Program-made: the position numbers and the translations under genes
Shown: piece by piece, positions 1 to 57,712 of the stretch
How the letters are laid out: every line of letters starts with the position of its first letter
How positions within the stretch are numbered: position 1 is the stretch's first letter
The notes under the pieces: generated by a model
Databases searched by the model: none
Told to the model about the DNA's origin: nothing
The model's input: only the letters and a program-made list of their open reading frames with translations
Source of the DNA: Callorhinchus milii
Lineage: Eukaryota
Assembly: GCF_018977255.1 (NCBI RefSeq)
Contig: NW_024705267.1
Coordinates: 1-57,712 of the forward strand
Direction of reading: 5' to 3'
DNA length: 57,712 nucleotides

Positions 1-202
1 TTTTTAAAATATTCCGAATCCGAAGAAAATGCCTCTCCTTGTTATTTTGGTTTGCCGGCTCTTGATCGTTTCCATCATAAATCAGCGGCAACATCGTCAG
101 CGTCATCATCATTATTGCAACCACCGATAGACTACTGCCATCAACCGCATGCCTCCCATAGCTAAACAAAACACAATGTAACTGGTACTGTATTTTGACT
201 TT

Positions 203-710
203 TTGGCGGTACACCGGTGAAGCATAACAACACGCCGGTCCTCATCAAACAGTCTGACAATGTCGCTGTTGCCCCTTGAGTGAGCCGCAGACTTCTCCAT
301 CAGAAGTTGCACTTCGATTCAGCAGCTACTTTCCAATTCGAACGTGTGACTTGAGGCATCATCTTTTGAAATCACCGTCCACCAAGTAATTATTCTGGAA
401 GTGAATCAAGGAACCGTCCGAACAAGTCTATGGCGTGAGTCAAATCTGCCTTGGGAACACGGAGCAAGCCAATCGTCACCAGGCTGGGTGCTGCTATACG
501 GCAACAGACTGTGAAGCTTCTTCGTGAGCAGCCGCTCGTATAAACGTTCCGTCTTACGACTGCTTCGACATCACGAGAACCGATGTTGACGCACCACCAC
601 CACCCCGCAAGATTTTCTGACCGGGGTTGCTAATCGCGGGAAAATAAATAATTATTACAAGAAATTTGATTTATTTTTATGCCGTGCACCACCGGTGTAC
701 CGCCAATACG
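203..710. mobile_element. About 500-bp MITE with TIR TTGGCGGTACACCGGT
   Basis: Inverted termini; second copy in the opposite orientation at about 22047-22530. Confidence 0.7.
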
Positions 711-1135
711 TTCATTTGTCAAAACATCCCAATGCTGAAAAATGAATTGCAAATGACTCAATTGGGAGTTTTCACAGTAACATCGCGACCCCGACTGCGA
801 AAAACTTGGCATAGTCTAATAGACTCAGCGAGGCTCTCCTGGGTAAACTAGTGGATGGGGTGGTGGCTCAGTGATCCGAACGTGGTGACCGAGTTCGATT
901 TCCGCTCACGGCTAACACCAGTGAAGATTATCTGAACCGGTCCTAGGCCTCCCCTAGGTCGACTCAGCCTGACAATCTACTGGGGAGACAAAGGCGGCCG
1001 GCCGTGGTTCTGGCCACCTACCCCCTCGTGCGCCGCGCCTGCCTTCATCGGCACTACTCGCCAGCGGCGTTAGCCCCAACAGCCTGTTAAGGCTACAAGG
1101 TGGGAGTTGATCTTCGTCTTTGCCTGTGAATCCAG

Positions 1136-1277
1136 TCGGGCAGGGCCAGACCCCGTGGAGCTGCAGAGGCAGCAGGAGTCGCGGCGGCGCGCCCTCGCGC
1201 GCAAGAGAGCCAAGGCCGCGCTGCGCCCCTTCTCCCCGAGCCCGTGGAGGGCCGCAAGCACGTTGACGTACAGACCG
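1136..1277 (+). CDS. RSPH3: RSPH3 exon 3 (contains a compensating +1/-1 indel pair)
   Basis: PDPVELQRQQESRRRALARKRAK..PEPVEGRKHVDVQT; ccag acceptor, gtgag donor, 142 bp. Confidence 0.88.
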
Positions 1278-1694
1278 GTGAGCACGGTGGGGGTGGGGGG
1301 CGCGGTTGTCTCTCTCTCTCTCTCTCTCTCGCAGCCTCTTGCCCCTTCTCCGCTGACACAGCACGAGCAGGGCCAGCGCGGGGGGCACCTCGTGGCACGG
1401 GTGTGTTTTTCCGCTGCCCATATACCTACCGAGCCGAGCCGGAACCAAACTGCGACGCTCCGCTGCGCCTCCCTGTGCTCTGACAATCTGATTGTGGCTC
1501 GGGGGCCAAGCAGGGCCACGGGCAGTGGGGGGGGGGCTCACGATGCGGTCATCACATGCGGCCTCATTCTCCGCACCGTGGACGCAGCGGATAAACAACC
1601 TGGTGCCTGAGCCATGCCGACTATAGCGAGGCATTTGACTCGGTGGAAATTGACGTGTGTACGCACCGTGTATGTGTGTTGCGTTCGCACGCAG

Positions 1695-1840
1695 AGTTGT
1701 ACCTGGAGGAGCTGAGTGGCCGTGTGCAGGAGCGCGACTGGGGCTGTCAGACGGACGCCTTCCTCGACCGCCCCGCTAGCCCTCTCTTCATCCCCGCCAA
1801 GAGCGGGCGCGATGCCACCACGCAGATCCTGCCGGGCGAG
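1695..1840 (+). CDS. RSPH3: RSPH3 exon 4
   Basis: ELYLEELSGRVQERDWGCQTDAFLDRPASPLFIPAKSGRDATTQILPGE; apparent GC donor (GAG|GCACGC). Confidence 0.9.
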
Positions 1841-2129
1841 GCACGCCAACTTACGCCCACTCACACGCCCACTCACACGCACACACAGCCTTTGACAGAC
1901 TGGTGGGGCAAGTGCTGTTAGCGAGCAACCTATGAAGGCTTGCACGGCACACGAGGGGGCGGGTGGTCTGCATCATGCCCGGCCGCCTTTGTCTCTCCTC
2001 CCCAGTGGCGATGTTTACACACCATACCAGGTACTCATTTGAGGCTGAGTCGACCTAGGGAAGGCCCAGGACCGAGCGGTTCAGATAATCGTCACTGGTG
2101 TTGGCCGTGAGAACGACGTATAGGCTGTC

Positions 2130-2360
2130 GCCTGATGAGACTGGTTGTAACTACCGGCTAAACATTGTACTCAAATTGTAAATGTTGTGGGTTTACCCTC
2201 CAAGACACCGGTGTGCTGAACTAGTGCCTAATTAGCACGTTTTATTACGTGTCAAACCTTACTAATTGGCTGTGTCTGGCAGCGAAGGGTTTAACGACAC
2301 ATTTATATTTACGCGATCTAACTAAAATAAAACCCTTTATGGATATTGGTCGCGACAGCC
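2130..2360 (+). repeat. Interspersed repeat family C (pLTR-like, degenerate hammerhead at its 5' end)
   Basis: ACACCGGTGTGCT..TTGGCTGTGTC..ACGACACATTTATATTTACGCGATCTAAC; copies at about 12053-12310, 50050-50260(-), 51155-51380, 51500-51600. Confidence 0.65.
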
Positions 2361-3092
2361 CTACTACTACGTGTTAGACAGCTTCACAACACAACGCACC
2401 AATCACTGCATCACCACTCCACCCAATATGTCTGGCAGCAAGTGTCCTTGTCTGCAGATATCTCGCGGTTCACCACAATTTGCGTTTAAGCAAGCATTGG
2501 CTCCTCTGCTGGTGAAACACAGCAAGGCCGTGTTGCTGACGAGATGTGTAAAAAAATACTTTCGCATATGACACCACACTTACACCTCGATATACGTGCA
2601 TTCGCCACAACAACCAAGCATTCGCCGCTAGGTGGACGTGACGTCGCGACGGGGGTTCGTGCCAGGCTAGGTGCACTTGGAGGCCATCACGCGAAGTGCG
2701 GACGGCTCGCCGCTGCTGTCAGGAGGAGGTCACGGGGCAGGCCTGAGGGGTGGGGGGGCTATGCAAGATACCACCGTGGGCCCTCTCTCTTTCTTCCGAC
2801 TCACTTTTAACTGAAATAGCTGCGGATGTTTTTAACTAGTAGACAATCATTTGTAGGCTACAACTATATATATATTATTCTTGTTATAAAAGTTTATTTA
2901 ATATTTATTTACATTTAATTACTTGTTTCCCTGTTTGATTTGGGGCCCCCTTGCGGCCGACTGGGCCCCTGTGCGTGTCGCTGCTGCCACAAAGCCTCCC
3001 CACTCCGCCATAGTTGCACCCCTGTGTGGAAGGACAGATACGCGAATGAGGTGCACCGCTTAATAATTTAGCATCCTGTGTGTACGGTTATA

Positions 3093-3348
3093 CAGGGTGC
3101 TTCAAAAAAATGTTAACACTTATATGGGACTATCGTTTTGTTGGAAAAATAGAACGGATAATAGACTGTAATGTGATAACAAATGTATGTTAATAGCTTC
3201 AGAAAGGCAAAGCGTCTCCACTCGTTCGCCATCGTTGTCAACGCACACCTGGAATCTTCTCCAGGTGGTCTCCAGAGCCCGGAGGCACATTTCTTGTGGT
3301 ATTGTTTGCAAATTCTCAGAAGTGTTAACATTTGTTTGAAGCACCCTG
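3093..3348. mobile_element. Tc1/mariner-type MITE
   Basis: TIR CAGGGTGCTTCAAA..TGTTAACACTT, TA TSD; a second copy is split by the Penelope insertion (about 20085-20190 plus 21311-21408). Confidence 0.8.
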
Positions 3349-3416
3349 TATTATATTTGTTTATACATGTTTATATATATATGTTTGTACGTATGGCTGA
3401 TTTCCGCGCACCTTAG

Positions 3417-3619
3417 CTGTTTGACTTTGAGGTGGAGGTACGGCCCCTGGTGGAGGTGCTCGGGGCAAGACGGTGGAGCAGTCGCTGCTGGAGGTGATGG
3501 AGGAGGAGGAGCTGGCGTCGCTGCGTGCCCAGCAGCGCGCCTTCCTGGAGCTGCGCAACGCCGAGCGCGCCGAGGCCCAGCGGCTCCACGAGCAGGACCG
3601 GAGGCTGCGCGCCGAGAAG
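3417..3619 (+). CDS. RSPH3: RSPH3 exon 5 (1-bp deletion near 3462)
   Basis: LFDFEVEVRPLVEVL/GKTVEQSLLEVMEEEELASLRAQQRAFLELRNAERAEAQRLHEQDRRLRAEK; tag acceptor, gtgac donor. Confidence 0.9.
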
Positions 3620-3741
3620 GTGACGCGGCCTCGCGCCCCTTGCGCCCGGCCAGAGTGATCAACTGCAGCCTGGCACCCATACGGGAAAACTCTAACCCAC
3701 AGCTCTGTCACCCAAACCCCCCCCCCGGCTGCCCCTTGCAG

Positions 3742-3904
3742 GATCGCCGGCGGCGGCAGCAGCAGGAGGTGGTGGCGCAGGAGAAGGAGGTGGCGGACAA
3801 GGTGGCGGCGCGGGCGTTCGCCAAGCGCTACCTGGGCGACCTCATCCCGGCCGTGTTCAGCACGCTGCGCGACACGGGATACTTCTACGACCCCGTCGAG
3901 AGGG
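3742..3904 (+). CDS. RSPH3: RSPH3 exon 6
   Basis: DRRRRQQQEVVAQEKEVADKVAARAFAKRYLGDLIPAVFSTLRDTGYFYDPVER; AG/GT boundaries. Confidence 0.92.
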
Positions 3905-4446
3905 GTGCGCGGATGACCGCGGCGGAGCGCGACGCCGCGCGTCCGACCGTCGTGGCGGCACCGCCCGATCAATTAGCCGCCCCCCCCTCCCCTCCCCCTG
4001 TGCGCCGTGAGGAGAGGTGGCGCCGCCACTTTAGCAGCGGGTTTGGCAGTCGCAATTCATTCTGTTGCGGTGCCTCCGTCCACACGTCTCCCTCGTGTGC
4101 GTTCCCTTGTGCCTCCCCATACATCCATCCGTCTGTCGTTGTACCGCCCTGTGGCGTGGCGACCCGGGTTCGATTCCCGCTCACGGTCGACACCGGTGAC
4201 GATTATCTGAAACCGGTCCTGGACCTCCCATAGGTCGACTAGGCCTCAAATGAGTACCTGGTGCGGTGTGTAGGCATCGCCACTCGGGAGATAAAGGCGG
4301 CCGGGCGTGGTGCTGGCCACCCACCCCTCGAGTGCCCTCATAGATGCTACTCGCGAACAGGGCTTGCCCTAACGGACTGCTACAGGTTATACGGGGCTCT
4401 TTGTACTGCCCTGTGTGATGACCCACGTTTCCCCGTGTGTCCCTAG

Positions 4447-4533
4447 ATGTGGAGAATGCGTTCATGCCCTGGCTGATGAACGCCGTGGAGGCAGAGCTCC
4501 ATAAGGCACTGGAGGCCCGAGCTCTCCTGGACT
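4447..4533 (+). CDS. RSPH3: RSPH3 exon 7
   Basis: DVENAFMPWLMNAVEAELHKALEARALLD; tag acceptor, gtgag donor; the terminal exon was not found in the window. Confidence 0.88.
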
Positions 4534-5779
4534 GTGAGCAGCCAAACAACCTACAATACATCAATACAAATCTACAAACAAAGTGCACACAACAACACAA
4601 TAATCGCCATTTGCCACTAAGCGGCAGTGACTTGAAGTGTCAAGCGCCGCTGGCAGGAGGTCACAGGACCGACCCAGGTGCCATGGGTTGACTGACTTGA
4701 GATGACTGGCCGATACACCACGTGAACCCACATACACGCAGGCGTACACATGTATATATACATACACATTCGTACTTATACACACGGTATATCCACAAGT
4801 TACGTGCATTAAACATATACACCTGTACACCCTACATACACGTACATTCTCTCAGTTTGCGGCGTTTGTCAGGACCAAGTTGGTACTTATTTAGTCTGTG
4901 GATCTCAGTGCTTAGAGGGTAGGGGATGTTGAAGCCCGTGATGGCAGCACGCCCTCTTGAGCTCAGAGTCTGGAGAGACTTCCACACATTTTCGGAAGCG
5001 CTCACAAGCCTGGGTTGTTCTCGTTCTTCGCAGCGATCATCCGCGACGTGGCAGCTCGTAGAGAGAGGAGCTACGGAGGAGGAGAGCCTTCTGAGAGCTA
5101 AGGACACCTGGGATGTCATCTGAAGTGACGCCAACCCAAAACATCTTCCCCACTCTCGGTGGTTTCAGAGGAATCGTAATGGCCGCGTCAAAGCCACCGA
5201 GTTCCTGGCTTCGAATCCAGAGCTTCCCATTCGTGTGGTATTGCAAAAAGAAGGCGATGTCTTACAGAGTTTGATGCTGTTGTGCTATATTGCCAATGAG
5301 TGAGCACAACAATAAATGTAATTGTCAAACTGGATTTTTGCTTCATTCCTGAATGAATCAAATACATTTCTTTTGGTAAATATACCTGCAATGGATATCA
5401 TTGCGTTGATGTGAATAATTTGAATGTTGGAGGGTTGTTGAAAAGTCTGTGTCTGAACAAAGCAACGATGGGCTGGTTAGCGTGGCAACCAAGAAACAGA
5501 ACGCGTCTGAGAGGGCCCGTACACTGAAGGAGATGCAGCGATGACATCAGTTCGTGCGAAAGTGCTAGACTGATTATTGAAATGCAAGTTTCGTGAGAGG
5601 TGGTGGTGGTGGCATGGAGAGGCCTTCGTCCACAGCTGATGATGACATGGTTAGACTACGTTATATTCGTACACGTTCCGTTGAAGTGAAATACTCCTGG
5701 TCCATCATCATCATCATCGATGTCGCAAGGCTTTAGTCCCCACCCTAAAGAACACCACCAACTCCTGGCCATATCGCAG

Positions 5780-5862
5780 CCCCACGCCTCCAACACCTGG
5801 CAAGCCCTGGTGGTCACCCGTCCAAGCACCAACCAGGCTCAAAAAGCCTGCTTAGCCTGACG
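5780..5862 (-). pseudogene. 5S rRNA-derived fragment (pseudogene or SINE3 head)
   Basis: Minus strand GCTAAGCAGG..GCCTGGTTGGTGCTTGGACGGGTGACC..GGTGTTGGAGGC resembles the 5S 3' half; a similar fragment lies at about 52857-52930(+). Confidence 0.55.
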
Positions 5863-6255
5863 TGCGATGAGGTTGGGCACAGTCCATTCTTCACTCAAGA
5901 TGAACAGCAAGTGCTGGGTGTTTGCTCGGTGTAGAAGATTACATCGAGGCCTTCAGCGTGAATGTGTGTGTGCCTTGACGGGCTCGGAGTAACGCACATG
6001 GCTGCACAGTTCATCTGTTTGAATTTTTTTATTTCACATTACAGAACCTCCAAATTTCCAGAGCCGCCAATGCGGTGTGAATAACGTCACGGAGAAGAGG
6101 TCCTTAAAGAGGCACCGCATGCGGCACGGGAGCCACAGGTTGCAGACCCCCTGGTGATGATGATCAGCACGGCACTGTTGTCGGCACTTCCGCTCTCGGT
6201 GATTGGCAATGATGGCGATGTTGAATGGGAGTGCGGGTATCGTCGATGGCCTCAC

Positions 6256-6343
6256 CGTGGGCTGCAAGTGCTGCGCGTACGTGTTCCCACGCACAACGCG
6301 CCGGTCGTACATGATGTTGCCAAAGCGATCCAAGCCATCGTCC
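6256..6343 (-). CDS. RSPH3: RSPH3 exon 2
   Basis: DDGLDRFGNIMYDRRVVRGNTYAQHLQPT matches the conserved GNIMYDRRVxRGNTYA motif; cag acceptor, gtgag donor, 88 bp, phase matches exon 1. Confidence 0.92.
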
Positions 6344-7004
6344 CTGCAACGTCACCACCACCACCACCATCGTCGTCATCATCATCCTCTCCCCAACATG
6401 GGGCAAAACAAAACAATATCTTACATCGCATTGTTTTCTCAAAAGCCAAAAGTGTCTCCCAGTTCAAAGGAACGACGTATCATGTCCGGCACTGCCAATT
6501 GTTAACGTAGCGTCCGACGTTGACAGCGGCCGACGTTCACCGCCAAGTAGCTGTCACCACGGCGCTTGTGCCAGGCTAGGTGTACATCTAGACCGTCGCC
6601 AGAGGCGTGGATCACGGAAGGCTCCCGCTGCTGCTGGAAGAATGTCACCGGACAGACCCAGGTGTTGTGGGTTGACCCATGTGCCAGGCTAGGTGCACGG
6701 TTGCCTTCGCCCCGGTGCGAAATTTAGTTCGACATACACACACGCAAGAGGTCACGGGAGGGAGCGGTGCGTTATGGGTCACTTGATACAGATGCGCCGC
6801 CTGTGCTGTCCACTCTGCCACCTCGCTGAGAATTTCCTGTCCGGCGATGTTGGGACGGCGACCGCCTCCAACTTGCCCAGCAGCTCTCGAATAATCCACC
6901 AAGACGGTGGCACTTGACCAGCAGCGTTCATTCACGAGCCTCCTCGTCCAGGGAGGCCAAACTTAACATCGCTGGTGCCGGTCACGGGTGACGGAATACA
7001 GAGA

Positions 7005-7757
7005 TGGGGACTCACGGCTGGCATCAGTCAAGGATTTAGTCAAGCAGTGATGAGAGAGACTCACGGCTGGCATCAGTCAAGGAGTGGATATAGGCTCACG
7101 TCTGCCTGTAGTGAAGCAATGAAGTAGTGATGATAGAGACTCACGGCTGCCTGTAGTGAAGTAGTGATGAGACTCACGTCTGCCTGTAGTGAAGTAGTGA
7201 AGCAGTGATGATAGAGACTCACGTCTGCCTGTAGTGAAGCAGTGAAGTAGTGATGATAGAGACTCACGTCTGCCTGTAGTGAAGTAGTGAAGCAGTGATG
7301 ATAGAGACTCACGTCTGCCTGTAGTGAAGCAGTGAAGTAGTGATGATAGAGACTCACGTCTGCCTGTAGTGAAGTAGTGAAGCAGTGATGATAGAGACTC
7401 ACGTCTGCCTGTAGTGAAGCAGTGAAGTAGTGATGATAGAGACTCACGTCTGCCTGTAGTGAAGTAGTGAAGCAGTGATGATAGAGACTCACGTCTGCCT
7501 GTAGTGAAGTAGTGAAGCAGTGATGATAGAGACTCACGTCTGCCTGTAGTGAAGCAGTGAAGTAGTGATGATAGAGACTCACGTCTGCCTGTAGTGAAGT
7601 AGTGAAGCAGTGATGATAGAGACTCACGTCTGCCTGTAGTGAAGCAGTGAAGAGTGAAGTAGTGATGATAGAGACTCACGTCTGCCTGTAGTGAAGTAGT
7701 GAAGCAGTGATGATAGAGACTCACGTCTGCCTGTAGTGAAGTAGTGATGAGACTCAC
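7005..7757. repeat. 45-bp minisatellite built from the RSPH3 exon 1 donor junction
   Basis: GAGACTCACGTCTGCCTGTAGTGAAG(C/T)AGTGAAG(T/C)AGTGATGATA with a 45-bp period, about 17 units. Confidence 0.95.
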
Positions 7758-7855
7758 GTCTGTCTGTAGGGGGCCCGTAGCGGCACGGGTCGCGGGCGGC
7801 TCGTGAAGGTGTAGTAGGCCTCGCTCTGGGGCTGCTGCGCTAGGAACGCCGCCAT
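7758..7855 (-). CDS. RSPH3: Radial spoke head protein 3, first coding exon
   Basis: MAAFLAQQPQSEAYYTFTSRPRPVPLRAPYRQ resembles the RSPH3 N-terminus (YTYTSRPR..RYR); ends phase 2 at a GTGAGT donor. Confidence 0.85.
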
Positions 7856-8236
7856 CTCCCTGCTGGGCGAGCGACTCGGAGCTCCACCAGAGACGCCTCC
7901 CTCGGGGGGCGAACCGCGACGTGGACGTGAAGCGGAGCGACAGAGGAGATGAGAGAGGTGAGGGAGATGAGAGAGGTGAGGGAGATGAGAGAGGTGAAGG
8001 AGAGGAGAGAGGATGAAGTGAGATGAGAGGTGAGATGAGAGATGAGTGAGAGACGGAGATGAGAGGGAGATGAGATGAGGGAGATATGAGAGCGATGACA
8101 AGAGAGATGAGAGAGGGGATGAGAGAGATGAGAGAGATGAGAGGGAGATGAGAGGTGAGTGAGAGATGTAGGAGAGAGCTTCTGGGGGTTGGATTCTTCA
8201 AAAAAGTTAAATTCTCAGTTGGGCCGCGGCCTTCCC

Positions 8237-8250
8237 GTCTCCATGGAGAC
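8237..8250. promoter_or_regulatory. RFX X-box upstream of RSPH3 exon 1
   Basis: Perfect palindrome GTCTCCATGGAGAC fits the X-box consensus GTYNCC-AT-GGNRAC, in a CpG-rich patch about 380 bp upstream of the ATG of a motile-cilia gene. Confidence 0.7.
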
Positions 8251-8503
8251 CGACTGACGCACCGCTCCGCCGCAGGTAAATATAGCGCGCGCGCAAACCG
8301 CGGGTTTATATTAAAGTTTACTAACTTACACTACTAAATGCTGCCGCATGCATCTCTTCGTTCGTTTTGTTGTTGATTTTAAATGAATTATTTTTTAGTT
8401 TTCTCTCGGTTGTCCGCAACGGAGCCGCCTTCCCGCATATCGCTGCGCGCCGTCCCCGCAGTCTCAATCGGCCGGCGCTACTTCTGTGTACACAAGCCCC
8501 GTT

Positions 8504-8518
8504 GTTGCCAGGGGCGAC
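8504..8518. promoter_or_regulatory. Second RFX X-box candidate
   Basis: GTTGCC-AGG-GGCGAC. Confidence 0.55.
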
Positions 8519-8669
8519 GCGGGGACGTCAACAACAAAAACCGAAGCGGCGCGTTCGGTGGTTGCCGCGCGCTGATTCGCGCCCCCGCAGCAGCCCAATA
8601 ACATTGGGGCGGCAGCCGCCGGTCTTCCGAATGCACATTCGGCAATTGTTGATCAATTTAAATGCGTTG

Positions 8670-9480
8670 TTAAAACAATGAGGATTGTGACTTTGTTTTT
8701 TACCCTTTCTGGCAATAAAACAGGAGGTGTGTTTATATGTTGAAACACCAAATTGATGATACATTTTGCAGGTCTGCTTTAACCACACGTTACCTGTGGG
8801 AAAACATGCACACAAACATGCTCTGATAAGAATGGCGGGATGCATTGTTTATTAAACTGATCGTCCTCCACGAGAGACGGCAGACTTCTTGATGGCCAAG
8901 TCTCAGTCTCTGTGCCAGACCAGAGAACAGCAAACGGCGAACAGCACAAAGACAATGCAATTATTGAGCAGTAATATCTATGGGACCTTTTTTCCAGTCT
9001 CAAAATGATGAAACTTTAGAAGCTAATCCCCTCTTCCTGATGACGAACGCTTGTGTTGCGATCGAAACGTCGTAGTTTTTTTGAAAGTTTTTGTAATTTT
9101 CTTTGAACCTATCTACGTGACTTTACTGAAAGACCCAAAGAATATGATGAAACAGTGATAGGTTTTACCTATAAATGCTCTGCCACGCTGCAGTGTCTTT
9201 GTCCCGTTCGCCTTGTGCTGTCCTCTGGTCTAACACTGGCGGTGAGACTGGGCCTTAAAGAAAGCTGTCCCTGGTGTAGACCAATCAGTTCCAAAGACAA
9301 TGCGTATAACATGATCAGAGCATGTTTATTTGCATGTGTTGCCACAAATAACGTGCGTGGTCGATGCAGACTTGATGCCTTGCAAGAGGTATCATCTCTT
9401 TGGTGCTTGAACATCTAAACACCACTCCTTTCTTACTGCCAGAAAGGGTCAACACCGATTCATGTTTCATCATTTTTGAT
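8670..9480. mobile_element. Long-inverted-repeat (foldback-like) DNA element with a Penelope hammerhead fragment inside (about 9020-9150)
   Basis: Imperfect inverted arms; related copy at about 28855-29425 and an arm at about 50620-50755. Confidence 0.6.
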
Positions 9481-9797
9481 ACTGGCAAAACAAGGACCCA
9501 TCGATATTGCGTCGTTGTTGTTGTTAAGTAAATCTTGATTTGTTGTTAAGTAACGTTTGTTATTTGACAGTGAAGTTGATCGTTTTATTGTTCAGTTAAT
9601 TCGGCCCACGAAGACTCGTGTCCCCTTCCGTCGTATCCCGTCTGTGGATATCAAAACAAACCTTGGGCGCTGCGTCTTATCATTCGGTAACTCGTTATTT
9701 TTTGCACGTGCTATGAAGAAAAGGGCCATTGACCGAAACGTTGCCTGTTATATATTTCCTTTTAAGGCTGATGTGTTGGTGTTTAAAAATATATATA

Positions 9798-10327
9798 CAG
9801 GGACTTCCCTACTTACGGACGAGTTAGGTTCCAGAGGTCTGTTCGTAAGAGTTGTATAATCTCCTGTAGATGCCACTGGTTCTTCATGTTCTGCAGATGT
9901 AGATGCCACTGGTTCTTCACGTTCTGTCGATGTAGATGCCACTGGGTCTTCATGTTCTGCAGACTTAGATGCCACTGGTTCTTCATGTTCTGCAGATGTA
10001 GATGCCACTGGTTCTTCATGTTCTGCAGATGTAGATGCCACTGGTTCTTCATGTTCTGCAGATGTAGATGCCACTGGTTCTTCACGTTCTGCAGATGTAG
10101 ATGCCACTGGTTCTTCATGTTCTGCAGATGTAGATGCCACTGGTTCTTCACGTTCTGCAGATGTAGATGCCACTGGTTCTTCATGTTCTGCAGATGTAGA
10201 TGCCACCACCGCCATCTATTGCGCGGCGGTTGAACTTACGACTCTCGATCTGAACATGCAACTGGACATACGTACAGGTTTGTTCGTATCTCTGAAAGTT
10301 CGTAAGTCGTAAGTAGAGGAGTGCCTG
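9798..10327. mobile_element. Tigger/pogo-like non-autonomous element with an internal 33-bp tandem array
   Basis: Imperfect TIR CAGG(G/C)ACT..CTACTTACG, TA flanks; about 10 copies of TGCAGATGTAGATGCCACTGGTTCTTCATGTTC at 9866-10206. Confidence 0.7.
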
Positions 10328-11169
10328 TATTTTACAATCCGAAAGGTGAGTGTGTTGACCATATTCGTGTGAGGTTGCTGCGTCTTACTCTCCGGCGCAT
10401 CTTATATTTGGGACAATAAACACGGCGACTGGAAACACTGCGAAGTTACGCGCGGAGTGATTGTTTAACAACAACAACACAACACGGTATGTATGGAGAT
10501 GGTTACTGTGAGTACATTTTTATTTATTTCGGTACTGCTAACAAAGTGTGAAAAACAGCCAGAGCGAATGCGAGCAGACTATTAATCGAGCTGTGGGTTA
10601 AATGTTAAACGCACTCTGCGAGTGGGTAAACTATCAAAGCATGATGAATATTTAAATAAAACAATAGTTTAGTGTATGGTTTCACTTATTTGGCCGCTAT
10701 AAATGTCCACATGATGATAAGCCACTTCGTTGAGCTATCATTTGTGACAACCACGTCGCTTCTGAAGAAAAGCGATATAGCCCTCACCTGGAAAAAAATA
10801 GTTCAGTTTTAGTTGTTTTTTTGTTTAAATGAAAACAATATTAAGTAATTAAAAACATGCCCCCTCTTATCGCATGTGTGTCCACATTGTTCAGGAAGAT
10901 CACTAGGAGTAGAATGATGATAATAACGATAATGTAGAGACAAGGCCACCACATGGAACTCAACGCGCTGGGTGAAGTGGGAAATGTACAAAATGCACCT
11001 CTCACATTACACCCTCGAAAACACCGGTCGTGTCAGCATCGAACCGACCGCATCACGGAATCAACAGGCCGATGCGGACGCCTCCTTCATGAATGGTAAA
11101 TTAGAGACAATCCAGCTACACAGGAATAAAGGAACGATAGATGTTAGGATAGTTTAGATGATGCTGTTG

Positions 11170-11420
11170 GTTAAACAGGCTGTTGTGATGACAACTGTTG
11201 GTTGTGACAGGCTGTTGTGATGACAACTGTTGGTTGTGACAGGCTGTTGTGATGACAACTGTTGTTGTACAGGCTGTTGTGATGACAACTGTTGTTGTGA
11301 CATGCTGTTGTGGTGACAGCTGTTGGTTGTGACAGCCTGTTGTGGTGACAGTTGTTGGTTGTGACAGGCTGTTGTGATGACAACTGTTGTTTGAGACACG
11401 CTGTTGTGATGACAGCTGGT
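11170..11420. repeat. About 32-bp tandem repeat just past the NOX stop codon
   Basis: GGCTGTTGTGATGACAACTGTTGGTTGTGACA units. Confidence 0.9.
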
Positions 11421-11451
11421 AGGTGCACGAGACGCGCTGTGTGGGGCTCTG

Positions 11452-11577
11452 TCAGTCCGCCTCTTGGTGGAACCTGAAGGCCGCCCGGTCTGGCCCGCGC
11501 TGCAGTGGCGAGCGCAGCGTCGACGAACGCCCTCGCACAGGGCGCGGGGCCCGCACGCGAACACTCCGACCTCCACC
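11452..11577 (-). CDS. NOX terminal exon 13 (probable 1-bp deletion near 11494)
   Basis: VEVGVFACGPRALCEGVRRRCARHCSAG/PDRAAFRFHQEAD* (cf. IGVFLCGP..FIFNKENF*). Confidence 0.85.
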   Translation of the reverse strand, partial: GGGRSVRVRAPRPVRGRSSTLRSPLQRGPDRAAFRFHQEAD

Positions 11578-13260
11578 CTGCACACACAAAGACAAAGACC
11601 CCCGTATAGTCTGTAACAGACTGCTGGGGAAAGTGCTGTAAGCGAGCACCTATCAAAGCCGAAACGGCACGCAAGGGCACCACGCCTGGCCGCCTTTGTC
11701 TCCCCAGTAGCGATGTTTACACACCGCACCGGATTACTCAGTTGAGGCTGAGGGGTGGCCCCGAATCGGTTCAGGGAACCTTCACTGGCGAACCAGGGAT
11801 CGAACCCAGATCGTCAGGTTCGTAGCGCAGCGTGCCGACTGATACGCCACTGCTCCGCGCTTCCACCCTGCACACAGGCAGAGGTGCCCAGGCATGGGGG
11901 GGGGGGGGGCTTCTTGCTGGTATCAAGGTGATGGACATCTAACACCTGAACGTCTTGGGGCACTGCGGTGGCGAGATATGATCTCCCTCGTCTGCTATGC
12001 AAGAGGTCGTGGGTTCGATCCTGATCCAGACACCCAGTTGTATATTTGGACTTTCGCGAGAAATATCATCCATAATAAAGGTTTTTTGGGTAAGATCGCT
12101 TAAATATATAAATGTGTCGTTAAGTTCAAAGGGCTCGCATAATGTACGTTGACTCAGTAAATGTTGTGGCTTGGCTCTCCAACACACCGGTGTGCTGTAC
12201 TAGTGACGAATTGGCACGTTCCCTTACTAGTTGGCTGTGTCGGGTGGTGGTCGGTTTAAAGACACATTTATATATTTACGCGATCTAACAAAAAAACCTT
12301 CTTATGGATGTATACGTGGAGTTTGCTTGTCTCTGTTTTCCCGTGGTCGCATGGATTTTTCTCCAGGTCCTCTGGTTTTTCCACACGATGAGCCACTACG
12401 TTGAGCTATCATTAGTGGCCAGGTCGCTTCTGAAAAAGATTCTAATAGCTCAGTGGGCATTAACTGGTAAAATAAAAAAAATTGTTGAGTTGAGTTTATT
12501 ATCGCACAGATAGCCTTTAACAGTCAGGCCCATTGCTGTTAGCGATCACAATGTGATCACTGGTACGGCACACGAGGGAGTGGTGTAGCCAGCAACACCG
12601 CCTTTGTCTCCACAACAGTGCTGATGTTTACACACCGCAAGAGGCACTCATTTATGGCTGAATCCATCTAAGAGAGGCCCAGCACAGATTCAGATATCGC
12701 AGGATGTTAGCCGTGGCCCAGAATCGAATCCAGGTGGCCGGGTTCGCAGTGCAGTGCGCGGCCCACCGTAACATCGCTCCCCGCACACAACACACCATGG
12801 GTAATAAATTAGATCTTTAAAAAAAACGGATTTAAACACGGCCAGCTAAATAAAGGTTTGAACACAGCATGGTGTCAGTATCCTAATCTCTGAGCCACCA
12901 GTCAATCTCTGCTACTATACACCCACTATTAGACACTCTATATCTGTCAACCCCTTATCAGTGCCCTACCTTATTACAGACCAACTCAGACCTTATTGGT
13001 CACCCCGTGCCCCTTATACATCTCAACGTTCATCCTACAAAGTCCCATCACAAGGGAGAAACTCAAATAGACAAAAAAATTGGCCGTATTGAAACGGCTG
13101 TACGCCGTATGGATCTGAAACTCAATTTCCCTGTACAAGATTACGGGGTAAGCCGTGTGGGTTGACGCGGAATGGGATTCATCTTGAGGAGCCTTGAGAG
13201 TGGATGGGCAGTCCGACTGGAGAGTTTGGCGAGCTCCGATCCCGGTCGCAAGGCCCTCAC

Positions 13261-13385
13261 CCCGGGTGCGCGCGGGCAATTTGGTCCAGCTCGACGCTCC
13301 AGTTCGGACGTCCGAACCACGTCTTCTGCCTCAGCCCCGTGATGGTGTCCTCTGCCTCGTCCCAGTGAAGGGCGATGTGGACGGC
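13261..13385 (-). CDS. NOX exon 12
   Basis: [41 protein letters not shown], 125 bp; this frame is not in the ORF track. Confidence 0.92.
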
Positions 13386-13671
13386 CTGTGCGCGGTGGGG
13401 ATGAGAGGGGTGAGGGGGTTAAACATTTCTCAACACGGCGGCGAGGTGTCAAGGGGCACTGGGCTGGACTTGCAGGCCACGAATTCACCCGTCTCCAAGT
13501 CCATCTCCGGACGCGACAATTCAAACAATGGGGGGAGTTTCTTAAATCCAACCGCCTTTGTTCGCCCCGCAGTATCAATGTGTTTTTACACCGCAGTTAA
13601 AATTGATCGGCAGCTCGAGAGAGGTGGGGTAAAGCGTGGGTATTGCTGCCTCTGGCCAGCGGGGTAGACGA

Positions 13672-13812
13672 GTATAGTAGTGTATAGTGTAGTGTATAGT
13701 GTAGTGTATAATAGTTTAGTGCATAGTAGTGTATAGTGTAGTGTATAGTTGTTTGTAGTATGTAGTGTATAGTGTAGTGTATAGTAGTGTAGTGTATATA
13801 TTGTAGTGCAGT
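13672..13812. repeat. (TAGTG/TATAG)n simple repeat
   Basis: Directly visible. Confidence 0.9.
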
Positions 13813-14287
13813 GTTTCTTAACCTGGGTTGCACGCAACTCCTTGTGCCGTGGCTGGGGTTGCGAGATATGGACAGATTGTTTTGAAGGTAAAATAATCCA
13901 GAACGCAAATTAAGTACGGGCACGTAAGTTACAACTTACTTGTTTCACCAAACCCTGCGTAGTTATTCACATAACACGGTTAGCCATTGAGAACCACAGG
14001 GATGCAAGAGTGGCTCTCTGAAGCTTCCTCGAGTGGAGGCACGAGTGAGACACTGCAGGGCTTCACCTTTACCTTCTCGTAACACAAGGAGGTCGATTAA
14101 TCTGCACAAGTGTGTTGAGAATTATCTGCGGGAGACAGGATGGTCATGATCGATGAGATCGGGTTGCAGGATCGGCGTTTTGAGAATGGGATTAAGGAGC
14201 GGTGTCTTCAGTTGGGGCTGATTAATTGTCAGGTTCGCGGCAGAAATCGTGCCGTTGGGTGCACCTAGCCTGGCACGGCCTGGCCAC

Positions 14288-14434
14288 CTGTGTCTCGTCC
14301 CAGCGGGTGAGGTAGAGTTTGTAGCGGAGCTGGTGGCTGCACCCGGTCTCCATGAGATGTCTCTCCAGAGATCGCAGGGGCTCGCAGAGCCAGGCGAAGG
14401 AAGACGGCTCCCGGCATATCCAGTACAGGTACAC
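14288..14434 (-). CDS. NOX exon 11
   Basis: VYLYWICREPSSFAWLCEPLRSLERHLMETGCSHQLRYKLYLTRWDETQ, 147 bp. Confidence 0.92.
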
Positions 14435-14757
14435 CTGTATCAGAGACATAGATTCCCCCTTCACAGGCTGTTGGGCAAGTGCTGTTAGCGAGTAGCATCA
14501 ATGAAGACGGGCACGGCACACAAGGGGGGGCGGGGGGCAGCACCACGCACGGCACAATTTTGTCTCTCCAGTGGCGATGCTTACTATACACCGGGTACTA
14601 ATTTGAGGCTGAGTCGACCTAGGGAAGGCCCAGGACCGGTTCAGATGATCGTCGCTGGTGTCCACCGTGAGCGGGAATCGAACTCGGGTCGCCGGGTTCG
14701 TAGCGCAGCGCGCTAACCACTACACTACCATGTCCACTCACACCACCACCACGTGCG

Positions 14758-15150
14758 GACACACACATAACCTGTACCCACTTACACACATACACAGCCT
14801 GTACCCACTTACACACACACAGCCTGTACCCACTTACACACACACACATAGCCTGTACCACTTACACACACACAGCCTGTACCCACTTACACACACACAC
14901 AGCCTGTACCCACTTACACACACACACAGCCTGTACCCACTTACACACACACACACAGCCTGTACCCACTTACACACACACAGTCTGTACCCACTTACAC
15001 ACATAGCCTGCTCCCACTTACACACACACACAGCCTGTACCCACTTACACACACACACAGCCTGTACCCACTTACACACACACACATAGCCTGCTCCCAC
15101 TTACACACACACATAGCTTGCACCCACTTACACACACACAGAGCCTGTAC
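14758..15150. repeat. About 25-29-bp minisatellite CAGCCTGTACCCACTT(AC)n
   Basis: Directly visible tandem units. Confidence 0.9.
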
Positions 15151-15262
15151 CACCAAGTATTAAGGCCTACACACACAGGTACGTAATTATTCCACATGTC
15201 TACCACCTACTTATCTGTGGCCAGGTGCGCTATTGTTTTTGACACTAATTGTCTCAATAAAT

Positions 15263-15401
15263 CTTGACTTAAAGCTTTCGTGACTGCAGCCATTCATATT
15301 ATTTGGATCTTTCGATAAAATCACGTAGATATGTTCAAAGAAAATAACAAAAATAATAAAAGTGGGTGTAATGGTTACTTTACCGAAAGACCCAAAGAGT
15401 A
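15263..15401 (-). mobile_element. Miniature inverted Penelope pLTR-end insertion
   Basis: Reverse copy of the tail plus a short inverted end; TSD TGTCTCAATAAAT at 15250-15262 and 15402-15414. Confidence 0.7.
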
Positions 15402-15949
15402 TGTCTCAATAAATTCAACCGCATGGCGTCACTGGTAGCGGCCAGTCTATGTTTGTGCCGTAAGCCCCCTTCCACCCGACACAGCCAACGAACAAAGTTT
15501 GTCACGTGATGAACAATCATCCCACGTGCTGCTCCAGCAGCGCTTACGCCGCCTTGTTGGCGCAGAACGATGCACACGCATTTACCGATCGGGAAGTCCG
15601 ACGTTTCGTCGGTAAGTCACAGCCAGTGTCGTCAGGCAGTTGCCAGAAACGTGCAACAATGTCCGCCCGACTCGGGCCGTGGCAACTTCACGAGTTGGCT
15701 GTGTCGGGTCGAGGGTTTCTGACGCATTTCACGACTTTGCCCTCCGGTCGTGTTTTTTGAACTGTGATCGTTGTTGTTGTAACGTTCTTACCCCGTGCTC
15801 TTACTGGACTCTGTGAAAAAAGAGCTTCATAGCTCATCGGATATTCTCTAGTATCAATAAATATTCTGAATCTAAAACAAAGAAACGTAACCATTACACC
15901 GAGCCGCGACAGCGCACATCTCAAATCCAACGCTTAAATGTGTAACCAC

Positions 15950-16094
15950 CGTGGTGTGCCGGGTTGCCCCCGCGAGCCAGGAGCCCAGGTAGGCCGCGAA
16001 GGGGGTGATGCCGATCCCCGCGGCAATGAGCACGCTCACGGGGTAGCGATCCACGTCCCGGGAGGACCCCACGAAGGGGCCATCCACGCAGAGC
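15950..16094 (-). CDS. NOX exon 10 (NADPH-binding)
   Basis: [38 protein letters not shown]; donor position uncertain by 3 nt. Confidence 0.9.
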
Positions 16095-16311
16095 CTGGGC
16101 GGGGGGGGGCGCACAATGTGAGCCGTCGGGCGTGTCAGGAGTCCCACCACGCAGACTGCCCCGCGCGTGGCTATGATCAGGGTGGGCCAACCTGCCCAGG
16201 GGTGGCACCCCAAGACGGGAATTGGCATCCGTGTTCGGGGTGGTCGTGGGGTTGCTGTGCTGAGATGTGTTACCTGTCAAAGTAAAAACAACTAAAACGT
16301 GTTTTTAATCG

Positions 16312-16614
16312 TTCCAGGTAAGGCCCACTGAGCGATGTGGCTCCTTTAAAGAAGCGTCCTGGCCACAATCGGTAGCCCCACGAGGTGGCCTATCGCGTGG
16401 AAATGTATCGCAGCCAAACGCTCTGAACGCGTGACGGTGATTCTAAATGTGGAGGGAAAAGCCGAAGGACCCGGAGACAAATCCACGCGACCACAGCGAG
16501 AGAGACACGCAAACTCCAAATATACAGCAGCAGGCGTCAGGGTCGGGGTCGAACCCACCACCTCCTGTACACCAGGCGAGGGAGTTAACATCTCCTGGTC
16601 ACCGTGGTGCCCCA
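16312..16614 (-). mobile_element. tRNA-derived SINE family B
   Basis: B-box GGGTTCGACCCC followed by TATATTTGGAGTTTG; other copies at about 11957-12480(+), 17790-18093(-), 23633-26742(+, split), 49345-49640(+), 10670-10800 (partial). Confidence 0.8.
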
Positions 16615-17160
16615 CGTGACATCTGACAAGTCGCTTTCGTTTGGCTGCTGGGAATCTTTGGCATTTGGACTCTGCCCGTGGTCTGGTGTCTCTTTCGAAA
16701 CTTGCAGCGACCCACAATTATTAAACTCGCCAATTGTGACCGGTATTTATCTTAGTTTTGTACACTAATTATCATTAAATGTATAAACGTGCAATGACCA
16801 CGTCACCGTTATGTAATGTGAACGGCTTGTTGATGTTATAAAGGGAATGTTATATTGTCTATGTTAGCGTTGAGATATGTTTTTTTATGTAAATGGTATT
16901 TTACATGTCAGTGTTGATTTTGATATCGTTGACTCTAACTGTTATTACCCATGTTGTCTATCCTTGATGCTGTTGTCGATGTTGACGCTCCTAAGATATC
17001 CTCTTGTTGTTGTTGGTGTCGTCAGGGTTTATGTTAACGCTTGTTGTTGTTATGCCCTTATCAACACTTGCGATCATTTGGGATGTTGTTAACCTCCAGT
17101 GATAACTCTCAATGTGGTTTATCGTTGTTTATTGTGGTTGTTCTTTGTGACGTAATCAAC

Positions 17161-17431
17161 CTGGGAGGCTCGCTGCCCCCAGCGCGCGCGCACCGCCTCA
17201 GCAACGCGCGCGTCCAGTCGCCATCCGCGTGCACGTGCAGGCTCCCCGCCCCTCCCCTCCCCCGGCCCCCACCGCCCCGCCCCCGCCCCGCCCCACCCAC
17301 GTGAGCGTGAGCGCGTGCCACTGTGCGCGCGACACGGAGGCGCAGCGCACGAGCACGTGGTCGCCGGGGCGCGCGCGCGCCGGGCAGCCCAGCACGCGCA
17401 CCTCCAGCACGTGACCCGGGTGCTCGCGCAC
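17161..17431 (-). CDS. NOX exon 9 (FAD-binding; frameshift in G-rich tract)
   Basis: VREHPGHVLEVRV..PGDHVLVRCASVSRAQWHALTLT../..SLHVHADGDWTRALLRRC..PPR; 271 bp, one base short of the required phase. Confidence 0.85.
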
Positions 17432-18253
17432 CTGGGGGGGGGGGGGTGGTGGTGAAGGAGGGGGGGTGAAGTGGGTGGGGCTGTCACGTGATGGCTCAGT
17501 CCCGACCCGGGTTGTTGGGATCCTGCTGGTGCTGCTGTTAACTGTTGTGGGTGACCACTACGATCTGAATTGGTCTGTAACGAGGTAGGTTGACAGCTCT
17601 GCTTCAATGATACTGCTCCTCCTGCCGCTTGGCCTCGAGGCGGCCTCGTGGTGGCACATCCACACAGCTCGTCGCAGAGCCACGGCCACTCCGCTGGTGG
17701 TGCTGTGTTTGTGTGTTACCCGCGGCAGCGATGCCCCTGACGTTGTTTACAAGAGTAAACTCTGAATATTTGTGTTCATCTTACCATGTAAGAAGCGACC
17801 TGGCTATCACGAATGATTGACACACCATCGTGTGGAAATGTAGAGCAGGCACATACTCGAGACGCGTGCTGTTGATTCTAAATCTGGAGGGAAAACCGGA
17901 GGATCCGAAGAAAAATCCACGCGACCACGGGAGAGAGAGACACGGGAGAGAGAGACACGGGGAGAGAGAGACACGGGGAGAGAGAGAGAGACACGGGGGG
18001 AGAGAGAAACACCGCAAACTCCAAATATACAGCAGCAGGCGTCAGGGTCGGGATCGAACCCACGACCTCCTGTACACCAGGCGAGGTAGTTAACAGGTAC
18101 AGCACACTTCCAAAGTGCACATACACCACACCTGTACAACACAGGCACAGCACACCTGCACACCACAGGTACAACACACGTGGTGTCGTGGGAGGTATAG
18201 CAGCGATGCTTCTGAAGGGCAGGCGCACGGGGAACGAGAGGGCAACTTGTTAC

Positions 18254-18346
18254 CTTGGTCACGACCGTCGGGTGACAGCAGCAATAGCAGCGTAACAGCT
18301 GCTCACCCGCGTACAACAGCAGCGGGAGCAGCAGCCAGCGCCACGT
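18254..18346 (-). CDS. NOX exon 8
   Basis: TWRWLLLPLLLYAGEQLLRCYCCCHPTVVTK, 93 bp, AG/GT. Confidence 0.88.
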
Positions 18347-18560
18347 CTGTGGGGCACAACAACAACAACGCAGCAGCAGCAGCAGCCAGCGTCACGTCTG
18401 TGGGGCACAACAACAACAACGCAGCAGCAGCAGCCAGCGCCTCTGGTGTGATGTGGGTGGGCACCGCACGTGCTGACCGGGAGCCGAGGTGGTTTGGTGG
18501 TGATGATGGTGGTGGTGATGATGGTGGTGATAATGGTGGTGGTGATGGTGGTGATGATGG

Positions 18561-18877
18561 TGGGGAGCGGTGGTGTAGTGGTTAGCACGCGGCTGCGCTA
18601 CGAACCCGGCGACCCGAGTTCGATTCCCGCTCACGGTCAACTGCCAGTGACGATTGTCTGAACCGGTACTGGGCCTCCCCTAGGTCGACTCGGCCTCAAG
18701 TGAGTAGCCTGGTGCGGTGTATAGTAAAAATCGCCACTGGGGAGACAAAGGCGGCCGGGCGTGGTGTTGGCCGCCCACGCCCCTCGTGCGCCGTGCCGGC
18801 CTTCATAGGTGGCGCTCCTCGCTAACAGCACTTGCCCCAACAGCCTGTGAAGGTTATACGGGGGATCTTTATCTTTG
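18561..18877 (+). mobile_element. tRNA-derived SINE family A (full-length example)
   Basis: A-box GTGGTGTAGTGG, B-box GAGTTCGATTCC, tail GGGGGATCTTTATCTTTG; other copies at about 855-1122(+), 1885-2112(-), 4150-4404(+), 11587-11860(-), 12510-12783(-), 14441-14730(-), 26964-27263(-), 28285-28580(-), 56915-57200(-), 57420-57680(-). Confidence 0.88.
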
Positions 18878-19217
18878 ATGGCGATGACTGAGGCAATGAT
18901 GATGGTGTTCACTGATAGGAATACTGTAGTGGTTTGTTTCTGCTGCTGCTGCAAGCGGATGCTGGTCATTATTGCACTGATCCTGCTTTTGCTGATGATT
19001 CTGATGGTGGTGCTGATGATGACACTGACGATGATGATGCTGACGACCAAGCTGATGATGACACTGATGGTGCTAGTGCTGATGATACTGCTGATGATAC
19101 TGACGATTATATTGATTGTGATGGGGATCAAACTGATGATGACACTGATCGTGCTGCTGTTGCTGCCGATGACACTGCCGATGATGGCGAAGCTGCTGAT
19201 GCTGCTGGCTGCGTCAC

Positions 19218-19350
19218 CATGGGAGGGTTGCCGCTGAACTGCGGTGTGGGACACGCGGTCTCGCGCCCGCCCCACTGCTCGTGCCGGGCGTAGCACCACG
19301 TGACGTTGTGTTCCCGCAGGCTGGCCTCCGTCTGGCCACGCACCACTCGC
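19218..19350 (-). CDS. NOX exon 7
   Basis: RVVRGQTEASLREHNVTWCYARHEQWGGRETACPTPQFSGNPPM (cf. RIVRGQT..CPIPQFAGNPPM). Confidence 0.92.
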
Positions 19351-19762
19351 CTGCAACAGCAGCACCAGCAGGAACAACAGCAGCAGCAGCACCAGCAGTT
19401 AGCAGCAACACCAGCAGGAGCACTAGCAGGAGCAGCAGCCGCACCAGTAGCAGCAGCAGGAGCAGCAGCACCAGCAAGAGCAGCACCAGCAGTTAGCAGC
19501 ACCAGCAGTTAGCAGCAGCACCAGCAGGAGCAGCAGCACCAGCAGCAGGAGCAGCAGCAGGAGCAGCAGCAGGAGCAGCACCAGCATGAGCAGCAGCACC
19601 AGCAGCACAGCAGCAGGAGCAGCAGCAGGAGCAGCACCAGCATGAGCAGCAGCACCAGCAGCAGCAGCATGAGCAGCAGCACCAGCAGCAGCAGCATGAG
19701 CAGCAGCACCAGCAGCACCAGCAGCAGCACCAGCAGCACCAGCAGCAGCACCAGCAGAGCAC

Positions 19763-19794
<32 letters not shown>

Positions 19795-19828
19795 TGAGCA
19801 GCAGCACCAGCAGCACCAGCAGCAGCAC

Positions 19829-19860
<32 letters not shown>

Positions 19861-20027
19861 TGGCAGCAGCACCAGCAGCACCAGCAGCATCACCAGCAGC
19901 ACCAGCAGCAGCAGCATGAGCAGCAGCACCAGCAGCACCAGCAGCAGCACCAGCAGCACCAGCAGCAGGACCAGCAGCAGGACCAGCAGCAGCACCAGCA
20001 GCACCAGCAGCAGCACCAGCAGCAGCA
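19351..20027. repeat. Imperfect (CAG/CAC)n trinucleotide tract
   Basis: Directly visible; immediately upstream of NOX exon 7 in transcript sense. Confidence 0.95.
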
Positions 20028-20269
20028 TTCCCCCCAGGTCACTCTTGCAAATGAGACTCATCCTGGTCGCTCCTGAATTCTCACCTGGCTGAGAATTTGC
20101 AACAACACCACAAGCAATGAGCCCCCGGGCTCTGGAGACCACCTGGAGAAGATTCCAGGCACGCGTTGACAACGATGGCGAATAAGTAGAGCAGGCCGGC
20201 CATCTGGCCATCTGGCCGGCCTGCTCTAGACCAATTCCTCGACCACATCCTACCAATTCCTAGACCAAT

Positions 20270-21310
20270 TCCTCGACCACATCAATTCCATACACCCAGC
20301 CATCAGATTTACCATGGAAGTCGAAAAAGATGGCAAGCTACCTTTTTTGGATGTCCTAATAAAAAGAGACCTGAAGGTTCAATGAGCCACTCTGTCTACA
20401 GGAAAGCAACCCATACGGATGGCGTCTACAAACTAAGTTGCCTCTGTGGTAGCAGTTACATTGGAGAAACCAAACGATGTCTCGGACCGCATCCGTGAAC
20501 ATAAAGCAGACCTGAAACACGGTAGGACCAACACCTCAGCCGTGGCAGATCACTGTTATAATTCAGATGACATTGACTTCTCCAAGACGGAGGTTCTCTG
20601 CAAGCCATCTGGCTACCATGAGAGATTCGTTCATGAGGCCATCCACATATACAAACACAGAGACAATTTCAACTGAGAAGATGGATTCTGGCTCAGCAAT
20701 CATTGGAAGGACGTGATCAACCATTTCGGGTCTTGATTGATTGTGTTCACGTTTACGGTGACTTTCAGACCGCATTCCATTAGCTGGCATTGACTATATA
20801 GCTTTTGTATTTTCCTCAAATCGGAGTTTTTTGCTCCGCTGCAAGTTTCCTGCTACCACCCTCCCATTGACATATTTCTTTGCTCCCTCTTAGTACCTTT
20901 AGTAAAATTTTCCTCTCTTTATTACTGCTAATCCTGCATAATACACGAGCATAATGACTTTGAGACTCCCCCACCGCCTACACAATCCACAAGGAGTGAC
21001 TCACCCCATATCTGCATTTGTCATCAACATGCTAAAGTTCCCTGTTGATATGTAAACTCCTTTGTCAAGGCGCTCTCCTCCTCCCACCCAGCTTCAAATA
21101 CGCTGCCAAGCTTAGCAGTGTTCATTAGGATGCTGTCTTTCTGACAGCTCTGTTTCTTCACCTGAGGACGGCTGCTTGCGTTGTGGCCAAAACGTCGTGA
21201 GAACTTTATTAGTTTTATTTTTATTATTTTATTATTTCCCTTCTACGTGACTTTACCGAAAGAACCAAGAATATGAATCCCTGCAGTCACGAAAGCTTTA
21301 AATCGAAATT
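20270..21310 (+). mobile_element. Degenerate Penelope-like element (RT thumb joined by internal deletion to GIY-YIG, then pLTR)
   Basis: INSIHPAIRFTMEVEKDGKLPFLDVLIKR..VYRKATHTD, then GVYKLSCLCGSSYIGET; ends with the hammerhead and tail ..GCAGTCACGAAAGCTTTAAATCGAAATT. Confidence 0.85.
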
Positions 21311-21811
21311 TAACATCCATTTGTTATCATGTCACAGCGTATTATTCGTTTTTTTTCCATTAAAAACGATAGACCCATATAAGTGTTAACATTTATTGAA
21401 GCACCCTGTATGTGTATATAGAGAGCATAAGATAGCACAGCTGTCATCACATCCACGGACAGGGGTGGGGATGTGTCAGGAGGAGGCGAGGAGGGACGAG
21501 TTGAGAGGTTGAGAGGAGGGCCAGGGGGAGAATGAGGAGGATAAACTGGCGGCCGAGACTGTGACTCAAGAGAGCCTCTCACCATGTGTTGAGCCTTTGT
21601 GCTCCTCCTCACAATAATACTGACGAAGCGTATTTATTCACTTTTCCTGCATAGCTGGCGCTCTAACTGCACGACAGTCACATGTCACAAAGCATTTGCT
21701 CAATACATTGTTATTATCTAGTCGGGGTTAAAGACGGGGTCAAGGTTTTGGTCGCAGTGAGCGCCAGGGTTAACGGTCAGAGTCCGGACTCGCCGGCCGA
21801 CGAGCGCTCAC

Positions 21812-21993
21812 CCGAGCCCGTGGACGAGGAGGCCCGCGTACATCACGGGGGCGAGCAGGTGAGTGAACCAGAATATCTCGTAGTTGGCCCGGCGCACGCT
21901 CTCCCGCGACGAGGTAGCGACGAGCACGAGGCACGTCGTCATGAGCATCCCCGACGCGCCCGGAACACCCGACAGGGACTCGCGCAGGGGACT
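21812..21993 (-). CDS. NOX exon 6
   Basis: SPLRESLSGVPGASGMLMTTCLVLVATSSRESVRRANYEIFWFTHLLAPVMYAGLLVHGL, with the heme-ligating histidines. Confidence 0.9.
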
Positions 21994-22046
21994 CTTGGGG
22001 GTGGAGCAAGGGGGGGGGGCGTTGGGATGAGGCATTCGTCAATTAG

Positions 22047-22530
22047 CGTAGTCGGCGGTACACCGGTGGTGCCATGGTATTAAAAAAAAAAAATTCGCAA
22101 TAATTATTTTTTTCCTGCGATTCGCAACCCAGTCAGAAAGTCTTGCGGGACGGTGGTGGTGCGTCCACATCGTGGTGTCGAACCGGTCGGATGACGGAAC
22201 GTTCACACGAGCGGCTGAACACGAAGAAGCTTCTTCACAGGCTGCCGCTGTAGAGCAGCACCCAGCCTGGTGACGATTGGCTGGCTCCATGTTCCAAACG
22301 CAGCTTTGACTCCTCGTGCCCTAGACTTGGTTGGACGGTTCCTCGATGCAAAGAGACCCCAAATCAACGGCCAATATTGACCCTTTTTAGTTGACTGAAT
22401 AAGCCTTCGAATCGCGTCCAACTTGTCGATTCAAGACTGATAAAAAACTGATTTGCCGATTCAAATTTTGATTTTAGATCCGTGTTATAAGGACCGGTTG
22501 TGTTATGCTTCACCGGGTACCGCCAATACG
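22047..22530. mobile_element. Second copy of the GGCGGTACACCGGT-TIR MITE
   Basis: Reverse-complement homology to 203-710. Confidence 0.7.
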
Positions 22531-22854
22531 CCAAAATATGAGAATTGGCAACGGAGTTGAGGGCATTGTTAGACGTGTAAGTGGGGATTGTATGTGGATG
22601 AGAAATAGGGATTAGGTTCGGAATAGGAGATTATGATCATAAAGGGTTGGAAAATGAAATAGCATTGAGACTTTATTTTTAATTGAGATTGGTGACGTTT
22701 GTAATTTACTTTACAGCTGCTGGCGACTCATTGAATCAGAATATTTGTGAGGAATCCGGGCTCTGCCAGTGGCGAGAACAAGCATGATGATTATGACAGT
22801 ATCATTATTAAGGCTACCAACAATGAAGCTCTCATATATCCTCATAGGTAAAAC

Positions 22855-23065
22855 AATATATAGCGCTCTCGGTAACGCATCTCCATTGGAACCACGTTAT
22901 ATTGACCTATAGCGCTGATTCGTACAGTGCTGTTGGTAACGCATCTCCATTGGAACCACGTTATAGTGACCTCTTATAGCGCTGTTTAGTATAGCGATGT
23001 AGGTAACGCATCTCCATTGGAAGCATGTTATAGTGACCTCCTATAGCGCTGTTTCCTATAGCGCA
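22855..23065. repeat. About 65-bp tandem repeat, 3 copies
   Basis: GGTAACGCATCTCCATTGGAA..TTATAGTGACCT..TATAGCGCTG. Confidence 0.85.
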
Positions 23066-23737
23066 CCGTTTACCAAGAACGCATCCTGAGCACGATAAGC
23101 GTTATGCCTGTATGTTATTCTTGCATGTGTCAATATGTTCAGGCGCTAGATGCCACTGACGTTGAGGTCTGCTGGATACGACGAGAGGACTTCAGCAGAG
23201 AGTTTGTAGTTTTGATAATTCCTCCTCCACTGAAGGGGCACGGATTATAGTGGCTTGCTGTGTGGTCCAGAGTTTGAAATGCGTGGCCACAATTGCATAT
23301 CCTGTGGCTTATCTTTAATGTATCTCTATGGGTCTCTATAGTTCTGTATGCAACTCTATATATCTCTGTGTCTCTATGGGTTATTTGTTCAGTCAATAGT
23401 TTGGGTTGCATGGCCGCAAACACACTACGATTGGCTTGCCTTTAATTTTTAGTGTATAAAGGAAATGTGCACATTGGCCTGTTCATGATGTGTCTTTTTG
23501 TTTAAAAAGTCCAGAATGCTGACGGCTACACCATGCCACGGCGTCTCATGTTAAAATGTAACGCGGCACGGTTATTGTGATATCGCAAAAGAATAATCGT
23601 GAGCTGAGTGCCAAGTGTGTGGTCTTGGTGAAGGGGCCCTGCGGTGGCTAGGAGATGTTAACTATATTCTTAGGTTTTTTCGGTAAAGTCACGTAGGTAA
23701 AACATTAAAATTAATAAAAGTAAAATAAAATAAAAAT

Positions 23738-23778
23738 CACGACGTTTCGGAGGCAACACAAGTCTCCGTCATCAGGTG
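23738..23778 (-). ncRNA. Minimal type I hammerhead ribozyme (mirror copy)
   Basis: Reverse complement of 25795-25835. Confidence 0.75.
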
Positions 23779-25794
23779 GGACCGTCACAGCCAGATTTGC
23801 TGCATCAAGTGAGGCAATGATTCAAGATGTAATCCCTTAAAAGCAAGTTGAGGGGGGAGGAGAGGGGGGAGCTCATCAGAATGTGGTAGCCAATGAATGG
23901 AACGTATCGGGAGGGAGGGGGGCGGGCTCAAAGACGGCACGAAGTGCCACGTAGAACACATCGGGAGGGGGAGGGGGCGGGGCCAAAAGAATGGACGACG
24001 TGGTACACGAGAGTCGGCGGCGTGGACGTGGTTGTGCGCAAGCAACTACTGCTGCACACGCCAACGCATTGGACAGAGAGGGGAGGGGAGGCCAAAAGAG
24101 AGTGTGGGGTGCAAGTGTACGTGGACATGTGTGTGTACAAGCACCTGTTGATACACATGATAGAAAAGAACGAAAATGCCCATGTTTATACCAGTGCTGG
24201 CTGAACAATGAAGAGAGTACTGTTAAACACTGGGGATGTTAACACTCGGTAAAGTAAAGTAAAATAGTGCCTGTCAGATAAGATGGTCCAAAAATGTGTA
24301 ATTAAGTCTTTTTTGCGTGGTTGATAACATCTTTCCAATGATTACTAAGTTTGTACCCATCATCACGGTTGAAATTATGTCTGTGTTTGTATATTTGTAT
24401 GGCTTCGTGTACAAACCTTTGATGGTAGCCAGGAGGTTTGCAGAGAACCTTGGTCTCGGAAAAGACAATTTCATGAGAGCCCACCGAGTTGTAGCAATGA
24501 TCGGCAACGGCCGAAGAATCAGTTCTGCCGTGTTTCAGATCTGACTTGTGCTCGCGGACACGATCAGAAACATGACGTTTCGTTTCTCCAATGTAGCAAT
24601 CACCACAAATGCAACTCAATTTGTAGACTCCAGGATACTGTAAGTCAGGAACGACATCCTTCACAGATGGAATCAGATCACGGATTTTATGCACTGTACT
24701 GAATCGGACTTGGATCTTATGTTTGTTTAGAATTTTGGAGATCTTTTTGGTCACGCCTGCTATGTATGGTAACGTGATAGTTTTGGTCAGAGTTATCACG
24801 TTACCATACATAGCAGGCGTGACCAAAAAGATCTCCAAAATTCTAAACAAACATAAGATCCAAGTCCGATTCAGTACAGTGCATAAAATCCGTGATCTGA
24901 TTCCATCTGTGAAGGATGTCGTTCCTGACTTACAGTATCCTGGAGTCTACAAATTGAGTTGCATTTGTGGTGATTGCTACATTGGAGAAACGAAACGTCA
25001 TGTTTCTGATCGTGTCCGCGAGCACAAGTCAGATCTGAAACACGGCAGAACTGATTCTTCGGCCGTTGCCGATCATTGCTACAACTCGGTGGGCTCTCAT
25101 GAAATTGTCTTTTCCGAGACCAAGGTTCTCTGCAAACCTCCTGGCTACCATCAAAGGTTTGTACACGAAGCCATACAAATATACAAACACAGACATAATT
25201 TCAACCGTGATGATGGGTACAAACTTAGTAATCATTGGAAAGATGTTATCAACCACGCAAAAAAGACTTAATTACACATTTTTGGACCATCTTATCTGAC
25301 AGGCACTATTTTACTTTACTTTACCGAGTGTTAACATCCCCAGTGTTTAACAGTACTCTCTTCATTGTTCAGCCAGCACTGGTATAAACATGGGCATTTT
25401 CGTTCTTTTCTATCATGTGTATCAACAGGTGCTTGTACACACACATGTCCACGTACACTTGCACCCCACACTCTCTTTTGGCCTCCCCTCCCCCTCTCTG
25501 TCCAATGCGTTGGCGTGTGCAGCAGTAGTTGCTTGCGCACAACCACGTCCACGCCGCCGACTCTCGTGTACCACGTCGTGCATTCTTTTGGCCCCGCCCC
25601 CTCCCCCTCCCGATGCGTTCTACGTGGCACTTCGTGCCGTCTTTGAGCCCCGCCCCCTCCCTCCCGATACGTTCCATTCATTGGCTACCACATTCTGATG
25701 AGCCCCCCCCCTCCTCCCCCCTCAACTTGCTTTTAAGGGATTACATCTTGAATCATTGCCTCACTTGATGCAGCAAATCTGGCTGTGACGGTCC

Positions 25795-25835
25795 CACCTG
25801 ATGACGGAGACTTGTGTTGCCTCCGAAACGTCGTG
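25795..25835 (+). ncRNA. Minimal type I hammerhead ribozyme (Penelope pLTR)
   Basis: CAC-CUGAUGA-C-GGAG..CUCC-GAAA-C-GUC-GUG. Confidence 0.75.
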
Positions 25836-26125
25836 ATTTTTATTTTATTTTACTTTATTAATTTTAATGTTTTACCTACGTGACTTTACCGAAAAAACCT
25901 AAGAATATGAATCCTTGCAGTCACGAAAGCTTCAAATCTAGATGTTAACTACCTAGCCCGGTATACAGGAGGTCGGGAGTTCGATCCCGACCCTGACGCC
26001 TGTCGCATATTTGGAGTTTGTGAGTTGGCTTGTTCTCCCCGTGGTTGCGTGGATTTTTTTTCCCTCCAGGTTCCACCAGGTTGTTCCTGCCACATTTTTT
26101 TATCGACATCCTGCGTTCATAGTTG

Positions 26126-26602
26126 TGTAATGTGAGGTTATATCCGGGCGTTGACGGATTACAACTCGTTACGACGATTGGCTCTGCCGGTCCTGGTTCA
26201 TAGCCAATGGGGGGAAGCCTAAGGGCGTGGCCCTGACGTAATGGAAAGGTGACAGTTGGTTGTAGAAGATTGGTTCTGCTGGCTTTAGCCACAGCCAATG
26301 GGGAAACGAGTCAGGGGCGTGGTCCCGGGAGCCTGTGGAATATTCCATAGAGGCTAACCAGGATTGGTGGAAACGTACCACGTGACCCAGGTATTAAATA
26401 GGGTGGAGACGAACGACAAGGGGTCAGAACGGGAACAAACAGAGGAAGGGGGCCACGCGGGAGCGGGGCTCCGGGTTGCCACGTGGCAGTGGGTCTCTAT
26501 CTATCCCTCTCACGCTGCCTGTCAGCAGCGTGAAGGAAAGCGGTAATGCAAAGTTGAATAAAAGACCGGATTCCAGAAGTCGCCTCAACGACCTTTATTA
26601 CA
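26126..26602 (+). mobile_element. Solo LTR (Gypsy-type, 4-bp TSD)
   Basis: TGTAAT...ATTACA termini, GTTG TSD at 26122-26125 and 26603-26606, CCAAT boxes, TATA-like TATTAAATA, AATAAA. Confidence 0.85.
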
Positions 26603-26814
26603 GTTGTATGGCTGCGGTACATTTCCACACGACGACGACGATGACGACGAGCTACTTCGTTGAGCTGTCATTTGTGGCCAGGTCGCTTCTGAAAAAGAGC
26701 TCCACGTTATGGCTCAGTGGGGCCTTACCTGGTAAAATAAATACAAATAGCTTGGTTTAGTTGACGTGCGGGTGTGTTGGGTGCGTAGCGGTTGGGGTTC
26801 AGGGGAGTCACCAC

Positions 26815-26960
26815 CGTGTTTGCGCGCCAGACTGGGTTCAGCCGCGTCTCGTTGGGATTCGTCCCCAGCGCAGAGAGCCGGGCGAGGAGGGAGTTGTCGT
26901 GAGCTCGGCTCGCCGCGCAGAATCGCTCGGATCCGAGGATGTGGGCCACGACGTGCACCG
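26815..26960 (-). CDS. NOX exon 5
   Basis: AVHVVAHILGSERFCAASRAHDNSLLARLSALGTNPNETRLNPVWRANT; exon ends at 26815 or 26812. Confidence 0.85.
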
Positions 26961-26963
26961 CTA

Positions 26964-27263
26964 CAAAGACAAAGACCCCCGTGTAGCCTAAACAGACTGT
27001 TGGGGCAAGTGGTGTCAGCGAGCTACCTATGAAGGCCAGCACGGCACACGAGGGGGTGGGGGCCAGCACCACGCCCGGCCGCCTTTGTCTCCCCCGGTAG
27101 CGATGTTTACACACCACACCAGGTACTCATTTGAGGCTGAGTCGACCTAGGGGAGGCCCAGGACCGGTTCAAATGATCGTCACTGGTGTTGCCCGTGAGC
27201 GGGAATCGAACTTGGTCGCCGGGTTCGTAGCGCAGCGCGCTAACCACTACACCACCGCTCCCC
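26964..27263 (-). mobile_element. SINE family A copy abutting the NOX exon 5 acceptor
   Basis: Tail TCTTTGTCTTTG is directly followed by the TAG acceptor. Confidence 0.88.
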
Positions 27264-27554
27264 CCACACACACACACAGACACACAGACAGCGCGATAAC
27301 CACTACACCACCGCTCCCCCCACACAGACACACAGCGCGTTCACCGCTACACTACCGCTCCCCCCCACACACACACACAGACAGCGCGCTAACCACTACA
27401 CCACCGCTCCCCCCACACAGACACACAGACAGCGCGCGAGACGTTACGCTACCACACAGACACACAAACACAAACCGATTCCCCCATTTAGCCTTTTGTT
27501 TTCAAATCACTGTGGCGTTCTATGCCATACCGTGATGTTTTGCTGAGTAAAAGG

Positions 27555-27891
27555 CAGGGGTGGGGAACGTCCGGCCCGCGGGCCGTGTAAGGCCCGCGAA
27601 CTCATTTGGTGTGGCCCTGCCAAGGCAACCGCAGGCGGGACTCGAAATTCAATAAATCTAGGAGCAAACCTGGAAAAGCAGTTGCGAGTAGCAGCAACAT
27701 CATCAATACCAACTCACATCACATGCCTCGCCAAAGAGAAGCAGTTCCAGCCATCGCATTAGGGGTGAGTTAATGAAATGTTTGACCAAATATAACAGGC
27801 TAATTTTTAAGTTGATAATTTTGTATGGCCCGCGAATGATATTATAAATATCAAAATGGCCCTTGGCGGAAAAAAAGGTTCCCCACCCCTG
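27555..27891. mobile_element. hAT (Charlie-like) MITE
   Basis: TIR CAGGGGTGGGGAAC / GTTCCCCACCCCTG with subterminal GGCCCG motifs. Confidence 0.8.
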
Positions 27892-27957
27892 CTTTAAGGC
27901 TACACCGGCATTTTACCGCGGCTTCTGAAGGCTATACTGGGTTGTAGATTTACCTAC

Positions 27958-28042
27958 CTGTGAGTAGTACTATGGTATAGGCGATAGTCCGATGAAAATA
28001 ACCACAGTGATCCATCTGCCTGCGAATTGCGGGTCTGCAGTG
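27958..28042 (-). CDS. NOX exon 4
   Basis: HCRPAIRRQMDHCGYFHRTIAYTIVLLT (cf. RRQLDRNLTFHKMVA); 85 bp, AG/GT; not in the ORF track. Confidence 0.88.
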
Positions 28043-28663
28043 CTGAAACACACACGCACACGGCAGTCCATTTATTATAGGTTATCATCAGCCATGGTCG
28101 ATCTCCTGCTGAATGAACCGAACGAAAGCTTCCCCAAGCCGTCACCACATATCTCCCGATCTTGCAATGTAATAAGCGGCATAGCACGTGAACTGATTTC
28201 ATCGCTCCATCGGCCCGGTGAATGTGCTCTCGTTGCTTCGGTCTAATACACACACACACATGCACCCAATTAATACACGTAAGACAACAAAGACAATGAT
28301 CCCCCGTATAGCCTGAACAGGCTGTTGGGGCAAGTCAGCACCTATGAAGGCCGAAACCGCACACGAGGGGTGGGTGGCCAACACTACGCCGGCCGCCTTT
28401 GTCTCCCGAGTGGTGATGTTTATACATCGCACCAGGTACTCATTTGCGGCTGAGTCGACCTAGGGGATGCCCAGGACTGGTTCAGATCATCGTCACCGGT
28501 TTTGGCCATGAGCGGGAATCGAACCCAGGTCGTTAGGTTCGTAGCACAGCGTAGCGCTAACCGCAACACCACCGCTCCCCACTTGTATATGTTTTATTTT
28601 ATTATTTTAACCCTCGCACACGTACGCCGAAAGAACCACGTGCGAGAGTCACGTGACAGTTAC

Positions 28664-28774
28664 CCAGCATGCAGCGCGGACACGTGACATGAGGTGACGG
28701 CACGTGGGCAGCAGGACCATGGTGCAGTTGAGGTTGAGGCACGCGGCTGAGGCGCGGGCCCACGACAGGGCGTC
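28664..28774 (-). CDS. NADPH oxidase (NOX1/NOX2(CYBB)/NOX3-like), exon equivalent to CYBB exon 3
   Basis: DALSWARASAACLNLNCTMVLLPTCRHLMSRVRAACW, 111 bp, AG/GT. Confidence 0.92.
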
Positions 28775-28854
28775 CTGCATTGCGCACAGAGTGGCGGCAG
28801 TGCGAAGGCAGAGGGGGGAGGGACACTTTAGCCCCCCCCCAAGGTAGCTCAAAT

Positions 28855-29425
28855 GGATGAAAAATAAGAATCGCTTTTTACCCTTTCTGGCGATAAAACA
28901 GGAGGTGTGTTAAGATGTTCGTTCAAACGCCAAATAGATGATACATTGTTCAGGTCTGCATTAACCACACACGTTACTTGTGGCAAAACATGCAAACGAA
29001 CATGCTCTGACGATAATAATGTCATGCATTGTCTGTCAAACTGATTGGCCTACACCAGGGACAGCTTTCTTTATGGCCTTGTCTCACCACCAGTGTCAGA
29101 CCAGAGAACAGCGATAGGCGAACAGCACAAAGACACTGCAAGCCTCAGAGTATTATTATCTCAGGTTGAGCAGTTGTATCTATGGGATGTTTTTGCCAGT
29201 ATCGCAAATGATGAATCAATAAGAATACGTTTTTTTCCCGTTCTGAAAATATGCAAACAAACAGAACATATTTGTTGACATGTTTTGCCACAAGTGCCGT
29301 GTGGCTAATGCAGACTTGATGCTTTGCAAAATGTAAAATCTATTTGGTGTTTGAACATCTTAAGCACCTCCTGTTACATTGCCAGAAAGGATAAACGCCC
29401 ATTCTTCATTCTCATCATTTTGAAT
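28855..29425. mobile_element. Second copy of the long-inverted-repeat element
   Basis: TTTTACCCTTTCTGGC..CAGGAGGTGTG start and its inverted counterpart at the other end. Confidence 0.6.
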
Positions 29426-29790
29426 ACCGGCAGGCAAAAAGGTCACGTGGATAAAAGCTCAAGGGTAGTGCATCCTCCTCGTCCACACCTCGTAGCTGGA
29501 AATCACGGAGGACGTTTATCTACCCAGCAAATGGACACTTCAGGGCCAGTCGCCACCGGACTGGAGGACAATTCTTGAATTGGGTGACGAAAAAAAAACG
29601 AAACAAAAATCTGAGCCGGTGGTGATATCACGCAAGGCCGGCAACGCCACAGTTCCCCGCGGTATATTCCATTCCGGTCCTTCCTAAAAAAACCATCTCG
29701 TCTTGCCGAGACCAAGCCTGCTACTCCACGCCCCAAGCTACGACCTGGCCTACCCCTATCACTACCCAACCTCAATCACTACCCCTATCA

Positions 29791-29820
29791 NNNNNNNNNN
29801 NNNNNNNNNNNNNNNNNNNN
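29791..29820. other. Assembly gap (30 N)
   Basis: Run of N. Confidence 1.
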
Positions 29821-32800
29821 CTCCCCAGCTCTCGTTGGAGACAAGATTATGTAGCAAACAAACGTCCGAGTTGGTGGAAATGCGCCACGCGCGCAGCGTA
29901 TCCGCTCCCTAACCAGCGGTGAGGACTTTGCGTCTGCAGTTAGGATACGGCGCCCATACCTAAGGAACCGAGAACGATTCAAATCACAAGGGTGTTTCTC
30001 GTACCATAACACGCGCTTCGTCTATTGTTATGGCAATGTCGTGCGGATGGTGTGACGATAACATGTCCCTCGACGCCGACTATATATCATTTATGATATC
30101 GCTAGGATTATTATGAAAGAATGCGAATGTGGTTAGAGCTACGACACGGTCCGAAAATAGAAGCGTAAACGGCAATGGTACAAAGAAGCCAATTCGCACA
30201 GTGGCTAGCCAAAACCCTTAAACGAATTCGCCGTATCGAGGCTGCACTCGGGAACCTCGCCACGCGTTGCGTGTATTCCGCCCTACGCCTAAACTAACTC
30301 TATGGGGTACCTGGGTAGTACGGAATTGCTCTTACATTAAGCATTTGTGTCCCAGAAACGCCGGGATGACGATCCTTGGGACGCCATAGGTCCGCTAGCG
30401 CCCCTTTCGACATCTGCTAAGTGAACAGCCGCGTTAACTGACGGGCAGGGACAGGAGTTTTTTATGCAGTAACGAAGTTCGGTACTCTTGTGATTCACGG
30501 TTCTCCTGTATGACGAAGGCTTACAAGTGGGAAGGCTCTAGACTATCTCACCGCCGGCATGCAGTTATCATCGATTAGCACTTATCTGTTCTTACCGTAG
30601 GTTTGCTGGATTCCTAGCATTTTCAGAACTCCATTTCTAAGAAGCGTATCGGATCTGGCTGCCTTTGGGTGCCGACATAGCCGTCTAAGGTTCTAACTTG
30701 GCTGGAGCACACTGAATAGTCCAACGACAGAATCTCATCGTGGCATACATAACCTATGGTTAAAGGTAGCGTCCGTTGGCAACCATTCTGGCTCGTGGTG
30801 AGACCGGCAGTTTCCACTAATATAACGGTGCCTAGTCCACTGGCATAACTGGGATAGGTCATCACTAAAGGTCTCTGCGTCGGCATAGAGGACCCTTGTG
30901 TCCCCAGCTTCAAGGCCAAGAACAGTGAAAGGATCTGGAATTTCAGGTCGACGGATCAAGTGACACCAGGGGGCAGGGCTTTATGCGAAGCCATGGAGAG
31001 TACTCAATATGTTCCGTAGCTCACCTCTTAAGCCGAGGTAGCCGGCTGTAGTAGACGAGACCAGCCGTCTGTGATCTACTTCAGGGTCATAGCACTATAC
31101 CCTCTCGCGGTACCGTTGCGGGCCTGGGAAGACGTACACCTGTTGCTGTTCGATTCTCATTGATAGCTTTCCGAAATTAGGCCATCTCTTCCACATAGGA
31201 GAGAATTCCTTGTAGTCGTGATACCAGTGCAGCCGCACGTGATTGCTTGACATGCCTAGTTCGGCCAGACTGGGGAGGTATTAGTGCAGCACCCGCGTGT
31301 GAATCCGTGATATTCTAGGGACCTGTTGCCAACGGATTTCGGTAGCTTTTGTTATCCTTACCGCGGTATTACACCGGATCTTAGGGGAACACCACTAGGT
31401 AACCAGTACTGCCATCTGCGACTTCGTAATGGATGCGATTTACATCGTGGGGGCATACACGCCGTTGAGAACCTCTTAAAGAAGTTGATACTGGCTCACT
31501 TGGCTTAAGGGACCGTATGGGGGGGAGACTGACCCTACCTCTCAGTTTTTGGCAACTTGACCACATAAATTTCAGTTTTAGGGATGTCTTCACGTATGTG
31601 GCATGTAGAATAGTAAGACAAACAGATCACCTTCCCCTTGCTCGAAACCGTAATGAGGAAACTGACCAGGGAGACTCCTGTATCGGAGAGGGGTACCAGC
31701 GAGGCGAATGAGCGTCTGGGCGGTTCTAAATTGGGTCGGGTTCTAGTCACACTTACCATGCCTCTAGACCTCCACGAAGTGGTGAGTCAATCACCGACTA
31801 ATCTTCAGGTGAGACAACGGAATACTATGCGTGGCTGTTTACGTTCGGCCGTTCATTTCTGCACCCTGTGGGTCGAGCATTTAAATCACCATACTGGGAA
31901 CTTGGCAGCACCCGAGCATCCTGTTTACGCTGTTGAGCGCTACATGAGACACATCGTGCCTACGGTCCCTTACGGACAGAGAGATCGAGGGTTTTTGCCT
32001 GGTAGTATCCGCCCTCGCTAGTCCGTCAGTTGTCTGGAAGGTAAGCTCTACTTCGTTCTCATGCAAGTGAGTCCGGCGCCAGGCGTCCACATTGCGTCTA
32101 GTTTCCTCAGAGCGTTTATATGAAGGTCGCCGAGACCATCTGAATGCACGGTAAGCACTATGTATCGAGTTTCCGACCAAGTGCCGAGATTCGCCGCGAA
32201 TGATCAGTAGCCGTAATTAGAGAGCAACCTTATGACCTGCAATATTACGGATAAAGTCATTTAATACTGCAAGAGTCGCTAATCTGTAATCTATCCACAA
32301 ATATCGAGACGTCGAGCGGACAATTTGTCGAAGGAGCCTTTTAACCTATCATACCTGATTCGATTTTCCGGCATAGAGCGTGTGAGGACGCTCTACAGCG
32401 TAACTGAAAAACCCTATATTCTTGTAACAAAGTTGAAAAGATGCATTGTTACGTGCGCCTGAGAAGCATCTAATTCAAGACAGACAATCCCTTCTGAAGA
32501 ATTTCTCGGTTTCACAAACGTTATGACTTTCAAGTTCAGATACTCCTTGGCTGCGGGAACCAGCTAAGCCATCTTCAGGGACTAAGAGCTTTAACACTGC
32601 CTGATTGAGCGCAGTCCGTGACAGCTGGGTGAAGGTCAGCCCATGGACGGGGAATCATTAGATGCAACGCGCGGCGTTCTTCACATCGCCTCCTCTATTC
32701 TATAATTGCACGCGACTAGGTAGTAGCCCGCCTCTAATAGCAATCGCGATGGCACCGCGCGTTTGAATCGCGGGTTCATAAGCATCCTACGGCTATTAGC

Positions 32801-35800
32801 AGGAGTAGGGCCTCACATAGCACGCTTGAGGTAAGTTGACCACGACTTCTTTATAATACCGGAGGCCTAAGTATAATCCTTCCTCACCCAGGCCAGTTGT
32901 GTGCGATGTGAAACGGAGTTCATGAGAGCCCAAGCTTGTGGGAACAACATCCTTGGGCCATGCCGCTAATTTTATACTCAGATTCGTAGAGAACAAGCCT
33001 ATTTGTTAGGTCCAAGATACGGCTGTGAGAGCAAAGGCGAAGACATTCGCCCGTGTTTTGTCGGTAAATCAGCAGTCGTCGGGTTATTCGCTTATCCACT
33101 GGTTTTCTGGCCTAGTCTTCCCGGTGGAGTGGTCTGGCTTCGGATTGCCAAGTCTAGGCAACGTCATCAGTGGCCAACAAGATGGCCCAAACTCTCAGAC
33201 GCTAAAGTTCGGGCCCATCCCGGGGCGTTTACATTAACTGAAACCTCACGTCATCGAATGTGCCCTTGCTCGATTGCGGGTAATAGAGCGTGTCACATCA
33301 GGCTAATAAGGGGCCAGCGGATACCGAGATCAGTGACAATAGCGGGCTCGCTTGTTAAGTACTTTATGCAACACCCATATTGTTCACAACTAACAAAAGT
33401 GAACTGCCGGGAACTGATGTCACTACTGTGTGTTTATATTGCGCAATTGTCGTAGTCCCCTACCCGCCAAGAATTCGGCCAAGGGGACCAGCCTGCTTGT
33501 CACTGACTAGGGTCGACGCCCGATGCAAATCTATAGGATGCCTAGTGGGTTTAGCTTGAGCCTTAGCGGCTGTGTGTGTTTCGAATTCATTGACCTCAAG
33601 TGCGTTTAGCTTAGCATGCGTTTGTAAAAATAAGGAGATACTACACGACGGCGCCCTGATGTTTATGCTTCTACTGGGCGACGGATTGCATATAAGGCAA
33701 TGTGAGGCACTACGAATTTTTATTATTAATAGGCGATGGGTAGATCACGTCTCTACAAACAGATAGCTCTAATCACCAACTGACGAATACAACCGTGAAA
33801 ATCCGGGCGCGTATCCGGTATTTATCACTCTCTTTTCACGGGGTTATGAATCCTAGCGCGTTGGTTCGTGCTGTCTGCATCGCGCATAGCCGGCTGAAAC
33901 AAAAATTAAGATGTGAAAAGAAAATCAAAGAATGTCCATGGATGCTTCCTGGGCACGCGACCGATAAAACAAAAACTAGCACCAAATGCGCTGAAAGTGG
34001 GGAGTCGTTGGGTAATCGCGATAACAGTTCGTCGTATATGACGAGCTGACGCTTACCGGGGACACGCAGTAAATCTCCGTAGGGTAGGCAAGCCTGTTGG
34101 ACTCCTCTCACTGACCCAGCATTTACGAGTAGCATGGTGTCTTGTCCCGATTTGAATGAACGGTATAACTTCAGAACATAGGCAAAGCCCCGCTGGTGAA
34201 CGTCTTTTGAAGCCGGCAGCATTCTATGAGCAAATTAGACTATCAGAACACATATCGCGCCAACTTAACTCAAATGGAGCCGACGATTTCAAAAGGGGAG
34301 CACTCTGCAGGTTCGAGACGAGGTGCTTGTGGACCGAGAGATATTTTGGCTAGCAACCCATTAATAAGAATGCGTGACGTCCCATTATTGGACAACGGTG
34401 GAGCCCTGTCTATCCGTGTCACTATCAAGATCGGCAATGGTCCTCTCGGGAGTCAATAACGCGCGAGTAGCCCTCCTCCAGCTTACCGGGTCTCAAGCTA
34501 GTGAGACATGAGTACCGACTCACCGGGGTGTGGGGCTGTTTGTCAGCAAGTCTTAGAGTAGTGAAGAGAGAGCCTCATCGCTGTCTGTTTGATCCCGGGA
34601 CGTTCGCAGGGGTTGTATAAACCGACTTAAAAAAACGCACAGCCACAGGAATAAGTAAGGTATCGTCTCTAGATTGACACCGTACATGACTTTGGGCCGG
34701 CCGTCGGAGTGTTGCTAGGATTCCCGCAAGCCATGTATCAGATTGTTGCTATTAAGTCATTTGCCGAACTGGCCTGAGTCGAGGTGCCCCTTAACCGACA
34801 CGTTACTTCTTTTGGATTTAATGTTTGAATGATGGTCTGAGAGTCGATGGCTAAGATATCAGCAGGTAATTCACGGTATGCGTCACAGCACCTTGACGCC
34901 TTCTGGGATGACCGGCATTGCTAGATCTGAGCGAATTGACCCACTAGATGAGAACTCGTGCCTCAAAACCGTTATACGGATTAAGCAACCATAGCTCCTG
35001 TACTTATTCCACAGCTACCCCAATAAGTTTCCAGCATGTTACTCTAAATGGCCGTACAGTGGAGAAGGCCAAGCGGGTTAGCTACGGTGCTATAAATGGG
35101 TTTCCGGGCTCCGGAATACGGGTTCTGAGTGGACGTTTAAGAGCGGCCCTGCTGCTCGTACCTTTTGCGGGAGGGAGTTGTGAAATTCTTGTAATGTGGT
35201 ACCACGTGTGCGCGGTGCGCGACGGCGGAATACATAAGACCACACGTTTCGCTATGCATGGTTTTAACTGACCTCGACGAATTGGTCAGGTGTAAGAGAG
35301 ATTGCATGTAAACGTGGAGGCATGGCTACTAGAACTAGATCCTAGCAATCGGGCAATCGAAGAGACTTCTTATGTCATTCATTCGATCTAGCCCCTACCC
35401 AATATTTGGCTGAGCCCCTGACAAGGGGACATTTTGGAACGAACGGTATGGACTAGTCTTCCAATATGTGTCTCACCACATCGCATTTACTATCACACTT
35501 TAAGCAGAATTTAATGGGAAACATGATTGTCTGATTTAGAAACCGGCTTTAACGTATACACGTGAAGTGCCAGACTTCTTCCTCAAACTTTGTACAGTGG
35601 CCGGTACCTTGACTTTTTCGGCAGTTTTTTTAAAACCTCTATAACATCCTAGAGGCTTAATGCTATGTGCAACGCGCGAGCAGGCTGCACTCTGGGCGCT
35701 AATTGCCTCTTTGCGATTTCGAATATAACTTAGATGCACCAGCGAGGCAGCAGCGGCCAGAGCCTGTACAACGATAAAAATGCACTCATACGGGGCTTTG

Positions 35801-38800
35801 AGGGCTCAAAAGGATACGTTCTTACAACCTTCCCGTCTTAGGTTCGTGCTCGCATCTTTTGCACGTGCCCCTATCTAATTCGAAACGACTGGCAGTAGGG
35901 CGGCCGCGGACATGTCATTTGGTACTCCCTGTTCCAGCAGTACCCGGGTCACGTCATGTCGAACGGGTAGCATACCCACGAATTGGGTCTGCAAGCTAGT
36001 GCCAGCTCGGCTACAGCACCATCTAGATAACTGCTAAAACATAAGGGCGTTTAGGCGGATATCACTTGCTACTAAAGTTTAAAATCCCAGGTTTATATGA
36101 TGAATCGTCGAAATAGTCGCCGGCGCTCATCCCATTATACCGGGCAAGGCTGCATAGGATACGCCGCATGCTTGAATTTACATCCGGGTGAGCGCGTGAG
36201 CCTCCCTACCCTGCAACACCGTGAGAGCGACCACGCTGTCCAGCCCAGTTATAAGTTACAAGGTCGGCGCTGGATCGCAGTGGGAACAAATAATTAATTG
36301 ATCTCCTGTATGCTACCCGCAAACTCACCCCACAAACCATACCACCAGTATCGCTGTCATGGCCTGGTGACCATAACCGCTTGAAGTAGACCAGCAGCAC
36401 AGAATACTCTCCTGTTTTTACGACATGCTCAAAGCAGGGGATACTGGCCACGGTATCAGATTAACATTTAGAGCGCGTTCCTAGTCCCTAGGCGCTTATT
36501 AGAGGATTGAGACGCCCCTTTTCCAAGGTAGTATACACCTAAATCCTCGTACCGTCCTTTAAAGAGCGACGATCGGCGAGAGAGGTTTGGCACCAGGTAA
36601 TATGGGCGTGCTACGGGCGAGAAGTCTCTGTGCCCAAATTTAGTCATTTAGGGTAACCAAGTCATCTATCACTGTCCCCGCGCAAATTTAACGGACAAAC
36701 AGCACCCTTCCCAAGGGACATAAATAGCTAACTCCAGAAGCTTATATCTCCAGGTGCTGACAGAAGAAGTGACATTGCAGGATGTTTACTCGGAATCCAC
36801 TTACCGACCAGCTTGTACCCTGCGAGCGTTTTTTTACTCCATCCTCTCTTGGTCCATGGATCGTAAGATAGTTCACTGCTTCGATTGAAATCGATTTGTT
36901 CGCTTAAACGATCCATGCAAACTACAACGGCCTTGCATGTCGAGTATCCATAACCCCCCTATTAACCGCCATAGTGAAGTCTTAAATCTTGCAATAGTTT
37001 CGGCGGACGGAAACCGGGCCAATGATAACTAGTACAGGACCGGCCAGATCTAATCAGGTAGGGGCGAGCCATTCAAAACAAGTTCAGTGTGGGACTGGCA
37101 TCCTGGTATTCGCTTCGCCCGAGGGCTACTAAGACATAATGTTCAATAGAGCTTAGTAAAGGAAAAAAACGCCTTCAGCAAAATAGCGGCTATCTATTGG
37201 CATCGTCCTAGCGCAAGCAATTATTGGGCTTTTCACCAATCAAGTCGACAACACGGCGATAAAGACAGATGTCATAGTGGGTTAGGGGACTCTCGCCTGA
37301 ACTAGCTGGCCGTCCTTGCCGTATAAGTAGAGTCAAGAGCTTAGTTGCCTCTTCGCCAGTTAATACTCACCCGACATTGCACTCGACGGATCGGCTACAG
37401 ACTAGAGAAAAGGTGTGTTCTAAAACAAGAGGCTCCACCGCAACTCTAAGAAGCTTTCTGAACACAGTAGCTTTTGACACTAGTCACTATTAGCTTGAGT
37501 TTCCTTTAAGGGCCGGTCGCTGATCCCGTCAAAGAGCCTGGGTTGGCCATTGGGGAAATTCCCATCAAAAAACGCGAAAAAGGTTCAAGTTCGGGAAGTG
37601 CAGAACGATCGGACAAGTTAGTCAGCGGCCTAGTGCGCAGCCGGCACACAGCCTCGAAACGATGCGTAATTGATGTAGGCACCTCGAAGAGTAAGAGGGC
37701 AGGCGTAACCCAGCGGAGTGTTTAAGTTTCCCCCATTTTCTTGCGCAAGGTGCCCCATCGTTCGGATTAGTTTGCGCGTTCACAGCTAAAACGGAAAAAA
37801 GACAGCATGTTCATACGACAACGGCACTCTTAAGTAACGATGTGTTATGATATCTTATTTATGTAGCTGTTAAAAGAACATATAATATCCAGGGTCAGAG
37901 GTTTCATTCGCAATATGTGCCTATCTATAACCTATAGCAAGGTATGGCGGTGTGGTCGTCATGTTGGTGCTGTGTTCGTAGGCGGGCATTTAGGTACATA
38001 ATGGAGTTCGAACGGCCTAATAGACTAACCGAGTAATACCCACGGCCCCTCACCTAGAAGTCGTATCGGGGTGGCCAGTTGCGTGCGTGGAGGCTAGCAA
38101 TTCCTATTAAGTGCGTGGATGGATTGTTGAGTGTGTAGCAATGCCCGAGCGACGAGCTTTCCTTACGTCGGAAGCATACCGGCACGCGATCAGAAGGTTC
38201 TTCTACCAGTTAGGTACGGACCAGGTGCGCTGAGACTAATAACACCGTCGCTATGGGCGCCATCGATTAACGCTTCGTTGTTAACTGTATATCTGGCTCG
38301 TAGAAGCAACACCCATCGTCAAGCCGTGATGCATGCCGGAGGAGTCCTTTCCGTTCTAAGATTTTGATCGTCTCCACAAGCATAGTCTTATAAGTTTAAT
38401 GAGTCGATCTCTCCGTCCATATGCACTTTGATAATTGAATCGTGGGGGTAAATGCGTAGCAACATTCTTTATAATTCTCAGAGACGATTGATCTTTGTGA
38501 AAGGACGAGCACGTTGGAAACTCTGGTTGTGTCCTCCGTGAGTAGGTTAAAGACTCCGACTCAGTGTTAGTCATAAATTTCCCCCAGGAGGGCCAATGAG
38601 ACCAAGGGAACCGATGCACGTTCGCCATTCCAAGAAATTATGATCGCCCGCTAGGACTGGGGCAGATCATTCCGGACTACCTCTACCCGTTTCCGAGGCG
38701 GATTTCCACCGAGTTGCAGTCGTGGGCTATTACTCATCACTTTTCACTGAATGCCAAGGATGTAAGCGCGCAATAACCTAACATTATAAACGCATGACTC

Positions 38801-41800
38801 GCATTAGAGGAACCTACATAGCGAGTCTCGTCTCTCTTTTTTGTCATCTACCGGCCATTCGCCGCCCCCCGCTAATCTTGCTATTAACGGTTACATCCGG
38901 TGCAAGTAATCACAGTCTCTGCGGAGTCTACTGAAAATTACCAGTTCTGGATTTAACAGACCTCAGGTGGGCATATTTAGTAATACGTGTAAATGCTCCG
39001 CGGCGAATGTTCGAGGTGGTTGAATCCAACCCCCTGCGGTATAACATGACGCCTAGGGAGTGCCTATCGAAGGGTTCGCTAATGGGGGTATAGCGAAGCA
39101 TCGCGGTAAAGAGCACCTTCCCTAGCCAAGGCGGCATAGAAGCCCTAGTAGCGGTGGTGTATCTCTACATCCTTCCGGGTAGAAATAAAAACTCTATCTT
39201 CGATTCATCACGGTCCCAGCGTGCGGAGGGAGCAGTCGATAAATAAGGTGTTCTAGGGGCGACGCATAGCTACGGCATGGAAGTTGGATTAGATAGCCCA
39301 GAAAAGAATGTCTATCACCACTTATAGCCTGCCGCTTATGCGCATGTCGCATACCCCCCGAACGATTGCGATCGTAAATAAGAATCGGACAGGAGCCTAA
39401 CGAGGACTTTAGCAGTCCGGAACCCAGGCTGCTTCCACGACTATCGCCACGCCGTTTCCGCGATCGCAGAACAAATAAGTTTGGTAATTCGGCGAAGGGT
39501 ACCCTTTTCTAACCAACTCGAAGAAGGAATTTGGCTATAGAACGTGCATGAGACGGCTAAGAGTAGGGCCATTGTGTGATTGCGAAAATAACGGAGGCTC
39601 GAACGGGCTGCCTCTAACGGCCTTGGTCTTCTAACATCGCATCTAATTCATACAGTATTGCCAATACCACCGCGGACATCCGCGCTAACTTGAGACCGCC
39701 AAGGGCCCGCAATGCCGCTAATACATGGGTTGTCGGCCGTGGCCGTCACAACGGCGTTAAGCCAGTAGCGCACTCGGCTAAGGGCCATCACGGTTTATAT
39801 CATTACGACGGTCCATCCAAAAAACCACGATGTAGCTAATAAGAAATATATCCTGGGCCCGCACCTTGTTGTCGCGCAGTTGATTGGGAAGCATACGATG
39901 ATCCGGGGCTATGATTCCTAGTCTACTTCACCTTGGTATAGCCCCGTGCCTCGCTCCATCAGCATTTCTGCTGAGTACGGGTTGGCGTTCCGATTTTGCT
40001 TAACTCGTGATTTCCCGCGACTGCTTCTGTGCCTCCGTAGGCACTTGGTTAAATAACAGCGAAGGGACGGGGGGCTCATTACCGTCAACCTGATCTACCT
40101 CCAAAAACCCGACTGTCATCGATATCCTTAGGTTACGCCGAAACGGAACAGCGACTATAAATGGAAGGGATCTCGACGCCTCGTGTCACCTCGGTAGTTA
40201 CTATGAAGATCTTGGCTGATCATCTACCAGCAAGGCTAAGCAGCTATTAAGCCCAATCGAAATGGATTGGCCTCATCATTTGAACCAGGAGACAATGAAG
40301 TTCCCCGGCACTAAGCTAGCGGGTTGGGATCCAGCTCACCAACACACCCGGGGCGGACCCGGAGTACGGGGGTTGTGAAAATTGGGTATCCCTTAGGCAC
40401 AACTAAAGTTAAAGCCTGCTAAACGTCAATTTCGTAAGTGAATGTATTTATGGACTCCTAGATAGGTAGGACTCGTATATGCGACCACTAGCTTTTGGCA
40501 CGTTTTTAATAGGGTCGCGTTCCGTTCCTTGCCGAGAGAGACGCGAGTTCACTCAAGGAGTAGCTAGCCCGAACAAACTCAGAGGACAACATCGCTTAAA
40601 AGTCACAAGGATCTTCAACAACCGAGAAGGTTGCGTTGTTCCACTGGCGGCTGTAACGTCCCGGTCACGACAAAACGGGTAATTTTAACTATAACAACAG
40701 CACAGACAGCTGAACATGTGATAAGTTTACATAATGTCATCTTAGGCCGTCGAAAAAACCTGTGGATCCTCCGCTCCAACCAAGCGATGTCACAGAACAC
40801 AACAGAACCGTGGAGCAGATGCCATTCGTTCGTCGATGTGTTACAATGTTGCTGGTTCATATAAGGGCTTGCGTCCAAATTCCTCTACGTTAACCAGTTT
40901 CAAGGACTATAGGGGACGGGTTCACTGGGCTTATTGAGCTAGGCACTGGTGAGCAAAGCTCTGCGAGGTGCAACGCGCACTACTTAGAGAATGCCTTGAA
41001 GCCAGCGACAACCATCTATCGCGAAATCCGATCCCGTGTCCACTATGTCCGGAACGATGCGAGGCAGCGTTTCATTAATTTCAATGAAGGTTTCGTACTA
41101 CACAGCATACCCGTATGTGACATTGCCAAAGGCGTATCGGAAGTTGCCATGGGCTTATTCACGCTGAGTCGTTACCAGTCTATACATCTTTACGATCAGA
41201 ACAGCTTCTGTCGCCAAGCTCCTCATGATGTAGCACTACAAGTATCTTCTGTAATGGTCAGTAAGCCGAAAGAAGGACCGTAGACGTTTCCGTATGCCGT
41301 CATTGTTTATTTGGCCTGGTCGGTTTCGGTCACGTAGGTCACCCAAGTCACGACCCGGAATCAACATAAGAACATGGGCACCAATCTAGACACATTATTG
41401 GCTCTGGACGAGTGATTGCAATAAGGCGAGCTTGAAGAATATAATATATGCAATAGCGGCCAAGGTTGGCACCGCGACCAGCAGTCGAAAGTGGAGAACA
41501 ATGGGATAATTCTAGTCGAGATCTGAGGAGTTGGTAACTCAAGAATATCCCCACATAGCCGGGGAGGTTAGGTACAAGCGTTCTAAAAGTTCAAGAATTA
41601 TGAGGATCTGATACGGTATCGTTTAGAAGCCACCTCGCCGATCGCATATGCGCCAAGAGGGCCTCTAGGTCGAGTGCGTATCTGCATCTGATTCGTTTGT
41701 GGAGAACTGACGGCGCTTCCTCGGCGTTCAGCTGTCGTGCGCTAGCCGTTATGCTAGCCCAAGAAACGACATTAAGGGGAGGCGAACATAGATCTGAAGG

Positions 41801-42050
41801 GTGGGATATGATTATAAGGCGCCATATTAACGCTTCCGATAAATGGAACTTGCGGGTGCGGTACTTAGAATCGGAGTTATGTATAATACCGAGGAAGCCC
41901 CGGGAAACACTATTTTGTGTGATCAAATGACCGAGAGCGAAGAAGGTATGACCAATAAGTTACTTAATGGGGAAGACGTAACGTGACCCGTAATTTTGTT
42001 GATAAGCGGTCACGCCTCACTATCCACATTAGAAATATCAAGCTCTCCTG
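29821..42050. other. Featureless, random-looking block (probably non-native, shuffled or artefactual)
   Basis: No SINEs, microsatellites or exons seen; longest ORF 150 aa; frequent CpG and CTAG, unlike the flanks. Confidence 0.75.
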
Positions 42051-42081
42051 CTATACCTTATACATTTAATATAACACTATG

Positions 42082-42752
42082 TATTAAATGTATAAGGTAT
42101 AGGTTGGTTTACAGCAATACAGTATCTATGGCAGTATATAGTACGGTATATGCTCGTGTGATGTAAGAGAATAAAGTTTAGATGGAAGCATATTATATAA
42201 TTTTTACGACGTAGAATTGTAATGTATTACTTGCTGTTAGTAACTCAGCTTATTGTAGAGTATAGTAAGTATACTGATGGTGCTATGCAGTTTATACTTT
42301 AGTTTTTTATGTAGTTTATACTTTAGTTTTCTACGTGGTTGTTGAGTAACTGCAGCTACAATCATTAACATTCCTTTCCTTTGTTACTGCTACTCCCTGC
42401 ACCCCCCTTGGTGCTGCTGATCCTGCATAATGCATGGGCATAATATGACTTTGAAACCCCCCCGCCCACCTCCTACGCATTTCCATGAATATGCTAAATT
42501 CCTCTTCATATGCACATTCTTTTTGTTAAGGCGCTCTTCCACCTCCAACGCAGTTTATATATAAGCTCCTAGCTTGGTAGTGTCTCATTCTTCACCTGAA
42601 GACGGCTGCTTGCGTTGTAGCCGAAACGTCGTGAGAATTATTTTATTTTATTATGTTTTATTTTTATTATTTTATTACTTCCCTTCTACGTGACTTTACC
42701 GAAAGAACAAGAAGATGAATCCCTGCAGTCACGAAAGCTTTAAATCGAAATT
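42082..42752 (+). mobile_element. Penelope-like pLTR / 3' fragment
   Basis: Homologous to 20930-21310, including the hammerhead core and terminal tail. Confidence 0.75.
42593..42633 (+). ncRNA. Minimal type I hammerhead ribozyme
   Basis: CAC-CUGAAGA-C-GGCUGC..GUAGCC-GAAA-C-GUC-GUG. Confidence 0.72.
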
Positions 42753-45019
42753 CAACATAATCAACTTTACTTGTTTTCAATCAGCAATGGTTATTTGGAT
42801 AAAGGGATAGGTGTTTTTTAATTTGAAATTACACAATATGCCTGAAATACCAATATTTACCAGTTCACATTGGTAATATTTATTAGATGACCATCAGCAT
42901 CCCTGTGTTGCCGCTTGGCATAAATCATAGGTTAATTTTTAGTTGCTAAATGACAGTAAAGCCGCCACACTGCCCGTAGTCTGATTACTAACTCCATGGA
43001 GTAATGGACTATCCATGTTATTTAACAAATATAACCACTTTATATTGGCAAAATAATTTCCGAAAACACTTTCTTTATATTCTGCATATGAAGCATTAAC
43101 AAGCATGCTTGGTAACAAAAATATTATTTGGAATTGGCAGCACAGCCTTTGTTAATACAACAGAAAAACGAGAAAAATGACCCTGTGTCAAGAATGCTCC
43201 CTTATGAAGAACTACAGTAGATCATTGATAATATCTGGCGTGCGATTATTGGCTTCCAACATTATTTGGCGATCCCGGGCTGATCCGGCAATACTGCTCC
43301 TACCAAGGCAGTAACCAATCCGGCGTTTTTGGAAATTGGGCACCCCTCCCCCGCCGAATAATCGACGATCGACCGCATGATGTGAACGAGGCCTTCATGG
43401 CACCAACACTCCAATACAGCAAGAGTCCCTGTGACACTTTCCCTTTGTCTCCCTCCCTCCCTCCTGCAGCAACAGCCCCAGGACGCGTCGTTGAAAATCA
43501 ACGGCGTGGCAATGGTCCTGAGGCCGACCCCCGTGCAGCGCGTGGGCACAGCCTTTCTCAGGTGACCGTGAGGACGATGACGTCGTCGGTTTTTAATTCA
43601 GAGCCGGAGTCCACGTGCCCGACAGCGGTTTTGCCACTGGCGTCGACGCTGTCGTTTTCGTTCATGTCCGTGGTGCAGAAACTACCCTGGGAGGCAAGCG
43701 ACCCGCCCAGCCGTCAGGAAGCGAAGGAGCTGAAGAGAGATGTCTCCTTCGCTCGGCGTGCGGCCACCGAGGCCCTTCGGCTCTCGGGACATAGCCGTGG
43801 CGATGAAGACTGCGACCAAGGCGGCGACGGCTTCCACAAACGTGTGAGTGCTGCCACGCGCGAAGCGCCGGGGCGTTCAGTTGGAAGTGGCGTGCACGAC
43901 GCACGTCTAAGAGCGACGGATCTCGTCAGATCAGATTTTTTCAGGGATGCCTCTCACATGTCCCCCTTCGTTCTACAATGCTAGTAACAGAATCGCCGCT
44001 GTTTGGCCGTGCTTAGGGATGGCAAGTTGGCACCGCACGTAGTATCCTTGCCCATATTCACTCTCTACTGAGTGAAAGTCTCTCCATGCCATGTGGGTTG
44101 TGAAGGTTACTTGACCTTACTTCACCTCACTGGTTATTACGGGTTGTTTAAGGGAGGGAGCATAGCAATGGATGTTGCTACCCTGCCTTCTGGGCGGGTT
44201 GGAAGGGGGGCTAGACCTGCTAAAAGCCCAGACATCTCTCTGCATTGAACTTAGTGCACTACGCCGTGAACCCGTGCTAACCACTACGCCCCCTCTCTGC
44301 AAACCAGGAGGTGTAGCGTCAGCTCCTGCTCCGTGTTGCGTGGCTTTGGTGAGTAATTGTATTGTTGTATTGTGTACTGGGAGTAAATCCCTGCACGTTC
44401 ACACGGTGGCCTGAAGGGGGTGTTCTGTGCCTTGGCATTGCAGGTGGGATCCACTGAAGAGAATGGGCCGGGTCAAACAATGACCCGTCCGTGGATTCAC
44501 TCGAAGAGGCCTGAAGCAGTGGGACACGGATGCATATGCACACACACACACACCGCACACACACCACGCACACACACCACGCACACACCCGCACACACCC
44601 ACGCACACACCCACGCGCACACACACACCCACGCACACACACCCACGCACACTCCCATGCACACACACGGTCATACATACGCACACATACACATACTCAC
44701 ACATACACGCACGCATACACATACTACGCACATACATGTAAATTTGTTCTTAACTTTGTAACTGTGCAATACAAATGGAACTACTGTATATAAATATGTA
44801 TCAACTACTTTAATAACTTTTAATAAAGCCCCAGGGGTTAAAATAAGCACTTGTATGGCATCAATAACTGTACAAACAAAGAAACTCTGCTTGGCCATTG
44901 AAGATACGAATCGTCAAGATCTCGGGCATCAACGCGAACGTCAACAACACAAACATCGATGACTTCAATGCCATCGACGCGACTGGTGTAGATGGTCCCC
45001 CGTAGGGCGTGTTCGCTAT

Positions 45020-45245
45020 GGACTCAGGTTCCAGTGTCAGCACGTGTCCCAGCCACCCGAGTCTTCTCTCTGTTGTGTCCCGTGTTATGCATCTTGAATT
45101 TGTCTCGATGTACAGGTCCCGGTTTGAAACCTTGTTCGGCCAGAAGATGCGATATCTTTTTTCAGACAGTTGTTGTGGAAGGTTGATAGGGGGTTCATCA
45201 TGCCTCTATCTTGGTGGTTCTCCAACTTGCACTATTGTATAGCAA
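45020..45245 (-). mobile_element. RTE-like LINE 3' fragment
   Basis: RIFWPNKVSNRDLY..RRLGWLGHV motif. Confidence 0.6.
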
Positions 45246-48200
45246 CATTGATTTCTACATTGCTGTTAAAGATTCGTATCTTTGTTGCAGATATCTATAC
45301 ACGTATAAATTATCTGAATTAATGATAGACGTGACTTAGGGAGGTTCACATCACGCAATAAAAAAAAACCCTTGGAATTAAATTGAGATGCCGAAAGAGA
45401 AACGCGTGGGTTGGGGAACATCTGCAGGTCACGAGCGTCAGCCGGACTGTCCGAGAGGGCGAGTGGGTCGGGGCAGCAGCGAAGCCGTCAGCGGCACGGC
45501 GGAGACCCACGACGGACGAGGGAGCATGAGGAGTTCCCGTGCAGGAGCCAGACGCAGGGCCGCATCGCTTGAACAACCGTGCGAGATGATGGCGGCTCTT
45601 GGCTTCGTTTTGTTTCGACGTTTTTGCTGGGTAATGAGCAGCACTACGCCCGCCATTAGAACGAGCCGTGCCAGGCAGGCCGAGGATTGTGCGGGCTGTG
45701 TGCTGGATACACATTGCCCTATGGGGCTAGTCTCCGTATGTTATTGTTCAGCACACGTATGTGTTGGTTATGTTTGCTGGCTTAGGCTTTTGTTTCCGTG
45801 CGATCAGTTTCTTCATTATCTACCGATATGAATTGTAATTTGTAATCTAGGCAGTCCCTGACTTACAAACACAATTAGTTCCAGAGCAAACCCAGATGTG
45901 CGAGAAGGCAACACTTAGTGCTATTTTTTGCCATCCCGACTTCTAGCGAGCCAGGATACGGCTTCACTTCTCGACGCCCACGCGCAGGAAGTTGTAACAG
46001 ACGGATGTTAGTCCACATTGCTGCACCGCCTTCTCCAGGCGAGCCTGGGTACAGCCCCCCCCCACCGCCTCGACGCGCAGGAACGGCAATGGAGTTGCAC
46101 GCCATCCGCGTGTGGTCCACCAACCCACGGCGGAGTCCGCAGCGCGGGTCACAGGCAGCCCCCGACGAGGCAGCCGCCACCGCCACCGCGGCTCCACTCC
46201 GCATCCTCGGCAGAGGACAGCCTCTCCCCTTCCGTTCACGGGGTTCTCGGTTTGTTGAACAAGATCAAGTCAAGCGGTAAACCATTTGAAAAATAGGTTA
46301 CCGGTTTCGATAAGTCAAGAAGCGGTAACCGTTACCGGTGGGAATGTTTGTGATGAACGTACCGGCTGGCGCCCGCCACGAACAAACCGCACGGCGGTAT
46401 AGGTCACCGTTAGGGTCAAGGCGACGTCCTGAATTTGTCATTGAACGTGGAGGCCATGCCCGCCTCAAGAGGGAGGCGTGGGGATATTGTTGGCCTTTTG
46501 AAGAGGCGCGAGTGCTGACACCGCCACACGTCACGTACCGATCGTTGATTCTACTGCGGTGAACCCATGCCCACTGCTGCTGGGGACAGAGGCGGTGATG
46601 GTGGGGGATTTACAGACACGTGACATGGACGTTTCAGCACGTATGAAGCGAAGCTGCGGGGCGCCATCTGATTTTAGGTTCGGCCACTCACGCGCCAGTG
46701 ACACCGGGTCCCTGAACGCAGCACAGGAACACCCGCGCCCCTCATCACGGCTCACACAGGTACACAGAGCACGGTTCACACAGGTACAGGTGCACAGGTA
46801 CACAGGTACACAGGTGCGCACGAGCACAAGGAACCCCTGTCACCCCTGCAACAGAGAGGCCGTTTTCATTAACACACGACGCCCTGGAAGCCGACGGCGG
46901 AAGATATCCGCGGAAGCCCCGCGCGTTACCACCTTGGTCCATGGAGGGTTTAAATGTAAAGCGTCTTCCAGCTCAAATGAGCAAATAGGGTGGGCGCTCG
47001 TGACCGTTTGTGGTCCTGAACCAGTGATGGAAATTCCACATTGCCATGCTGGGTGCCAGTCCAGCCATATGACCAAAACACGCAGATTTTGGAAGCTCTG
47101 CATATTCGCAGGGCTCATTTCAAATTAACGAAAAACTATTTACAGGATGGCTACACTGAGGTCATGTGAATTGTGAAAAGCTCGCTGGCAGGTGGTCATG
47201 GGACAGGGCCAGCTGTTAACCGAGATGACTGGCTGATACCAGTTTGTATGGTGACTGAAGGTGAATTGTGTTGCAATTTCTTTTTTTATTGGCGATTTAA
47301 ATATCTCGGTTATGCTAAAGTCCGAGCCATCTCACTTGGTACCAAAACAAGAAAAATAATTGGCTTGGGCCCCATAGTGGGTACACCCATCTCTGCCACC
47401 CACATCCCAGCATCGGTTAAATCACCCAATGCTCTAGTGCTGAACGAGACAAAAATAACTCTTAAAAAATAATGCGATGTTAGCAAGGCGTGCGTTTCAC
47501 GTTGTGGTCGTGTTTTGTTAGTAAGGCATTCATTTCACGTTGGTGGTGTTCGTGTGTTGTGTTAGTAGGGTGATTGTTTCACTCTCCCAAGACATCAAAT
47601 ACCGAGAGCAAATGCCCTCTGGTGGAGGTTCATCTGCCAGCAGTCGCCTGACCAGCAATGCAGGGCTGCACCACTACCTTTCACAACGCAAACTCGGGTC
47701 ATGCAGAATTTTAGCACACCAAAACACGCGTATGTGGACACACCTTTTATTTTTTATGACTGACAAACATTGTCCTGTTCCAGCACACACGAAGCCAAGC
47801 CCAAACTCCAAGTCCATGACAGATAAACTTCCGTGCGAGCGCTCATTTAATAACGTCTGAGCAAAACCAATCTTGGTCCAAACGTAACATGGTGTGGATT
47901 TATTATGGTGTGGATTAGCCTCTGCGTTGGCGAGTGATACACGCACATATGCATGCGCACACACGAACACTAAACACTCCATTATATTACACTATACACT
48001 AAACATGTGTGCATGCATATCGTGTGAACATTAACTTTCACTTATATTGTGGAGCATCAATTGACATTTAACCTCTTAAAAACGGCCAAATTGCAATGGT
48101 GTAGCGCTCAAGCATTTTCGGTTTGTACCACATTGCGTTCGATTGGCACATGTCCAACGTTCCGTGCCACGTCCTGGCGCAAGTTAAACACTCGATTGAA

Positions 48201-48828
48201 TGTTCAGTTCCCACAAGCTACCGGCGCGTGGAGCAAAACGTCAGACGTCGCGTGCAACGACCCAGAAAACACATCGAGAGCTGCGCAGCACAACCACGAA
48301 GACCTCCGCAGTAGTCATAGTTTGGAGTTTAATTGAGGTTGCTGGGGGGGAAAAAAATGAAGCTACAACCGTGGGTCTTCTAAACAATTAAAAATGCTTA
48401 ACGGAAGATATGTGCGCGTGTCAGCATATAATGCCGCGCTAAATGTTAACCATTCGCGATTTAAAAACGGTCTTATGGAGGGACAGTGCAGTTGCAGACA
48501 TTAACAAACAAACACCGCAAATGTTTTCAAAACGTCATTCCTGCGTCGTAACAAGCCAGGCTTTGTGCATTTTTATTCAAAGAAAATCAATTTGGTGTGA
48601 AAATTATTGATTTATTCCTACAAACCGTTGCCAGAATGAGTTTCCGCTTAAGATTTAGTTTTCGGGGAGGGGAGGGGAGGAGAGTTGGAGGTGTAGAGTC
48701 GGAGTGGCTGAGCCGGTCTTGGAGTAGAATCTGGGCAGACGTCGGCGTTGGGCTGTGACGACCGGAGTGTGTCTGGCTCGCGCGTGCACCGAGACCCCAC
48801 AGCAGCTACACGCGAACCCACGTGCGTC

Positions 48829-48862
48829 TTATTGCTGCTTCAGGGCCTTCTCCTTCTGCATG
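48829..48862 (-). CDS. MPC1: MPC1 terminal coding exon
   Basis: Pyrimidine tract plus ccgcag acceptor, phase-compatible NMQKEKALKQQ*; AATAAA candidates near 48575 and 48613 on minus. Confidence 0.7.
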
Positions 48863-49717
48863 CTGCGGGTCACACGCGAGGGGAGACACGAGACTTGATG
48901 CGAGAAAGACCCGAAGAGGACGAGGGAGACGGATGAGAGGCGGACAAGGAACGCACAGCCAAAAAAGGCACACGTGGAAGACGTGGAAGACGTAGAGGGA
49001 TGTACACAGACACAAGTGGGTCAAAGAAAACAAGGACTACGCAGACAAGCAGGAGACACGGAAAGAAAAGAGACTGTGGACATAGTTAAAGCGACTGGTT
49101 ATCTGCTAATCATGGTAGCTGACAATGATCCAAGTTGCTTAACTCCCCATGTCTGTCGACCAGCAGCATAAATGGGTATGGCACAGTTAGTGGATCTGCA
49201 AGTTGTGTGTGGTGGAGTAAGGTGTGGGGGCTCCCACCCCTTCCAGGCTGTCTAGAGGGGATCTCGAGCCCCCTCGAGTGAAAATCCTTTGCTTGCAGTA
49301 GCATTAGCAAGTAATTGCAGGGCTGCACCTTTACCTGTACCTACCTGGGTGCCTCAGTAGCGAGATGTTATCTGCCTCACCTGGTATGCAGGAGGGTGTG
49401 GATTCAATCCCAACTTGGATTGCCTGCATTTTTGGAGTTTGCGTGTTCTCCCCATGGTCGTGAGAGTTTTTTTAACCAGCTCCTCCGGTTATTCCCTCAA
49501 CATTTAGGAACATGCATTTATAGTATATGGCTGCTATAAATGCCACACGATAAGCCATTTCGTCGAACCATCATTTGTGATAACCGATCGCTTCTGAAAA
49601 AGAGCTATGTAGCTCAGTGGGCCTTAGCTGGTAAAATGAAAGCGAGTTTACCTACATGCCAAGCAACCAATCCGGTTACACGCGTAGCCGAGCTAGCCAA
49701 AGTGGGGAGTTACTCAC

Positions 49718-49850
49718 TTGTGTTGGATGAGGCGGCCACCCTGAATGAGCTGGCACGACTCGTTGGTTAAGTGGCAGGCGAAGAGCAGCCAGTTCCGCGG
49801 CTGCACCTTGTACGCGAAGCGCATGAACAGCAGCGAGTACAAGCACAGGG
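49718..49850 (-). CDS. MPC1: MPC1 exon
   Basis: [44 protein letters not shown], 133 bp. Confidence 0.95.
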
Positions 49851-50890
49851 CTGCAACACACGCACGCACCACACCATCATCAATAACACCATCGTGCGTC
49901 ATCAACTTCATTAACATCGGGGGCCATCATCATCGCCGTTGGTAACTTCATGACCTTCACCAGCAGCAGCGGTCACTCACCATCACCGCCATGATCATCA
50001 TCATCCACTCAGATCGTCCTCTACACAATGCAAGTGGATAACACCATGTCCCGCAAATATTAAGGGTTTTTATTTTGGAATAAAAGTTATTTTGGGTTAG
50101 ATTGAGTAAATATCAATGTGTCGTCAACCCGCCATGGCGAATCAGTCAGGTTTGTCACGTAAATAAATGTGACAATTAGTTACTACTTCAACACACCAGT
50201 TGTGTTGGAGAGCAAACCCACAACATTTACAATTCGAGTACCATGATGTTTCGCCGGTAATCACAACAACCAGCTTCAAGAAAAGCGGGTGAATTGAGCC
50301 AGCACATTTATTTTTTGTGAATAACATTGGGTTGCGAATGCCTGCGTGTTAAATTGTTTTTGTTGTTGTAAAAAACCCCTTAAAAATTTAACCAGCGTGC
50401 AAAACGAGGCGGACTCGTGGCTTTAGCCACGTCTCCACGCTGGGCGGAAACGCGCCAGCCCCAGCAGAATGTTTGCACTGCACAACCCGGGTTTCAAATG
50501 GTCCCTTTACAGTGCTCGTACACATTTAGCCGACCCTGTTATTTTCCACAAAGACTAGGCCTTATCCCATTTGCAACGTGTAATGCATTGAATACCACTT
50601 TTGTCTCTGATGATATAAAAACAGTGTTTTGCCACAAGTACGTGTGGTTAATGCAGACTTGATGCCTTGCAAAATGTATCTATTTGGCGTTTGAACATCT
50701 TAACACCTGTTTTATTGCCAAAAAGGGTAAAAACCAATTCTTATCTTTCATCAATATAAATAACATTGCAATCAATACATAATCTAAAAATTAAATAACA
50801 AGGTTTTAGTAAGAGGACAGATTATACCGGGCACCCCACCCCTTGAATTTATTCTGGGTGCCGGACAAGATCCTGGCCCACGTTGCTTCA

Positions 50891-51025
<135 letters not shown>

Positions 51026-52580
51026 TCACACGCAAAGAATACAGGGAGTGTGCATCACAGTTAGAGATCGTCATGAAAGCCACGGCCAGCCTCGTACCAT
51101 CCCCAACAGCCTCAAATTTACAAGCTTTGTGTAATTTTTTTTGGAAAAAAATCGCCCGATGACACCGAATGCAATTGCAAGTAAAACGTCGTACTCAAAT
51201 TGTAAATGTTGTGTATTTTCTCCCACACACCGGTGTGCTCAACTAGTAACTAACTGGCACGTTTTGTTTCCATGACAAACCTTACTAATGGTCTGTCGGG
51301 CGGTGGCGGGTTAACGACACATTTATATTTACGCGATCTAACCCATAAAACCTCTTGTGGATAATATTGGTCGCGAAACCTACTGTGTGTTAAACTGGTT
51401 GTTGTTACGGTTGCTCCGATTTCTATTTGCATCGCTACAATACAGTACAGTAGTTTCTTTATTGTTTTTTTTGCTTTCGTCATTTTGGTGACCCCAACAA
51501 AGCCAACGTTCACCTCGCAGAAGATCGCGAAATTGGCTGTCGGGTAGTGGCGGGTTAATGACACATTTACGACTTGCGCGATCCAACCCATAAAACCTTT
51601 ATTCCGAATGAGGGCCTCCCCACGCCGTATCGGCTATAAGGGGTTACAGGACCATACTTCACGCACTGGTTTAGTGGGCGCGTAGGTGACGTGGGAAGGG
51701 GCCCCAGGACTGGATCGCACAGCGCCTCGCCACTCATTAGTCACAGCTGGGAATCAAACTCAGGATATGCTGGGTTTAGTGCAGTGCGAGAACCACAGAC
51801 CAAACATTTACGTGCGAGGCAGGACCTCACACCTGACGCATCATATCCACGCCGTGACCCACACTGCAGTGGGGAGGCCCTCATCCAGCAGTGGATTGAC
51901 AAGACGGCTGTGCATTCTTATAGCGCAAGGGACTGCCGCAGCACTCCAGTAACATTTCAATCAATAAAACGTTAATTTCCGCACCACCACTGGAGCGCAA
52001 ACCATGTACTTGACCGGGACCAAGTCCCTCTCTGTTCATTCACGACTTCCAAGCAGAATGGGCTGGAAAAGTGATGCCCTCTACCTGAAGTGATCTCAGA
52101 AGTAGCTCCCGTGGTATCTCCTCTCCAGTAGGTCGTTCTCTAACGACAAAGTTTAGCACTGCTGTGCGATTAAGGGCAGTGCTCAGCTCTTGCTTACAGC
52201 CCTGAGCCAGTGGTGGAATTTCCACATTCATATGGCGGGCGAGTCTATCCCCAGGACCCTGTTGACTTCCCCGCAAGGTGGTACTCACTTTTAGATCGAC
52301 CCCGAGAGATGGGACGAGTTAATCCTCAACTGTGGATTTTAAATCGCAACCTTCGATTGCCGAGCCACCTGGCCAGATTTATAGACTGCTGGGGCAAAAT
52401 AAAAAAAATGTTTGTTTGGTCATGGAAAAAAATGTGGAGGCAAGGGAACACAGAGCCCTGGTGCCGACGAGAGTCGTTTGCATTGCGGCTAGCGTCGAAG
52501 GTGACGGGGAACAGAAAACACGCCAGTCTCACATTTCAACTCGCATCCACCCGCTTTTAAAAATAGCAAGGTTCTCTTAC

Positions 52581-52584
52581 CGTG
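52581..52584 (-). CDS. MPC1: MPC1 4-nt micro-exon (CACG)
   Basis: ccgccgctccag|CACG|gtaag; supplies the S-T that precedes HFWG. Confidence 0.7.
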
Positions 52585-53532
52585 CTGGAGCGGCGGTAGT
52601 CATGTGTCGGAGGCAGTCAGGCGCCCGGCGGGGGAGGTCAACCGGGGGAGAGACGAAACGAGAGAGAGCGTTAACAAGAATCGAACGTCATTTCTTGATG
52701 TACAACCTACAGGCAAATCGAGCGATGAAATCCACCTGTGTGCGGTGCTAAGGAGAGGGAACCATTGCGTCACAGGATCGATGTGGCTTTCATCCAGCAG
52801 TGGATTGCCATGGTCGACGATGACCAAAATCTCCCGGCAATGCACCCACTCATAAAATCTCGGGAAGCCAAGCAGTGTCGAGGCCGGTTAAGCGTTGGAT
52901 GGGCGACCAGGAATGCACGGCGTGTTGTCATAGGTGGCAGTGGGGCGGCTACTTGAGGGTAGCAGACTGTGATGCAGCAGACGCCGCTGCTGTGCTGCTC
53001 AGTAATGCTTCCACATCCACACTCCGTGCCTTCACCAACCTTGCACCGAGCAATGCAAGTGCAAAGACTCTCGATTATCAGAGGCTAATGACGCGGAGGA
53101 TGGCCGCAGATTATTCAAAACCGCAGAAAATCCAAAAATAACTATTATTCGATTAGAATGAATACTAACGATCGACCGATGGACATGCGTGGTCAGCGAA
53201 ACACTTTTCTGCTCCCGCGCAGAAGACTTGCCAACTAAGTGGGTTTCAGAGCCACGCTATTTCAACATCAAACTCCGCCCACTGTTGTCATGCAACTACT
53301 GTACTATAGCGGCGACCGTGTGGATTTCGGATCAACCGGAGCGCATATTTGTTTGGGTTAAGCATGTTGACTTGTAATAAACATTTGCAAGAATAACAAT
53401 ACGTAACCGTTTTTAGAGTATTAATTTTAGCATAAAGTAAAATCCACGAGTTATTAATTTGTCAAAATCTCAGGTGCGCGGTTAATCGCAACCGGATAAA
53501 CCGCACGCGGATAATCGAGAGCCTACCATCTT

Positions 53533-53856
53533 CTTGGTTCTTTCGGTAAGTCACGTACAATGGAATAATAAAAATAAAACAATAAAATAATTCTCACGAC
53601 GTTTCGGCCACAACGCAAGTAGCCGTCCTGCAGGTGGAGAGCAGGTCTGAATGACTCAGACAGAGTCTTCTTCTTCATTCAGACTGTCTCCTCGACAGAC
53701 CTGCTCTCCACCGAGGACGGATACTTGCGTTTGCCGAAACGTCGTGAGAATTATTTTATTAGGTTTTATTTTTATTTATATTTCCATTCTACGTGACTTT
53801 ACCGAAAGAACCAAGAAGATGAATCCCTGCAGTCACGAAAGCTTTAAATCGAAATT
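53533..53856. mobile_element. Miniature inverted Penelope pLTR insertion
   Basis: Two pLTR ends in inverted orientation; TSD GAGCCTACCATCTT at 53519-53532 and 53857-53870. Confidence 0.85.
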
Positions 53857-56559
53857 GAGCCTACCATCTTGCGAGACAACCCACAGGACCCACATGGCAT
53901 GGGGGATACCTTCATCCAGCAGTAGAGATTGACAACCTGTACACTTTAGGCGTGCGTGCGGAAACAAGAGTGCCTGGAGATAAGCCCACGAATCTGAATC
54001 TTCACCTCGCAATGCTGCTCCGCAACATTCTAAACGACATTTGATCACCAACGCTGCACCCCCAACAGATCGTTTGCAAAGTGGTTAGGCTCACTCGCTG
54101 GATTGGTTTCAGGAGAACGTGTAAAGTAATGAAGGGGTGAATGCAGGCTAGAGGGGAAAGGGGGGGGAGATGTGACATTGCCAAGTTTTTCCAGTTGAGG
54201 GCATACCCATGAGGCTCATTTACTGGTTTGGCTCACTCTTTGTTTTCAAAGGGGAAAAAAAAATGAAAACCATATTGCTCAATTGACACTGGACGCAAGT
54301 ATGTTCCAACTGTGGCACCACATTGTCTAAAGTCAGGACACGAGTAACCAGACTTATCACAACTTGCATCATAAATGTAAAGTGTATGTGGATGGCCTGT
54401 GTGCATCAGTATCTGCGTGTATGTACATGTGCACACATTTATACGTGTGTGTCCATATGTAGCTGTGGTTCGGGGTCTGTGGTTAGTGCACTGCACTTTG
54501 ATAAAATTTGTTTGCATAAGGCTTGGCAGTGCACATAACTAGTGTCGTTGTTGATGATTTCTTTCCAACCCAGCTGCATTTTATATTCTTAGTTTTTTAC
54601 GATTTCTTATCCTGGGGCAGAATTTCTGTTTATGTTTGAGTCAAATCTCAAAAAGCGTCTCTCCTGCACAAACGAATGTGGGGTGACGCTCGTCCCTACT
54701 GGTGGCTCCAAGCCAGCAGTAGAAATTCCACATTCCCATGGTAGAGGCCACTCCATATAATAACTGCCTTTGGCTTCCTGAAAAGCTGTTTAACCAAATT
54801 TATGAACTCGGTGATGATGATGATGATGATGACGGCTCTGCATCAACCACAAACCAGGATTCCAACCTATTGCCTTCGCGTCACGAGCCCAAATCACCAC
54901 CTGATCGAAAAGGTTAGAGGGGACTTCATACCGATTCAAACTGACCGAACCGGCGACAAATTCTTCCATGAACGTCACGGTTCAAAAAAAACAAATAATT
55001 CTTGCCGTGACCTGCCGTTACCAGAACGTCACAGACCCGGGTTGAACCCATTACAGAATGTCCCCTGGCTGGGGCGGCCGCCCACCCGCTGGCCTCCCCT
55101 GACCCTGCATACGCGAGCGTTCCCCCTTTTGAGATCTGGCCGCGATTATAAAAATCGCACCAGCCTCGCGAGCCGATGGAACGCACGGCGACCTCCACGC
55201 GTCCCTTTCGCCAAGGTCAGATGCGGCATACCAACCTGGGCCTGCACGAGCACCGGTACCGACGATGCTCTCTAGGGAAACTGAACTTCCGTGCCCTCAA
55301 ATTTCACACTTTTTATCACGGTTGCTGAACATAGGCAAAAGGTTTAGAGTGGTCCAAGCGACCAGCAACAAACTGCACTTGGAGAGGTGTAATAGATAAG
55401 TGCGAGGACGTTTCTGCAATTGAGAAATGTTGTTTTGAGAGTGTGCAGATAAGGTGCGGTGGAGGTAGGTGGGATTATAAAGTTGAGCTTTACAACTGCT
55501 TTTGGCGTTTGGTTTGTGGTTCTTCCCCCGCAGTTCCGATGAGCATGGTTGGCTACGTATGGTGCAAATAAAGTTCAAGATGCATACATACAGAAAAGTT
55601 TTTAACACCACCGCCATTAAACAGTTATATGTTCACCATCAACACCACTATAGCACAACCACTATCACCACCATCTGATTCACTATTAACACCATCAACA
55701 CCATCATCACACCAACACGGTCATACATCACCATCACTCAAAAATATAAATCAACACAACCATCAACCCAAACACACATATGTGGTGCAGACTGCAGTCT
55801 GAAACCTTTGTTTTTACTCTCTCCGATCACTGTGCTGTTAAGGACTACTAGCCAATGTCACCTTTTACATATTTTTGTATCCTTTTAAGGTCACAATATT
55901 CGTGGTTGTTATTTGTGATAGCGCACCACTGACAATGTACACCAAATAATGTCTAAAGACTCGTTGACCTTTCCCCCCCTTTAACAAAGCTGTTTATGGA
56001 GGCCAGCACAGAACTGCTTGTTTTTAAGTCATTGCTAAAAGTGTTTTTTGGTCAGTGAACTCGCAAACAAGTCATGCAGCATTCTACGCAACTTAACATG
56101 CTGTGAAGTTGCAGTCTGCCTGCATTTGTCTTTTATAGACAATCAGTTAAGATCTTTGCTATAAATCGCAACGATTTAGCAAATCATCTCCATTCCAAAA
56201 CTGTGAATCGCGTGGGCAACATTGGCAGGGTGAGTTGTGAAACGTAGCCTCCGATCCACTGATTACGTAAAGTATCAGATCACAAAATAACAGAGGTTTA
56301 AAATTTACTTAAACCAAAATATTGTATGTTTTTATATAATATAATTTAAGTAACGCTGATTACTGTAGGAGATGCGTTCTTGGAATTACATTGCAGAGAG
56401 GCAGAGCGAGGGACATGGATCATAGAATACGCACGCAAGCTCGTGTCGTCATCCAAACCCGTTTGGAAAAGTGCGCGTGGGCCTCAGGCCAGGGACACGC
56501 CATGGCGAGAAAGGGCGATGGGAGATGGTTAGGAATAACGAATGGTTAGGAATAACAAA

Positions 56560-56706
56560 TGGAGACTGTCTTATCGACAGACCTGTTCTTCACCTGAGGA
56601 CGGCTGCTTGCGTTGTGGCCGAAACGTCGTGAGAATGATTTTATGTTTTATTTTTATTATTTTATTATTTCCATTCTACGTGACTTTACTGAAAGAACCA
56701 AGAAAA
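56560..56706 (+). mobile_element. Penelope pLTR fragment with hammerhead, inserted in an RTE-like remnant
   Basis: CACCTGAGGACGGCTGCTTGCGTTGTGGCCGAAACGTCGTG followed by the shared AT-rich tail. Confidence 0.75.
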
Positions 56707-57712
56707 TGGAGCGATGTCCGAGGGATGAAATTGCTCCCGAGAGGAGTCAACAGTGGGCAGCTGCCGGGGGATTATTACGGCGCAGGATTGTGAAAAGGTG
56801 GCGGCAGCTTGGAGAGGCCTTCATCCAGCGTTGGAATAATCTTCGGCCGACGATGATTTTAATGAATTATCACGAATAAGGGTTGAAAATTATCAACTTG
56901 CTCATCCACTCAGACCCCTAGAATAACCTATAGAAGACTATTGGGGCAAGTGCAGTCTGCGAGCACCTACTAAGGCCAGCAGGGCAAATGATGGGTGGTA
57001 TGGCTGGCTCCAAACACGCCTGGCTACCTTTTCCTCACTAGTACCGGTGTACACACTGCACCAGATACTCATTTGATGCCGAGTCAACCTATGCGAGGCC
57101 ACAACCGGTTCAGATATTCAATCACAGATGTTGGCTGTGAGTGGGAATCGAACTCGGGTATCGCCATATTCAGAGTAGTGCACCAACCACAATGCCACTA
57201 CTTCCTTACCTCACACGGACACACAAAAGCAAACATGCATGAACACACACACACATACGTACGTGCCGGTCTCTATAGAGACGACTTACCAATCTACACA
57301 CCAAGGTCAAAACCCAACCGATTTTCCATTGCACACACATCTATTTCATGCGTGCATATCTAGACGCACGAACACACACACAAATATATCACACACAAAC
57401 GAATGTAAGCATCCATGTAGAGAGTGCTGTTAGCGAGCTTCTAATTCGGTAGGCACGACACAGGAGGGGGGGGGGTTGGTCAGCACCACACCAGTCCACC
57501 TTTGCTTCCCCAGTGCTGATCTTCACACACACACAAACACGAAGCAGTTATTTCGGGTTGAGTTGACCTAGGGGAGGCCAACACAGATTTAGATACCACA
57601 CGACACGGATGTTTTCAGTGGCGGGAATCGAACGCAGGCAAACGGGATAATGATGCAGGGTGCTATCCACCTCACCCCACTGCTCACAAACCAACTCACT
57701 TACCGGACACAT

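What the first reader, a model, noticed from the sequence alone, without database searches (positions are those of the whole stretch)
1136..8518. RSPH3 is split across both strands: promoter and exons 1-2 on minus, exons 3-7 on plus
Seen: exons 1 (7855-7758) and 2 (6343-6256), with X-boxes upstream, run leftwards. Exons 3-7 (1136-4533) run rightwards towards them. No exon occurs twice, splice phases join correctly (exon 2 ends phase 0, exon 3 starts phase 0), no N-gap separates them, and the last exon is missing. Flipping a segment with its right breakpoint between 4534 and 6255 restores a normal gene. Inference: misassembly is the most likely cause. Alternatives are a polymorphic inversion, two partial paralogs, trans-splicing, or a germline/soma rearrangement (lampreys are known to undergo programmed genome rearrangement).
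Basis: partly seen in the sequence, partly recalled or inferred. Interest (0 to 1): 0.7.

Follow-up and report, generated by a model that had tools for sequence, protein, structure and literature searches.

The report
Flipped contig end splits lamprey RSPH3
The gene's exons do point both ways in this record, but independent lamprey DNA shows an ordinary one-strand gene and RNA shows ordinary splicing, so the split is most likely an assembly error that flipped the first 6 kb of a lamprey contig, itself likely a stray in a cartilaginous-fish genome.

Summary
The split is in the sequence but is almost surely an assembly artefact. The break is exactly 6044|6045, and the other break is base 1 of the contig. 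In two public DNA runs (X1, X2), base 6045 is joined to the reverse complement of window base 1, and base 6044 runs on into sequence absent from this assembly. None of 9 laid pieces bridges 6044|6045. RNA contigs show normal exon 1-2-3 splicing. A dispersed repeat cut by the junction is whole again after flipping 1-6044: 5 of 8 copies cross the flipped join, 0 of 8 the assembled one. The last exon is not missing: it lies at 5034-5101 (+). The gene is lamprey RSPH3 (325/326 identical to Lampetra fluviatilis). The assembly's chromosome C3 carries a separate, intact RSPH3 that groups with sharks and rays, so this contig is likely cross-species contamination. The scan noted lamprey contigs in this genome before (e1-9950488). 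The evidence gives no support for trans-splicing, paralogs or germline/soma rearrangement. Low interest.

The parts
1..6044 (+). Segment that is reverse-complemented in this contig relative to the real lamprey locus; its left end is the contig's first base
6044..6045 (.). False junction; the true join of 6045 to base 1 lies in an A-run (8 A in X1, 7 in the window), with no inverted repeat or gap
   Evidence: loose ends; (no inverted pair links these two places)
7758..7855 (-). RSPH3 coding exon 1 (ATG at 7855)
   Evidence: 32/32 identical to P0001; spliced to exon 2 in RNA contig X18
6256..6343 (-). RSPH3 exon 2
   Evidence: 29/29 identical to P0001; spliced to exon 3 in X18 and X15
6045..6255 (-). 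First 211 nt of intron 2
1..1135 (+). Remainder of intron 2 (about 1346 nt in all after the flip)
1136..1277 (+). RSPH3 exon 3; carries one extra and one missing base, likely consensus errors
1695..1840 (+). RSPH3 exon 4, followed by a GC splice donor
   Evidence: X1 piece 1527-1921 has 0 substitutions
3417..3619 (+). RSPH3 exon 5; one base short (203 nt vs 204 on C3), likely a consensus error
3742..3904 (+). RSPH3 exon 6
   Evidence: 100% identical to P0001
4447..4533 (+). RSPH3 exon 7
5034..5101 (+).
8237..8250 (.). Palindromic X-box-like (RFX) motif upstream of exon 1
   Evidence: regex from a recalled consensus; function untested
8504..8518 (.). Second X-box-like motif
   Evidence: regex from a recalled consensus; function untested
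6045..6150 (+). Right part of a ~158-bp dispersed repeat whose left part is the reverse complement of window 1-52
6013..6044 (-). Last 32 nt of a polyadenylated transcript of the convergent neighbour gene, cut off by the false junction (AATAAA on - at 6028-6033)
   Evidence: X15 record 3 with T-run before 6013

Best explanation
Lamprey RSPH3 is an ordinary eight-exon, single-strand gene that is spliced in order, and the two-strand layout here is most likely an assembly error in which bases 1-6044 of the contig were attached in reverse complement. Shown: the true order is exon 1, exon 2, 6255 down to 6045, then base 1 up to 6044 (exons 3-8), then downstream DNA that this assembly lacks. Inferred: the most likely process is a software step that pasted a thinly covered, indel-rich long-read extension onto the contig end on the wrong strand, or that cut the contig there and rejoined it flipped. 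The contig is lamprey DNA and likely a contaminant in a cartilaginous-fish assembly.
For: (1) In X1 and X2 the letters before 6045 are the reverse complement of window 1-29 plus one A (X2 differs by one T). (2) One 401-nt X2 contig appears to bridge the join: the same length and depth (29.8) map record 1-254 to window 1-266 (-) and record 255-401 to 6045-6191 (+). (3) After 6044, X1, X2 and RNA run X15 all continue with the same 30 letters, which are not the window's and are not in G000. X10 (organism D) also leaves the window at 6044, and X5 (organism B) runs 106 nt past base 1. (4) 0 of 9 pieces laid on 5930-6350 bridge 6044|6045, and no joint is listed. (5) RNA contig X18 has exon 1-2-3 joins and X15 the exon 2-3 join. 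(6) A dispersed repeat aligns across the flipped join in 5 of 8 copies and across the assembled join in 0 of 8. (7) Full-length single models exist from four lamprey genome annotations on 7.4-10.4 Mb contigs. (8) The second break is the contig's first base, blunt to within 1 nt and without inverted repeats. (9) X1 matches the window almost letter for letter (1 substitution in the 8 listed pieces), yet shows 18 gap letters in 3150 nt left of the break and 0 in 728 nt right of it (P about 0.02 if gaps are independent). All three coding frameshifts are left of the break. (10) The window protein is 98.5-99.7% identical to three lampreys and 59% to the C3 copy, which groups with sharks and rays at 96/95 support. 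The window's SINE has 0 hits in 150 kb of C3, and C3's SINE has 61 hits there and 0 in the window.
Against: The raw reads behind this contig were not seen, so a real inversion private to the source animal is not formally excluded. Logan contigs drop rare variants, and tables 5 and 8 were cut (15 of about 2,180 joints and 32 of about 304,800 pieces shown). The X1 contig bridging 6045 to base 1 has depth 13.6 against 23.9 for the contig leaving 6044. That could mean only one haplotype is in it, though a heterozygous inversion should have broken both contigs at the join, and it did not. The exact software step is a guess: the gap asymmetry is weak if gaps cluster into few events, and the DENTIST passages seen gave no precedent for a wrong-strand extension.
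Confidence: 0.96

Rival explanations
1. A real, recent inversion of the 6044-bp segment in the one lamprey that gave the contaminating DNA, which would knock out one RSPH3 allele and clip the neighbour's 3' end.
For: No N gap at the junction. Assemblers can stop contigs at heterozygous inversion breakpoints, which could explain a contig starting at the other break (general knowledge). The X1 bridging contig is at about half depth.
Against: X1, nearly identical to the window, shows both normal joins as unbroken contigs with 255+ letters beyond each. The ends are blunt and lack inverted repeats. The flipped part carries frameshift-type indels typical of raw consensus.
Confidence: 0.025
2. Programmed germline-to-soma rearrangement: the germline holds the inverted, silent form and the soma restores the gene (or the reverse).
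For: Lampreys do restructure their somatic genome (PMC10166183, passages). Earlier scan notes suggest that some lamprey contigs of this assembly are germline-type (e1-9950488, untested here). The tissues of X1, X2, X5 and X10 are not known.
Against: The described process is loss of whole chromosomes or fragments; the word 'inversion' does not occur in that paper's main text. The sea lamprey assembly there was made from meiotic testis and annotated by NCBI, and an NCBI full-length P. marinus RSPH3 model exists on a 9.7-Mb contig; that this model comes from that assembly is my inference from the accession. Four DNA runs from three organism labels agree with the collinear order or leave the window at the break.
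Confidence: 0.007
3. Trans-splicing joins exons 1-2 and 3-8 transcribed from opposite strands.
For: The exon 2-3 join is present in RNA, which would need trans-splicing if the window's layout were real.
Against: DNA contigs of the same organism label as the RNA (A: X1, X2 and X18) are collinear, so plain cis-splicing over a ~1.35-kb intron explains the join.
Confidence: 0.004
4. Two partial paralogs facing each other.
For: A second RSPH3 exists in G000.
Against: The two halves are non-overlapping parts of one 331-aa lamprey protein and are physically joined in DNA contigs. The C3 copy is a complete gene of cartilaginous-fish type, 59% identical.
Confidence: 0.004

Closest known systems
Lamprey RSPH3 (radial spoke head protein 3; P0001 Lampetra fluviatilis, P0008 Lethenteron reissneri, P0009 Petromyzon marinus; Pfam PF06098)
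   Same: 325/326, 324/326 and 319/324 identical residues; eight coding exons with the same lengths for exons 3, 4, 6 and 7 as the C3 gene.
   Different: Only the orientation of bases 1-6044 and three 1-nt indels, all likely assembly errors.
Orientation misjoin at a contig end, in a cross-species contaminant contig (known class of assembly artefact; general knowledge)
   Same: Blunt junction, second break at the contig's first base, no support in independent sequence, cuts through a repeat and a neighbour's 3' UTR, indel-rich flipped part.
   Different: No N gap marks the join; the responsible software step was not identified.
Trans-spliced genes with exons on both strands, such as Drosophila mod(mdg4) (recalled, no call)
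   Same: Superficially, exons of one mRNA on opposite strands.
   Different: Here the real DNA is collinear, so the defining feature is absent.
Lamprey programmed DNA elimination (PMC10166183; passages seen)
   Same: Same animal group.
   Different: That process removes whole chromosomes or fragments; nothing here is shown to be germline-limited, and RSPH3 is modelled intact in four lamprey annotations.

Membership tests
RSPH3 / Radial_spoke_3 (PF06098) | Match to the Pfam profile above the curated cut-off | tested here: met
   Exons 4, 5 and 6 score 62.6, 59.4 and 56.8 bits against a cut-off of 26.4; exon 7 scores 20.9; 4 of 8 exon translations had no hit.
RSPH3 / Radial_spoke_3 (PF06098) | Full-length orthology to named RSPH3 proteins | tested here: met
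   All 8 exons tile P0001 residues 1-331; 100/100 clade with three lampreys.
Assembly misjoin | Independent sequence does not cross the junction and supports another join on both sides | tested here: met
   0 of 9 pieces bridge; X1 and X2 show the alternative join on both sides.
Assembly misjoin | The assembly's own raw reads fail to support the junction | not testable with these tools
   Source reads not available; X1 may or may not be the same animal.
Cross-species contaminant contig | Genes and repeats match another taxon while the host's own orthologue lies elsewhere in the assembly | tested here: met
   Window 98.5-99.7% to lampreys; C3 gene 71-74% to sharks and rays vs 60% to lampreys; SINE cross-test 0/0; GC 0.50 and CpG o/e 0.88 vs 0.42 and 0.36.
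Polymorphic inversion | Both inverted junctions present in reads of some individuals | tested here: not met
   Not seen in X1 or X2, nor in the listed pieces of X5 and X10 (tables cut); contigs drop rare variants.
Trans-spliced gene | Genomic exons truly non-collinear while the mRNA is joined | tested here: not met
   mRNA joined, but DNA collinear.
Lamprey programmed genome rearrangement | Difference between sperm and somatic DNA at the locus | not testable with these tools
   Tissue of the runs is not on record; indirect evidence is against.

The most novel reading that the evidence does not exclude
The junction is a real 6-kb inversion carried by the one lamprey, or only by its germline, that splits RSPH3 in intron 2 and clips its neighbour's 3' end; in the boldest form, a developmentally programmed inversion unlike the known chromosome loss.
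Probability: 0.03. Interest if true: 0.45.

Novelty: not a real feature. Interest (0 to 1): 0.05.

Why it matters
Biologically it does not: lamprey RSPH3 is a normal gene. The practical value is curation. This contig is lamprey DNA in an assembly whose chromosomes are of a cartilaginous fish, its first 6044 bases are flipped, and its exons carry indel errors. Odd gene layouts, extra paralogs or frameshifts on the small contigs of G000 should therefore be checked for species of origin and misjoins before being read as biology.

Tried and rejected
Duplicate haplotig: the C3 RSPH3 shares only one DNA match with the window (71% over 164 nt in exon 5), so it is not a second haplotype. Inverted repeats at the two breaks (a recombination mechanism): none among the 25 longest of 41 pairs or in the self-BLAST. 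Sequence downstream of 6044 elsewhere in G000: 0 matches at up to 2 mismatches. Other genes in 8.3-57.7 kb, to compare error rates right of the break: 112 stop-to-stop frames of 95 aa or more gave 3 weak Pfam hits, all below the curated cut-offs; short exons would be missed. The first lay was swamped by repeats, so its joint and loose-end tables were uninformative; only its piece table was used. No listed holder was on record as RNA (X15 and X18 are guessed RNA, but they show spliced joins). Paper searches: 'RSPH3' with 'lamprey' gave 0 papers. Searches for a report of lamprey contamination in a chimaera assembly gave listings with no such title or abstract start (listings only). A search for false inversions at contig ends gave tool papers (listing); passages of PMC8848313 gave no precedent for wrong-strand extension. 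Scan look-ups near this place and for similar flips gave nothing.
Full report
Observation. The window is the whole of contig C526 of a 991.5-Mb assembly with 1762 contigs. The only N run is at 29791-29820. Four of eight exon translations hit Pfam Radial_spoke_3. One statement is wrong: the last exon is present at 5034-5101 (+), matches residues 306-331 of the lamprey protein and is followed by AATAAA near 5311. The plus-strand exons also carry three 1-nt indels (two in exon 3, one in exon 5).

Whose gene it is. Exon 6 is 100% identical to Lampetra fluviatilis RSPH3. The whole window protein, read with X at the breaks, is 325/326, 324/326 and 319/324 identical to L. fluviatilis, Lethenteron reissneri and Petromyzon marinus. 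G000 holds a second RSPH3 on the 99-Mb contig C3. It is collinear, opens to 338 aa, is 59% identical to the window protein and 71-74% to four sharks and rays, and groups with them at 96/95 support (10 rows; P0002, P0010 and P0011 left out as near-duplicates of lamprey rows; its branch is flagged as long). Window and C3 share no SINE: the window's has 10 hits in the window and 0 in 150 kb of C3, and C3's has 61 and 0. They also differ in GC and CpG. The window's repeats hit only contigs numbered 114 or higher among the candidates scored. So C526 is lamprey DNA and likely a contaminant in a cartilaginous-fish assembly. An earlier scan note says the same of another contig and names the host as elephant shark (e1-9950488); I tested only 'cartilaginous fish'.

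Where the break is. Laying four DNA runs on 1-6950 showed contigs that stop matching at 6045 (X1) and at 6044 (X2, X10) while running on for 260-300 letters, and contigs running past base 1 (X2, X5). A narrow lay on 5930-6350 (X1, X2, X18, X15; 9 pieces in all) gave the letters. Before 6045, X1 and X2 read the reverse complement of window bases 1-29 (compare) plus one A. Behind 6044, X1, X2 and X15 read one and the same other sequence, which G000 lacks. A 401-nt X2 contig of depth 29.8 appears in both calls with complementary record ranges (1-254 on window 1-266, minus; 255-401 on 6045-6191, plus), so it is read as one contig bridging the true join. None of the 9 pieces crosses 6044|6045. The real order is therefore exon 1, exon 2, 6255 to 6045, base 1 to 6044; flipping 1-6044 in silico puts all eight exons on one strand in order, with a 1346-nt intron 2.

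Independent checks. RNA contig X18 (same organism label as X1 and X2) carries exon 2 flanked by the end of exon 1 and the start of exon 3, and X15 carries the exon 2-3 join; both are guessed RNA, but the joins are spliced. X15 also holds a polyadenylated opposite-strand transcript that ends at 6013 and crosses 6044 into the same downstream sequence. Within G000, a dispersed repeat begins at the junction: 5 of 8 fetched copies align continuously across the flipped join and 0 of 8 across the assembled one, so the flipped order is the ancestral one. Four lamprey genome annotations give single full-length models on 7.4-10.4 Mb contigs; such models require collinear exons (general knowledge of gene predictors).

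How it most likely arose. Shown: the segment is exactly terminal, the join is blunt within an A-run to within one base, and there is no inverted repeat or gap. X1 is nearly letter-identical to the window, yet has 18 gap letters in 3150 nt left of the break and none in 728 nt right of it (P about 0.02, weaker if gaps cluster; the pieces are those listed, chosen by length). Inferred: a low-depth long-read extension pasted on the wrong strand, or an in-silico cut and flipped rejoin. I could not tell these apart and found no printed precedent.

Results against this reading. The source reads were not seen. Contigs drop rare variants. One search's tables were cut. The X1 bridging contig is at about half the depth of the contig on the other side (13.6 vs 23.9), and X2 has a further contig leaving at 6162. 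These leave a small chance of a private inversion. A germline-specific form cannot be tested directly because the runs' tissues are unrecorded. However, lamprey programmed rearrangement is described as loss of whole chromosomes or fragments, and the sea lamprey assembly from meiotic testis was annotated by NCBI (PMC10166183, passages seen); an intact NCBI P. marinus model exists, and its link to that assembly is my inference.

Verdict. The feature is an artefact in a contaminant contig: interest 0.05.

Noticed in passing
whole window; G000 contigs C114-C1689 hit: Lamprey-type repeats hit dozens of small contigs of this cartilaginous-fish assembly and none numbered below 114 among the candidates scored; 7 loci checked carry the window's SINE and not the C3 SINE (they were chosen by that SINE). 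Contamination is not limited to this contig.
   Followed up: partly
window 1841-1842: Intron 4 of lamprey RSPH3 starts with GC, not GT; the X1 piece over it has no substitution, while the C3 gene has GT.
   Followed up: partly
window 6013-6044 (-): 3' end of a convergent neighbour transcript with poly(A) in X15 and AATAAA at 6028-6033; the gene itself is not in this contig and was not identified.
   Followed up: partly
window 6162-6191: X2 has a second contig (422 nt, depth 24.7) that leaves the window at 6162: an allele with an insertion or another repeat copy.
   Followed up: no
window ~7000-7757 and ~7945-8180: Tandem array in intron 1 whose units resemble the exon 1 donor end, and a purine-rich simple repeat between the X-box-like motif and the start codon (seen).
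   Followed up: no
window 29791-29820: 30-N run in the middle of the contig; orientation of the two sides was not checked.
   Followed up: no
window 19200-19493 (+), 9751-10235 (-): Three weak Pfam hits below cut-off in low-complexity frames; treated as chance.
   Followed up: no
G000:C3:57,197,599-57,209,3xx (L018/L019): Intact eight-exon host RSPH3, 338 aa, on a long branch among cartilaginous fishes.
   Followed up: yes
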